DNA of 62,669 nucleotides, counting the filler, from Thelocarpon superellum (Eukaryota), in assembly GCA_026025795.1 (NCBI GenBank). It is 2 parts of 2 records of this genome, joined end to end, with 100 filler letters (N's around TTAATTAATTAA, not from the genome) between each part and the next. Parts side by side here need not be neighbours in the genome. Positions count along the whole stretch, not along the records: positions 31,474 to 62,669 come from JAPEUG010000194.1; 1 more part is not named here. One strand, given 5' to 3'. Below, in pieces: positions 1-62,669 of this stretch (position 1 is the stretch's first letter; every line of letters starts with the position of its first letter). The notes beneath the pieces were generated by a model. That model was not told the DNA's origin, searched no databases, and saw only the letters and a list, made by a program, of their open reading frames with translations. Both the position numbers and the translations under genes were made by a program.

Positions 1-140
1 ACAGGAGATGGGAGACAGGAGATGGGAGACAGGAGATGGGAGACAGGAGATGGGAGACAGGAGATGGGAGACAGGAGATGGGAGACAGGAGATGGGAGAC
101 AGGAGATGGGAGACAGGAGATGGGAGACAGGAGATGGGAG
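1..140. repeat. Minisatellite, 10 perfect copies of 14-bp ACAGGAGATGGGAG (may continue upstream of the window)
   Basis: Read directly; explains the repetitive MGDRRWETGDGRQE ORFs. Confidence 0.97.
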
Positions 141-539
141 AGTGGGGGCATGCACACAGAATGGGGTGACTCGTTCGCGGCTCAAGCCTGCACCGCCCGC
201 AATGACTCGACGAAGGTTATCCTGAATGATCTGACGGCAGCTTGGATGTCAAATCGTCTCCAGGTAGAGCATCAGTGGCCCTGAAAGCATCCTGTCATGG
301 GCGGCACTTTGGTGCACCGACCCCTCGGATTGATTTCCTTTGGCCGCTGAAAGAACACAACAGAATTGTTGGAAAGATTGCAGACTTGAGTTGCGTCGCT
401 TCCTCCAGCACCAAGTAACGCGCCTTCGCACAATCCTCGGCCCTACGATTTGTACCCAGCGAGCAATCAACACCACGATGAGGATGCCATAACATTGGCC
501 CTCGTGCTTTCCGCTCTACTGGTTCACCTCCATCCCTTC

Positions 540-1220
540 ATGGCCCAACCCAACATCTTCGTGCTTGCTGCAGATGGAAACGTCTCCAAGCTCCTCCCCG
601 TCCTCCGCACGAATCCCGCATTGGCGGCATCGCAGGACGCCCATGGCTACTCGCTGGTGCACGCCGCCGCATCTTACGGTCATGTGGACTTATTACGGAC
701 GTTGCGCAATGAGTTTCACGTAGAGGTCAATCTGACCGACGAAGACGGCGAAAGTGCCTTGTTTCAGGTCGAGGAGGTGGAGGTGGCCCGCGTGCTGGTG
801 GAAGAGATGGGAATCGATCCGCACACGCGGAATGTGGAGGGTGCGACCGCTGCGGAGAAAATTGAGAGCGAGGGAGATTATCCCTTGGTCGCCACCTACC
901 TCCGAGGACGAGACGGGGCAGCGTCTGCTGCGGTGCCCACCGAGACGAGTACGCCAGGGCCAGCGGCACGAGATGGTGTGACGGTGCCTCTTACGCTGCC
1001 GCCCAACGTGTCCCTCAACGTCGGCACATTGAATGCACTGGGCGACCTTGGTGGTGAGGAGACGGTCGATCCTACGTTCAAGAAGCGCATCGAAGACTTG
1101 GCCGCTCGGGATGACTTTCACGACGAGACTGGGCAACAGGAACTGAGAGATCTGATCACCGATGCCGTGCGTGGTCAAGCGGCGGAGCAGGATCGAGAGG
1201 TACGCCGGCGGACTGAGTAG
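540..1220 (+). CDS. Ankyrin-repeat protein (YCR051W-like fungal family)
   Basis: ATG at 540 (MAQPNIFVLAADG). Ankyrin motifs DAHGYSLVHAAASYGHVDLLRTL and DEDGESALF. C-terminal VDPTFKKRIEDLAARDDF..ELRDLITDAV. Single exon. Confidence 0.85.
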   Translation: MAQPNIFVLAADGNVSKLLPVLRTNPALAASQDAHGYSLVHAAASYGHVDLLRTLRNEFHVEVNLTDEDGESALFQVEEVEVARVLVEEMGIDPHTRNVEGATAAEKIESEGDYPLVATYLRGRDGAASAAVPTETSTPGPAARDGVTVPLTLPPNVSLNVGTLNALGDLGGEETVDPTFKKRIEDLAARDDFHDETGQQELRDLITDAVRGQAAEQDREVRRRTE

Positions 1221-1543
1221 CAGGAATATGCGATTCGCCTGGTGAGGAATCTGGTAGACGAGATAATACAAATACCTCCGTCTGGCTCTTTATGGGTACA
1301 TCGTCGTCCATGGGTCCTCCAAGTCATTGAATGCCTTCTGCATCACGTCCCATTAAGCCATTAACCTTTCGGCAATATTCTATGCGTGCGTGACGGAAGA
1401 GAACGCCCGTCTCTTCGATTCTTCGAGGAGGCTGGATGCGAGTCGCAGAAGCCAACTGGGGCCAGGGCGTTGTGCAAGCCCAAAACAAGGGGATTCCAGC
1501 GCCAGGCCAGGTGTGAACGCCTAAGGTGGGTAGATTCGACGTG

Positions 1544-2163
1544 TCACAGGGCAATGGCGAGGGCCAAGATGCCAACGGCGCCGGCGATGCAGGCCGACAG
1601 GGTGCCACTGGGTCGGGCAGCATGGCCAGTGAAAAGCGCTGGGGACGACGAATTGGCCGACGCGTTGCCAGCTGGGGCCGCGGTCGGCGCCGGGCCGGCG
1701 ATCAGCGAGTAGATGGAGTTCCATTCTGACTGGGCCGCCGGCGGCAACGTGTCGAACCAGGTGGGCACTGCGCCAGCGGCATAGGCCGTCTGGTACTGCG
1801 CGAACAAGGACTCAATGGCCGACGGATTCTGGAACGCGGAATCCAGCGAGGACGGGATGGCGGCCACGACGGTCGAGGGCAGCGCGTTGAAGAGACCATC
1901 GAACTCCGAGGCCAATGCCGAGGCCACGCCGGGGATAGCACCCAGCTCCGACGTCGCCGAGGCCAGGGCCGCCGGGTCCGTGGCAATGGACAGACTACGG
2001 TGGGTCAGTGAAGTGTCTCGGGACGAGGCCGCAGGTCGTGAGCTTACATGAGGGATGTCTCTGCCGGATTCAAGCCCAGATCAATTCCTCCCGACACCAA
2101 GCCTTGGCTCGACACCAACGGTGCCAGCGAAGCAAGAGCGACGAGGAGGCGTTGATTGTGCAT
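1544..2163 (-). CDS. Small secreted, probably GPI-anchored Ser/Ala-rich cell-surface protein (2 exons; intron 1995-2047)
   Basis: Signal peptide MHNQRLLVALASLAPLVSSQ. GTAAGC donor, CTGAC branch and TAG acceptor join in frame to ILSIATDPAALASA..PTWFDTLPPAAQSEWNSIYS. Hydrophobic C-terminus GAVGILALAIAL* after a FTGHAARP spacer. Confidence 0.8.
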
Positions 2164-4432
2164 GGCGGCGATGGCGGATGCAGGTCGGAAGCAATATGTC
2201 TGATGAGAAGCTGCCGTTGGCGGAGGGGGGAAAATACCAGATGATGATATAGTCGAGGGGTCAGACTGGCACACAGCCTGGGAGATGACGTTGGTAGGCA
2301 AGACTGGACTGCGACGGGACTACTTGTATCTCTCCCCGGCGCAGTACGGCACTGCTCGACGGAGGTGCCAACAAGTCCAGCGTCCAGCGCCCAGCGGGCT
2401 GAGGTACCGGCCCCCGCGCATCCTCGTCCTCGCACTCGGTCCGTGCATAGCCCTCACACACACGCACACACACACCCACGGCGACGTCTGATGCACACGT
2501 CCATGGCATACCCGTGCCGCACCGGTTCAGGACGCTGATGGGCGGCAGGGAAATATTGGGGGTTGGATTGGTTCCTGATGCCGAAGCAGAGGGCCCACGC
2601 TGCCTGATCGGGGAGGAAGCTAGAGCGACGATAGTAAGGCTGTTTGGATCCCGGCCAGTTACGAGGGGCTTGCCACGCCTCCCTTCAGGTCCCAACCTGG
2701 TCCCACCTCGTGTCGATCGGGAGCTAGGTTCAGTTGACGAACAGAGGCGGGATCGTCAGCTCCCCGGATGATGTGATTGGGGGCGGGATGCAAGCGACGC
2801 GGCTCGCGCAACATAAGCTTCATCACGCACAACGCCGACGGTAAGGGACCCAACCCAAGTTGGGTGGGAAGGGGCAGGTTTTGGCGAGATTTGGTCGGGG
2901 TTGAGTCGCAACCAACGTCGAGACGAGATCACCGTTGAAGCGCCGGTTCGCGGGGAGCTATCACCGACTATCTATTGTACGGGTGCAATTGGGCCAGGAG
3001 GAGGCTATGATCAGGGTCAGTAGTGGTGGCGGATGTGCAAACTAAACAACACGACTCCTGGTGCGCGTCCGGTGATCCAGGATGTCGTCCAAACCATGTG
3101 TGTGCAAACTCGACTCGATCCCGCCTTACTAAATTACGGGTGGCCTGTGTCTCAGCCCCACGGCCACAGGCAGCGACAGCGACGACAGCGGCGACGCTGC
3201 GACAGCCGGGGCTGTATGCAGAGTCGCCTCACCCAGCACCCCGCGCCGCGCCCCTAACACTGCCATCCTGACGTGGGAAAGTAGGGTGCGCTCCGCCTGG
3301 CATGTTTGCTTGCCGACTTTAATTACACGAATCTGTCGGTCGGATGGGAAGCGCCAACAGCCCGGTCGCAATCTGCCCGTTCGGCGAGATCGACCAAGCA
3401 GAACGAAGACGACCAAACGTCATTCATCCGCCCCGCGGGCCACCAATCTTGGTTGCGTGTAGCGCAATTCGTCGGTGCAGCCGGGCCGCCTCCACCACCA
3501 CCAGCCACGCACCCTCGCTAGCCCCATGATGGGCAAGAGGAAGGGGATGATCGGACTGGTCGCCATCCCGTTTCACTATTGACACATGATCGCCGGGATC
3601 TGGCCAGAAGTAAAGCGGTCTCGCGGGCTTGCGAGAATCTGTGTCATCTTTTTGTACGAATGTTGTGGTAGATCACGGAGAAGGTCCGTTTGCGGATACG
3701 GAGTGCATCCATGTACTCGCAGTTTCGCATGTCTTGTTTTGGTTCTCTCGGATACTGTGTGCGAAACCAGCGCGAGTCCTCTAACCGTATGATCGACGCG
3801 GATTCGAGATCGACACCGATTAAGATCAAATCTCTTGACACCTGTCAGACATGCTGCGTAACCAGAACGTATCTCTCTTGCAGGCCATTTATCTTCACGT
3901 GGGTCGCTTCCTCCACGGGCCGGCGCTGCACCATGGAATGTGAGATGTGAGGTGGGACATGTGGCCCGCCAGACCTGCAAGCCCTGGAAAGGTGCTTGCG
4001 AGCCACGCGCAGTGTCTCGCGGTGCCAGTCGCTAAGAAAATCTCCTTTGTCTCCTTTCGAGCACGAAGACACTCAAGTCACATGGGATTTTGATATATTT
4101 TGAGCACCCGGGTTGAGCCAGTTGCGCGGTCTCGCATCGGTGTAAGTGTTCGGTCGCTCCCTCAACATCTATCAGGCCAGGCGGTGCGCCTCGCCGTAAG
4201 GATATGATAAGTCATGTGATTGATGCACATGGTCACGTGACCAAACAACAATATCTGTGTAGAGGGAGCGAGGCAGCAGCTAGTAAAGGCTCAGCGTTCA
4301 ACTCGAGTATCATGACGGAGTCAAAGATCAGTCTTGCAACCCTATTGCAACACGATCTCGAAGCATACAGACGACATCTCCTGATTCCGCCTAGCTCGAC
4401 TCTTCGCCGTCACAATGAGAGTGTAGCACCAT

Positions 4433-5324
4433 ATGGCCGCCCAAACCGAGCCCGAGATTGTGTTGTACGACTTGGCCTGCACCAAGAACGTCTGCTTCTC
4501 TCCTGTTGTCTGGCGCATCCGTCTCATGCTTAACTATAAGCGTATTCCTTACAGGACCATCTTCCTTGAGTTTCCAGATATTGAGCCCACGCTGAAAGGG
4601 CTGTGAGTTACACTCGCCTCCTTGAGCTTTTCGTTCTTCACCTCTGGCCCCGTTCCCTTTCTTCCCTTCGCTTCCTTTTCATATCACATTGCACGAGCTC
4701 AAAGCCCTCTGATCGCGTGTAAGGGAGTCTTCTGACCTGAATTTCCCTAGCGGCTTGGTCCCTGGCGAATCCGTTTCGGGACATCAAATCAAATACACGG
4801 TCCCCGCTATCCAGCACGTGCCGACCAACAAGTACATGATGGACTCGGCCCCCATTGCGCAGTTTCTCGAGTCGACATACCCGGACCCACCGGTGCCGCT
4901 GACGTCGGAGCTGGGCCGCGAGATCGAGGCCAAGGCACGCGCTGTGGTCGGCCTGACCTTCCGCGCGTCGGTCATGCCTCGTGAGATTGGCATCCTGTCG
5001 CCGCGCGCACAGGAGTACTTCCGGCGCACGCGCGAGGCCGCGCTCGAGTATCGGCTGGAAGACCTGCTCGACCCGGACAAGGAGGAGCAGGCGTGGAACG
5101 CGGTGGGCGATGGCATGCGTGCCATCGGCGAGCTAATGCGGACGCACAAGGCCGACGGGCCGTTTATACTGGGTGCCCGGCCAAGCTATACCGATTTCTT
5201 CATTGCAGGGTCTCTCCAGTTTGCGAGGGTGGTGGATGAGGGGGTGTTCCAGCGGAACATCAAGTACCCTGGTTATAAGGAGCTTTACGAGGCATGTCTG
5301 CCTTTCATGGAGAAGAGAGGTTGA
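4433..5324 (+). CDS. Glutathione S-transferase-like protein (2 exons; intron 4603-4750)
   Basis: Exon 1 MAAQTEPEIVLYDLACTKNVCFSPVVWRIRLMLNYKRIPY..EFPDIEP. Exon 2 carries YTVPAI..MDSAPIAQFLESTYP (GST N-domain) and GPFILGARPSYTDF (C-domain). Confidence 0.88.
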
Positions 5325-5759
5325 ATGGGCGAAATCGCAGGGCGAGCCACTACTTGGGTCTTGTATTTGGGATCATGAAGGCCCTCGCGCGAGTCAAGAG
5401 ATCTTACCTGACAGTGGTGGTCAAACAATGCAAAGCTGTCGTATGGCAGTACAGCTAGCTGGAGCTTTATGGACGACACCGCTCCGGATACGTGGGGGGG
5501 CGAGCTAGTGATTTGCTGAACAAGCGACAGCCGAGGTGGAGAGAAAAAAGGTCGACCCCACCAAAATACGTCACTCTGTGCTCATGAAGTAGACCAGCGG
5601 GAAGGTAGAGGCGCTGATAAATCCAGTTCTTAGCCACACTTCATCTTCCGTGCCGTGGGCGAGATCTGAGTTCCTCGAGATCTGTCAATGTTATCCAGAA
5701 CCGCCAGAACTGCCGCATCCCGTCTGTCATTGCACTCGAACCATTTCCACGTCCGCACG

Positions 5760-6986
5760 ATGGCAACCCAACATACCAAGTTCAAGCTCAACACTGGCGC
5801 CGAAATTCCTGCCGTGGGATTTGGCACCTGGGTAGGTGGCCCGTGGTCATGATTGGGAATGCACGCCGCCCATGCTAAATGGTTCCACAGCAAGATGCCG
5901 ACGCCCAAGAAGTCGCCGTGCTAGAGGCCCTCAAGGCCGGCTACCGCCACATTGATACGGCGAGAGTGTGAGGGCGATTGCCGAAAGGTGAAGTACTGAA
6001 GTTGACCGTTATCACAGTTACGGGACGGAGCCCGCAGTGGGCAGAGCGATCAAAAAGAGTGGGATCCCTCGCAATGAGCTCTTCGTAGTGACCAAGGTAT
6101 GGCGTGATCTCCGGCGGGGCCTACCGAACGCAACGCTAACCCCACCAAGCTTTGGAACAACTCGCATCACCCGGATGAAGTTGAAGCCGCGCTCGATGCA
6201 TCTCTGAAAGACCTCGATACGGACTATGTCGACCTCTACTTGATGCATTGGCCCGGTGCCTTTGCGGCCGGTAGCGCCTTGATCCCCAAGGATGAGAGTG
6301 GCAAGGTGAAGACGCGAGACATTGACTACGTTGATGTGCGTTCCTAAAGCCTTGCGACCTGTGATTGTCCCTAATCGGTGCTAGACGTACAAAGCCATGG
6401 AGAAGACGCTCAAGCACGGCAAGGCCAGAGCCATCGGCATCTCCAATTTCTCCAAGGCCGAGGTCGAGCGTCTTTTGAAGGAATCCACTGTGGTCCCTGC
6501 CGCGCATCAGATGGAAATCCACCCTTGGCTGCAGCAGAAGTCGTTTGATGAGTTTCATAAGAAGCACGGCATCCACATCACCCAGTACAGTCCGTTTGGC
6601 AACCAGAACGAGATCTACACCAGTGGCAAACACCTGGGCAAGCTTCTGGACGACCCTACCATCGTACAAATCGGCAAGAAACTGAACAAATCGCCCGCTC
6701 AGGTGGCTCTCGGTAGGCTACTCCCCTCCCGAATTTTCGAGAACATATTCCTGCGGCAGCTCCGCTGACGCGAGAACCGCACCACGCAGCATGGGGCGTT
6801 GCACAAGGCCACAGCGTGATCCCCAAGTCAAAGACGCCCGAGCGGATCCGAGCGAATCTAGACGTCGACTTCAAGCTGTCGCCCGAGGACCTGGCGGCAC
6901 TCAACGGCTTGGACAAGAAAGTGCGCTTCAACGACCCGTCCTCCGGCTGGTCGTACAACTATTATGCCGACTTGGATGGGAAATAG
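5760..6986 (+). CDS. Aldo-keto reductase (GCY1/glycerol dehydrogenase-like), about 6 exons
   Basis: [74 protein letters not shown] motifs across GT-AG introns. Confidence 0.93.
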
Positions 6987-7140
6987 CCTGCCATAATCAT
7001 AGCGCACCAATACCATGAGAGATGGTTGAGGGGAGAGAACTGCACATTGGCGATTGATGGACCTGAAGAGAAGTGTGATTCGCACTCGTAGTTTCATGGT
7101 AGGGCTAGTACTACACCATCCACGCAACGAGCCGACGACC

Positions 7141-7926
7141 CTAAAGCCGCTGGCGACGATGCCGCTCGACAGTGGGACCAAGAAGCCAATCCAGGAGGGT
7201 AGGCCAGAGTTCAAGCTTGGGCAGCGTCTCATCCCGCCCATTTTGAGCCTCCTCGTCCTTCTGCTCCGTCTTCTTTGTCTTCTTCCGCGTGCGAGTCCAC
7301 GCCAAAGGAGCCGTAGACGTCGGCGTCAGCAGTGGCGTTGGCAGCGGCCGTCCCATTCGTGATCCTGGCATGCTCTGCTGACGCTCCTGATAATGATGGT
7401 GGTGGAGATGGAGGGCATAAGGCGAGCCCTGTGCAAACGTGTGCCGCGCCTCCGACCGGGACGCTCCCTGGGCATATGTGTGCACGGGCTGTGGGCACTC
7501 CTGTGGATAGAACGTGGCAGGCAGGGCGGGCGGCTGGGCGTACCCGCTCAGAGGAGCAGGCAGGGAGGTCGGCTGACGGTGGGCCTGCAGAGGAGTAGGC
7601 AGGGTGGGAGCCTGGTTGTGTGCGTCTAGAGACGCGTGCAGGGCGCTCGCCTGGTTATAAGCGGACGGTGGAGCTGCCGCCGCCGCCGCAGCCTCGGCAG
7701 CGAGGTGGCGCTCGACGACGCGAAGGGGCCCGCCCACGCCTTGGAGCGTGTGAAGTGCAGTAAGAAGCACGCGCATGGCTTCTAGCTTGCCCGCGCGTTG
7801 GGCCGGGGCGCCAGGGGCCGCGTGGTCGCGGCGGAGCATGCTGCTCGGCGCCGCGGGCACCTCGTCTGGTCCACACCATATCAGGACAGGCGCGTGTGCG
7901 TCGTTGCCAATCCGGTAGTAGCGCAT
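7141..7926 (-). CDS. Hypothetical Pro/Ala/Gln-rich protein (start uncertain)
   Basis: Open frame of about 261 aa from ATG 7926. Internal A-P/S-x-x-A-(Y/H)-N-Q-A repeats, His run and basic patch RTRKKTKK. No recognisable domain. Confidence 0.4.
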   Translation of the reverse strand: MRYYRIGNDAHAPVLIWCGPDEVPAAPSSMLRRDHAAPGAPAQRAGKLEAMRVLLTALHTLQGVGGPLRVVERHLAAEAAAAAAAPPSAYNQASALHASLDAHNQAPTLPTPLQAHRQPTSLPAPLSGYAQPPALPATFYPQECPQPVHTYAQGASRSEARHTFAQGSPYALHLHHHHYQERQQSMPGSRMGRPLPTPLLTPTSTAPLAWTRTRKKTKKTEQKDEEAQNGRDETLPKLELWPTLLDWLLGPTVERHRRQRL

Positions 7927-8599
7927 GTGGTCGGCTTCAGGCACTCGGTGGGACCAGGGGGAGAGGGAAAGGAAGAAGAGGAAGTAGGGAGGTGTTTGAG
8001 GGAGAGCCCCCGTGGACTGAGAGCGGTATGGCTCGGACTTTGGGCTGGGGAGGCTTGACTTATGGGAGGATTATGCCGTGGGGATGGTGGACGTGGCACG
8101 CAGTCATCTAGGCGTAGACGTCATAGGTTTATCTTTGGAACAGGGGAGGAGAAGCGGCTGGCTTGAAGGGAGGAAAGGATAGCTGGGGAAGGAGGAGGAG
8201 GAGGAGGAGGAGAAGGGGAAGGGTTTGAGGCGGACGCAGAGGAGAAGAGTAGAGGCATGATGGTCGAGCCAGTATAGACGGGTCTCTAGTATCAATAGGA
8301 GATAGTGAAGGTGGATCGTCGACCACCTTCTCTTGTCGAGATTATCGTCGTGTTGTCGATGAAGCTGGGGAAGGGTTAATGTCTAGCATTTCGTCGTGGA
8401 TGATGAAATGAAATTCACAGGCACCACGTCGCGCATTCTTGCTGCAGAACTTCAGTACATGATCAAGCTCTGTATATCATTAACACGCGCCGTCTGGAAT
8501 CATGTCTGTATGACCTACCTGCTATGGGAAGGGACAGTAATCACCATGGACTAGGTGTGGGACGGAATCAACAGCGCCACCAACTCCACCTTGGTCCCC

Positions 8600-9383
8600 T
8601 CAATCATCGTCGTCGTCTGAAGCGTAGTCCAGCCCGAGGAGCCCTCCCGTCGCTTTGGGCGCAGTGCTCGACAGTGCTGGAGCGGGTCTTGCGGGCGACG
8701 CGGCGTCCGCTGTCGGGCCAGGCCTCTCGCTCTTCGGTCGCTGCTCCTCCTTCGCCGGCTCTGAGACGGGAGACTTGTCCCGTGACGCCGACGGGCGACG
8801 GATCTTGACCCCCTTCAACGGCTCCGTCTCCGCGCCCTTCTTCCGCTTCCTCCCTTTGGTGACCCATTGCTCTGGCATCTGCTCAGGACTCCCTTCACCA
8901 CCCACGCCAGCACGATCGTCGGAAAGCAGCAAGGCCTTGTCAGCCTCGTCCTGCTGGCGACGGAAGACGTCCAACTGCTCCGTCGTTTCCTTCTTCACCG
9001 CCTCCTCTTTGGCCCGGGTGGACTCCAGGACGGAATCCAAGAAATCGACCTCATCTTCGTCCAAGGACCGGAATTGGTTCTTCAGGCGAATCGACTCTTC
9101 AAAGGCTTCCTGCTTGGCGGCTACGTGACGCGAGAGGCAGCTGACATGTCAGCCTGTGGCGATGCGGACTGAAAGTGGGGGCAAGCCAGGGGGCCTCTGG
9201 CGCGCCTGATGCCTCACCCTTGTTGGCCTGCAGCGTCTCAAAGAGGCTCTTTTCCCCGCCTTGCCGCGCCTCGTCCTCCCGTCGTCGTCGGTTGGCTTCA
9301 ATCTCTTGCTTGGCCTTCTCCCAGTCGTCGTTGGTCTTGACAGGGTCGTCGGACGTCCCGGCCGAGACGAAGCCCGAGGACAT
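8600..9383 (-). CDS. FAM192A/NIP30/Fyv6-family nuclear protein (intron 9121-9217)
   Basis: MSSGFVSAG..KSLFETLQANK|AAKQEAFEESIRLKNQFRSLDEDEVDFLDSV signature; ends GLLGLDYASDDDDD. Confidence 0.88.
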
Positions 9384-9655
9384 GTCGGGTGGAGATGAAG
9401 GGGCGGATTGTTCACTTATGCTTGCGGCATATTGATGATAGGACGTTGAGCTTTTCAATGTAAGTTGCAGCGGACGTCACGCGATACATTCCCTTGCCAC
9501 CCGTCTCTCCATCACCACCATCACACCAGCCACGCTCCGGGCGCTCAAGCTACGTGACTAACGCAAGAACCCGGATGCCTCTTTGACATTTCACCGTGAT
9601 CGGGACAATGCTACAAATGGCTACTGTACAGCAAACCAATGAACAAGAGTCGAGA

Positions 9656-11009
9656 CTACCGCTTCCGCCTGGTCTGCTCGAATCCGTCGAGAACGGTCTT
9701 GGCCACCTGGTCCGTGATGCCACCGCTCTCTCCCGGAGCAGCCTCCAACTCGACCTGACCACGCGAGGATTGCTCGGTAGCGGCGGGGATGGCCGAGTGT
9801 CCAGGCGATTGGCCGTGGGCATGGGCGGCCTTGATCTGGCTGTCGTTGACCTTGCCAAAGACGGCCAGGGCGCTGGCGATCATGCCACCCAGGTCGCCAA
9901 CGTTGCTGGGCACAACCACCGCCGTACCCTCTTTCGCCAAGCGGCCAAAGGCGTCGACGTACTTCTCGGCGACGGTCAGGCTGAGCGCGCTCTGGCTGGA
10001 GTCGCCGTTGCTGGCAATCGTCTGTGCGACGGCCTCCAGACCCGCCGCAGTGGCGCGCGCCTTGAGGAGGATGGCCTCGGCGTCTCCGCTGGCCACGTTG
10101 ATCTGCTCCGCCCTGAGCGCCTCCGAGGCCAGGATAACACTCTGCTTCCGGCCCTCGGCGATGTTGATTGCACTCTGGCGTTGCCCTTCGGACTCGAGGA
10201 TCTCCGCCCGCTTGCTACGCTCGGCCGTGACCTGTCGGTGCATGGCTTCCACGACGCCGTCAGGGGCATGGATGTCGCGAATCTCGTAGCGCAGACATAC
10301 GACGCCCCACGCTTGGGCGGCCTCGTTGATGGCTTGCGTGATGTTCGTATTCAGCGCGGCCCGCTCCTTGAGCACGTGGTCGAGCGAGAGCTGCCCGATC
10401 TCCGAGCGCATCGTCGTCTGGGCCAACTGCGAGATGGCGTACTCGGCATCCTCCACGCCATAGCTGTGCCAGGTCAGCAGGCCGACTCGAGCATCCACGC
10501 ACACAGTCCTACCTCGCCTTGTATGCATCAAAGATGCGGGTGTAGAGTACGCCATCAAGCTCGAGGGTGACGTTGTCGGCCGTGATGGCGCTCTGGCTTG
10601 GAATCTCCATGGCCGCCTCCTTCAAGCTCCTGACGTAGGCGATGCGGTCGAGGCCGGGGATGAGCAGGGCCAGTCCGGGTTCCAGAATGCGACTGAATTT
10701 GCCCATGCGCTCCACGACCCACGCCGTCTGTTGGGGCACGAAGCGGATGATGGTGTTGGCGGGTAACCGCGGCCGTTGGAAGTACGTCGACGGGACATTG
10801 GAGCCGGTCGATGCGGTAGGGCGAGGTGTGGTCGAGAAGGTCCTGGCATTGGATCGTGGCCTTGACGCAGAATTACCACCAGCATCGCTGGCGGAGAGAC
10901 ATCGACAGGTGCGAGCCGATGCGATCAAGCTCGAGGTTGAGGGAGATCGCACCGAGCGAATGACGGAGCGCAAAGGAGCACGCATCATCCCTCGAGCGGG
11001 TTCCATCAT
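9656..11009 (-). CDS. Mitochondrial stomatin-like SPFH/Band 7 protein (STOML2-type; intron 10464-10512)
   Basis: Arg/Ser-rich presequence. RFVPQQTAWVVERMGKF, IPSQSAITADNVTLELDGVL, LAQTTMRSEIG, QVTAERSKRAEILESEG, AEKYVDAFGRLAK. Confidence 0.93.
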
Positions 11010-11445
11010 GAAGGAGCGAGCTTGCCACGTCCGCAACGTGGCGTGAGGGACATTCGTCGATGGACAAAGGACTGAAGGCAAGAGCCTTGGGGCCTTCGCG
11101 TGGATGACGACGGAATTCGGCACCAGCCACACGAGAAATCTTGGCGGCTGACACGAGCCACAGGAGGCTCCCCCGTCGAACATGAATCACCCCAGACATC
11201 GCCCCCACGACGCCGATCTCACCCAGGTACCCCAAATCTCTTGTCTTGTCGCATCGCATCCTATCGCGATGGATCTTCGATCTCAACGTCTCTGCGGGCA
11301 AACTTGACGATCATGTCCCCTGATCGCAGATGTTGTGAAGGCTTTGCGGGCCGTGAGCTGCAGTGACCGTACGAGCAACGGGGACAGGCTCTTCCGCCCA
11401 TTCCTACGCCACCACGTACGCCACCACCTACACCGACCACGTACC

Positions 11446-12432
11446 ATGTCTGAGTACTGGAAGTCCACGGTGAGCTGCCATACAACTTGGAATGGTCGCT
11501 CGTGTCAAACTAACTTTACGTCTCTCTAGCCTAGATACTGGTGCAAACATTGCAAGACATATGTCCGCGACACCAAAATCGAGAAACAGCAACACGAGGC
11601 GACGCCTAAGCATCAAGGCAACTTGAAGCGCTTCCTACGCGATCTCCATCGAGGCCAAGAGCGGGAGGAGCAGGACAAAGAGCGCGCCAAGCAAGAAGTA
11701 GAACGGCTGAATGGCGTCGTCTCGGGGAATCGAGCGCTGGCGGAGGCGGGGTCACGCAGTCTGGTTCCGCAACGAGGACGTCCGACGCCGGCGAAGCCCC
11801 CGCCTCGACCGGTCACTGCCGAGGAGAGAAAACGACAGCTCGCCCAGCTAGCGGACATGGGCGTCGCCATCCCGGACGAATACCGACCCGAGATGGCCAT
11901 GACGGGCGAGTGGCAGACCGTCTCTCAGACCATCGTCCATCTGGGGACGGGCGATGCACAGCATGGGAAGGACGCCAAGCCCATCGAAGGCCAAAACATC
12001 GGCGTCCGAAAGAGAAAGCGGACCGGAGAAGCTGGTGACGTTGAGGACGATGACGCTTCAACCGACCCGACCGACCGAACCGCCAAAGCCGCGTGGGGCT
12101 CTACGATCAAAGTCTATCCTGGAAGTCAACCAGATAGTGACGACCTCGATCGTCTGCTACAACAAGGGCGATCGCGGGCCGAGCCGGGCGAGGCCAAGCA
12201 CGAGCCGGCTACGGAAGGTCCGGCCCATGCTGGGATGCCCGGTGCCGACCTGGACCCCGCCGAAGCAGCAGGAGCGACGAAAGAAGCTCATCCGGCGACT
12301 CTGCCGACGCATACGACCCCTCCCATCAAGAGAGAAGACTCCGGGCGGACATCCCCTGGCTCAGCGGCGGTCCAGGAGCCGCAGGTGATGTTCAAAAAAC
12401 GCAAGCCCAAGCTCATCCGCCAAAAAGGATAA
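11446..12432 (+). CDS. U1-type (matrin) zinc-finger protein, WBP4/FBP21-like (intron 11470-11529)
   Basis: MSEYWKST|PRYWCKHCKTYVRDTK..HEATPKHQGNLKRFL; C-terminal VMFKKRKPK. Confidence 0.87.
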
Positions 12433-12814
12433 AGCGGCGAGAGATTCCATGGCGAGACCGTTCAGAAGCCAGCAGGGTACTAGCGTCGCGATGGAGATGG
12501 ATGAACTGTGGGATCCCGTCTTTTCGCTCGTTGCGACTACCCGACAATGACGTCATCAAGCGCCGTTTCGGCTTCGACGATGCTCCTCATCTAATGGTGG
12601 ATGAGACGAAGAATTGTCTCGTCCTCGTCATCGGTGACCGCGCTGACCAATTGAAAAAGGTGGGGTCGTCAACCAGATATGTAGCCGCTGTCACGGCCCG
12701 ACGCTGCCCCCAGCGTTCGCACCATCTTGCATGTTGGCACCTGAGAGCTTCTGTCCCTTGAACATCCCGCCAACCACGCTTGTAAGAAGAATCCGTGACT
12801 GATCGCCAGCGACG

Positions 12815-13919
12815 ATGAAGGAAGCGATAGTCCATCCCGGCCCCCTCGTCAAGGTGATTGACTCGCCCGTCCCCTCGCCTGGACCCGGCCAGGTTCTCAT
12901 CAAGGTCATCATCAGTGGGAGCAATCCAAAAGATTGGAAGCATCCCGAATCCAGGAAGAAATCGCTGAACAGTGGTGACGACATTGCCGGTGTGATTGAA
13001 CGCGTCGGTGATCATGTGACCGAGTTCAAGCCGGGCGATCGCGTCGCCTCTTTCCACGAGATGGAGGCGCCCTATGGGAGTTTCGCCGAGTACGCCGTGA
13101 GCTGGGCGGCGACCACATTCCATTTGCCGGCGCACACGTCTTTTGAGGGTATGCTGTAGTCCCAAATTAGGTCTCCAAGTTCAGGTCTCCAAGAGATCAC
13201 GTCCAGCCGAAGCTCACCAGACTGTCTTGCACCTAGAGGCTGCGACGATTCCGTTGGCTGCCATGACCAGCGCCATTGGCTTGTATCAGAGTCTGGGCTT
13301 GCCGGAGCCGTGGCACCCCGCGGCTGAACCATTACCGCTGATCGTCTACGGCGCCTCATCGGCCGTGGGCTCCTTTGCCATAAAGCTCGCACGTCTCTCC
13401 AACATTCACCCCATCATCGCCATCGCCGGTCGGGCCCAGACCTATGTGCAAGAGCTTCTCGACCCATCGCAGGGTGACGCGGTGCTCGACCATCGCCAGG
13501 GTGACACGGCCCTGGTCGAGGGCATTCGCGAGGCGCTGAAGAAAGCCGGTCACGGCCCGGCCCGGCACGCCCTCGACGCCGTCAGTGGGCAGGGAAGCAC
13601 AACCACCCTGGCCAAGGCCTTGGAGCCCACCGGCGCCATCACCACCGTGCTCCCGGTCATGCTTCCCCCGCCGACCAGGGTCAGTATGACGTACGTGGGA
13701 ACAGTGCACAACGGGGACAACAAAGATTTTGCTTTCGTCTTCTACCGCTATTTTGGACACGGGCTCGGCCAGGGCGTCTTCCATGGCCACCCTTTCCAAG
13801 TCGTGCCTCACGGGCTGGGCGGGGTGCAGCAGGCGCTGCAGGATCTGAAGGACGGCAAGGCGAGCGCGGTCAAGTACGTGTTCCGCATCTCTGACACTCC
13901 AGGAGCGGGGGCCGAATGA
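12815..13919 (+). CDS. MDR-superfamily NADPH oxidoreductase (enoyl/quinone reductase-like; intron 13149-13236)
   Basis: QVLIKVIISGSNPKDWK, GDDIAGVI..VGDHVTEFKPGDRV, SFE|EAATIPL, IVYGASSAVGSFAIKLA, GKASAVKYV. Confidence 0.92.
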
Positions 13920-14808
13920 GCCTGACTCGACGCTCGTTCGTGTTGGGCAGGTAGCTACACTTGATGGTTGAGGGCTGTAGATACCAATTTGGCAGTAGTC
14001 GCGGCTACTCCTCTGTTGTCACTGAGGCTGTCCGGGCTACAGCTCACCCTGTCCTAGAGTGTGACTTTTGACTGTCTTGGAGTTTGTGAAGGAGGGATGA
14101 GAGCAGCTGCAACAGGCTGGCCACTGGGAAGATGCTTTTCACCAACTTCCAGAGGAGACATATGTACACGGATTGACGCCGTGGACACTCGGCGATTTCC
14201 AAAATTGGTACAATCGAGGGACTCGAACCGGAGACCGGGAGTCCTGGCAACAGGCAACAGGCAACAGGCAAAACCGACAGGACGGCCTTCTCATTGATGT
14301 GTGATCCACCGAGCTGGCTGTCCTCCATGTGAGGAGAGGTGGTGTCCTAATGTCTCTCGGGCAGTGACGAGCGACCGGGCTCTAGCAGGATCAAGTACTC
14401 GGATCTCCCATGATGGGCGAACACAGACCCGTATGATGCAGAGAACCCATCAGTTTCGTACAGCATCATTGCCGTAGACCTCTGGACCTTGACGCTACCG
14501 TGTTGTGGCGGGAGGTCCATGATCATCTGGGAGGAGGGGAGCGTGGTGCACGCCGCCTAAACAATCCGAGGCGCCCGGATTGGTCCATCGACATGACGCA
14601 CGGACCAACTGACACGTCTTGGCGCGGCTTTGCGACTCGTGAGGCGCATCTTCCTCACCTGGCCCGAGCTACAACGCACCTCAATCAACCCGTGGACTGC
14701 AGAACATGCGGAGACGTCGACCCGAGCAGCTCTCGATAGACACCCGCTCGCTCCTACGTCCGACCCGCTGGGGATGAACAGCAAAGACGGCCGTGACTGG
14801 GCGCCGTC

Positions 14809-17800
14809 ATGCACTTCATCAAGCCCGCATGGCTGACCCATAGTGGTAAGTGAACCACCCGAGCTTTCTCATCTCCACGACCGCGCCCTCCCGCTCCGAC
14901 CCGGGACGGACAGCATGGCGCACGCGTGCGAAGAACCCTGAGCTGACCCATGCATTGTGCATCACAGGAGAGAAGAAGGATTTCGAGGTCTACAGCTGCC
15001 ATGTCTCACCGGACGGTAGCCGTCTGGTCACCGCTGCGGGAGGTCAGTCCTCCTCCTCCAACCCCTCCACACCTCGCCAACGGGGGGAGTGGAAGCTGAT
15101 TCGATTGGGTGGATTAGATGGCCACGTAAGGGTCTGGTCCATTGACGCCATCCGCAATGCGGGTGATCCGCAGTATACCAAGCCGCGGCAGCTGGCGTCG
15201 ATGAGCACCCACTCCGGCACGATCCACACCGTCCGATTCTCCTCCAACAACCGCTACCTCGCCTCGGGCGCCGATGACAAGATCGTCTGCATCTACTCAC
15301 TCGATCCGAATCCCCCGTCTCATGCCTCGTCCTTTGGTATGCCGCGCGCGCCCCCGCCCCGTCCAGCCGGGCCCGGCGACTGACCGTGCCTGCAGGAACC
15401 AATGAACCCCCGCCGGTCGAAAGCTGGCGCGTCTTCCGCCGGCTCATCGGCCATGACAATGACGTGCAGGATCTTGGCTGGTCCTACGACTCGTCCATCC
15501 TAGTCTCCGTCGGACTCGACTCCAAGGTGGTGGTCTGGTCCGGGCATACGTTTGAGAAGTTAAAGACTCTCTCGAACCACCAGAGCCACGTGAAGGGCCT
15601 CACGTTTGATCCGGCCAACAAGTACTTTGCCACGGCCAGCGATGACCGATCCGTCCGCATCTTCCGCTTTACTCCACCCGCGCCCAATGCCACGGCGCAT
15701 GACCAGTCGAGCAACTTCCACCTCGAGACCACCATCCTCGCGCCCTTTGCCGCCTCGCCCCTGACCACGTACTTCCGTCGCTGTTCCTGGTCCCCCGATG
15801 GCAATCACATCGCGGCCGCCAACGCCGTCAACGGGCCGGTGCCGTCGGTCGCCATCGTCAACCGTGGCAGCTGGGATAGCGAGATCAATCTCATCGGTCA
15901 CGAAGGCCCGGTCGAGGTCTGTGCCTTCTCGCCGCGCCTCTTCGCCAAGGATCCGCCGGGGCAGGCCAATCAGGACAAGGGCTTCAGCACCCAGCATCTC
16001 GTCACCGTCGTCGCCTGCGCCGGTCAGGACAAGGCGCTGAGCGTGTGGAACACCAGCCATCCGCGCCCGCTGCTCATCACCCAGGAGCTGGCGCGAAAGT
16101 CCATCTCGGATCTGGCCTGGAGCCCGGACGGCAAGACCTTGTTCGCCACCAGCCTGGACGGCAGCATCATCGCCGTGCTCTTTGACGACGGCGAGCTGGG
16201 CTACATCGTCGGGCCCGAGGAGAATGAGAAGGCGCTGGCCAAGTTCGGCGCCGGGCGCAAGGGCGCCGGCGTCATCGAAGGCACCGACGGCTTGCTATTG
16301 GAGGAGCGCAGCAAGGCGGGCGAGCTGACCCGCGTCGAGGGACGCATGGGTGCCTTGATGGGCGATGGCGCGGTCAAGGCCGACGCCACGCCCAACGGAC
16401 ATGGTAACGGCGTCGCGACGCCCGTCTCCGGGTCCGACGGGACACCGACGCAGGTCAACGGCCACGGCGCCGACGGAGCGCTTCCCGATGCCGCCCCGCC
16501 GGCGGAGCCGGCGAAAGACATGAATGCCATCAAGCTAGAGAAGCTGAAGCAGCGCGTCACCATCACCAAGGATGGCAAGAAGCGGATCGCGCCCTTGCTC
16601 CTGTCCGGCTCGTCGGCCGCGACGCCCTCCTCGCTGCCGACGTCGCAACTGATGGCGCCATCGGCGAGCACGCAGCGGTCCGCCGCCGAGGGGCCGCACG
16701 CCATCCTCGATCTGTCCAAGCCGTTTGACGGACTGCCCAAGGGGGGCCTCTCCGCGCTTCTGCTCGGGAACAAACGGAAAGCGGTCGTGCTAGACGGCGA
16801 GGTGGACGGCACGGCGGAGAAGAAAGCGGCGACCGCCGGTCGCAATGGCATCGTGCCCATTCTCACCAACAGCGTCGAGGGGGCGGTGCCGCCGCACCCG
16901 GCGCAGGCTGCCGGCGGGGTCATCCCCACCCCCGACTTCATCCGGCCCGCCGTGGTCAACCCAAGTCTGAGCGTCAGCCAGGTCCGGCTGGCCGTGCCCA
17001 AGGTCCGCACCTGCATCGTGCGCCATCTCGACGGCGACGGCAATGTCTCGTTCGCGGGCGAGGGCGGCGCCGGGACGGCCGACGTGGTGTTTGAGGCGAA
17101 GAATCCCTTGGGCCAGGCGGCCTTGGTCCGACCCGCCGACCGCGATCCGACCCGCCTGACGGTGACGCGACGCGGCCAGACGGTGTGGCAGGACTTTGTG
17201 CCGCGCAACGTGCTGCTCGTGACGGGCAACCAGCGCTTCTGGGCGGCGGCGTGCGAGGAAGGCAGCATCTACACCTGGACGCGTGCCGGCCGACGGAGCC
17301 TCAACGCCGTGGTGGTCGAGGCGCAGCCGGTGCTCCTGGAGTGCCGCGGCTGGTGGCTGCTCTGCATCACCGCCGCGGGCATGTGTCATGTGTGGAACCT
17401 GAAGACCCTGGCCTCGCCGCATCCACCCGTCTCGCTGGCCCCCATCCTGGACATTGCCGTCCACACCCTCCAGGCTCACCCGACCGTCGCCCCCGCCGTG
17501 ACGTCGGCCCACCTGAACGCCGAGGGGCACATCATCGTGACGCTCAACAACGGCGAAGGCTACACCTACGCCTCGGCTATGTACGTGTGGCAACGGCTGT
17601 CGGAGCCGTGGTGGGCCGTCGGCAGCCAGTACTGGAACACGACGGATTCATCCGTCGGCAATCTCCAGACCTCCGCCGCGCACGGTCGGTCGGGTCCGCG
17701 GCGTGACGGCGAGGTGGACGCGGCCAACGTGTCGGCCGGCATCATCCCGCACCTCGAGCGCAGCACGACCAACGAAGTGCTCCTGCGCGGCCGCGGCTAC

Positions 17801-18318
17801 CACCTGCAACGCTTGGTCAAGTCGCTGATCGCGCGCGAAGGCTACGAGAGCTTCGAGAGCGGCGTGTCCATTGCCCATCTGGAGAATCGGATGGCGGCGG
17901 CGATGCTACTCGGCGCACGTGAGGAGTTCCGCGTCTACCTCTACATGTACGCCAAGCGCATCGGCGCCGAGGGACTCAAGGGCAAGGTGGACGAGCTCCT
18001 GCGTGGTCTGTTGGGGCACGTCTTCCGCGCGGCCGACGACGCCGCCGGCACCCGCACCGGCACCGGCGACGACCTCGGGCATGGATGGGAGAGCGAGGGC
18101 GAGGCGCTCGGGGGCTGGCCTCGGCGCGACTTGCTCAAGGGCGTCGTGTTGATTCTCGGTATGTCCTTTCTCGTCCTCTTCCCTTCCCGGGCGAAAAGGA
18201 GAGCTGACGTGTTCCAGGCAAACATCGAGATCTCCAGCGCATCACCCTCCCGTACGCCAACCTCCTGGGCGTCACGGATGAGGAGACCGAAGACGGCGAC
18301 CGGACACGGTCAGGATAG
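14809..18318 (+). CDS. HIR1: Histone transcription regulator HIR1/HIRA (WD40 + HIRA B motif + C-terminal domain)
   Basis: MHFIKPAWLTHSG, EVYSCHVSPDGSRLVTAAG, RRLIGHDNDVQDLGWS, B motif QRVTITKDGKKRIAPLL, VSIAHLENRM. Last exon GKHRDLQRITLPYA after intron 18159-18217. Confidence 0.95.
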
Positions 18319-18896
18319 GTGTACGAATATCGCTAGGCAGGTGATGGTGGCGTTTGGGATCGCTCGAGTCGAAGGGGCTTGATTCGACGGGGGCGGGACA
18401 AAGCGATGGTAGGTAGACATGGCTCCTGTAACAACATGATCTCGTTGTCCTGATTCCCTCGATTGCTCACCTCCTCCCGATGCGGCTGTGGCTTGTGTAC
18501 TTGCGTGTGTGTGCGTACTCCTGGATGTGCTCCCGGTTCCAACCCGTGATGTGGACGAGTCTTGGCTGCATCAGCTGGTGTCTTGCGCGTCAGTTGGGAT
18601 TGGCGGTGCTCATGACAGGATCGGACCCACGACCCGGCGCCGTGCATGGGTAATGTGACAGAGGCCACATCCTCTGAAGCACCCGAGATCAGGACCCTGA
18701 TCGGAACGTCGTCGTGCTCGCCACGGAACAGACGAGTCATCAAGCTCCTAGCGGATGTTCCCCTCCGCACCATGACCCCTGACCCTGACCACGAGAGGAT
18801 CTAGGTAGGCGTGATCTGACCAAGGTGCCCAGGTACCCATGGGCCACCGTGCCACCGTGCCACCGTGCCGGGATTGAAGCGAGCATCGCCGAATGC

Positions 18897-20718
18897 ATGA
18901 CTTCACTGGCAATCGAGCCTTTCTCTTCCCCGCTTGCCAGGACCACCATCTGTCGAGCAACCTCGTGGAAGATGCGTCGTGGGATGGATCAGGTGAAGCA
19001 GACAGCTGTACGTCTCTTTGGGGCTCGCTCCTCTGAAAGGGAGACCGCCAGCGCTCCCTCACCCAGGCTGGCCGCCACCCCATCGTTGTCCTCGGCTTCC
19101 AAGTTTTCCCTCGTTTCGCCCAGCCCTTCATCGTCATCGTCCTCCCTTTCGTCGGCCTCCTCCTTCTGGATGCCCCGTGTGCGCGCCCCGCCACGGTCGC
19201 TCGCCCGTTTCCTCCCCGCCACCTGGCGTGGGGCGCTCACTCGACGACAAGTTGCTCTCCTGGCCTGTATCATCCTGGCCGTCGTGGTCTGGTGCATGCC
19301 ACCTCCGCTGGCCTGGCATCGACCCGCTCGTTCCCGGGTCCGACCGCCATCGGTGCTCCGGCCCGTCGCCAGCACGACCGATGCACCTCACGTGCCGGAT
19401 CCCGCTCGCTGGCTTCGCGAGAACTCGCACGATCGCCATGCCGTCCACGGCGCGGGCGTGCTCCCTCTCGTCGAGAGTCTGGGGGCGGCCCACAAACCAC
19501 GGGCGGCCTTGATCAGCCTGGTACGCAACTCGGAGCTCGAGGGGCTGGTGCAGAGTATGCAGCAGCTTGAGTTTCATTGGAATCACAAGTATCGATATCC
19601 ATGGGTCTTCTTCAATGACGAGCCCTTCAGCGACGAGTTCAAGGTGAGAGGAGGCGGACGAGAGGCCTTCCTCCCGCTCACGGGGCTGATGGGACGCCAG
19701 GCTGCGACGCAGGCCCTGACCTCGGCCACGTGCTATTACGAAGTGGTGCCTGACGAACACTGGTCCTTGCCCGACTGGATCGACGAGGGCCGATTCATGA
19801 ACAGCCTCGAGTATCTCGGGGCGATCGGGGTGGGCAAGGGCTGGATGATCAGCTACCGCCACATGTGCCGGTGGAACAGCGGCTTCTTCTACAAGCACCC
19901 GCGTCTGCTTGACTTTGACTTTTACTGGCGGGTGGAGCCTGATGTGGGTCCCTGAGGACGGGTGGGCGTGCAGGCGTGCGGGCTGGATTGACGGTGGCAG
20001 GTACACTTCTTCTGCGACCTCGACTACGACGTGTTCCGCTTCATGCGGGACAACAACATGAAGTACGGCTTCAACATGAACATCCTCGACGACGCGCGGT
20101 CCTTCCCGTCGCTGTGGTCCCGCACCCGCGCCTTCATCAACGCGCACCCGGAGCTGATCCATGCCGAGGCCGACCTTGACTGGCTCCTCGACCCCCACAA
20201 CAGCGGCGACTACAACAACTGTCAGTTCTTCTCCAACTTTGAGATTGGCGACCTTCGGTACTTTCGGGGCGAGGCCAACGAGAAGTACTTTTCCTGGCTG
20301 GACCGTGCCGGCGGCTTTTACTACGAGCGCTTCGGGGATGCACCCATTCATACCTTGAGCGTGGCCATGTTTGTGCCAAAGCGGGAGATCTGGTTCTTTC
20401 GGGACATTGGCTATCAGCACGATATCAACCGGTAGGCTGCGCCCGCGCGTGGTGACGCTCCGCTGACCATCCATCGGCAGACATTGCCCTCCTCACGCTG
20501 CCGGCCGATGTTCGTGCGAGCCCACATCGATGGACGAGAATTTCTACAAGCTCGTGCCGCTCGAGTCGCCTCAACGGAAGCCCGACGACACTTGCATCCG
20601 GCAGTTCCTGGGTGGCGACTGGCTGAAGACGCGGAGTGGCTGGACGGCGGAGGGTGAGCGGGCACTTGGGGGGGATGGCTTTCATGGGTACGAGCTCAGT
20701 GGGCTGGAGGACATCTGA
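18897..20718 (+). CDS. Alpha-1,2-mannosyltransferase, GT15 (KRE2/MNT1 family); start uncertain (18897 or 19170)
   Basis: TM anchor ALLACIILAVVVW. AALISLVRNSEL, YPWVFFNDEPFSDEF, SYRHMCRWNSGFFYKHP, YWRVEP, NFEIG, GGFYYERFGDAPIH, FFRDIGYQH. Confidence 0.93.
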
Positions 20719-21369
20719 CATGGTCGGACCGACATGATCTCCTCGAGAGCGCGACGGAGCTAGGGTGAGCTGGAGCTGCGGAGGACGTCTTGATGATCCG
20801 TGGCAACCTGAGTATGGACTTGCGGGGCGAGAACGTAGCTGAAATCGTGGGGTAAATCTATCGCCATATCATCGGGTGAAAAGATCCCACGGAAACAAGT
20901 TGTCATCCTTTCCTCCATATTCGCACGAGGCACTGCTGAATTCGCTGTCTCCATGTTCGAGTAGGAGTACCGACCTCACACTTTGTACGTTCGCTCGACA
21001 GGAGGTTGACTGGCCAGTGAAGCTTCATCCACGTCGTTCCTGACGGGCGCGATAAGTTCCCACATGGAAGGCCAGCAGCACCTTCTAGAATTCCAGGTAT
21101 CGGAGTGTTTCAGGCCACCAGACGATTGCAGCACTGCGACACATTCAATGAGGCTTTCTCGATAGGCTCCGCAGACAGGCTCAGACAGGTATCCATCACC
21201 CGTGTCCGTCTCATTGGTTCTACGAGTCCGTCGCCGCGACGGGGCTCAGTGAAGACAGCGCCGAGACATGGCGAGGAGCTCCACCTGATTGATACGCCTT
21301 TGCCGATGAGTTCTCCCACGCGCCCGTCTTCTTAGTGCGGTGTCGTTCCCATTCGGAGTTGGTTCCATC

Positions 21370-22615
21370 ATGACCTCCGATTTCCTCAAAGCCATAGCTG
21401 GACGCTGGGAGGGCCGGGTATCGGAGGGGAAACGTGCCGATGCCAGCGTTCAGCTCGATGTGGACGATATGATGCTGGACTACCTGCTCTATTCTGCGCT
21501 GCAAGCCCTCCTATCCGATCCAGGTCACGACGAGCAGTCATCCGGTCCATGTCCCACCAATGTCCGTCTCCTGCCTCTGAACATGGTAGACGGTGAGTCT
21601 CCCGCAGCATAGCTTCGTCCCCTGATACTCCAACTGACGCGGTAAAGCGTTCCTGCCCATCTACAAGGCGAATCATCCGGACCCCTGCACGTGCGAGAAT
21701 GCCCAATTCCGCCTTCTCCTACTCAAGTTCTGCTCGGTGTTCACGCGGCGTGGTGATCCGGGCCCCCTGAGGCCGCCGCTCTCGTCTCTCTCGCTCCTAC
21801 GAGACCGGCACGGAAGGCGCGCCATGAACTGGCTCGAAAACGATACGCCTTCATCTTCATTCGGCATCCCGTCCCTCGCCGACCCGGTGCTCGCTCCGTT
21901 CGAAGGCCCCGCGGGATCGCCCGCCCGGCTCGCGCAGGATCGAGAGCGCACTCTCGCCGCGCCTACACGACCCAGCCAGCCACGTGCCCTCTTCGGCGAG
22001 TCACGCTCCGTCTCCCTCCTCGACTCGCTCCCACTCTTCATGAGCGTCAGTGCGTGTGCGTCGCACGTCATGGGAGACGGCATGTCCATCACGCGACCGT
22101 GGATGGACCTCGCGGTGGAATACATGGTGCAGGCGACCATCGAGCAGTACCTGGTCTACGGCGCACAGGGCGGCCAGGCCTTACGGGAGGCTTTCGCCTG
22201 GGGCTACAATGCCCATCTCGTGTGCGACGCCGGTAGCGAGGACGCAAAGGTCAATTCCATGTTCTGGGGCAAGGACGGCGACGTGGTGACGGCGTGGAAG
22301 GAACTTCGCACGAGGCAGTTGAAGGCTGTATGTTTCCCCTTCTTGTCCAGCTTGCTCCTGCCAGTGCTCTCTGAATGGAATGCTGACGTGGAGAAGATCA
22401 TCCCCCCCGCGCACACAGATCTACGGACGCACCTAGCCAACAAAGCGCAAGAGAAGCCAATGGGAGAGTTTGAGGCCAGGACGGTCGGGTTCCTGTGCGA
22501 CGTGGTCGAGAACCTCCCCTTGCCTGTCTTGGTACAGTTGGAACGCGGCCAGTTGGAGGGATGGACGCGGGAGGAGACGACAATGCTGCTGGAGAGTTGT
22601 GGCGTGCGTTCTTGA
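21370..22615 (+). CDS. Fungal hypothetical protein of unknown function (about 3 exons)
   Basis: Splice signals at about 21593-21647 and 22328-22396. Globular-looking segments LDVDDMMLDYLLY, SLLDSLPLFM, WMDLAVEYMVQA..LREAFAWG, PVLVQLERGQLEG. Confidence 0.7.
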
Positions 22616-22806
22616 CTACGTCTGCTTTCTTCCTCCTTCCTTGGGTGGCCGGTGGCTTACTCGGTTTGTGTGGAGCACCCTTTTGATCTAAGGGGGAGGT
22701 CGATGGGATATGGATCTACGGATGTATGTATTTTCCTATACTGTATTGTACAGGGAAGGAGGGGATATCGCAAGGTATTGTACAGACAGACAGATGGATG
22801 GATGGA

Positions 22807-24650
22807 TCAAGCGCCTCTTGCCTTTTTCTTCGCCCCACCCTTCTTTTTCCCCGCGGTAGTGGAAGCAAGAACGAGCACGGGGGCAGCATGATTCAAAGCT
22901 TTGAGATGAGCAAACAGCTTCGTCTTGGAGGGAAAAGACGCGTTGCATCGTGCGCAAAGGTGCACTTCTGCCTTCCCCTCGTCTCCCTCTCCTTCTCCCT
23001 TGCCCTCGCCGGGTGCGTTGCGCGCTGCTCGCCGCGCGCGCTTTTCTCGTGCTTTGCCCGCTTTCTTCGTCTCTACTTCTGCTCCGGCTGCTGTCGTGGG
23101 TAGGTCAGATTGTAGGGTGTCCGTTTTCGTGGCTTTTGTATTCGTAGCGGCCGTGGCATTCGTGATCTCCTCCTCGTTGCTTTCGCTCTCCTCATCATTG
23201 TTCATGTCCTTTGTGGTGTCCGGGATTGTTGATGGTGGTTTGGTAGCATCGAGGATTCGCTGCTCGACTTCTTCCCGCGGTGCGTACTCGTCGTTGGATT
23301 CGTCAGAAGAGATGGTTTTGCGGGGTGAAGGAGGCTCGTCTGCATCTCTGTCGAGGGTGGGATCCTCCTTAGCTTCATCCGTCGGGTGTCGATCCTGGAT
23401 CTCCATCTGGTCCATCTCCTCCGCCACCGGGGCGAGGTCAACGTCGTCTCCGCCGTCCACCTCGTCGCTCCCCTCGTCATGATCCCCTCCTGTAGCAGAT
23501 AGGTTCAGCGTCTGGTCTTCCTTCTCCATCCGCCTTCGGAGCTGCCGGATTATCTTGATATGCTTCTTGCTCCGCTCATGGGCCTCGAACTGCTTCTCGC
23601 TCTTGAACGTCTTGCCGCAGGCGGCACATTCAAACTCCTCTTCTTCCGACGCCTCCGTTTCGCTCGCATGCTCGCCCTCCATCGCGTCCGGACCCTGACT
23701 TTTCGCCCACTCCGGCTCCACGTGCTCCTGCAGCTTCGCCAGATTGGCCGCCCGCGATCGCGATGCCTGTGCTGCGGCAACGTCCCGCATCGTCTTCTGT
23801 CGGTCGGCCTCGCTCTGTGCGTTCTGCACGTATCGCGGATCCCGCTTGCGCACAAAGGCCACCAGTGATCGGACAACCTCGTTGAACTCCCGGATCCCGG
23901 CGTCCCGTAGTCGCTTGTTCTCTTTCTCCATCATGCGTCGTACCCGCCGGTCCGGTGCGTCCGCACATCGGTACTGGTCTCTCCATGAGAAGGATTTCTG
24001 GGTGGCGAAGCTCATCCAGGCTGCGTAGAAGGGACGGACAACGTCGGCATAGCTGTCGTCAGCGTGTCCAAAGGTTGGATAGACCACGCTCTCCAGGTCC
24101 CCCCACTCGCACGCAGCCTGCTCCTCGCGTGCCAGGGTGTCAAACGTACCCCGCACACCCGTGAAGAATCCCGTGGACGAGTCGGAAAAGTCGATGCGGC
24201 CGGAGAAGTGGGTGAACATCTTCAAGATGTCCTCGGCCGTCGTGACGCGGACATTGTGGTCGTACTGGTCCTCCGTCCCGGCGTCATGGCCCCGGAGGAT
24301 GGCATCACGATGCGAGTCGTACCATGCGCGCTCCTGCGGATCCGAGAGCACCTCATACGCCGCCTGCACCTCTGCAAAGAGTCGGGTCGTCTCCTCGACG
24401 TGTCCATAGTTTCGATCGGGGTGCAGGTCCAGCGCCTTGCGCCGATATGCTTTCTTGATTCTGCGGGCAGCGGCCGATCAGCAGCTTGCCACAGGGCGGA
24501 CGACGTTGTCGGCACAACCAACTCTTCTTCTGTGGCTTGGCGGTCTACGTCGAGCACCTCGTAGTAGCACCTCTTCGCCCCCCCCTCCGCGCCGTGCCCG
24601 GCAGGGGCGGGCCCACCGTTGCCTCCACTCGAGGACTGGTTCGCGCCCAT
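22807..24650 (-). CDS. JJJ1: DnaJ + C2H2 zinc-finger protein (JJJ1/DNAJC21, 60S biogenesis; intron 24461-24522)
   Basis: [27 protein letters not shown] domain with HPD motif. [60 protein letters not shown]. Confidence 0.92.
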
Positions 24651-25535
24651 GTTGCTCTACGCCGGATGCCACAAGGTGCACGGGATTTGGAACTCGGAGT
24701 TGTCACGGCGAATGTCGATCGTCTTTCCTGCATCACGTGGCGTGAAGACGAGAAAGCAATCTTTCTTTGCCACAACCTCATAGAATCATTCGATGAATCT
24801 TACCAAAGCTAGACCGATCCTCATCCTGCAGCAGTGTCCTAGTTCTTCGCCAACTCACCGGTCGAAGTTATCGTATTTCAGGCCCTCACCCGAACGATGA
24901 TCCTGAGGACGCTGACATGATTCGCTAGTCCAGCAGTCACACGAACTCTGGGCTCCACATCCGGCCCCATCCCCCCATGGGCTCCGGCTCTCGAGAGATC
25001 TCGCCGTGGCGCGTTGAGCAAGGCCGAAGGCTCGCAGAACTTCACCGGTGGCTGTTACTTAAATTGCCGTGTGCGTAGCACGTGCATCCATGCGGCTGGC
25101 TGAGAAGTTGCTTGAGGCAGGGTGACGGATAGTCTCCACACCTACATGCATGCGGCAGGAACATCGTTATGGTGAGCAACTGTGGGTTACGTGACTCGGC
25201 CTTGCAAGCCGGTCACGTAGCACCCGCGACCCGGGACCGAAGGTACGAAGTACCATCCCGACAAGAACCATGCTTCTCATGGCAACCTTACGGACTACTT
25301 CGAGCGCTTCTTCTCAACTCACTGCTTCAGGAACAGAGTGAAAGAAGGAGCGTCGGCCGTCTGTCTATGAGTATGTGTCGTAGGAATTCACAACTACTCT
25401 AGTAGTAGCAGTAGGAGCACAGATATATCTCTCCGTCTCTGGACCTCTCCAACCTGCGGCTCCATCATCCCTATCATTAGCTTTAGATCCAAATCTCCAT
25501 TCGCTCCAAAACTGCCCGGCTCAGATCACAGCCAG

Positions 25536-27343
25536 CTAGCCCACGCTTTCGAATTTCAACTTCTCCCATCTCATGGCGCAGGCACACACAAAGGTCAGAG
25601 CGCCCGCTGCCAGGACCAGCGCATACACCTTGTCGATGGTCTGAACGATGGCTTCAATGGCCAAACTGCGGACGACAGGACCCTCCTTGTTGAGCACGAC
25701 CGACTCCGCTCCCGCCAAGGCGGACCTCAACACGTCTTCCGAGAAGTCGTGGCCGGCGAGTGCCTCGCGGAGATAGCTGTATCCAAGATTCTGGAATAGC
25801 GCGCCGGAAATGGAGAGGGCAATGGCGATGGACCCGATCTGTGCGACGTTGATGAAGCCAATGGAGGCCGGGACGTCGACGGGGTCGACCTTGGCCGCCG
25901 CCACGTTGTACCCGGTCTGAAAGATGAGGCCGACGCCGACGGCGATGAGGATCTCGAAGCCGTAGATGGCCCCCGTGGGCGTCGTGGACGTGACGCGGTA
26001 CATGAGGGCACCGCCGACGATCATCAGCACCGCTGCCGGAAAGTACCAGGGTGCGTAGCGACCAAAGACGGGCAGCAGGCCGCCGGCAAACATGACGGAG
26101 AACACAAAGAGTGTGATGAAGGGCAGCAGGCGCACGGCGGCTTCGAGGGCAGTGTCGCCTTTGGTGAACTGGAAGAACAGGGGCACGTAGTAAATGCCCA
26201 CGGCCATGGCGCTGGCGGAGGCGGCAGTCGCGAAGTAGAGAAGGAGCAGGGTGCGACGCTTGACAAAGTGAACAGGGAAGAGGCGTCGTTCGGGGGTGGT
26301 AAAGATGGCGAAGGTCTGTTGCAGGGCGTACGATATCAGGGTGACACCGAACATCGTCCAGAGGGCAATGGGTCCACTTGTATTCCAGCGCCAGGTCGAC
26401 CCAGAGAATGTGAGGACGACCATGAATAGGACGAACGTGATTGCGTTGAGCACCGCGCCGACCCAGTCAATCTGCGCTAGCTTATGGCTCGTGGATATCT
26501 CTGGCTGTGGGTTGAATCGCGGGAAGAGCCAGATATAGATTGGTGCAGTGGCTAGGTCACAGCCACACCGGTCATGGTCAATTCCTTACGTCGTGAGTGG
26601 AAGAAGCTCACCAGCTGCCAGCGGCAGGTTGATGTAAAATGCCCAGCGCCAGGTTGCCTTGCTGCCTGCAAAGGCGCCCGCAATGACGGGTCCCAGGATA
26701 GCACCTGTGCCCCAGGCCAGCCCTATCAGCGCGTTGTAAATGGCCCGTTCACGGAGCGTAGTAAACACGGAGATGTAGGTGAGGGCGCTGCATCACGGTT
26801 AGAAAAGCCACTCGTCGTCTGCAGCTGGAAACGCTTGCCCAATGTACATGCCCGCACCACCTATCCCTGCAATAACACGTCCGACGATCAGGGCATTCGA
26901 GCTGGGAGCGGCTCCGCAAAGCGCGCTGCCCGCTTCAAAGGTGACGATCGAGCCGATGATGAGCCACTTGATCTCAAACGTCCCGTAGAGCTTGCCGATG
27001 AGTAGAATGACGGCGACGGAGCCCATGGGAAAGCCGATACCGACCCAGGGCAGCTTCCGGAGCTCGCCAAGATCATTGTAGATTGAGCCTTGCACGTCTG
27101 CGGCGATGGTCGTGTCGAGACCTGGTTTCTCTCAACGTGAATCCCAAGCGATCAGGCGACTGGTTGCTCACCATACAAGAGAGCCCCTAGGTAGAGACCG
27201 AGGCATACCAAGAACCATATCAGAGGAGCAGGACGGGAGACTGATTGCTGATCTGGCTTCCCCGCTTCCTCAGACTTGGCTGGCGGTGTGGCATTTCCGG
27301 CGTCCTCGTTCCCAGGTTGGAGGCCTTTGGCGTGTCCCGCCAT
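25536..27343 (-). CDS. MFS drug:H+ antiporter (14-TMS DHA2 type), 4 exons
   Basis: LYGLDTTIAADVQ, GSALCGAAPSSNALIVGRVIAGIGGAG, LGPVIAGAF..TWRWAFYINLP, YYVPLFFQF. Confidence 0.92.
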
Positions 27344-29127
27344 AGACGGTAGAATGTTAGGCATGAGCAAACCCTTGGGTGCTTCGAAATTCACTCGGAT
27401 TGGCTCTTGGAAAGGGAGCGGAAGAAGAATATGAAGCAAAGATGATCTGGTAGAGACAGGGGTAATACATCTTGTACCCTGTTACGGACGAGAGCTTCTT
27501 CCATCCGAGAATGGAGATCTCGGAGAAGGAACACTGCTTCTCCGACACTGCGGAGACCGTGTGCTCCCGCACCGGGCTTGTTACTGGTCACGGTAAACAC
27601 AGAACGCTAGCATCTACTGATGGTGACGAGACTTGATTTCATGCCACCAGCATGCCAAGGCCTGTCACCGTTAGACGAACACGGTCATTGCAACTTAGCT
27701 GGCTATGATGCCAATCCTCCTGCAGCTCATTAGCGGCAGCTTGAAGATTCAAGTGACGCGAGGCAGCTGGAGCCTGAGGAGCGGGTCGGATCTCCGGGCG
27801 GTCAACTAATCACTCCGTCTGGTCCGGCCGTAAGATTCCACGGGAGATGCCGCGCCAAGAGGTGACGCTTATTAAGCCACTCTTTCCTTGGGCCACTCGC
27901 ACGGCACGAGCGGTATGATAGACTGAAGACCGCAGTCCGTCCACGAAAGGGCAGAGGCAGAGGGCGACGTCGTGGCTATGCCAGCGCGCCAGTCAGACTG
28001 TCTAAGCTCGGACTTCAGCATCAATGCAGAGTGTGTTCGACCGCCCAGCAGGGGCTTTGTTTCCCCACCGGCCCGAAATCATTCCCGGTGAACGCGCACA
28101 TGGATCTAAACTCACGTATCCAGTGGGGATCTTGATCGTTGTTAACTCCCCAAGCTCTGCGCTCGCACGTCATCCTAGACCAAACTAAACAGTCGCCGAC
28201 AAGTCCCGCTAGCGTGCGATGCCTTGGTGTCGAGACTTTTGTGCCAAGCCTCAGCAAGCAGATCAGTCCGACTTTGATGTCGTATTGGCATCTGAGATGC
28301 AGGTTGACCGCATCGACAGCACGGCTTCAATTCGAGCAATTGCGTGTATCGTGGCTCCGAATCCCGGCGCTCTTGTCAGCGGCCGAAGCACGGAGGAACG
28401 ATGTTGAAATGGTGTGGGGGGGCTACACAGCAGAATTACGGGAGTAGCCGGCCCCTATCACGTGTTCCAAGCAGATCCGCTCCATTGGCGTAAGTCAACC
28501 TCTATGTTACTTCTTGACTATGCATGGGGCATGAGTCGACAGTACGGATTATGTCAGTCCAACACGTACGAAGATGAGATGACTGCTGCGCCCTTGAACA
28601 GGTGAAATATGAAATGGAACAGAATGCTTTCATGTTTTGGCACGCGTCTTCCCTAAAGATCGAAACAACCATGCATGGCCGAACATCTAGACGAGATTCA
28701 AATATGATCATAGGATCCTACTAGCATGAGCGCCCAGACAGATCGTGGAGCTTGTTGCGTCTTTCTTACCAGAGGAATCGTCTGGAATATGGCATACTGT
28801 CAACACAAGGATTGAATTTCCGAGACAATAAAGTGGTATTTGTTTGTCGAGATTTCGCTTCATTTTAATATTATTGTAGTGATTCTCCATTAAAAATTCA
28901 TTTAAATATTCCAAGCGTCCGTTTGCGCTTGACCCTCCATAGCGAATTACGCCGTCACACCACGTTAGAAGGTGAAGGACATCAACTCCGCGACATAAAG
29001 TTGGAGCTTGATCGATCAGGGCCTGCCGTGGCTCGTAAAGCTCTCGCCGTAGTCCACGTCGCTGTCCTCCATATTACATACAGTCAATGCTGTCCGCGTC
29101 CATGCATCCATCATCTACCACGCTATC

Positions 29128-31103
29128 ATGTGTTCGCTCAACAGCCTCCCTGATGAGATAGTACAGGACATCCTCCACTACCTTTCACCATTCCATCTCC
29201 CTGTTGTCGAGCAGACTTGCAGGCGTCTCAATCGTCTCGTGAATGAGCCTTTGCTCTGGCGACACCATTGTAAGACGCGATTCCGATATTGGGCTCCAGA
29301 ACACAATATCCGAGGGAAGTTGGCCGAGGACGTGGCAGCGACAGCCTGGAGAGATTTGTTCACATCACGTCACGTCACGGACATCAGGGCGAGAGAAAGA
29401 CTGAACAGCATCCTCGCCCAGCAGCACGGACGCATCGAGAAGTTTGGGAGTCTTGTCGACCTGGGCTATGACGTCAAGGATTTTCTGCTCCAGCAGATGC
29501 ACGTCGATGACACTGTGGACGATGTCTTGGCGAGAAGGTATGGCTCTGGGAGTGTGGAAAGATGGAGCCAACCTCGTGGATGCTCATCCCATCGTCGCAG
29601 ATACTACAGTCGCAAGGCGTTGTGCCTGGTCCATCGAGACGCTGCCGTCAAGGTATGGCAGAAGATCGGGAGCGACTCCCAACTGCGTCTCGAGCGAACC
29701 CTGACCGCATACGACATGTTCGTTCTCGGCGACCGAGAAGGCGACTTTGATGAAGTGAGTGGCAACCGCTCCGTCCTACCTTTCTCACCACCTTGCCGTG
29801 TCAGGCGCCCGCTGACGCCAAGGCGGGCGCAGGTCGCCTTTCGACTTGACACGCTCGCACAGGAGCTGTTGGAGTTGCATCCATCGTGGGAGAACCTTAC
29901 GTGCCGGGACAAGGCCTCGACACTGGTGCGGTTTCTTCGAGCAAACCGTTACACCGGCGTACGACCCGGAGGCACGTATCACGAAGTCCCAAACAGCCTC
30001 ATTAGCTTTGTCCTGCTCCATCCCGATCACCAATCTCTCCCCCTTACCTTGGTGGCCATCTTCTGCGCCGTCGCGGCGCGGCTGGGTCTCGATGCACGGC
30101 CATGTGGATATCCATTCCACATCTACGCCAAAGTGTATCCGCCCGTCTCTGCCACTGTGGACGGGGCGCGGACGGAATCGGGATCACCGTCGGAGCCGGT
30201 CTTCCTTGATCCCTTCCGGTCGGAAGATGAAGTGCCACTCGAGGACCTGCATCAACGAATGACGACCATGGGCGTTCCGACCTCGGCCCACACGGCGTAC
30301 TTGCGCGATGCATCGCTACGAGAGATGACTCTCCGTAACGGCCGGAACATTCTTCAATCAGCCCGATCAGAAGCCGCGGCGACGGCGGCGACGGGCCAGG
30401 GCCAGTCCCCGTTTGAGTCGAGCGAAATTCTTCTAGAAGAAGCCACGTACAGCGCATTGTGGGGGACGCTGATCATCCATGGAGTTCCCGACGTCGGCGC
30501 AGAACGGACACAATCCTTGCACCACCTCGCCGCCATGCTGGCCAGCAAAAATCCCGAGGATGTATGGCTCGTTGAGCATCATCTTCTCGGCGGCTCTGGT
30601 GTTGCTCGGCACCCTCATCTCCTCGCCGTTGTGAACCTTGTTCGGCAGAAGGATGCATCTACGAGACGACCAAAGCGCCGGGATCCGGACGTGCTCCAGA
30701 AGCCAATCCGATACCACGTTGGTCAAGTGTTCAAGCACCGACGATATGCATATCACGCCGTCGTCACCGGGTGGGACATCCAATGCGAAGCAGGAGAGGG
30801 CTGGATCCGGGAAATGCAAGTCGATCAGCTCAGCGGAGGCCGGCAACAGTGTTTTTATCAAGTCTTGTACGCCACCCCCACAAATCCCCGGCTACATCAG
30901 GAGGGCCCCGAGCTAACGGACCGCTAACTAACAGAGTCGACGACGGCTCCGAACGCTATGTCGCCGAGGAGAATATTCACGTAATCATCCTGAATTCAGC
31001 GCCCGCAAGGCTGCTCCCCTTGGCCGGGAAGTATTTCAAGCGGTGGGATCAAGCGACCGGTACTTTTGTATCCAATGTCCGGGACGAGTTTCCGGATGAT
31101 TAG
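29128..31103 (+). CDS. F-box protein with transglutaminase-like middle and C-terminal YccV/HspQ-like domain (FBXO21-like), 4 exons
   Basis: F-box SLNSLPDEIVQDILHYL. SLPLTLVAIFCAVAARLGL..CGYPFH..FLDPF. YHVGQVFKHRRYAYHAVVTGWD, FYQVL|VDDGSERYVAEENI, AGKYFKRWD..DEFPDD*. Confidence 0.9.
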
Positions 31104-31308
31104 TCGTGAGCCTCAATTCAACCATCAGCAAAACCTCGCAGTGTAGGAATCAGAGCTGAATTGCTAATCTACGCGTAGTCGGGATAGTAATAGGAGTGGG
31201 CACGTGACCAAGTCCCGTGCGCGCTCCTACAGCAGTGACTTTGGATGGACGAGTTTCCGGATGATTAGTCGTGAGCCTCAATTCAACCATCAGCAAAACC
31301 TCGCAGTG
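31082..31308. repeat. 62-bp direct duplication (31082-31143 and 31247-31308) near the contig end
   Basis: GGACGAGTTTCCGGATGATTAG..AAAACCTCGCAGTG occurs twice, identically. Confidence 0.9.
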
Positions 31309-31373
31309 ACTTTGGATCAAGAGATTTTCTATTTTCTCTTGCGCACTTGCGCATTTGTTAACGAATAGGGGTG

Positions 31374-31473
31374 NNNNNNNNNNNNNNNNNNNNNNNNNNN
31401 NNNNNNNNNNNNNNNNNTTAATTAATTAANNNNNNNNNNNNNNNNNNNNNNNNNNNNNNNNNNNNNNNNNNNN
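31374..31473. other. Artificial scaffold/contig linker: 44 N + TTAATTAATTAA + 44 N
   Basis: Exactly 100 bp and symmetrical; the 12-mer places stop codons in all six frames. Confidence 0.95.
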
Positions 31474-33010
31474 TCCGAGCGCCACTCAGTGTCTTCATCC
31501 TGGGACCGCGACCGCGACCGCGACCGCGACCGCGACCGCAACCGCACCAGGATCTCCAGATCCTCCTTGGCTAGGATGGCAGCCGCGAGTGTCTCGTCCA
31601 CGGCCTGCGGTTCGCCGTTGATCAGCAGCTTGAGCTCTTTTCTGCTTCCCCCTCCATGTCGTTCTCCTCTTGTCTCTCCCTCTCTCTCTCCCCCGAAGGA
31701 CGTAACGTCGTCGTCATACACGAAACTGACGCTCGTTTCCTCCGGACGCACCGTTCCGCTCGGCAAGTGCGGCGTATAGCCCACGGCGCACAGGATACGG
31801 CCCCAGTTCGCATCGCCGCCGTACAGGGCGGTTTTGACGAGGGGTGACGTGGCAATGGAGGCAGCGATGGCGTGGCCCGCGTCGTACGTCGGCGCGTGCT
31901 GGACGCGCACGGTGACGAACTTCGTGGCGCCTTCGCCGTCGCGTACCACCAGGTGCGCCAGGCGCTGCGTGAAGCGTGTCAGGGTGGCGAGAAAGGCCGC
32001 GGAGTCCGCCGAGGGACTGGTGGTGATGAGAGGCGTGTGCAGCCCCGCGGTGGAAGGTGGAGCGCCGGCCCCGTTGGCAAGCAACGCGACCGTGTCGTTG
32101 GTAGACGTGTCCCCGTCGACGGATATGCTGTTGAATGAGCGGGCGGCGGCGTGGGAGAGCAGCGGGTGGAGCGCGGAGGCGGCAATGGGCGCGTCCGTGC
32201 AGATGATGCCGAGCAGGGTGGCCATGTTCGGGTGTATCATTCCCGCGCCTTTGGTCATGCCTGCCATTCGGTACGTCGTGTCAGGATGCGAGGGGAGCGT
32301 GAAGGTCTCCGAGAGTAGCTTGGGAAAGGTGTCTGTCGTGCAGATTGCCCGGGCCGCTGCGAGCCATGCCGAGTGCCCCGCGGAGAGGGCTTGGTGCGCG
32401 GTGGGTATGCCATCGAGGATCTTTCCGATGGGGAGACTGCAGGACTGTCAGCCGGGTGGAAGGGTCAAGGGTCGATTGAGGAGGTGGGCCTGTACCGTTG
32501 CCCTATCACTCCCGTACTCATGACCATGGTGTGTCCGCCCTTGCTCTCGACACTAGACTCCAGACACCGATCCACCTCCCGGGACATGGCCCGGGCATCT
32601 TCCAGCCCTCCGGTCCCAGTCACGGCATTGGCACAACCAGAGTTCACCACAACGGCTTGGACACCCTCTCCTCCTCGCTGGTTCAACACCTGCCGACTGA
32701 CGGTGACCGGCGCCGCCTGGAATTTGTTCGACGTAAAGACTGCAGCTGCAACGCATGGCACGGTGGAAGAAATCAGGGCGAGATCGGGGCTGGTGGTATT
32801 GCTGGCTTTGACCCCAACGTGAACCCCTGCTGCTAGGAAACCTCGCGGATACGTCCCGCTCGTCGGCACGTATTTCTGTTTCAAGGGGGGAATGTCCGCG
32901 GGTGGGGTGGAGTAATGCCGGATGGAGCATCCTCGTACTGTATCAAAAGAGGGCCATGAGCTCCGCGACCGGAGGAGCCAATCGATTGGGACGGTCTTGC
33001 AACTCATCAT
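31474..33010 (-). CDS. ARG7: Ornithine acetyltransferase ArgJ (ARG7), mitochondrial; 3' end cut by the gap
   Basis: [60 protein letters not shown] (autocleavage site), [38 protein letters not shown]. Confidence 0.95.
31504..31545. repeat. (GACCGC)6 plus one variant copy, coding RSRSRSRS in ARG7
   Basis: Read directly. Confidence 0.9.
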
Positions 33011-33124
33011 TAGAGATCACGTTGTTCATTCTACGGAGCACGGGGCCGTCTCCGGCATCGTTCCACCAGAGATTGACTGGTTGACGTGTTGCCTCACATG
33101 GTTCTGGTTACAGCTATGATTAGT

Positions 33125-33131
33125 TGAGTCA
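33125..33131. promoter_or_regulatory. Gcn4/CpcA consensus site TGAGTCA upstream of ARG7
   Basis: Perfect TGA(C/G)TCA 115 bp upstream of the ARG7 ATG, in the ARG7/ORC2 divergent intergenic region. Amino-acid biosynthesis genes are classic cross-pathway-control targets. Confidence 0.6.
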
Positions 33132-33294
33132 CTTCCGGAAAGCGGTGACTTCGCGGAGACTTGGTTTCTCCGATCCGTCCCGTCCACACAATCCCTGCCC
33201 ACATCAACCCTTGCAGCTCCCACGCAATGTCAAGTGATGGCTAGACGGCTGTCGAAAGGGCCTGGAATCTGTTGCCCTGCCTGAGGAAGACCCA

Positions 33295-35190
33295 ATGAAA
33301 CGAAAGAAGACTCCGGAGGCGGAGACTTCGGACGACGAGGACGAGTTGGACCACACACGACAAAAGCGTCCTCGGTCAGAGCCATCCATTGAGCCCGCCG
33401 CCCCTGCTCCCTCGCCAGCTATCAATGGAGCGGATCCCACGACGCCAGTCAAACGAGGGAGAGGAAGACCGCCCGGGAGCAAGAACAAGCCCAAGCCGGG
33501 GATCAATGGAGAGACGAGTTACGCAACGACACCGACGAAGACGCCTCTCAAGACCCCAGCAAAGTCACGAAAGCTCCCCAGCGCCACCACGCCCGTAATC
33601 CACAATGCCGATCGGTCCGCACGCCGCAAGAGTGCGCGAGCGTTGATCGAACGGACGCTCCGGGACGACCTGGATGACGACGACGATGGAGAGGAGGATC
33701 TCCTTGCACAACACATCTGGGACGCGGAGGGCTCGGACGCCGACGCGGGTGGACGGGCAGACAGCGGACGAGACGGAGCGGACACGGACGCTCCGGGAGA
33801 CGAAGAGGCAGAGACAGGAGCCAGTGCGCCGCCAACACCGTTGAAACGAGGACGAGGTCGACCCAAAGGATCGAGGAACAAACGAACGCCCACCCCCCCA
33901 GGCGACCTGCCCCCTCATGAACGATACTTCTTCCAGAATCGATCCGGCGGCATCCACACCTCCAACCACACTCTGTCGTCCGTGTCATTGCTCAACCACG
34001 AGGAATACTTCAAGCTGATCAAAGACCATGTGGATTCTCATCAAGTCGAGCAGCAATTCTTACAGGATCTCCACGCGCGTTCCTTCAGTCAGTGGCGCTT
34101 CGAGATGAGCGAGGGGTTCAACCTATGTTTGTACGGCCTGGGGTCCAAGCGGAAGCTGGTACTCAAATTTGCGGAATGGCTTGACGCCCAGCAGCAGCAG
34201 CAGCAACACCAAGGGGACGAGAACGAAGACGAGGATGAGACTGAAAATGAAAATGAAAAGAAGAAGACGCCGGGACATCGAATCGTCGTGGTAAACGGCT
34301 ACGTATCCAATCTGACCATCCGCGACATCCTCAACGCGCTGGCCGAAGTTCTACTCGGACCCAACCATGCACACAAGCTCGGAAGTCAGCCCAATGACAT
34401 GGTCGAGACGCTCCTATCCCTTGCCAACGCCAACACCACCACCACGTCTCCTTCTCCTTCTCCATCTCCAACTCCACCCAGCGTCACGCTCCTCATCCAC
34501 TCCATAGACGCGCCCGCCCTACGCCGCCCAGCCACACAAGCGATCCTCGCACGCCTCGCGTCGCAGCCGTACATTCAGCTCCTCGCGAGCGCCGACCACC
34601 CCTCGTTCGCCCTGCTATGGGACAGTTCCCTCCGGGAAGCGTTCAACTATCTCTTCCACGACAGCACGACCTTCCTGCCCTACGAGCTCGAAGTCGACGT
34701 CGTCGAGAGCGTCAACGACGTCCTGGGCCGCTCCGGGCGCCGCATGGCCGGCAGAGAAGGCGTCGGCTTCGTCCTGCGCAGCCTCCCCGAGAACGCACGG
34801 AACTTGTATCGCGTGCTGGTCAGCGAGCAGCTGGCAGCCATGGACGGGGACGGGCCGGAGGGAGACGCCGATGATGATGGAGATGAAGATGACGAAGGGG
34901 CCCATGCTCCCCCGGCCACTCCTCTTGGAGGTGCTGGAGGTGGAAGAGGACGAAGGCAGGGCGGCAGGGGAATACCGTCTCGAACACTGTATCAGAAAGC
35001 GGTGGAAGAGTTCATCTGCACCTCCGAGATGGGGTTTCGCTCGCTCCTGAGGGAGTTTCTCGATCATCAGATGATCGAGTCGCGTCGGCCTGATGGGGTT
35101 GCTGGTGGAGGAGGAGACGCAGGGGGAGAAACGCTATGGATCCCCTTCCGTCGAGAAGAGCTAGAAGCCGTCCTGGACGATCTCATCTGA
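33295..35190 (+). CDS. ORC2: Origin recognition complex subunit 2 with AT-hooks
   Basis: AT-hooks KRGRGRPPG and KRGRGRPKG. NADRSARRKSAR, QWRFEMSEGFNLCLYGLGSKRKL, LLIHSID, LLWDSS..FLFHDSTTFLPY, VLRSLPENARNLY, LREFLDHQMI. Confidence 0.95.
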   Translation: MKRKKTPEAETSDDEDELDHTRQKRPRSEPSIEPAAPAPSPAINGADPTTPVKRGRGRPPGSKNKPKPGINGETSYATTPTKTPLKTPAKSRKLPSATTPVIHNADRSARRKSARALIERTLRDDLDDDDDGEEDLLAQHIWDAEGSDADAGGRADSGRDGADTDAPGDEEAETGASAPPTPLKRGRGRPKGSRNKRTPTPPGDLPPHERYFFQNRSGGIHTSNHTLSSVSLLNHEEYFKLIKDHVDSHQVEQQFLQDLHARSFSQWRFEMSEGFNLCLYGLGSKRKLVLKFAEWLDAQQQQQQHQGDENEDEDETENENEKKKTPGHRIVVVNGYVSNLTIRDILNALAEVLLGPNHAHKLGSQPNDMVETLLSLANANTTTTSPSPSPSPTPPSVTLLIHSIDAPALRRPATQAILARLASQPYIQLLASADHPSFALLWDSSLREAFNYLFHDSTTFLPYELEVDVVESVNDVLGRSGRRMAGREGVGFVLRSLPENARNLYRVLVSEQLAAMDGDGPEGDADDDGDEDDEGAHAPPATPLGGAGGGRGRRQGGRGIPSRTLYQKAVEEFICTSEMGFRSLLREFLDHQMIESRRPDGVAGGGGDAGGETLWIPFRREELEAVLDDLI

Positions 35191-35272
35191 GGGCTCTATC
35201 CCCCCATCCTCAACACCTGCTTCAGAACCTTGTCGACTATTATTCCCCCTTCCCCCTCCCCCCCAACCCGAC

Positions 35273-38200
35273 CTAAGACTGCCATAGATACTCGCTGAGC
35301 GACAATAAACGATCGCCCAGTTCGCGCTTCGCTTGCATGGCGACCTCGCGGCGCTCGCTCAGCAGCGCATCGGAATAGTACAGTTCGATGATCAAACGGA
35401 GTTCTTCGTACGTGAAGTTGCCACTTCCCCCTCCACTCCCCCCAGGGGCAGTCCCATCTGATGAACCAGCCTGGGCCTTCTCAGAAGCCGTCTCCTTGGC
35501 ATTGGCAATCACGGCTTCCGGCCCGTCGGCGAAGAAATCAAAGTACCGTGCGCTGCGCGCCAGGACGATGTCGCCTTCGATGTTCTTGAGGTTTTGCTGC
35601 AGCACTAGGATGTTGAGTTGCATTCGCGCGCACCCGGACGTGTTCATTCGCTTGATCGCGGACGAGTTGCTGACGATCATCTTGTCGAGGAGGAGGCCGA
35701 GTCCCGATGTGATGAAGCTAGTTCTCGTCAGCATGCATCGATGGATGAGGGAGGGCAAAGAAAGGGGAGTAGAAGATGAGAAGGGTACCTGTGCTCTCGT
35801 GTACGTAGGTGCGTCGTAATGTCTTCGTCGAAATTGACAAGTCCCGCGTTGAGGGTCAGGATGTAAGGGTCAGGGTCGTTCGCCGCTTGCTCGAGCACGT
35901 AGTTGCTCTGGAGCGATTTGTTGATGTGATGGATCACTTGACCGCGGCCCTCGACATGAAGCGTGAGCAGCGCAGTGGTAGCCAGCTCCTCATACGATTG
36001 GACCACGTCATCAAAGATCCTGGTCCGATCAGCCGAGTCCGCGATGCGCCTGGACCTAGAGCGCATGTGACTTACGACACCGTGTCCTGCGTCATGGGCA
36101 GGTACACCGAGGAGCGTTCGTTGCGAAGTCGAGATGGTGCGAGCAATGTCCATCGACGTCCTCGACGACTCCTTCCATCGGCATGAGAAGAGTCGACGGG
36201 ATTGCTGGTGATGTGTCGAAGCTGTCCCACCTTGGTCGCCAACCATTCCTATCGTGGTCAATGGAAGTTGGTCCCCGGAGTTATCCACGTACCATGCTTG
36301 TGTACAAGAGACAGAGAGAGGTAATGGTCCGTCGATTCGAGATGAGGTCCGAGGGTACCAGAGGTGTTTGGTTGGTATCGGCGATCAGTAGTCCGATTTC
36401 CTACAGTTCTTAGCCAGGCCCACCTGCCACTTGCACCACCCTACCTTGTCCAGTATCTTCGGACGATCCGCATCACCCGCTCGTCGCAGCAGAGCAATCG
36501 TATCGTGAATCTCGCCGGACGAAGCAAGTGCGGCGACTCGTCGCAGACGGCTGCCGCTTTCTGCATTCGCCTGCACGCCTGATACCAGAGCTGCTGCCGT
36601 CAGAATCCGTCACGAGTGGTATCCGAGGGCAAGACGGCCACCTACCTTTGAACCACTCCAGGCAGCGATCGCGATAGGTCACCATTTGCGTGATGATCAG
36701 CTGACTGAACGCCTGATCATGCGGGATGGTGTCGAGCATCTTGCAGAATGCCAGGATCAGATCGAAGAATCCAGATGCACCCTGAAGATATGAGCAACGT
36801 TCAGCCATCCGACGTAGATATGCCCACCTTGAGAATCGGCTTCCTCGCAAGCTTCGTCCAGTGCGGATCTTGCTGAAAGGCGTCCACCTCCGACGTGATC
36901 TGCGTGCTGAGCTCGACCAACGTCTCATCGAGCTGCGGATGAAACACGTTGACCAGAAAGTCGTCCAGAAAAGAGGTCAGCGTGTTCATGACAAGATCCG
37001 ATCCCGGCGGCACCACCTCCTTGAGGCGCTGGATGAAGGACAAGGAGGGCGGGAGAAGAAGTCCCATGTTGAACACGCTCGGTTCGACCAACAGTCGATG
37101 GCCCGTCCCCGAACTGTCCTGTGACTGACTGTTCTCCTGGTTGACCACGGCCTTGGTTCGAGAATCCGAGATCAGTCCAGGGACAGAGGACTTGAGGATG
37201 AACTCCAGATCTTCTTGCTCTGTCGACATCTCCACCGACTGATGGTCGATATCCGAGAGTTTGAACATTTTCTACTCCCATCAGCCGCGTCTCCAGCGTC
37301 TCGACGCACTCCTTTCTCACCTTGTTCTTGTCTCGCTGATGCCGCTGGAATGGCCCGCCACCGCCGCCGTGCTGGGTTTGGCCTGATCGGAATGCATCCT
37401 CCCCGTCGGTGGCCAGATAGTCATGCAAGAGGGTCCGAATCTAGGCCGTGTGAGTCTCGGCACGACGCTTCTTCCCCGGGGCGCGCACCTCGCTCTGGTA
37501 TAATTTCCACAATTCGTTGAAGCCTCTGGTTAACGATCCGTCTCCACCGAGCGACTCGCGCTTGACGATCCCAGCAATGACGTCGTGTAAGGCCCGGTGT
37601 CCTTCCGCAATAGCCTCGAATTTGGCATACAACGTCCACAGCAGGTCGGAGATGATCCTGGGACGCGCATCGCTTTCATCAAGACCTAACCGCGCCTGCT
37701 CCTTGGGTCGGTGACCAGACCCCTTGATTGTGTCGGGATGTCGCTGAGCTATTTCGTGGTTCGTTTTCTCGACCACCCGAAAGAGCTCCACGGGAAGTCT
37801 CTGCTCGATGCTATCCACGGCCAAGTCGAGATGGCCAAGCTTATGCAACGATTCTACCAGGAGTCGGATGTAATAAAAGGTATCCGCTTCGGGGTTTTGG
37901 GATGCATCTTCGCTCATCTGCAGATCTCAGTTCGGGAACGAGGTAGAGGCGAAGGAAAGAGAGGGACGGACTGGAGTTGATGTATCGAGATTCATCAAGA
38001 AGCTACCAAGAGGTTTGGCCGCGGGCACCACTATTGATCTCTCGTCAGTTGACGCATAAGGCCAAGACCAAGGACTCACCGAACGGCTCCTGGTTCTCCT
38101 CGCCCTTGACAACGTTGCTCTCCGCGAGAGCGAAGCTCTTCCACCGGTCCTGGCAATAGGGCGATTTAAGATAGAGATGGCTGTGCAGCTCTTCGATCAA

Positions 38201-39460
38201 GATTTCCGTCAACGACTACCAGCCATGTTAGCCACGCGCACGGCCTGATCCATCCAACCACCCACATTCTCCTGGTTAGCGAGATAGACTCTCAGGTCGC
38301 TCAAGGCCCCTATCGTATCCATCTCCGGTCGCCGGATGAGGTGGAGACCGTCGTGAAGAATCTCGATGGCGGACAAGAACATCTTCTCCGAGATGCGCGC
38401 CTCGAGTTTTTCGGGCAGGAGCTGCAAGCGTTCACTGCGGATGGTCAGCCACCCGTCACCTCCTGCAAGGTCTGCTCCCCTTACATCTGCGTGAGGATGC
38501 GTAGCATGTCATCGTAGCTCTGTGATGATGTCGCCAAGCTCTTGAGCTCCGGCTTGGCCGTCGACAGATTCAACTTGGCCGCAGCCAACGAGTCTTTGAG
38601 CGTTTGAATGCGTTCTTGTGAGGACTGGATGGCAGCCTGCACCTGATGAAAGGTCCCGATGGAGCTGTTGAAGCCTTGGTAGTGCTCTGCAGACGGTTAG
38701 TCACCGCGTCCTGGCCCGGATGGATCGCGTACCATTCACGATCGTTCGCAACGCCTTTTGCAGCTGCTTGTGCGTCGTCTGAAACTGGTCGTATTGATGG
38801 GCCCGGCCGAGGGAGCTGGGGTCCATCAGCTGAAGTGCCACCTGGACCGGCACGCACTTTTCGTCCGTCATGAAATCCCAGTCCTGTCGAATGTATTGCA
38901 GCACATCTGTCAAGGCGTGGTCAGCCATGTCACGCTCCTTGATATGCCCGTGGCAAGCCGGACGTTTGCCGACACGGAAAGGGACTGGACAGAAAGGGCG
39001 ACAATGATGCCACACAAAGACATGCGTCATGTCGTACGGAAGAAAGACCCATTCACTCATGCTGACCTTCGATCCGTCGTGCACCCTGGCCCGTCGCCTG
39101 CCGGCCCGAGCTGTTACGCCGGCCCCTGTCCCGAGACCCTCGCTGCTGCTGCTGCTCCGCCCACTCCCGTTCTTCTCTCTCGGCACGCCGCCTCGGAGAC
39201 TCATTCTGCGGCACGTATCCACGCGGCCGTGAGCGAATCGGGGGCTCGACCGAGGCGCCATGGTCGGCGGCGTCGAACGACCCTCCTCCATAGGCGCCCT
39301 GGCGCCGTTCGCGGCTCCCGCCGCCGCTACCGCCGCTGCGTGATCGCTGGCGATTGCCGTTCAGATCGTCATCGTATCGATTGGGGCTGGAGTCATGGTA
39401 TCCATTGGCGTAGGGGTTCCCGCTGCCTCCCGTGCGGAATTGCTGGGGTGCCCGGGACAT
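35273..39460 (-). CDS. SEC8: Exocyst component Sec8 (multi-exon)
   Basis: QDWDFMTDEKCVPVQVALQLMDPSSLG..IVNEHYQGFNSSIGTFH, NPEADTFYYIRLLVESL, FILKSSVPGL, TGHRLLVEPSVFNM, RMQLNILVLQQNLKNIE. Confidence 0.92.
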
Positions 39461-39909
39461 TGCTAGGTCCTGGCGGCCTGGGTCCTGGTGGTGTTACCTC
39501 CAGGCTCTTTCGATGGGGACATGGAACCACGACCAGACGCACGGAGTCATCTGGTCCTTTCCCTCGTCACAGCTTCTCGTGTGCTGGACTGCGCTGTGGC
39601 CTATTCAGGTCCGGTAAGGCATGTCGAATGCAGCCGCAATACCACTGTATGCACCGTACATCCTCCAAGGTATCTGCTCCAGGAGAGAGGGACGACTCGC
39701 GGCCAGAAACACGACTACGCGGGACTTGCCGCGCCTGTCATTGTGCACTGACGACCTCCCCATTAACGATTTCCCGGTCATTGGGGTTCCCTCCATTATA
39801 TCTGCCCGCCTCCCGCGACGGGGGATCTCCACGAAGCTGGACGATGGAAGTAATTCTCGTCATCCTCGCCCACTAGTGGAACTATTGAATCGGCAAGCCG
39901 ACGGTCATC

Positions 39910-40625
39910 ATGTCCAACGCCGCCATGAACATTGCTGAGGCCATTCAAACCGCCTCCATCAACCGTGCTCCCTCACCCCGCCATGATCTCAATCCCTCGA
40001 CCGCGGCGAGCGCGAAAGAGCCTGTGACCGTGAGCGCGCCTCCGGTTGACTCGGATCTAGACGACGACGAGATTCCCGACTCCGTCATCCAGCCACAAGC
40101 CCGAAAAGCCAACCTGCCACCCCTGCCGGATCTACGATTCGAGCAGAGCTATCTGGCGAGCATCAGCAAGGCCGAAACGAAGACGCAGGTCATGTGGATC
40201 ACCGTACGGGACCAGGTATCTTGTCTTTCTCCCGGAATATGTGCAGAATACGCTCATCTGACGGTGCTTTAGGTCATCCTGCCCTTGGTGCAGGGAACGA
40301 TGTGGACACTGATCTTGCACGGCTGGAGGTTTTGGAACAAGAGTGCGAGTTACAGTGGCAGGACAATCGGCTGTACGTAGCACTTCGATGGTGCACGTGA
40401 AGCTGGAGATAGCATCTCTGACGGTCCATGACGCAGCGAGGATCCGATTGTGGTGGTACGGAGTCAACAACTGGGACATCCCGAAGGCGAAGCCTCCTCC
40501 ACGTTTGAGGCTGGCCAACGACATTGGCGAAGTGAGTTTCGAGGCTGAGGCAGAACAAGCCGATTTCGAGACTGACCCTCTTGCAGTACTATACCGGCAT
40601 CTTTGGGAGTTCGGGGGTCGACTGA
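39910..40625 (+). CDS. DUF1770-like fungal membrane protein (4 exons)
   Basis: IQTASINRAPSPRHDLNPSTAAS, LPPLPDLRFEQSYLASI, ITVRDQ|VILPLVQGTMW..GWRFWN, RIRLWWYGVNNW. Confidence 0.8.
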
Positions 40626-40928
40626 CACGGGCGTGCTCATTTGCTGCGGGATCCACGACTGCTTTGACACGATACGACTACCTGGCTGTAGGATTGGCAG
40701 TCTATCAAACGCATCAAGCTCGCGGGGCAGGAGAAGAGAAGAGGGCGCCTGTCGTCGCTGGTACACAGCCCGACGTGTCTAGAGCTATTGGAAGGGATGA
40801 GGCGCACTGCGGCGGGGCCCTGGACCTGAACAGGATGCGCACCGTCTATTTCTATACTGTCCACCCAACGCCGTGCGACACCACGCCCATGAATCATCCT
40901 AGTCAAGAATGTACACAAGGACTAAACC

Positions 40929-43058
40929 TCAAGTGCCCGATGACGTCGGCACTGGCGGGGTGACGGTATGCGTCGCCGTGGGATTGAAGCTGCTCTTCTC
41001 GCTGTCCAAGTCCATGGCATTTGGCGTCAGATGCGATGGCGACGTCCCATTCGGCCGTAGCTGGAGAGGAGAAGCGTTCGAGGTCCCGTTGATGGATGGC
41101 AGCGCTAAGGCCGGCTCGGCGGTGGGCTTGCTCATGACGAGTGAACTCAGCGCATTCGTCGGTGATTCCGCTGCTCCGTTGGCTTTCAAAGCGGCCGCAT
41201 CCGACGCGGGCCGGTCGTGATCCGGAGCGGCCTTGGACGATTGATGTCGGCCATATCGCAGCTGCACCACAAGACTGCGGTTAGGGGAGACCCCGTTGGC
41301 CCCACCAAGATCATCCTCATCGTCGGACACGTCCTCTTCCTCCTCATTATCGTCCTCCAGATCGGCATCCACATCGTCATCCCCGTTGTAGTCGTCGGCG
41401 CCGCTGGACGCCGCATCCTCTTCATCGTCCATCTCATCGACGGAATTGTAGCCGGCGATGTGATCGCCCCCACCGCTCCAGCCATCGGCCTCCGGTCGTA
41501 CTCGCGTCGGACGAGACCGATTCGGCAGGCCGCTGGACACGTCCGGTCCGTCTCCAGTGCCATCATCGGCACCGTCCATGCTGGCGTCGAGTCGCTCTGC
41601 GGCGCGACCGCTGAACATGCTCTCCCCATATGCTCCCCCAAAGCGGGAGCGCACCTGGCGGCCACTGGCCGTGAAGGTGGGTTCGTCCGCTCGCTCCCCT
41701 GGCGTGGAAATGCCCGAGGGTCGTGACCGGCGGCCCGAGGGTACATCGGAGCCCTCGCCTTCGTCCGAGGAGTAGGTGTATTTAATCTTTTTCCCACGCG
41801 TGCGCCCTTCGTAGAGCGAGAAGCCGGGATCCGCCCGTGTGAACTGCGCTTTACGGGCCATGCGATATTCTCGGCGTCGTCGTTTCTGGAGTTGAGTCTG
41901 CCGATTAGGGAGCGGAGCACCAGCCGGGTTGCAGAAAGACTCACCTCCTCCGTCGCCTCAAAGCGCGGGATGGCCAGGTTGATGCGCTCGCTGAGCCGCC
42001 GCGCCGCTTGGCTCCCCTCATCACTCAATTGCTGTCCCACGGTCTTCAGCTCGTCGATACTGCCGGCCACCGACCACCACGTGTTGTTCTTGAGCTTGAT
42101 GTTGCTCTCGCGGTACAGCCGGAAACTGGTGTCGTCGCGACCCTCGATGAGCCAGTAGCGCCGCTTGTCACCGTCCACCCCCCATGGCTGCACCGACAAG
42201 GGCTGATTGAGGTCATCGTCGTGGCGGGCTTGCTTGTAGGAGTCCTTGATGACGGCCTGGACAGCTTCGGATGAAGCCAAGGCCCACAGGATCAAGGTTT
42301 TCAAGAGAGTGAGCTACAGCGGGTTGCAATCAGCATCGCGGCTCCTCGTCCTCCACGAAATCAGAGCTCATACCCGCGCGGCGGGTGACATGTTGAGAAA
42401 AGTCTTGCCGCCGTGCAAAGGATTAGTCCCGTTCCACTCCCGGGGCCAATATGGCGTATGCGTCAAGACGGCCTCCTCGAGTGCTCGATGATAGTGACCT
42501 CTCCTGTTGTCCCCAGTCTGAGATTAGCAAGACAAATGCTGGGGACGATCGTGGGGGTGAACAGCGGGGAGAGAAGGGTCTCACTCGACATATTTCTTGC
42601 GATTCAAGACCAGACCGAGCAAGGCGCAGAGAAGATTCTCCACCTGCTCTGACGGCACCGAGTCCACCACGCCGTTCTCGATATCCTGCGGTCCGTAATG
42701 CCCAAGAGACTTGGGGAAAGCTTCGTGGAAGCGGGAGCGGAACATAACGATGAACTGCCGGGTATCTCCGTCAGCTGTCAGGCTCGTGCGGACGCGCCGA
42801 GGCAAAAGCTGAGATGTCGACGCGACGCGTGCGAGAACAACTTACCGCAATGTCGGCATTATCGGCCAACACGTACTCGTGGGGTGGAGATGGCGCTCGT
42901 TTTCGTTGCGTCGCGTGGCTGTCGTTCGGTCCGGCGGGCGCGTGGGCGGCGCGAGACACGAACTTGAGCATGCCATCGTTGCCGGAGAACTGCGCCTCCA
43001 GCTCCTCGCTGTCCGTCGTCGGCGGAGAGGACAAGGTCGATGAATCGGAGAGCGACAT
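40929..43058 (-). CDS. WHIM1-like domain nuclear protein (putative chromatin-remodeller partner), multi-exon
   Basis: SPPHEYVLADNADIA|FIVMFRSRF, LLGLVLNRKK, NPLHGGKTF, PWGVDGDKRRYWLIEG..FRLYRE, SLYEGRTRGKKIKYTY, acidic tail. Confidence 0.75.
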
Positions 43059-44290
43059 GATGAAATGGCTCGCCCGTGGACACGGTGGACGGACGCACGA
43101 GGCGGTGGAAATGGGTCGGATGGGTGGAGCCGACGGTATAAGGAGAGGTGGACACGAGTTTGGAGCTATGTTACGAGCGATCGACTAACATCGCTGCCGG
43201 AATCGTCACGTCACTCATGCCATGCCGTGCCCTATCATCCGCCGCACATATGGGACGTGATCGGCCTTCAATCCGGCAGAAATCACATCTACGGTCTCAT
43301 GTCCAGACAGCCACATCATTCTAGGTCTAATTGAACAAAGCCATCGGGCTCACAGCCCGTCTGGGCAACAGAGCATCTGTTAGCAGATAAGGTTGTAAGG
43401 TCCGGCCGATACCGTATCCTCTCTGAGCCGAGACCGAGCGTCTCGCCCACCGCGAGTCACTGCGGAGAGGAGAATGGACGGTCGGGTCCTCCAAGTCGAA
43501 GAGTGGCACGTCTCGCGAACCAGACGGCGGATTTTCCTCTCGCTCAGTGTCGCATTTGCAAAGCCCTCAATAGCACCACGCATCACAGCATCGGTGAAGC
43601 AATCGCTGGCGCAGTTGTTCATCTCAACACCACATTGTGGACGGGCAATCGAGCAATCGCCCCCGCGAAAGCGATGCGGTAATAACAGGGGTTTAGAGAG
43701 CTCGCTGGGCTCCGCGGCTCGACAATCAATGGGGCGTTCCAAGCCATCGTTAACGCGCTGGCCTTTCTTCGTCAGGGGACCAAGGAATGCCAAACAAGTT
43801 CGACGCGCCATATTGCGAAGAGCCAATCACGAAAAGGGTGGCGCGAGGCAAAGAAGAGAGAACAAGATGGATCTCGTGCTCCAGCTGGTGAACGCTGGCG
43901 ACATCTCGACGGCACAAATGTCTTGGAGATAAGGGGAAATCGGGGGGCAGCTATTGGGAGAAAGATGAATGCGGGACTTCCAGATCCAGCGAGACATTCG
44001 CGTGACACCACGTGTGGACGCGCCCTATCTTCCTCAGGTCATTTTCGCTCGACTGGAAGTCTGGAGGGCTTCGTGATGTCACGTCGCCGTAAAGCACAGA
44101 TAACGTCGTTTCATCGGTGCTTTTGGCTCGTTCGGATTGCGATGATTCTTCATTGATGGGACAGTGGGCGGCATAGCGCACGATAGAAGCAACGCCTCGA
44201 AGATTGACTACGTCGGGCAAGCACTGGTTACAAAGAGCCACGAGACGAAGTTCGCGGCTGGCGGATCAGCCGGCGCTAACGCCAGGCTCG

Positions 44291-44313
44291 ATCACGTGAT
44301 TTGGCTTAGGGCT
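44291..44313. promoter_or_regulatory. ATCACGTGAT E-box plus TTAGGGCT motif upstream of RPL2
   Basis: Adjacent Cbf1-like and Tbf1/AGCCCTAA-like motifs about 210 bp upstream of a ribosomal protein gene. Confidence 0.5.
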
Positions 44314-44518
44314 GGCCCGAGATGATTGTAGGCGAGCACAAATAGATCTTGCCCGGATGACCCAATGCAGTAGGAAATTGATAGAACATCTGTCAACCAA
44401 CTCAGATCCGCTGTTCCACGTCGCCCACGCCGAGGTATGCTCTTTCCGATTGCTGGGCTACAGTCTCCAAGCTCTCCTTGTACCGCCCCTCTAATGCTCG
44501 TAACCAGGGCACGGAAAG

Positions 44519-45397
44519 ATGGGTCGAGTTATCCGCAATCAGAGAAAGGGTCGTGGATCCATCTTCAGTAAGTTCCCGACAAGATCAGTGGATCGACCTA
44601 AGCGCTGACATGATTCTCAGCGGCCAACACTCGTCTCAACAAAGCGCCTGCACAATTCCGAACCCTCGACTACTCGGAGCGTCATGGATACATCCGTGGA
44701 GTGGTGAAGGAGATCATCCATGACCCGGGACGTGGAGCCCCGCTCGCCAAGGTCGTCTTCCGCGACCCCTACCGCTTCCGACTGCACACCGAGACCTTCA
44801 TCGCCAATGAGGGCATGTACACGGGCCAATTCATCTACGCCGGCAAGAAAGCGTCGCTGACGGTGGGCAATGTGCTCCCGTTGTCATCGATTCCGGAAGG
44901 AACGGTGATCACGAACGTGGAGGAGAAGGTGGGCGACCGAGGCACGCTGGGCCGCACGTCGGGCAACTACGTCACAGTGATCGGTCACAATGCCGACGAG
45001 GGCAAGACGCGAGTCAAGCTGCCCAGCGGCGCGAAGAAGGTGATCCGGAGCTCGGCACGAGGCATGGTGGGGATTGTGGCCGGAGGAGGCCGGACAGACA
45101 AGCCCCTGATGAGTACGCATACCCTACACGCACGCCTGCACACCAACGTTCTCAGCACTGACATGCCCTGCAGAGGCCTCGCGCGCCAAGCACAAGTTCG
45201 CCGTGAAGCGCAACTCATGGCCGAAGACGCGTGGTGTGGCGATGAATCCCGTGGACCATCCGCACGGTGGAGGGAACCATCAGCATATCGGTAAGGCGTC
45301 GACGATCTCGCGGTACGCAGTGCAGGGACAAAAGGCGGGCTTGATTGCGGCGCGCCGTACGGGTCTGCTGCGCGGTACGCAGAAGGTCAAGGATTAG
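44519..45397 (+). CDS. RPL2: 60S ribosomal protein L2 (uL2); introns 44568-44620 and 45113-45173, probable 5'UTR intron about 44435-44506
   Basis: [64 protein letters not shown]. Confidence 0.98.
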
Positions 45398-45892
45398 AGC
45401 GCCGTGGGTCGTGTTGGTAGCCGCGGTGGGGATGGGGGATCTGATGGTCAGAAGCGCCATGTGGTTGTACGCCGAGCACGAATCAATCGCCGTGTCAACT
45501 TCGGTCCAAAAACGATGATTACCTACTCCCGCTCGTGCCCATTCATCCATCCATCCATTTACCCATCGTAACGTGACCATCGCGACCATCTCTACACACG
45601 GTTCCGGACAAGTCCGAAGACGAAGATGGATTCATCGACCAATTCTCAGTTCCGCATTCAACTCCGAGGGATACATACGGAAAGGTGTGATGATACATGA
45701 AACACGACGTAGGGACCCCATCCGCCGCTCGACATCGCCATGTGTGACTGATTCTGTACGTACGTGCCGGCATGGAGGCATGGTGGCTGCGCAGACCTTC
45801 CAAGGCCAGCTTGTGCCTAGCTTGACTCTGTCTCCTCGGATCCCGACAGTCCAACAAGGACAATGAGAGGATAGACGCGTCAAGATCGGCAT

Positions 45893-47572
45893 TTAATCGC
45901 TCTCATCGTCGTCGTCGTCTGCGGGTTCCGACGTGCCGTTGACTTTCGTCGACTTCTTCTTTTCCTTCTTCTCTTTCTTTTCCTTTTTCTCCTTCTTTTT
46001 CCGCTTGCGTTCTGCTTTCTCTTCCGGCGTCTCGTCGTCGTGCCGTTTGCGCTTTTTGGCGTCGCCGTTTTCCGTGACCGCGACGGAGGTGTCGGGTATG
46101 TCATTCGTAACGTTTGCGGCCACGGCGGCGACGTCTGATGCTGGTCCGTCGCCGCTGTCGAGCGGCGCGTTGAAGTCCTTGTAGTCTTGTTGCCATTTGG
46201 CAGGTGTGGCTTCGTTGGCACGGCCATATTTCTGTTCAAACTTAGCGACGGAGGTGGTCGGATGCGGGGAGATGCTCACATCTAGCTTGCCATCGGCCTT
46301 CATCTTCTTCTTCTCCAATGCCACAGGTCCCAGTCCCCATCGTCGGGGGTACAGGTCTCGTTCCATGATGCATCGTTTGACTTTGGCCACAACGCCATGG
46401 TCGCACGTCGTGAGCTCCACGGTCGACATCTGGGCGATACCCAGTGCAATCGCCTCGCCTTTGGTCGTCATCAACACCACCTCTTCGTGATGTTCGATCC
46501 CAGCCTCTGCCAGACGTTAGAGCGAGTCAAGCGACCGATCGCACGACACATACCGTATCGTAAGAGCCCAGGAATCATCAGCTTCGCCCCGTAGCACACC
46601 GCATTGACCGCACTGTCCTTCACCACGATCCGCTTGTACGTCGTGAGAAGCGTTTCCAGTGGTCGTATCACTCGTCGGAGATACGATTCGTCGCGGTTGT
46701 TGTCTTGCACCCACTGCGCGTCCAGGACATCGTGCAGGGTCACCAGGCCGTCATTCTCATCCATCGCACCACTTCTTACTCGTCGAAGCTCTTGCATATG
46801 CGCTCCCACACCCAACAAGAGCCCGAGATGCACGCAGAGCGTCCGGATGTATGTCCCGGCCTCGCAGCTGACCCAGAAGACGGCCAGATGCCGGTCATTG
46901 TCGAATTCGTACAACTTGCTCTCGTGGATCGTCCGAATTCGAAGCTGTCGTTTGACGGCAGAGATGACGGGCGGCCGCTGGAAGAGCGCGCCGGTCAAGG
47001 TCTCGAGGGCACGGGCGAACTGGGCCTGGCCACCCGGGAGCTTGTCGTGCAATCGAATCACGCAGACGTACTCCTTTCCGGCTCCTTGCTGTGATTTGAC
47101 TAGTCGCGTTGCACGATCGAGACAGACGATCAGACACCCGGTGACTTTAGGGTCGAGCGTCCCACTGTGGCCCGTCTTCTCGATACTAGGGTTTCGTCAG
47201 TGAGATGGAGAAGGCAAGGGTCGGATATGGGCCAAGAAGCATACCGAAGCATGCGCTTCACCCAGGCGACAACCTCATGGCTTGAGGGATTGGATGGCTT
47301 GTCGAGGTTGATGACGCCAGAGCTGATGTAGGATTTGAGATCACGTTTGAGCGGTGTGCAACCGTGTGGAATGGGAGTGAAATGACCAGTGCGAACCAGC
47401 ACTGTCCAAGCGTCATGAGTAAGACGATACCTGCCACGAGCTTCAAGGGCGATCACTTACGCTTATCGTAGTTCTTCAGAAGGAGAGGCCATTCGCTAGT
47501 GTCAACGGTGGGCGTGACCTTCTCCGGCTTGATGGTATAGTCAACCTCGGTGCGGGCGACTACGACCGCCAT
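45893..47572 (-). CDS. CBF5: H/ACA pseudouridine synthase Cbf5/dyskerin (multi-exon)
   Basis: [76 protein letters not shown]-rich tail. Confidence 0.97.
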
Positions 47573-48065
47573 TGCGAGCGACAATCACTCGGGCCAAGCT
47601 TCGAGAGCTTCAATGGCTTCAGCTGCGACCTAGATAATGCAATCGCGATCCACCCTTCCTTTGTCGTCTCTGTGCTCCTGTTCCGATCATCGGTGTGCGT
47701 GTGCGGAGAGATGCGGTGTTGCTCAAAATTTCCGCTGGTGGGTGTGCGCTACTTTGGGTTAGCTTGATGGAGGTTGGTTGATCCGTTCGGCCAGCCAGTT
47801 AGGCGATCGGGCGATTAGGCGGTGCTTGACGACTTACCACTCCTCTCGGCCACAGTCAAACGCTCGCCACAGCGTCTAATATACGAAGCTCGGGAGTACC
47901 CCCGTACTTCGTACGAGTCTTATACGTTTGAATGCTCCTCTTACGAATCTTTCCAGTAATCAAATCACCTCGAAGCCTCGTAAGACTAACGTACATGATG
48001 TCAAGGACACCCATCGGCCCACGAGAGCGCTACGGCCCAGATCAGGCCTGATAATCCACATGCCG

Positions 48066-49381
48066 TCAATCACCGCCTAATCGTCGACCAGCGCCGCGAC
48101 TTCTCCAGCTGCCCGTTAGACCGGCCAAACCAGAGGAAAGGCCACTGCTCGAGCCTTGCGATGGCGCAGGCCTTGCAGGATTGGGGGTGAAAGCGGTCCC
48201 GTGTGCTCGCGCGATGCGCGTGTGGCTCTTCGCGCGAGTACTACCTAGAAACCATTGCTTCACAAATGTCGGCGTCTGCAGGACGTTCTGTCCTCCGCCA
48301 AATGTCGGATACAGCCGGGTCAAGAAATCGTAGAGGTGGGCGGCAAGTAGTCCACTTCCTTGGACGAGTGCTGCTTCGGGCGATTGCATCAACAGCGTCA
48401 TCAACAGCATCACAAACGGAAGCCACCGCACTTGGAAGGTGACGACGAAATACGTCATCTTCTGCGTCGGCTTCTCTTGCGCATACGTATACGTCAACGC
48501 CATCACTAGGGCTATGACGCGGATCAGCCATGAACAGCTCGGTAGGCATGGCGGACTACCTTGGGTGAAGATCATCCCGCCAAACAGTGTGATGTTGGTG
48601 AACTGTAGTTTTGGTCAGCCGCGTTCCCCACACATCGTCCCCGAACGTTGAATGCAGCGGTATAGACAAGATAAAGTCAAGGGACAGAGATGTAGGGATC
48701 CGAAACCATCGCACGTAAACCAAGCATCACGCGGATTCTTTTCTCAATCAGGCCCACCATGCCTGTGCCGCACCTATGCCCTATGGATTGATTGCGAATG
48801 ACGGGCATAGGCGAAGCACAGGGGTAATCTTCCTCGTTTCCAGGAACCGCTGTAGCTAGGGGAGAGGCTACGCGGGCAGATATGCGAGGTGCAACCCAAA
48901 CACGCGACCACATTGGGGCGGGCGAGAACGTCCACGGAGATGGCATGCTTACCAAGATGACTGATGCGACAAACCCCAGGTAGACGAAGAAGTCTCCGGG
49001 TCCGCTAAATCGTGGCGAGTCTTTCTCAATGGAGCTCCCATAGGTGTAAACTAGTCCAAGTCAGCAAACCTGTGTCGATCGCTGGAGTGGCACCGCGTAC
49101 TAAAGTATGGATCGAGCAGGATTCCCAAGCTGGGACCGGTGATCAAGAAAGAGGTGAAGACGCGCCAGATCTGAGGAGGAAACGTCCAAAGATATCTTTG
49201 ATGAAAGATGAGGAGACTCCCAGGAAGGAGGTGTGAGTAGACTAAGATCGACGTTGCACATGCCGCTGCCGCGAGGGTTCTGAGTCTCGTTAGATCTGGC
49301 TGTGCTAACTCCACGAAGGTGTTTGGCAGGGACCATTCGATCTCACCTCGTCACCGGCGGAGCCGCCCAGAACGCCTCCAT
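48066..49381 (-). CDS. Derlin (Der1/Dfm1-like) ERAD protein, 5 exons
   Basis: MEAFWAAPPVTR|TLAAA, PPQIWRVFTSFLITG, SPRFSGPGDFFVYL, WLPFVML, GLLAAHLYDFLTR, SHP-like WRSRGAGRRLG. Confidence 0.9.
48688..48892 (-). ncRNA. Candidate intronic H/ACA box snoRNA (snR43/SNORA9-like guide) in Derlin intron 3
   Basis: Hairpin with CCUCG/CGAGG base and CCGCGUAGC/GCUAC-A-GCGG upper stem. H box AGAUUA at 48825-48830, further hairpins, terminal ACA at 48691-48693 plus 3 nt. Pocket UCUGC/UCCUG is complementary to LSU rRNA CAGGA-UA-GCAGA. Confidence 0.72.
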
Positions 49382-49785
49382 GGCTGCGATGAACCACTGG
49401 ATGTAATCACACGGGGGAGTCACGACGCAGCTACTATAAGACGGTGGACATGGCGGACGGCCAAGGCGGGGCTCAGAGGAAGATGCTCCGTGGTCGCTTT
49501 CGTGGAATTCGTGGGCCCGGAAAGCAGACGGCAGTTGCCAACCGTCGCTTCTACCTCCCTCTTTGTTTGTGACTAATTCGCGTAAAACTGCCCATCGCCT
49601 CGCGTCCGATGACGGAGAGGCGAAGGAGTGCCCCACCACCGTGGAGCACTCCCTCAGTAGAGTGTTGCTCCCAATGTTTTTACGTGTTGCTATTTGCCTC
49701 TCCGGATTACACTTCGCAGATTCTCCACCACAAGTTGTTCGTGCCAATTCCTGTCCAAATTACGTTGCAATCGCTGTTGGGACAA

Positions 49786-51350
49786 ATGACCGGATCCAAG
49801 TAAGAGCTGTATGCTCTCAGTCCTTGCGCGGTAGGCTAACTCACGGCAGGAAAGCGCTCCTTCTCGGGGCAGGCTTCGTGACCAAGCCGACGCTCGATCT
49901 GCTCAGCGAATGGGGCGTCCACGTCACGGTTGGTGGGTCAATCACGCCCAGATGAGACGCCTGAGAGGCGTGCTGACCAGGGCAGCTTGTCGGACCTTAG
50001 AGAGCGCCAAGAAATTGGCCCACGGTGTCAAGAATGCCACGCCCATCTCGCTCGACGTCGTCAACCCGGAGGCGCTTGATGAAGAGGTGGCCAAGGTCAA
50101 TGTGGTCATCAGCTTGATTCCATACACCTTCCACGCCACCGTCATCAAGTCGGCCATCCGCAAGAAGACGAACGTGGTGACGACCAGCTATGTGTCTCCT
50201 GCCATGCTGGAGCTCGAGAAAGAGGTCAAGGAGGCGGGCATCACCGTGATGAATGAGATTGGCCTGGATCCGGGCATTGACCATCTCTATGCCGTCAAGA
50301 CCATTGACGAAGTTCACAAAGCTGGCGGCAAGATCTTGGGCTTTCTATCGTACTGTGGAGGCCTTCCGGCCCCCGAGGCCTCGGACAACCCTTTGGGATA
50401 CAAATTCTCCTGGTCCTCCAGAGGCGTCTTGTTGGCCCTCCGAAATACCGCCAAGTACTACCAAGACGGGAAGATCGTGGAGATTCCAGGCCCGGAGCTG
50501 ATGGACACCGCCCAGCCATACTTCATCTACCCGGGCTTTGCCTTTGTGGCATACCCTAACCGGGACTCCACGCCCTACAAGGAGCGTTATCACATCCCAG
50601 AGGCCCAGACCATCATCCGAGGCACACTCCGCTATCAAGGCTTCCCCGAATTCGTCCGCGTCTTAGTGGATATCGGTTTCTTGAGCGAAGACAAGAAGGA
50701 TTTCTTGAAGCCGTCCGACCACCCCATCACCTGGAGGGAAGCGACGCGAAAGATTCTGAACTCCTCGTCGGGCAACGAATCGTATGGAGCCCTGTTCCAA
50801 TCGTTCGTCGCAGCGGTTGCTAACCAGAAGTAGGGATCTCATCTGGGCCATCTCCTCGGCGACCAAATTCCGCGACACCAAGGAGAAAGAACGGATCATC
50901 TCTGGGTTCCGCTGGCTGGGTCTCTTCTCAGACGACAAGATCGTCGGACGCGGCACTCCGCTCGATACCCTGTGTGCCACGCTGGAACGGAAGATGGAAT
51001 ACGAGGCCGGCGAGAGAGACATGGTGATGCTGCAGCACAAATTCGAGATCGAGCACAAAGACGGGAGCAAGGTAAGGCCCTCTTTCTTCGCCATGATCAC
51101 CTCATGGGCACTGACGCAGTCTGCGCAGGAAACGCGGACCTCGACGCTGGTCGACTATGGCGATCCCAAGGGATACTCGTCCATGGCGAAGCTGGTCGGC
51201 ATTCCGTGCGCGGTCGCCGTGCGCTTCGTGCTGGACGGCGCCATCTCGGAGAAGGGCATCCTGGCGCCCATGACCCCGGCCCTCAACAACCCGCTGATCA
51301 AGGAACTAAAGAAATACGGCATCGAGTGTCGGGAAAAGACACTAGCGTAG
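49786..51350 (+). CDS. LYS9: Saccharopine dehydrogenase (NADP+, L-glutamate forming), multi-exon
   Basis: KALLLGAGFVTKP, VISLIPYTFH, VTTSYVSP, MNEIGLDPGIDHLYA, SYCGGLPAPEASDNPLGYKFSWS, RGTLRYQGF, MVMLQHKF. Confidence 0.97.
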
Positions 51351-51491
51351 ATTCTAGGCCCTCAGAAAGAGGTATAGAAGGAATGAAACATGCATGAAGA
51401 TACTATGACCACTCCCATTACGCCCCTCTACCATAGAAAATCCACCCGCCAATGAGCGTCGGAAATGCCAACCTGCGAGAGAGATGACGGT

Positions 51492-51521
51492 CACGATCAC
51501 GATCACGATCACGATCACGAT
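51492..51521. repeat. (CACGAT)5 microsatellite spanning the KIN17 stop codon
   Basis: Read directly. Confidence 0.9.
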
Positions 51522-52614
51522 GACACGAGCTTTTGCTTCTTAAAGCCGCCTCCGCTGGACGCAAACGAGTGGTTGCTCTCCCGCGCTCGCTTCCGCTCAA
51601 TCTCCTCCTTCATGATCCGCTCCGCCTCGCTCATCGGCCGCTTGGGCGCCTCCTTGGTGATGCCGCCCTTTTTAACGCCTAACGGGTTGCTTTTCTTCGA
51701 CGCGGTGGCAAAGACGTTCTTCGCCTTGCCGCCTGTCATCTTAATCGCTGCCCCTCCCGCCGTCGGGGCATCTGACGCTGATTCTAATGCCGCCGGGTCG
51801 GACTTCTCGGGGCACTGGCTCTCGGTCCGCGGTCCGTCGTCTTCTCCAGTTAAGCCTCCGGTCGCAGGGGAAAGGTCCTTTGCTGCGGCCTTCTTCACGC
51901 CAAAGTTGAGCTTGATCGTTTCGCCCTCCTTCCGTTTCAGACCTTGCGTTGGACCCTCCTCGTCTGCAGACGCCGCCGTCGAGCCCTTCGTCTCCGCCGC
52001 TCGTCGCGCCCGCGCCACCTGCTCACGGATCAATTGCTGCTCGCGCTCTTCGTCCCCCTTATCCTGACGTTCCTTCTTCCGGATGGCATCTTGTCGCCGT
52101 AAGGCCTCGGGTGAGTTGTCGATCCACGCAACTAGAATCCCCTTTTCCGTTTCCTCGACCCGGCAAATGCCTTCCCGACCCAGGTGTTTGGCGTACTCGG
52201 TCAGCGATGGCCATTTGGTGGCGTTCATATGAACGTGCTCCTTATTGGCAATGTACTCCTGGTAGAAATGGTTGATGTTGACCTTCTTCTCGCCGTGGGC
52301 GGTCCGCAGCAGCTGGAGGAAGTCGCGCTGGAACTGATTGCTGAAGTCGTTGATGGCCTTGCGCGGATCCTCACCCACGATGAGCATCTGGCGCACGTGC
52401 GACTCCGACTGCGTGTGGCATTTGAAGCCATTCTCGTCGCGCATCTGGCGCTCGCAGGCCTATCGGGGCCGTTAGTCACGGTCGACGAGCGTGGAAGAAG
52501 GGGCGTGGTGGGGGGCACGACACTCACCTGGCAGTACCATCGTAATCGCTGTAGACCTTTGGACTTCAGCTTGTTGTTCAGATGCTTCGTCGAGCCTACT
52601 TCTGCGCGCGGCAT
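51515..52614 (-). CDS. KIN17: KIN17/Rts2 zinc-finger DNA/RNA-binding protein (2 exons)
   Basis: KSKGLQRLRWYCQ|ACERQMRDENGFKCHTQSESH, NHFYQEYIANKEHVHMNATKWPSLT, WIDNSPEALRRQ. Confidence 0.93.
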
Positions 52615-53158
52615 ATTGACCGGTCAGAGAGGACTCGCCCGTCGACGAGATGAGCAAGAACACTGAAATCGCGTAAAGCGTCGTGGCAGATGAAGCTGTA
52701 CCGTCCCCATCTGGAGGTTGTTTGGTGGCGAGATTACTAAGAGGATTCTTTCGTAGGGACAGATCCAGAGTCATGTGATCCCCACTCTGTTGCTCACCAC
52801 TCAACTTTCTCTGACGGTCACGATGCGTTCTTCAGGTCCTTCACAACCCCTAAAGACAATTTTGGAGAAAACGCAGATGTCATTTACTCATTTCAAGTCC
52901 TCTCAGTTTGTAGAGACTGCTGCGCCCGACCTCGGCTCGCCCTGCGGCCCTTATAAACAAGCTTCCGGTAAGCGACAGAGGTGCAATCGACGCTGTGGGG
53001 GAGCGATGCCGCGAAAGAGGGTGAGGAGAGAGCGCCTCCCGATGAGGATAGTGGAGAAATTGGTAATGATTCCACCTCGACCTCGACACCGCTGCCATTC
53101 TGATGATGTCCAATATGATTCGTCACGCCGATAGGGGACTCCGGGTTGTTCGCCGCGG

Positions 53159-53716
53159 TCATTGGTTGTTGTCCCATACAACAGGTCTGATGGCGACGCT
53201 TTCCGGCTCTTCACCCCTCCCATTTATTGATTTCGCCGGGACACATGTCACGTTTTGCGCCTCCGCTGCGCTGATGGCGTTCGTGACGCAGGTCGAGTCG
53301 TTGGTGTTCATCGTGAAGGCAAGGTCATATGACCTGTTGTCCGGTCGGTACCAGATCCGAGCATACCCGGACGGGTTATTGCCAAACACGTCGACCAGCG
53401 TCTCCCAGACGGTCGGCTCGCCATAGACCTGTCGTCGGTCGAGTTTGAAGCCGTCGCAACCTCCGTTATCGAGATTGTCCACGAGCCCCTTGCCCGCACC
53501 ATCTCTGACCCCTCCCTGCCAGTCGTCCTGCACCAGACTCGACTTGAAGTCACCCATCGTCCGGTTTCTGATCTCTAGGAAGAAGAAGTTCGTTCTAGCA
53601 TTCAGCTCCACGCACTGCGACGTCTTTACCTCTTCCCCGCGTGGGATGGCCGAGGCTGGCAGCAGAAGGAGGCCCACCACGACGAGAAGGGATGTACGGA
53701 GAGTCATGGCTCGCAT
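53159..53716 (-). CDS. Small secreted protein (185 aa, 4 Cys), effector-like, single exon
   Basis: Signal peptide MRAMTLRTSLLVVVGLLLLPASA; four Cys; several N-glycosylation sequons (NRT, NRS, NDS, NVT). Confidence 0.7.
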   Translation of the reverse strand: MRAMTLRTSLLVVVGLLLLPASAIPRGEEVKTSQCVELNARTNFFFLEIRNRTMGDFKSSLVQDDWQGGVRDGAGKGLVDNLDNGGCDGFKLDRRQVYGEPTVWETLVDVFGNNPSGYARIWYRPDNRSYDLAFTMNTNDSTCVTNAISAAEAQNVTCVPAKSINGRGEEPESVAIRPVVWDNNQ

Positions 53717-55961
53717 GGTGCCTTATGATCTGGTCTGCAAGTATCCGACGTGCGATCAGAGCTGCGGAAGATCAACTGGTGGAGTGAGCGTGTGGGGAAA
53801 GATCGGGCACAGGACGTGCGGCACGGTACTTGTATGACTCCGGGCCACGTCAGGGCCCAATTTCGTGGGGTCATGAAGGAATATCCCTTTGATCCGCGCG
53901 ACATGAGGTATTAATGGTCGCCATGTAATCCAATAGATCCATGGCCGGAAGGACCATCAGACGGACTGTGCGCTTCAATTGCGAGCGAAACGATAGTGCC
54001 GAAATACCCGTAAGCCAGGCGGTTGCGCGCGTTGACACCGACCGGAGGTGAAAGCGTTGGGCACCTTGCCCTCGTAACACAGACGTGGTCAAGGCATGAT
54101 CTTCAGGTCCCCAATCCTCCGTCGGAGATGATTAACGGGCACTCAATTAGTAGGTGTGAGTGGCGGCCAGCGAAGAAACATCGGCTACTCCCAGCATGGC
54201 CAGTGCCGCTCTTAAAGATTGAATCAAGCACACCTCAAAGCAGCGGGAGGTGTACGGAGTTCTTCGTCCAAGTCCCGCATCCCCGCAAGTTTGCCCCAAA
54301 GTAGTTACGTGGCTGGTCACGGCTCATCCAGCGCCAGCCAGGTCTTATCTCCCGAGGTCACAAATGGGTTAAACCAGGTCAGATCTCGAAGTCACTTCCT
54401 GGGATCGCCACATGGATAAGCTCGGACGATGACTTTCATGAGACGACGAATTGACGAGATAACTACCAGTTTGGCTGCGCTGAATTTGGCTTCACGGTCT
54501 GGCGTGCTTGGCTCCCCACTAGGGGCGGTGTGGGAGTGGACATGACCTGCTTGGCCCATCGCATCATGCTATTCTCGTGACTGACCACGCTTTTCCGAGC
54601 TCGTTTCCGGAATCGACACGGCACACGCCGACCGTCGTGCCGTCTCGACACTCCTTGCGCAACCCGAGATATCGTTTCTAATTCTCGGCGTCAGGCCACG
54701 GCTGATGGACCACTCATTCGTTGTCGCGCTGGTTTTGGCAATGCTCATTCATATCCACGATGGACCGGAGTGAGCGCTCCACGAACGTCCATCGTCGAGA
54801 ATATGACAGACGCCCCCCCCTTGGTCCTACTCTCGCGTATTTGCCAAGTCAAGACCCGAAGGTGTGGAACCAGAGTTGCTCTGGTGTCGACAACACCTGC
54901 GTCGGCTCGATGCTGTGCGACGGCCAACGAACCGGATCGGTGCCATGTCTCCAAAGGGGCCACCTGGTGTCCGCGAATGGCGTACGTCGTCTAGGTTGAC
55001 CTCGCATTTCTATCGTCAAGCTTTGACCGTGGCCTGGTACGCGTATGTTCAGACGAGCTTCCACCCCCTCTTGCACCCCCCCCCCCCACCCGGCTATTAC
55101 CCTGCAGATGTGGGTGTCGGCATGGCCGACGACCGTCCAGGAGGGCTACGACCTCTTACAGTCGCGCCCAGCCAGCCTTAGGTCAAACCCGTCCGATGGC
55201 GCATAAACCGTGTGCACGCACTTGTGTAGCCAACTCCGGTCGCGACCGACCAGGCCGTGGCAGAAAAGTCCGGACGCCTCTCTCTGCAGGAGCGAAAGGT
55301 GAGCGGCCTCTACGTGTGCTGTGTGGCGTGCGGGCAGCCAGACAATGATCACACGTCCCAATGGGACCGGTTGCATACGGCTCCGACCCGAGCCCCGGCG
55401 GCCAGAGCGCCACCGCGCTCCAGAGATGGGAACGTTGATAATCCGCCGCCATCACAGAAGCCGATGTGACGGCCGCGCCGGCGCGGGCGTCAGCGACCTC
55501 GACCTTCGTAGTCACGAGCTCGCTTCCTGACGCGGCCGTTGCTGGTCCCTTCCCATCATCATGGCCTTGGGCGGACCCAACAGACGTGACAGTTGAATTG
55601 AACGTTGCGTCTGCCACCCCTCGCCCATAGGCTCCCTTCTCTACCCTTCTCCTCTCCTTTCCTCCCCCTGCGCTTTCCACTCTTCGTGCTCTTCTGCTCT
55701 CCCTCCTCGGCATCTCATATCCTCCATGCCCCTCTCCACCACTCCAGTGAAACTTGGATGCCTCTGTGGGTCAAGCACCCGGCCGGCAGGGCGGAGACGA
55801 ACGGCATCGCCCGCCACCATTGAACTCGTCCCAGGATGATTCCGGTGAGCGCCTGTGTCCCAACGGGCATGGGCGATCTGCGCTGACAGGAGCTCGCCCG
55901 CTATGAGGTCGCTCCGCGTTTATCGTCCTGGCCCCAGGGCCAGTGGCAACGTCGTGCGACG

Positions 55962-57293
55962 ATGAGCGCCCCGATCGAGTCGCCTGTCCCCTTGGCGGCC
56001 GTGGCCTTGACCCTCCTCATGACCATCCTTTACATCCGGCAACGCATCGTCTCGCCAGTACAAACCGAAGGCCGTCTACAAGAGGCGAAGGAGAGCACTT
56101 CGACTGCAGGCGCGCAGCGCCGCGATCTTCACGAGATCGCGGACCAGACGCCGATCAAGGGCAAGGTGGTGTATGGCGTGCTCGCGTTGTGTGCGTTAGC
56201 CATCCTGATCTATTGTCTTGGTGAGTTGGTGAGATGGGGCATCGTCCGGCGCTCACGCTGATGCTGACCTCGACGGTGGAAGCTCAACGGGCAAAAAGCT
56301 TGAACGTCGGCAGTGTTCGGAAGATGAAGATGAATGTCATCCCGACACTCGTCTTCCTCATCTACGCCATCGCGCTATGCTTCATCTTCTCGGGCGCCAT
56401 TCTCCAGTTGGGGATTGGCCTAAATACGCTCGGGCGATGTCGGACGGCCATCGGCCTCTGCCTGGTCTTCTACGTCGGCGGCAAGGTGGTGTTATACATT
56501 TTCCTGGTGGAACGGGCGCACGCCATCCGTTCGTCGCGCTACGGTCGGACGCAGGACGCCATCTGGATCTCGGGGATGCTGATCGTGCTCATCGGCTTCG
56601 GGACCATCGCAACGCTGGCCTTCATCGAACCGGTGTACGAGATCTCTCCGGTGGACGGCCGGTGCCGGATTGGTCTACCCTTTCGGATCACATTGCCGCT
56701 GCTCATCTACGATATTTTGATCAACCTGATCATGACGGTGACCTTCTTCATCTTGCTACGGCCTTTCATGCGGAACGGGATGCCCCGCTTTACGCCGACG
56801 TGGATGGTCCAACTCTTCCGGCGCGTACAGCGGCGCCTGCACCTTCGCCCATCCTCGATCGATCCGACGCAGAGCGCACTGGATCACCGTGGCGTCTTGG
56901 AGCGACTGGCGTGGAAGAGCTTCATCGCCTGTCTCGCCGTCCTCGTCCCGACCGTGGCGAATCTGTCGATTTTGTTCTACATGAGCGGTCGAGAACAAGG
57001 CTGGCTCTGCTTCACCGCGTGTACGATCGATGGTACGTCATCGCGCTCCCTGGCTCCTTTCTCAGTCCTCCGGCGCCTAAGGCTTACCAGGCGCCGGGAC
57101 CATCTCAGTAACATGGAGCGTGATCGTCATCCACCTCCTCACCTCAGATCCCGCCGAAATGGAACACAAGGGACAGCCAGCGGCCGGCCCTCGCTCGTCC
57201 ATGTGGTCCAATGGCAGTAGCGAGGAGCGCGGCTGCGGAAGCGGAAGCGGAAGCGGTGTCGTGCTGACACGGATCGCCACGAATGAATCATGA
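55962..57293 (+). CDS. Multi-pass (about 7-TM) GPCR-like membrane protein; start may be at 55836
   Basis: Successive hydrophobic helices, YIFLVERAH, loop DGRCRIGLP, PLLIYDILIN, WLCFTACTID|VTWSVIVIHLLT; canonical introns. Confidence 0.75.
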
Positions 57294-58962
57294 TGGAGCT
57301 TTTTACGAGAAGATGGGTCTCGGAAGGGTAGCTAACAGCACGTGAGCCGAAACATGCTGCCGTCCATGCGCGCAATGGCGCCGGAGCGGACAGGGGTCGG
57401 GGTCAACTGACGATGGCCGCCGTTGGAGTTGGCGTAGGGTTCTGCTATTTGAATTGCATTGGATCGGGGACATGCACTCTCAAAAAGCACTTGTGACAGA
57501 GCATGTTACATGCACTTGCATCGGATAGGAGAGGCGAGCGCAGGCTGAATAGTACCACTCGGAGTACCAGTGGTCCTCTTAAGTCCGAGTACCGACCGTG
57601 ACCCTTCTGCTATCTCGGATGCGATGAATGACCTTGGGCCGAGGACGAGGACGAGTACGGCCCAGGGATCATCGCTGCGGGGCGTCGAAGTGGAACGCGG
57701 GCGCGGGAGTACGAGTGCAAGTACGAGTGGAGTCGGTCAGTAACGGCCAGGACAAGTAGCGACGCGTCGTCCCTAGCGTGCGTGGGTCGTGCGTCGAATG
57801 TGGCGCCCGCTCCCGGTAAGACGGCCTACCATGCCTCCGGTATACGACGTACTTGTATGACATTTAGGGAATTTGTCAAGGAAGGGTGTGCTCGTAACCA
57901 GCACCAGACTGCACCGTAGTCATGGGGCTCGTGGTGCTCGTGGTAGCCAGTTCAAAGGCGTTGCGGCTCTCCCAAGTGACTCGCAACGTCCGTGCAAGAC
58001 GGTGACGATCGTTTGTTTACATTTTCCCTCTGCGCGATTTGTGAGCTGCACCAGAGAGTGAGCAACGGAGTGGTCAACGCAAGCCCGAGTCTGGTCTCGG
58101 CCTCTTCACGTTCATCATTCGAACCTTCCCCGCCCTGGTCACGGCGGAATACCCGGACGAGTAATTGCCTCGACCATCGCGAGGAAACCCGACGTGACGC
58201 GCCCCACCGCTCTTGCCCGCATCGTGAGGGAGGGTCGACGCGTCGCGTCGCCAACTCGCTTGGCCCACCGCTTCTTGCCAGCTAGTCGGCGTCGTTAGCG
58301 CTCGCCCTCCTCTTCTCACCTACCCCCTCCGCCCATCACCCTCTACCCGCTCAAGACATCCCGCATCGTTCATCGACAGCGAATCATCGTGCTCGAACCA
58401 TCCCACTTTCATCCTCTCTTCCCTGCTCACCCCTGTCCTGGCCGTGCGTGGCACGCTCCGACGGAGGGACTGGCTTGCTGCACTTCCGCTCCTGCCGTCC
58501 CCTCTGGCCTTGGCTGGCCCACCATCCATCCCCCATCCCATTCCGACCTCGCTCGACCTTGCTCCCTCATCTCATTCCCACGCGAGGGCCAAGTGCATTC
58601 CCCACCTCACCTCGAGTCCCATCTCCCATCTCCATCTCCAACACGGCGGTCTCTTGGAGACGGATCGTGTGCATCAACTCGCGTGTCATCGTCGTCGCAT
58701 GCCACCGTTCGAACGCTCCGCCACGACGTGAGGTAAAGGCTCTCTGCGTCGACCAGTTCCCCTCACCCCTCTCTCCGTCGCTGCCCCTGCGCCAGGCCAC
58801 CCAGTCGTCGCTCATCATCGTGCATCATGAAGTTGCTAGAAGTCATGAAAGCCATAGGCTGACCACGATGACGCAGTTCCTCTCGCCCACCCCGTCATCA
58901 GGTCCGCCCTCTCATCCACGCGTCTCGTTGCCATCTCGTCGTAGGACGACCCGACCGTCACG

Positions 58963-61008
58963 ATGCCGTGGACGCGTCAACCACCGCCGTTGCAGATCTT
59001 CCAGGATCCGGGCAGCTACTACGAACCGCCCGAATCGTACCAGCTTCCCCCGCACATCCAGCCCAATCCACTCCGACTCGTGAAAAACGCGACAAGCCGT
59101 CGTCGGAGCATCACCTTTCAACCGCCCGACATAAACACCAATGGTCAATCTCCCCGCAAGACCTCTCAGCCGACCTACCATCGTCCCGCCTACATGTCCC
59201 GTCACCACGACTCGATGGCGTCGATGGGTGAGGACAAGCACGGGCACGGCCAGGATTATTCGAACATGGTCAGCCTGCCCCCACCGGCCATGCCAACCTT
59301 CATCACCGACTCGCCCGTCAAGAAGCCATCCTTCTCGACCTTCCACACCAGTGGACCGCACAAGCCTCAAAAGGCTCTCTTCACCACCTTCCCCAGCGCA
59401 CGCATGATGGACAAAGAGAACGTGCACCCCACCACCCTCTACTCGGACCACTTTGCCGAGTTCCCGGATGCCATGTACGGACAGAAGGGACCGATGAAGC
59501 GCGCCCTGATCGAGGCGGCTCCACTCCGTGACCACGCCGCGGCCGCCCATCCGCACCCCCACAAGAAAGGCAAGGTCGATGAGCCCGCCGTCGTGCACGT
59601 GCCCGAGCCGGAGGATATGCCGCCGATTGAGGATGATGGGCTCAAGCCACCCTACAGCTACGCCACGCTCATCGGCATGTCCATCCTTCGCGCGCCGCAC
59701 CGCCGCTTGACCCTGGCGCAGATCTACAAGTGGATCTCGGACAACTTCTCCTACTACCGCGGCATCGAGACGGGCTGGCAGAACAGCATCCGCCATAACC
59801 TGAGCCTCAACAAAGCCTTTGTCAAACAGGAGCGGCCCAAGGATGACCCGGGCAAGGGAAACTACTGGGTCATCGAGTCCGGCATGGAGGCTCAATTCAT
59901 CAAGGACAAGCAGCTCCGACGGGCCGGAGGTGCTGCCGCCGCCGCCTCGATTTCTGCTCCCATGGCCACCACGGCGGCGCCCCCCATCAAGCAAGAGGCC
60001 ACCAAGGTTGTCTCGGCCGACAAAGTCATGCCCGTTTCCGTACCGGCCGCGGCCGCGGCCGCATCCCAGGTCGTGGCCGCCAAGGCCGTGGGTGCCAAGG
60101 TCGTCGTACCGGAACACGCCCGTGTGCCCGAAGGACTGGACGATCTCTCCTCAGATGCCACCTTGCCGGCCTCCGACATGGCCGGACCGAGTGAAGATGT
60201 CACTGAGGAAGCGCCCCCCTTCCGGCTCATGAACAACGTGACGCGTCCCGGGTCTCGTCACGCCATGGCCGAACAGGCTCGACGGCCCTCGTCCGCAATG
60301 GTGCACTCGTCGCCGCCGCATATGGACTCATCGCCGCCGTTGCTGCCGGTGGGAGACACGGCGACGTCGCCCATCCCGTGCTTTCCCCTGACCACCACGG
60401 AGACGCGCGCGCACAAGCGCCAGTCGGAAAGCATGGATGACAGCGGCTACTTCTCCACCCTCGGCTCCTCAAGCAAACGCCCCCGAGCCGTGGCAGCGCC
60501 AACCTCGGATACAGAGTCCGACAGCCACAAGGCCTTGCTGGGTCGTGCCGAGGAAGCCATCGCGCGCCTCCGTCGCTCGTCGAACCCGAGCCCCACGAAG
60601 ATTCGCGGGGCCGCCGGGTCTCTCGCTGCAGCGGTGCAGCTGGCGTCGTCGTCACCCACGCGTCCGATCGACACGGCGACGATGCTCCCCCCGCTCACGC
60701 CGGCCACCACCTTCAAGGTCCCCGAGGATCCGGCGCCCGAGCACTCGCCTCAGACCAGTCTCCTCCTGCATCGCAATGACGTGCAAAAGCTCGTCGATTC
60801 GCCTGCGCGTCGATTGAACCTCGATACCTACCTGCCGCTCACGGAGGATGAGGAGAACAAGTGCTTCAACGAGCTCTTCTCGTACTTCTCCGATCCCGTC
60901 ACCTTCGCAGACATCGATCGCTTCTTCCCGAGCCCGGACCGGTCGCCCGGCAAGCGTTTGCCGTCGGCCCCACGATCAGGCGAGGAGCCGTCGTTCAGCA
61001 TGCATTAA
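58963..61008 (+). CDS. Forkhead transcription factor (Sep1/Hcm1-like)
   Basis: KPPYSYATLIGMSILRAPHRRLTLAQIYKWISDNFSYY..WQNSIRHNLSLNKAFVKQERPKDDPGKGNYW. KEN box (DKENV), many S/T-P sites, no FHA domain. Confidence 0.93.
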   Translation: MPWTRQPPPLQIFQDPGSYYEPPESYQLPPHIQPNPLRLVKNATSRRRSITFQPPDINTNGQSPRKTSQPTYHRPAYMSRHHDSMASMGEDKHGHGQDYSNMVSLPPPAMPTFITDSPVKKPSFSTFHTSGPHKPQKALFTTFPSARMMDKENVHPTTLYSDHFAEFPDAMYGQKGPMKRALIEAAPLRDHAAAAHPHPHKKGKVDEPAVVHVPEPEDMPPIEDDGLKPPYSYATLIGMSILRAPHRRLTLAQIYKWISDNFSYYRGIETGWQNSIRHNLSLNKAFVKQERPKDDPGKGNYWVIESGMEAQFIKDKQLRRAGGAAAAASISAPMATTAAPPIKQEATKVVSADKVMPVSVPAAAAAASQVVAAKAVGAKVVVPEHARVPEGLDDLSSDATLPASDMAGPSEDVTEEAPPFRLMNNVTRPGSRHAMAEQARRPSSAMVHSSPPHMDSSPPLLPVGDTATSPIPCFPLTTTETRAHKRQSESMDDSGYFSTLGSSSKRPRAVAAPTSDTESDSHKALLGRAEEAIARLRRSSNPSPTKIRGAAGSLAAAVQLASSSPTRPIDTATMLPPLTPATTFKVPEDPAPEHSPQTSLLLHRNDVQKLVDSPARRLNLDTYLPLTEDEENKCFNELFSYFSDPVTFADIDRFFPSPDRSPGKRLPSAPRSGEEPSFSMH

Positions 61009-62581
61009 ACGGCCTCGTCCTTTTCCCGCGCTTCGATCTGCTACACGGCGTTGGAGATCTGGAGAGCATGGTTGGATTCATTCACCTGGCGCTCGGGGTT
61101 GGATTGCACGGATGGCTCGTCGCTCTGGGCGGTGTGGTTCGTGGCGGTGAAGCGAGCAGCATTTCTCCCAATGCGGTCGTCGGTCGTGATGGTGATCATT
61201 GGTGCGTCATGGCCGGTCGGTCCGCCGGGGCGTTGGGATGCGATGCGGCGTTCTTGGCCCGGACACGCGACATGTTCTGCGGCTGGTCATGGCATTGGTT
61301 TGGGCTGCTTGATGACGTACGAAACAGTTACGATGTCATGCCCCTCCTGTTCTCTCTTCCACTCATCTGTCCCTCCTCGCTTGGTCAGGTCTCCTGTGAC
61401 CGTCCTGGGGCGCAGGCTCGCACATGGCTGAGCGTGGAGTGAATCTCATGCGGCGGTCTCTGGTATGATTGTGTATGTGTTTGGGACTGCTGGTGGCGAT
61501 ATTTCTGTCTCTGGTGTCTCCCACTCTCACGTGTGTACTCCGTCGATGGCAGGCTCGCCAGTTCATCTCTTTCGGGCTGGTCGACGTCGAGGCCCTTCTG
61601 GCCCAGCCACTCACTGGTCCAGGTGTTCCATGATCCATTGGCGCCGCCAATGTGACGGCACGATAGTCCACAGGTATGACGTCTCACGTCCATTATGATA
61701 GAAAACAACACAAACATGGTCTATAAACTGAGGGGGCTGTGTACCGCTCCATGGTATACGTTTGGGGTGAACATGGAGAGGTGCATGACCAGAGACCTTC
61801 ATTCCTTGTGGTGATTCATGGGGAGGGCGACTCAGTACGTGGCAGGTAATGCGACATAATGTTAAGGCATTGGACAACGGGAATCTCAGCGATGACACAC
61901 ATGCAAATGGTAGGAAGTGAAGCCACGAAACCGGAGTCGCGAACGAGACTCGCCAGCCAATCGCGATTCTTCACATGTGCGAGGTACAGGAGGTTCTTCG
62001 CACATCATGCTGGACTTGCGCGTTGGGAGAAGCTCCTCCATCCATCCATTCATGCATCCGTGCCACAACTTCCGCCAAGACTCGCAGCAGAAACCACGCA
62101 CGCATGCACGTCCCGCTGAGCTCCCTTATGCCATTCTCCATTTCATTTTCATGTCTCGCTGCACACCTGCCGGATCCAAGGACGACCGAACGCCAACTCC
62201 AGGTCTAGAAGGTAGGCGTCCTTGCGTATCCTAATTTTACGCCTTCTCCTCATCCTCGCCGTGCTTTACCATACGCGTGCCATATCTGCTCTGCCTGCTT
62301 GTTCATCTCAGGTCAAAGATGGCATGTGCAGGACTCTCAGGCCCTGGATTTCCGTCAAGATGGTGCAACATGCTCTTGTTCCTGCCCTCGCATCGCCCGG
62401 CACTCTTGATGCTAATTAACTTGTCAATCCTGCCCTTTCCCTTCCTCGTCTCTCATCTTCTACCCACAGAATCGAGTCTTCCTGCTATCCGATCCTCAGT
62501 ACTTCTCTACTTTTGTGTTCCATTCAGCCCACAGGACGGTCATCATGAAGTTCCTCGGTCTTTCCGGCTTGGGTGTGCCCT

Positions 62582-62627
62582 CCCCCTACTCCCCCTCCTC
62601 CCCCTCCTCCCCCTCCTCCCCCTCCTC
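62582..62627. repeat. 9-bp pyrimidine tandem repeat (CCCCCTCCT)n
   Basis: About 5 copies read directly. Confidence 0.8.
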
Positions 62628-62669
62628 GGCACCTGATCAAACCCCACATTCAGGAACACCGCGATGAAG

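Follow-up and report, generated by a model that had tools for sequence, protein, structure and literature searches.

In Saccharomyces, snR43 is a stand-alone, independently transcribed gene. A single pocket of this RNA reportedly serves both a 25S and a 5.8S site. Literature tables give snR43 as the guide of 25S Psi966, as the first-pass annotation of the present locus had stated, and of 5.8S Psi73. The RNA is ~205-207 nt long and folds into three hairpins, the middle one long. UCUGCC and GUUC lie in the hairpin-1 pocket, AAGAU forms the hinge box, and an ACA/AUA box followed by a tail of 3 nt ends the RNA. The element described here has all of these structural features, its 3-nt tail being predicted, as well as the same predicted 25S target.

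Relatives are known from other fungi and from outside the fungi. According to Canzler et al. (2018), S. pombe AJ632018 (HACA_9) matches snR43 and is conserved beyond Taphrinomycotina. In the accessible part of the N. crassa snoRNA paper, ACA9 is a 201-nt, intron-encoded RNA detected by cDNA cloning and northern (its Table 2) and originally listed as an orphan without an rRNA complement; that part of the text names neither snR43 nor Der1, and leaves the ACA9 host gene unnamed. The size and intronic location of ACA9 fit the present element, and it is probably the orthologue in family HACA_9, to judge from size, intron location and family numbering (HACA_9 is taken to include N. crassa ACA9 because HACA_2, _3 and _6 follow N. 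crassa numbers). Surveys of chicken and Arabidopsis pair snR43 with ACA9, which agrees with the SNORA9 link proposed earlier. Chicken GGgACA31 (ACA9/SNORA9) and Arabidopsis AtsnoR151 are listed as intron-encoded functional counterparts of snR43 for the same LSU site, likened here by description; they have two hairpins, a length of ~130-150 nt and other hosts (an mRNA intron; RPL15B). Chicken ACA9 has an additional guide in its 3' hairpin, for a site within the LSU stretch served by yeast snR33.

The window (the whole 62,669-nt stretch of Thelocarpon superellum DNA that was analysed) very probably contains an RNA of this kind. The element in the third intron of a Der1-like (Derlin) gene is, with high confidence, an intron-borne box H/ACA snoRNA and the local counterpart of yeast snR43 and vertebrate ACA9/SNORA9 (Table 1). 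It has the hairpin-hinge-hairpin-tail layout and base-pair covariation of the box H/ACA class, with an extra middle hairpin as in snR43. In contrast to snR43, it is intron-encoded, its 3' guide strand is shifted by one register (UCCUGG, 6 bp) with one U left unpaired, and its loop motif and third-hairpin pocket strands are absent from the displayed parts of the yeast consensus. The snR43/ACA9 family is already catalogued in fungi and the Der1-intron element is a further member. The first-pass annotation had called the RNA hidden; the word is apt for annotation, because Rfam gives no match at its gathering threshold, but not for the family, which had been described in fungi.

Table 1. Coordinates of the snoRNA, its predicted functional parts and its host intron in the window
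Feature	Position	Strand	Basis or remark
H/ACA snoRNA, snR43/ACA9 type, predicted mature length 205 nt	48688..48892	minus	Rfam snR43, model R1, conservation
Hairpin 1: lower stem, two-sided pocket, upper stem of 9 bp with one bulged A, loop of 10 nt	48832..48889	minus	fold
5' pocket guide strand UCUGC (predicted)	48876..48880	minus	complementary to LSU GCAGA just 3' of target U-A; also to 5.8S GCAGA
3' pocket guide strand UCCUGG (predicted)	48840..48845	minus	complementary to LSU UCAGGA just 5' of target U; last pair G-U
H box AGAUUA (ANANNA)	48825..48830	minus	AGAUUA in 62/62 distinct members; only one of its letters left free by the scan pattern
Middle hairpin, 8 + 11 bp (19 bp), 21-nt loop	48762..48822	minus	fold; also in Rfam snR43 consensus
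Loop motif GUCAUUCGC of middle hairpin	48794..48802	minus	complementary to LSU GCGAAUGAU, 33-41 nt 3' of target U
Third hairpin with pocket	48695..48755	minus	folds; lower stem GGGCC/GG(AU)CCC
Third-hairpin 5' pocket strand UUGAGAA	48741..48747	minus	complementary to LSU UUCUCAA
Third-hairpin upper stem, 10 bp	48736-48727 with 48718-48708	minus	folds
Third-hairpin 3' pocket strand GGUU	48704..48707	minus	adjoins upper stem; complementary to LSU (A)ACC
ACA box	48691..48693	minus	predicted 3' end 3 nt beyond, at 48688
Der1 exon 5' of host intron	48953..49050	minus	translation
Host intron of Der1-like gene, 350 nt	48603..48952	minus	sequence; flanking exon frames fit; exons match Pfam DER1 PF04511
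Splice signals: donor GTAAGC; AG acceptor 48604-48603	48952-48603	minus	intron reads GTAAGC...CTGAC...ACAG
Branch site CTGAC	48618-48614	minus	sequence
Small Der1 exon, 43 nt, 3' of host intron	48560..48602	minus	frame runs on into exon starting 48511

The Infernal search against Rfam that had been suggested for the locus gave a full-length match to snR43 (RF01256, clan CL00027). In a 221-nt scan, the score was 32.9 bits (E-value: 1.7e-05) and the alignment was untruncated, with model positions 1-207 of 207 placed on 48688-48891 of the minus strand in the three-hairpin consensus. This is below the gathering score of the family (60 bits), as is the match of a relative, L082 (44.2 bits, E-value: 5.7e-07). 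Despite the sub-threshold scores, both E-values indicate homology to snR43. When eight short loci were scanned, only one had an snR43 match at an E-value up to 1. A scan of the whole window at gathering thresholds returned no matches, and a 551-nt scan at E-values up to 10 contained no H/ACA match. The weak miRNA-model and sR7 matches in the 551-nt scan are regarded as chance.

To collect homologues, metagenome contigs were scanned with a pattern derived from the window, and 89 loci were returned. The pattern fixed 21 letters of the pocket strands and H box, which are therefore conserved in part by construction. Model R1, a covariance model made from 58 distinct full-length metagenome homologues with the window excluded, matches 83 of the 89 loci; the six that it misses resemble chance matches. 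Searched with R1, the 62.7-kb window has a single match, exactly at the 205 nt of the element (179.6 bits, E-value: 2.3e-50). Family members are 194 to 213 nt long. Column identity is 0.75 inside the element, compared with 0.40 in the 5' flank and 0.42 in the 3' flank, and conservation stops ~3 nt past ACA, where the 3' end is placed by prediction.

The stems of the proposed structure covary in this set. In an unfitted MAFFT alignment, 82.2% of cells are paired under the H/ACA structure versus 36.8-45.9% with slid partners, and both partners have changed in 33 of 46 pairs. Covariation scores 0.329, versus 0.10-0.13 for slid partners, and none of 500 shuffles reaches the observed value. In the model-fitted alignment, 87.0% of cells are paired and 34/46 pairs are changed on both sides. 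For the window's sequence by itself, the minimum-energy fold of the 205 nt contains the middle hairpin as well as hairpin 1 and its pocket, and the folding energy is better than that of shuffled sequences by only a modest margin (z = -2.09; 7/200 shuffles equally stable). It is the comparative data, not the single-sequence fold, that rule out chance. An RNAalifold structure from the raw MAFFT alignment, in which parts of the guide strands and of the H-box region are paired elsewhere and hairpin 1 has other pairs, was rejected because several rows have the 5' stem misaligned and pair counts are far better for the H/ACA structure.

The host intron is flanked by two in-frame Der1 exons. Its length had been described as unusual, and the neighbouring introns are indeed only ~50 nt (49051-49100) and 48 nt (48512-48559). 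A stop-to-stop frame (48677-49060) reads ...GNEEDYPCASPMP... across the snoRNA, so the element can be mistranslated as the first reading had warned ('EEDYPCA'). The location is conserved. In 64 loci, tblastn places a counterpart of the 5' exon on the RNA's own strand and upstream of it, and Der1 exons in general are found on the same strand in 80 of 83 loci (both sides in 63, upstream only in 15 and downstream only in 2), although the Der1 proteins of those loci are only 40-62% identical to that of the window. In the 83 metagenome loci, as orthologous Der1 introns, the ACA box and the boundaries are preserved, and so are the hairpins, with compensatory changes in their stems. The snoRNA accounts both for the host intron being several times longer than its neighbours and for its being kept across hosts with such divergent Der1 proteins. 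A literature search for snoRNAs with Derlin or Der1 in fungi gave nothing relevant among the matches listed.

On inspection, the sequence features described in the first-pass annotation were all in place on the minus strand. The base of hairpin 1 is formed by CCUCG (48889-48885) and CGAGG (48836-48832), its pocket strands hold UCUGC (48880-48876) and UCCUG (48845-48841), and its GC-rich upper stem consists of 48875-48867 paired with 48856-48847, one A being bulged. In the unfitted alignment, 96.5% of cells are paired in the lower stem and 93.9% in the upper stem. The closing pair varies, being A-U in 23, G-C in 19 and G-U in 4 of 58. The H box lies 16 nt beyond the upper stem (15-16 nt had been claimed); 56 of 62 distinct members have the same spacing of 16 nt, whereas it is 15 nt in four of them and 17 nt in two. 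UCUGCC is common to the 5' guide strand and the Rfam snR43 consensus, and UCUGCCCG is kept in the loose ends of three relatives that were retrieved via the central core only.

The two pocket strands are complementary to LSU rRNA on either side of the U of CAGGA-U-A-GCAGA, with 6 + 5 bp, and the complementarity expected of an snR43/ACA9 guide for the U966-equivalent thus holds at the level of predicted pairing. The rRNA sequences used are those printed for other fungi: an LSU containing CAGGATAGCAGA and CCCTCAGGATAGCAGAAAC (PMC12287172) and a Z. tritici 5.8S containing GTGAATTGCAGAA (PMC12314099). The 12-letter target motif has no matches in the window at up to 1 mismatch. Exact pairing on both sides of U-N had been proposed; both strands are complementary as stated, but U48846, above the UCCUGG strand and between it and the upper stem, is left unpaired for this target. 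The first pairing guide residue is 15 nt from the H box, within the 14-16 nt rule. In the 62 distinct members, UCCUG is followed by G (46) or A (16), so this position always pairs with the rRNA U beside CAGGA. The hairpin-1 pocket most likely guides the U966-equivalent of LSU rRNA to pseudouridine. Against the second yeast snR43 site, 5.8S GAA-U-U-GCAGA, the same pocket would form only 3 + 5 bp, a weaker pairing. Placement of the pocket on the neighbouring U of CCC-U-C was rejected by hand because of a 5' strand misfit.

The strong middle hairpin that had been noticed between the H box and the last hairpin was found, with 19 bp. Both-side changes occur in 16 of its 18 pairs in the unfitted alignment, in which 87.0% and 78.8% of the cells of its two helices are paired, and compensatory changes are also present in RNA-library contigs of a relative. 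Its loop motif, which is outside the scan pattern, reads GUCAUUCGC in 25 and AUCAUUCGC in 20 of the 62 distinct members. The complementary LSU GCGAAUGAU and its offset from the target U were counted on the printed fungal LSU (PMC12287172).

The last hairpin also leads to ACA plus 3 nt as described (48755-48695, then ACA at 48693-48691 and UCU to 48688). Among 59 full-length distinct members, the box is ACA in 58 and AUA in one (L064). The outer lower stem has 90.7% of its cells paired in the model-fitted alignment, and the upper stem is 14 nt from ACA in 41/59 members and 15-17 nt in 18/59. The first G of GGUU lies 14 nt before ACA. Across the 62 members, the GG is kept in 59-60 and the UU in 57-58, and U(U)UGAGA(A/G) occurs together with GGUU 14 nt before ACA in 30 of 59 distinct full-length members. 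The gap between the UUGAGAA strand and the upper stem is 4 nt in the window versus 1-2 nt in 28 of these 30. In 19/59 full-length members UUGAGAA is replaced by AUGGAUG (18) or AAUAGAUG (1), a variant that fits none of the LSU targets tried.

A metatranscriptome run holds one 167-letter contig, the middle 135 nt of which are identical to 48695-48829; its two 16-letter ends are recognisable as Illumina adapter. The contig is a short insert wholly inside the element and the only hint of a stable H/ACA RNA. Because such libraries may contain DNA, it is no proof of transcription, strand or ends. Within the 651 nt compared, cover by the RNA run is limited to the element, a pattern in which the missing exon and intron cover is not interpretable; no joints were reported over these 651 nt and splicing was not seen. 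For a library prepared by the usual stranded method, but for no other, the adapter orientation of the contig would point to minus-strand RNA.

Other explanations of the locus were considered. The conserved block could be a cis-acting structure of the Der1 pre-mRNA (involved in splicing, intron retention or autoregulation) and not a trans-acting RNA. It sits in the same Der1 intron throughout (80/83 loci), and the RNA-library cover, one identical contig, gives no direct proof of a processed RNA. The match to the snR43 model and the complete set of H/ACA boxes with their distance geometry argue against such a role, as does the end of conservation at ACA + ~3 nt instead of at splice signals. Furthermore, the counterparts in Arabidopsis and chicken are hosted by unrelated genes, and the element does not need Der1 because yeast snR43 is independently transcribed. 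A purely cis-acting role is thus very improbable. Even less credible is a microRNA-like precursor in the middle hairpin, which would in any case be compatible with a snoRNA. Its 19-bp stem speaks for one, as do weak Rfam matches between 48761-48825 and several miRNA precursor models (E-values: 0.17 to 10), but those matches score 11.8-18.1 bits versus cut-offs of 60-100 bits and occur on both strands. Moreover, the hairpin covaries and belongs integrally to the snR43 architecture, and its loop, not a stem arm, is most conserved.

It is also conceivable, though unlikely, that this is a genuine H/ACA RNA of the family with a pocket that does not direct pseudouridylation at the U966-equivalent, the RNA being an orphan or a chaperone of rRNA folding or processing. 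The probable N. crassa orthologue ACA9 (201 nt, intronic) was listed as an orphan, the pocket has an extra unpaired U at its top and just 5 + 6 bp with the target, and the conserved loop and third-hairpin strands are complementary to other rRNA. However, the pocket letters are common with the yeast snR43 consensus, for which the target is established, the G/A alternation opposite the rRNA U preserves pairing in 62/62 members, the box distance agrees with the 14-16 nt rule, and the fission-yeast member is grouped with snR43 by Canzler et al. A functional snR43/SNORA9-like guide, as originally proposed, is therefore the favored reading, and every proposed test that was run came out in its favor.

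A more extended contact between this guide RNA and the rRNA is possible, and is put forward tentatively from complementarity. The RNA might hold a single ~90-nt segment of LSU domain II by three contacts in collinear order, through the hairpin-1 pocket, the loop of the middle hairpin and the third-hairpin pocket. The first would bind at the U966-equivalent. The loop (RUCAUUCGC) would pair with its complement downstream as an accessory docking or folding contact; to our knowledge, no modification-guide H/ACA RNA has been reported to make one. The third-hairpin pocket, in the window and in about half of all family members, would pair around the U-A of (A)ACC-U-A-UUCUCAA, which, if true, predicts a second pseudouridine ~73 nt downstream of the first. 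This U is presumably three nt upstream of the yeast snR33 site. The third hairpin of the window is complementary to the LSU neighbourhood of the second guide site of chicken ACA9, and the predicted guide echoes that second guide of the vertebrate RNA. According to the literature, snR33 has not been found in these fungi. In the literature searched, the LSU UUCUCAA motif appears only as an animal 28S primer, and a 15-letter motif including AACC in no paper. Two other placements of the third hairpin were rejected by hand, namely the snR33 site itself (5 rRNA nt left unpaired) and AACCAUC-U-A (5' strand misfit).

Sequence features, homology, covarying structure, sharp conserved boundaries and a conserved host intron have been demonstrated for this element. 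We infer processing, protein binding and rRNA modification along the following lines. The RNA would be transcribed within the Der1-like pre-mRNA, released from the spliced 350-nt intron, trimmed to ~205 nt and protected by H/ACA proteins (for the class, Cbf5, Nop10, Gar1 and Nhp2). It would act in the nucleolus, where UCCUGG would pair with UCAGGA 5' of the target U and UCUGC with GCAGA 3' of the U-A. With this pairing, the U that corresponds to yeast 25S U966 would come to lie ~15 nt from the H box, and Cbf5 would convert it to pseudouridine.

The find is sound but ordinary and does not overturn current understanding. It adds a non-coding gene that is missed or mistranslated by ORF-based annotation and missed by Rfam at its own thresholds. 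For one LSU pseudouridine of the A-site-finger region (a label taken from a literature table), it also provides a guide that can be tested. If the additional complementarities are real, the element would exemplify an H/ACA RNA that touches a single rRNA stretch at several points. As model R1 recovers the family cleanly (83/89 candidate loci), the approach could be used to annotate it across filamentous fungi.

The snoRNA candidate lies within a Der1-like gene, two exon translations of which match Pfam DER1 (see table). Exon translation shows that the frame is continuous over the host intron and the next Der1 intron, and a 43-nt Der1 exon directly follows the host-intron acceptor. The donor, acceptor and closing frame together define the limits of the host intron. 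The adjoining Der1 introns are approximately 50 nt and 48 nt in length. The 48-nt intron (48512-48559, minus strand; GTAGTC...CATAG) preserves the frame and is free of stop codons, so that the stop-to-stop frame 48066-48614 runs uninterrupted across it and an ORF-based caller would gain 16 false residues. The gene divergent from Der1 (49835-50830, plus strand) encodes a saccharopine dehydrogenase (Sacchrp_dh_C E-value: 9.7e-64, Sacchrp_dh_NADP E-value: 5.3e-18).

Features of the Der1 host gene and loci with the variant third hairpin
Feature	Position or loci	Strand	Details
Der1-like gene exon translation	48069-48509	minus	Pfam DER1 PF04511, E-value 4.3e-13
Der1-like gene exon translation	49102-49350	minus	Pfam DER1 PF04511, E-value 5.2e-04
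Host intron	48603-48952 (350 nt)	minus	exon end 48953, GTAAGC donor, AG acceptor 48604-48603
Branch site CTGAC of host intron	48618-48614	minus	sequence
Third-hairpin variant loci	L004, L007, L011, L015, L027, L032, L034, L042, L044, L059, L066, L068, L069, L072, L074, L075, L080, L085		

The first-pass annotation described a three-hairpin H/ACA snoRNA in this intron, and all of its features are present there at the positions proposed. The minimum-energy fold of 48688-48892 contains hairpin 1, its pocket measuring 9 + 10 nt, as well as a 19-bp middle hairpin. This single-sequence fold is no more than mildly unusual (z = -2.09), and so the case for the element must rest on comparison. A distance of 73 nt separates the predicted 3' end (48688) from the downstream branch-point A (48615), and one of 85 nt separates it from the 3' splice site; in relatives, the distance from the element to the next large Der1 exon is widely spread (92-242 nt, median 127).

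Metagenome contigs were scanned with a pattern of three short window segments, one for each pocket strand and one for the H box (21 letters fixed), giving 89 loci, of which 83 align over the whole element. The other six (L001, L012, L021, L050, L078 and L083) have neither a Der1 exon match nor a match to R1, a covariance model built from relatives without the window; they are unrelated sequences, and their number is near the handful expected by chance from such a scan. An alignment was made of 58 distinct full-length sequences, excluding identical duplicates and four loci (L026, L027, L035 and L062) cut off at the end of a contig or locus. At E-values up to 0.001, the R1 model of these 58 sequences matches the window and 83 of the 89 loci. 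In the 62.7-kb window its single match is 48688-48892 on the minus strand (model 1-207; E-value: 2.3e-50) with 179.6 bits, a score that the 21 pattern letters are insufficient to explain, conservation of the pocket core and H box being partly built in. A check on pocket conservation that is independent of the scan pattern comes from sequencing-run contigs of relatives recruited via the central core alone: the 5' pocket letters UCUGCCCG are kept in all three that reach that far.

A tblastn comparison of the window's own exon translations with the 89 loci placed same-strand Der1 exons next to the element in 80 of the 83 family loci: 63 have them on both sides, 15 upstream alone and 2 downstream alone. 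Flanks are short in all three family loci that lack a match. The large downstream Der1 exon of relatives is 40-62% identical to the window's protein, indicating that the hosts are quite diverged and that the RNA has been kept in the same intron throughout. These hosts may be filamentous ascomycetes, a placement in line with the published family members. Conservation in orthologous Der1 introns, which the first-pass annotation had put forward as a test, starts 2-3 bases before the hairpin 1 stem and stops approximately 3 after ACA. Within the element the mean identity per column is 0.75, vs. 0.40 and 0.42 in the flanks.

Covariation was counted on the unfitted alignment against a hand-written H/ACA structure. 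In this alignment 82.2% of 2647 cells are paired, compared to 36.8-45.9% in controls with the 3' partners shifted 1-3 columns, and double-sided changes occur in 33 of 46 pairs. The covariation score (0.329 vs. 0.10-0.13 for slid partners) was reached by none of 500 shuffles. The closing pair of hairpin 1 alternates (A-U 23, G-C 19, G-U 4), two pairs of its upper stem exchange C-G for U-A in about half of the sequences, and the middle hairpin has double changes in 16 of 18 pairs. The third hairpin keeps its outer stem well; the upper stem varies in sequence, and MAFFT aligns it poorly (55.8% of cells paired). In the model-fitted alignment, which is biased towards its own structure, 87.0% of all cells are paired. 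RNAalifold proposed other hairpin 1 pairs on the raw alignment; these were set aside because the 5' stem is misaligned in several rows and the H/ACA pair counts are far better. Spacing is also conserved: 56 of 62 distinct members place the H box 16 nt from the hairpin 1 upper stem, and 41 of 59 place ACA 14 nt from the third-hairpin upper stem. The terminal box is ACA in 58 of 59 members and AUA in one (L064:216-425); AUA is also found in the Rfam yeast snR43 consensus.

Rfam at gathering thresholds gave no match in the whole window, and no H/ACA family was found in a 551-nt Rfam scan at E-values up to 10. Infernal did return the snR43 family (RF01256; clan CL00027) anticipated by the first-pass annotation, aligned whole (model 1-207) to 48688-48891 on the minus strand (32.9 bits), from a 221-nt query only, the filters being laxer because the query is so short; its E-value of 1.7e-05 becomes approximately 0.005 when rescaled by arithmetic to the whole window. 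As 32.9 bits is below the Rfam cut-off for snR43 (60 bits), the element is not called a member by Rfam's own rule. The E-value and end-to-end alignment indicate that the element is homologous to snR43. Both the element and the Rfam consensus have the unusual three-hairpin layout, identical pocket letters (5' UCUGCC and 3' GUUC), AAGAU in the hinge, and a short tail after the terminal AUA/ACA.

Yeast 25S Psi966 and 5.8S Psi73 are assigned to snR43 in the tables of two reviews (PMC5699541; PMC8307265), and a basidiomycete LSU in PMC12287172 contains CCCTCAGGATAGCAGAAAC. UCCUGG (48845-48840) is complementary to LSU UCAGGA, with G-U as the last pair, and UCUGC (48880-48876) to LSU GCAGA; the U-A between the paired strands would be left unpaired at the top of the hairpin 1 pocket. 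Opposite the rRNA U, 46 of 62 members have a guide G and the other 16 an A, and so this pairing is always kept. On the LSU target, U48846 is one extra unpaired guide residue. Zymoseptoria tritici 5.8S contains GTGAATTGCAGAA (PMC12314099), and UUC (48846-48844) would pair with the GAA adjoining its target U, a plausible reason for the extra residue. A single pocket could thus serve both yeast snR43 sites, with just 3 + 5 bp on 5.8S. One guide element of yeast snR43 is reportedly used for both the 25S and 5.8S sites, as described by Decatur and Schnare in 2008.

Two further complementarities to rRNA are found. The middle-hairpin loop motif RUCAUUCGC, which is outside the scan pattern, is present in 45 of 62 members, and in the LSU of PMC12287172 its complement GCGAAUGAU lies 33-41 nt downstream of the target U; by a rough estimate, made before allowing for the few motifs inspected, an 8-mer match within 200 nt has a chance of approximately 0.3%. 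One member (L072:1077-1270) has a short loop without the conserved UCAUUCGC, a motif thus dispensable in at least one lineage unless this contig is faulty. In 30 of 59 full-length members, including the window, GGUU lies directly against the upper stem of the third hairpin, exactly 14 nt ahead of ACA. The strand opposite reads U(U)UGAGA(A/G) and is 1-2 nt from the stem in 28 of the 30 and 4 nt in the window. Their respective complements are (A)ACC and UUCUCAA(A), which flank a U-A. In fungal LSU, AACC presumably precedes ACCTATTCTCAAAC, and we take the predicted U to be three nt before yeast Psi1042. The one printed occurrence found for ACCTATTCTCAAAC is a primer for animal 28S. A second guide of chicken ACA9 is directed at the snR33 site in the same LSU stretch; snR33 was not found in Pezizomycotina according to Canzler et al. 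2018 (PMC5824354). Nineteen of 59 full-length members have another third-hairpin strand (AUGGAUG in 18, AAUAGAUG in L034). Both versions stand in place of UUGAGAA, the GG of the 3' side being followed by additional U; a hand search found no rRNA complement for this variant. The three predicted contacts (hairpin 1 pocket, middle loop and third-hairpin pocket) would be collinear on the RNA and the rRNA.

Host-intron words were found in two equal-sized RNA (metatranscriptome) runs and in moss-metagenome DNA runs, the latter containing two further variants of the element. In the metatranscriptome run X2, searched with 48450-49100, one contig is identical to 48695-48829. The 16-letter loose ends on both of its sides are presumably Illumina adapter, which would make it a 135-nt insert lying fully within the element. 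Three more X2 contigs (151-156 letters) are 80-90% alike across the central core, and by their loose ends they appear to be the element as it occurs in relatives; in one, middle-hairpin pairs have changed from U-A to C-G and from G-C to A-U. Over 48779-48863, the short X2 contigs other than the identical one represent the versions of at least two different relatives. As a sign of transcription these contigs are suggestive only, because they show no strand, ends or level and RNA libraries can contain DNA.

Among known relatives, Canzler et al. 2018 (PMC5824354) match Schizosaccharomyces pombe AJ632018, their family HACA_9, to snR43 and describe it as conserved beyond Taphrinomycotina; their families 2, 3 and 6 share numbers with Neurospora crassa ACA2, ACA3 and ACA6. 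From this coincidence of numbering we infer that HACA_9 includes N. crassa ACA9, a 201-nt intron-encoded orphan with cDNA and northern evidence (Liu et al. 2009, PMC2780460, Table 2). Chicken ACA9 and Arabidopsis AtsnoR151, the snR43 counterparts for the Psi966-equivalent site in the surveys of those species, are intronic like the element but in other host genes. No relevant report of a snoRNA in fungal Derlin/Der1 was among the literature matches listed. The proposed reading as an snR43-type H/ACA guide is supported, in the form of a well-conserved intron-encoded snR43/ACA9-type snoRNA. The element is an unannotated new member of a known family and no new kind of RNA; its value is modest and lies in annotation, in the constancy of the Der1 host intron and in two additional complementarities to rRNA that can be tested.
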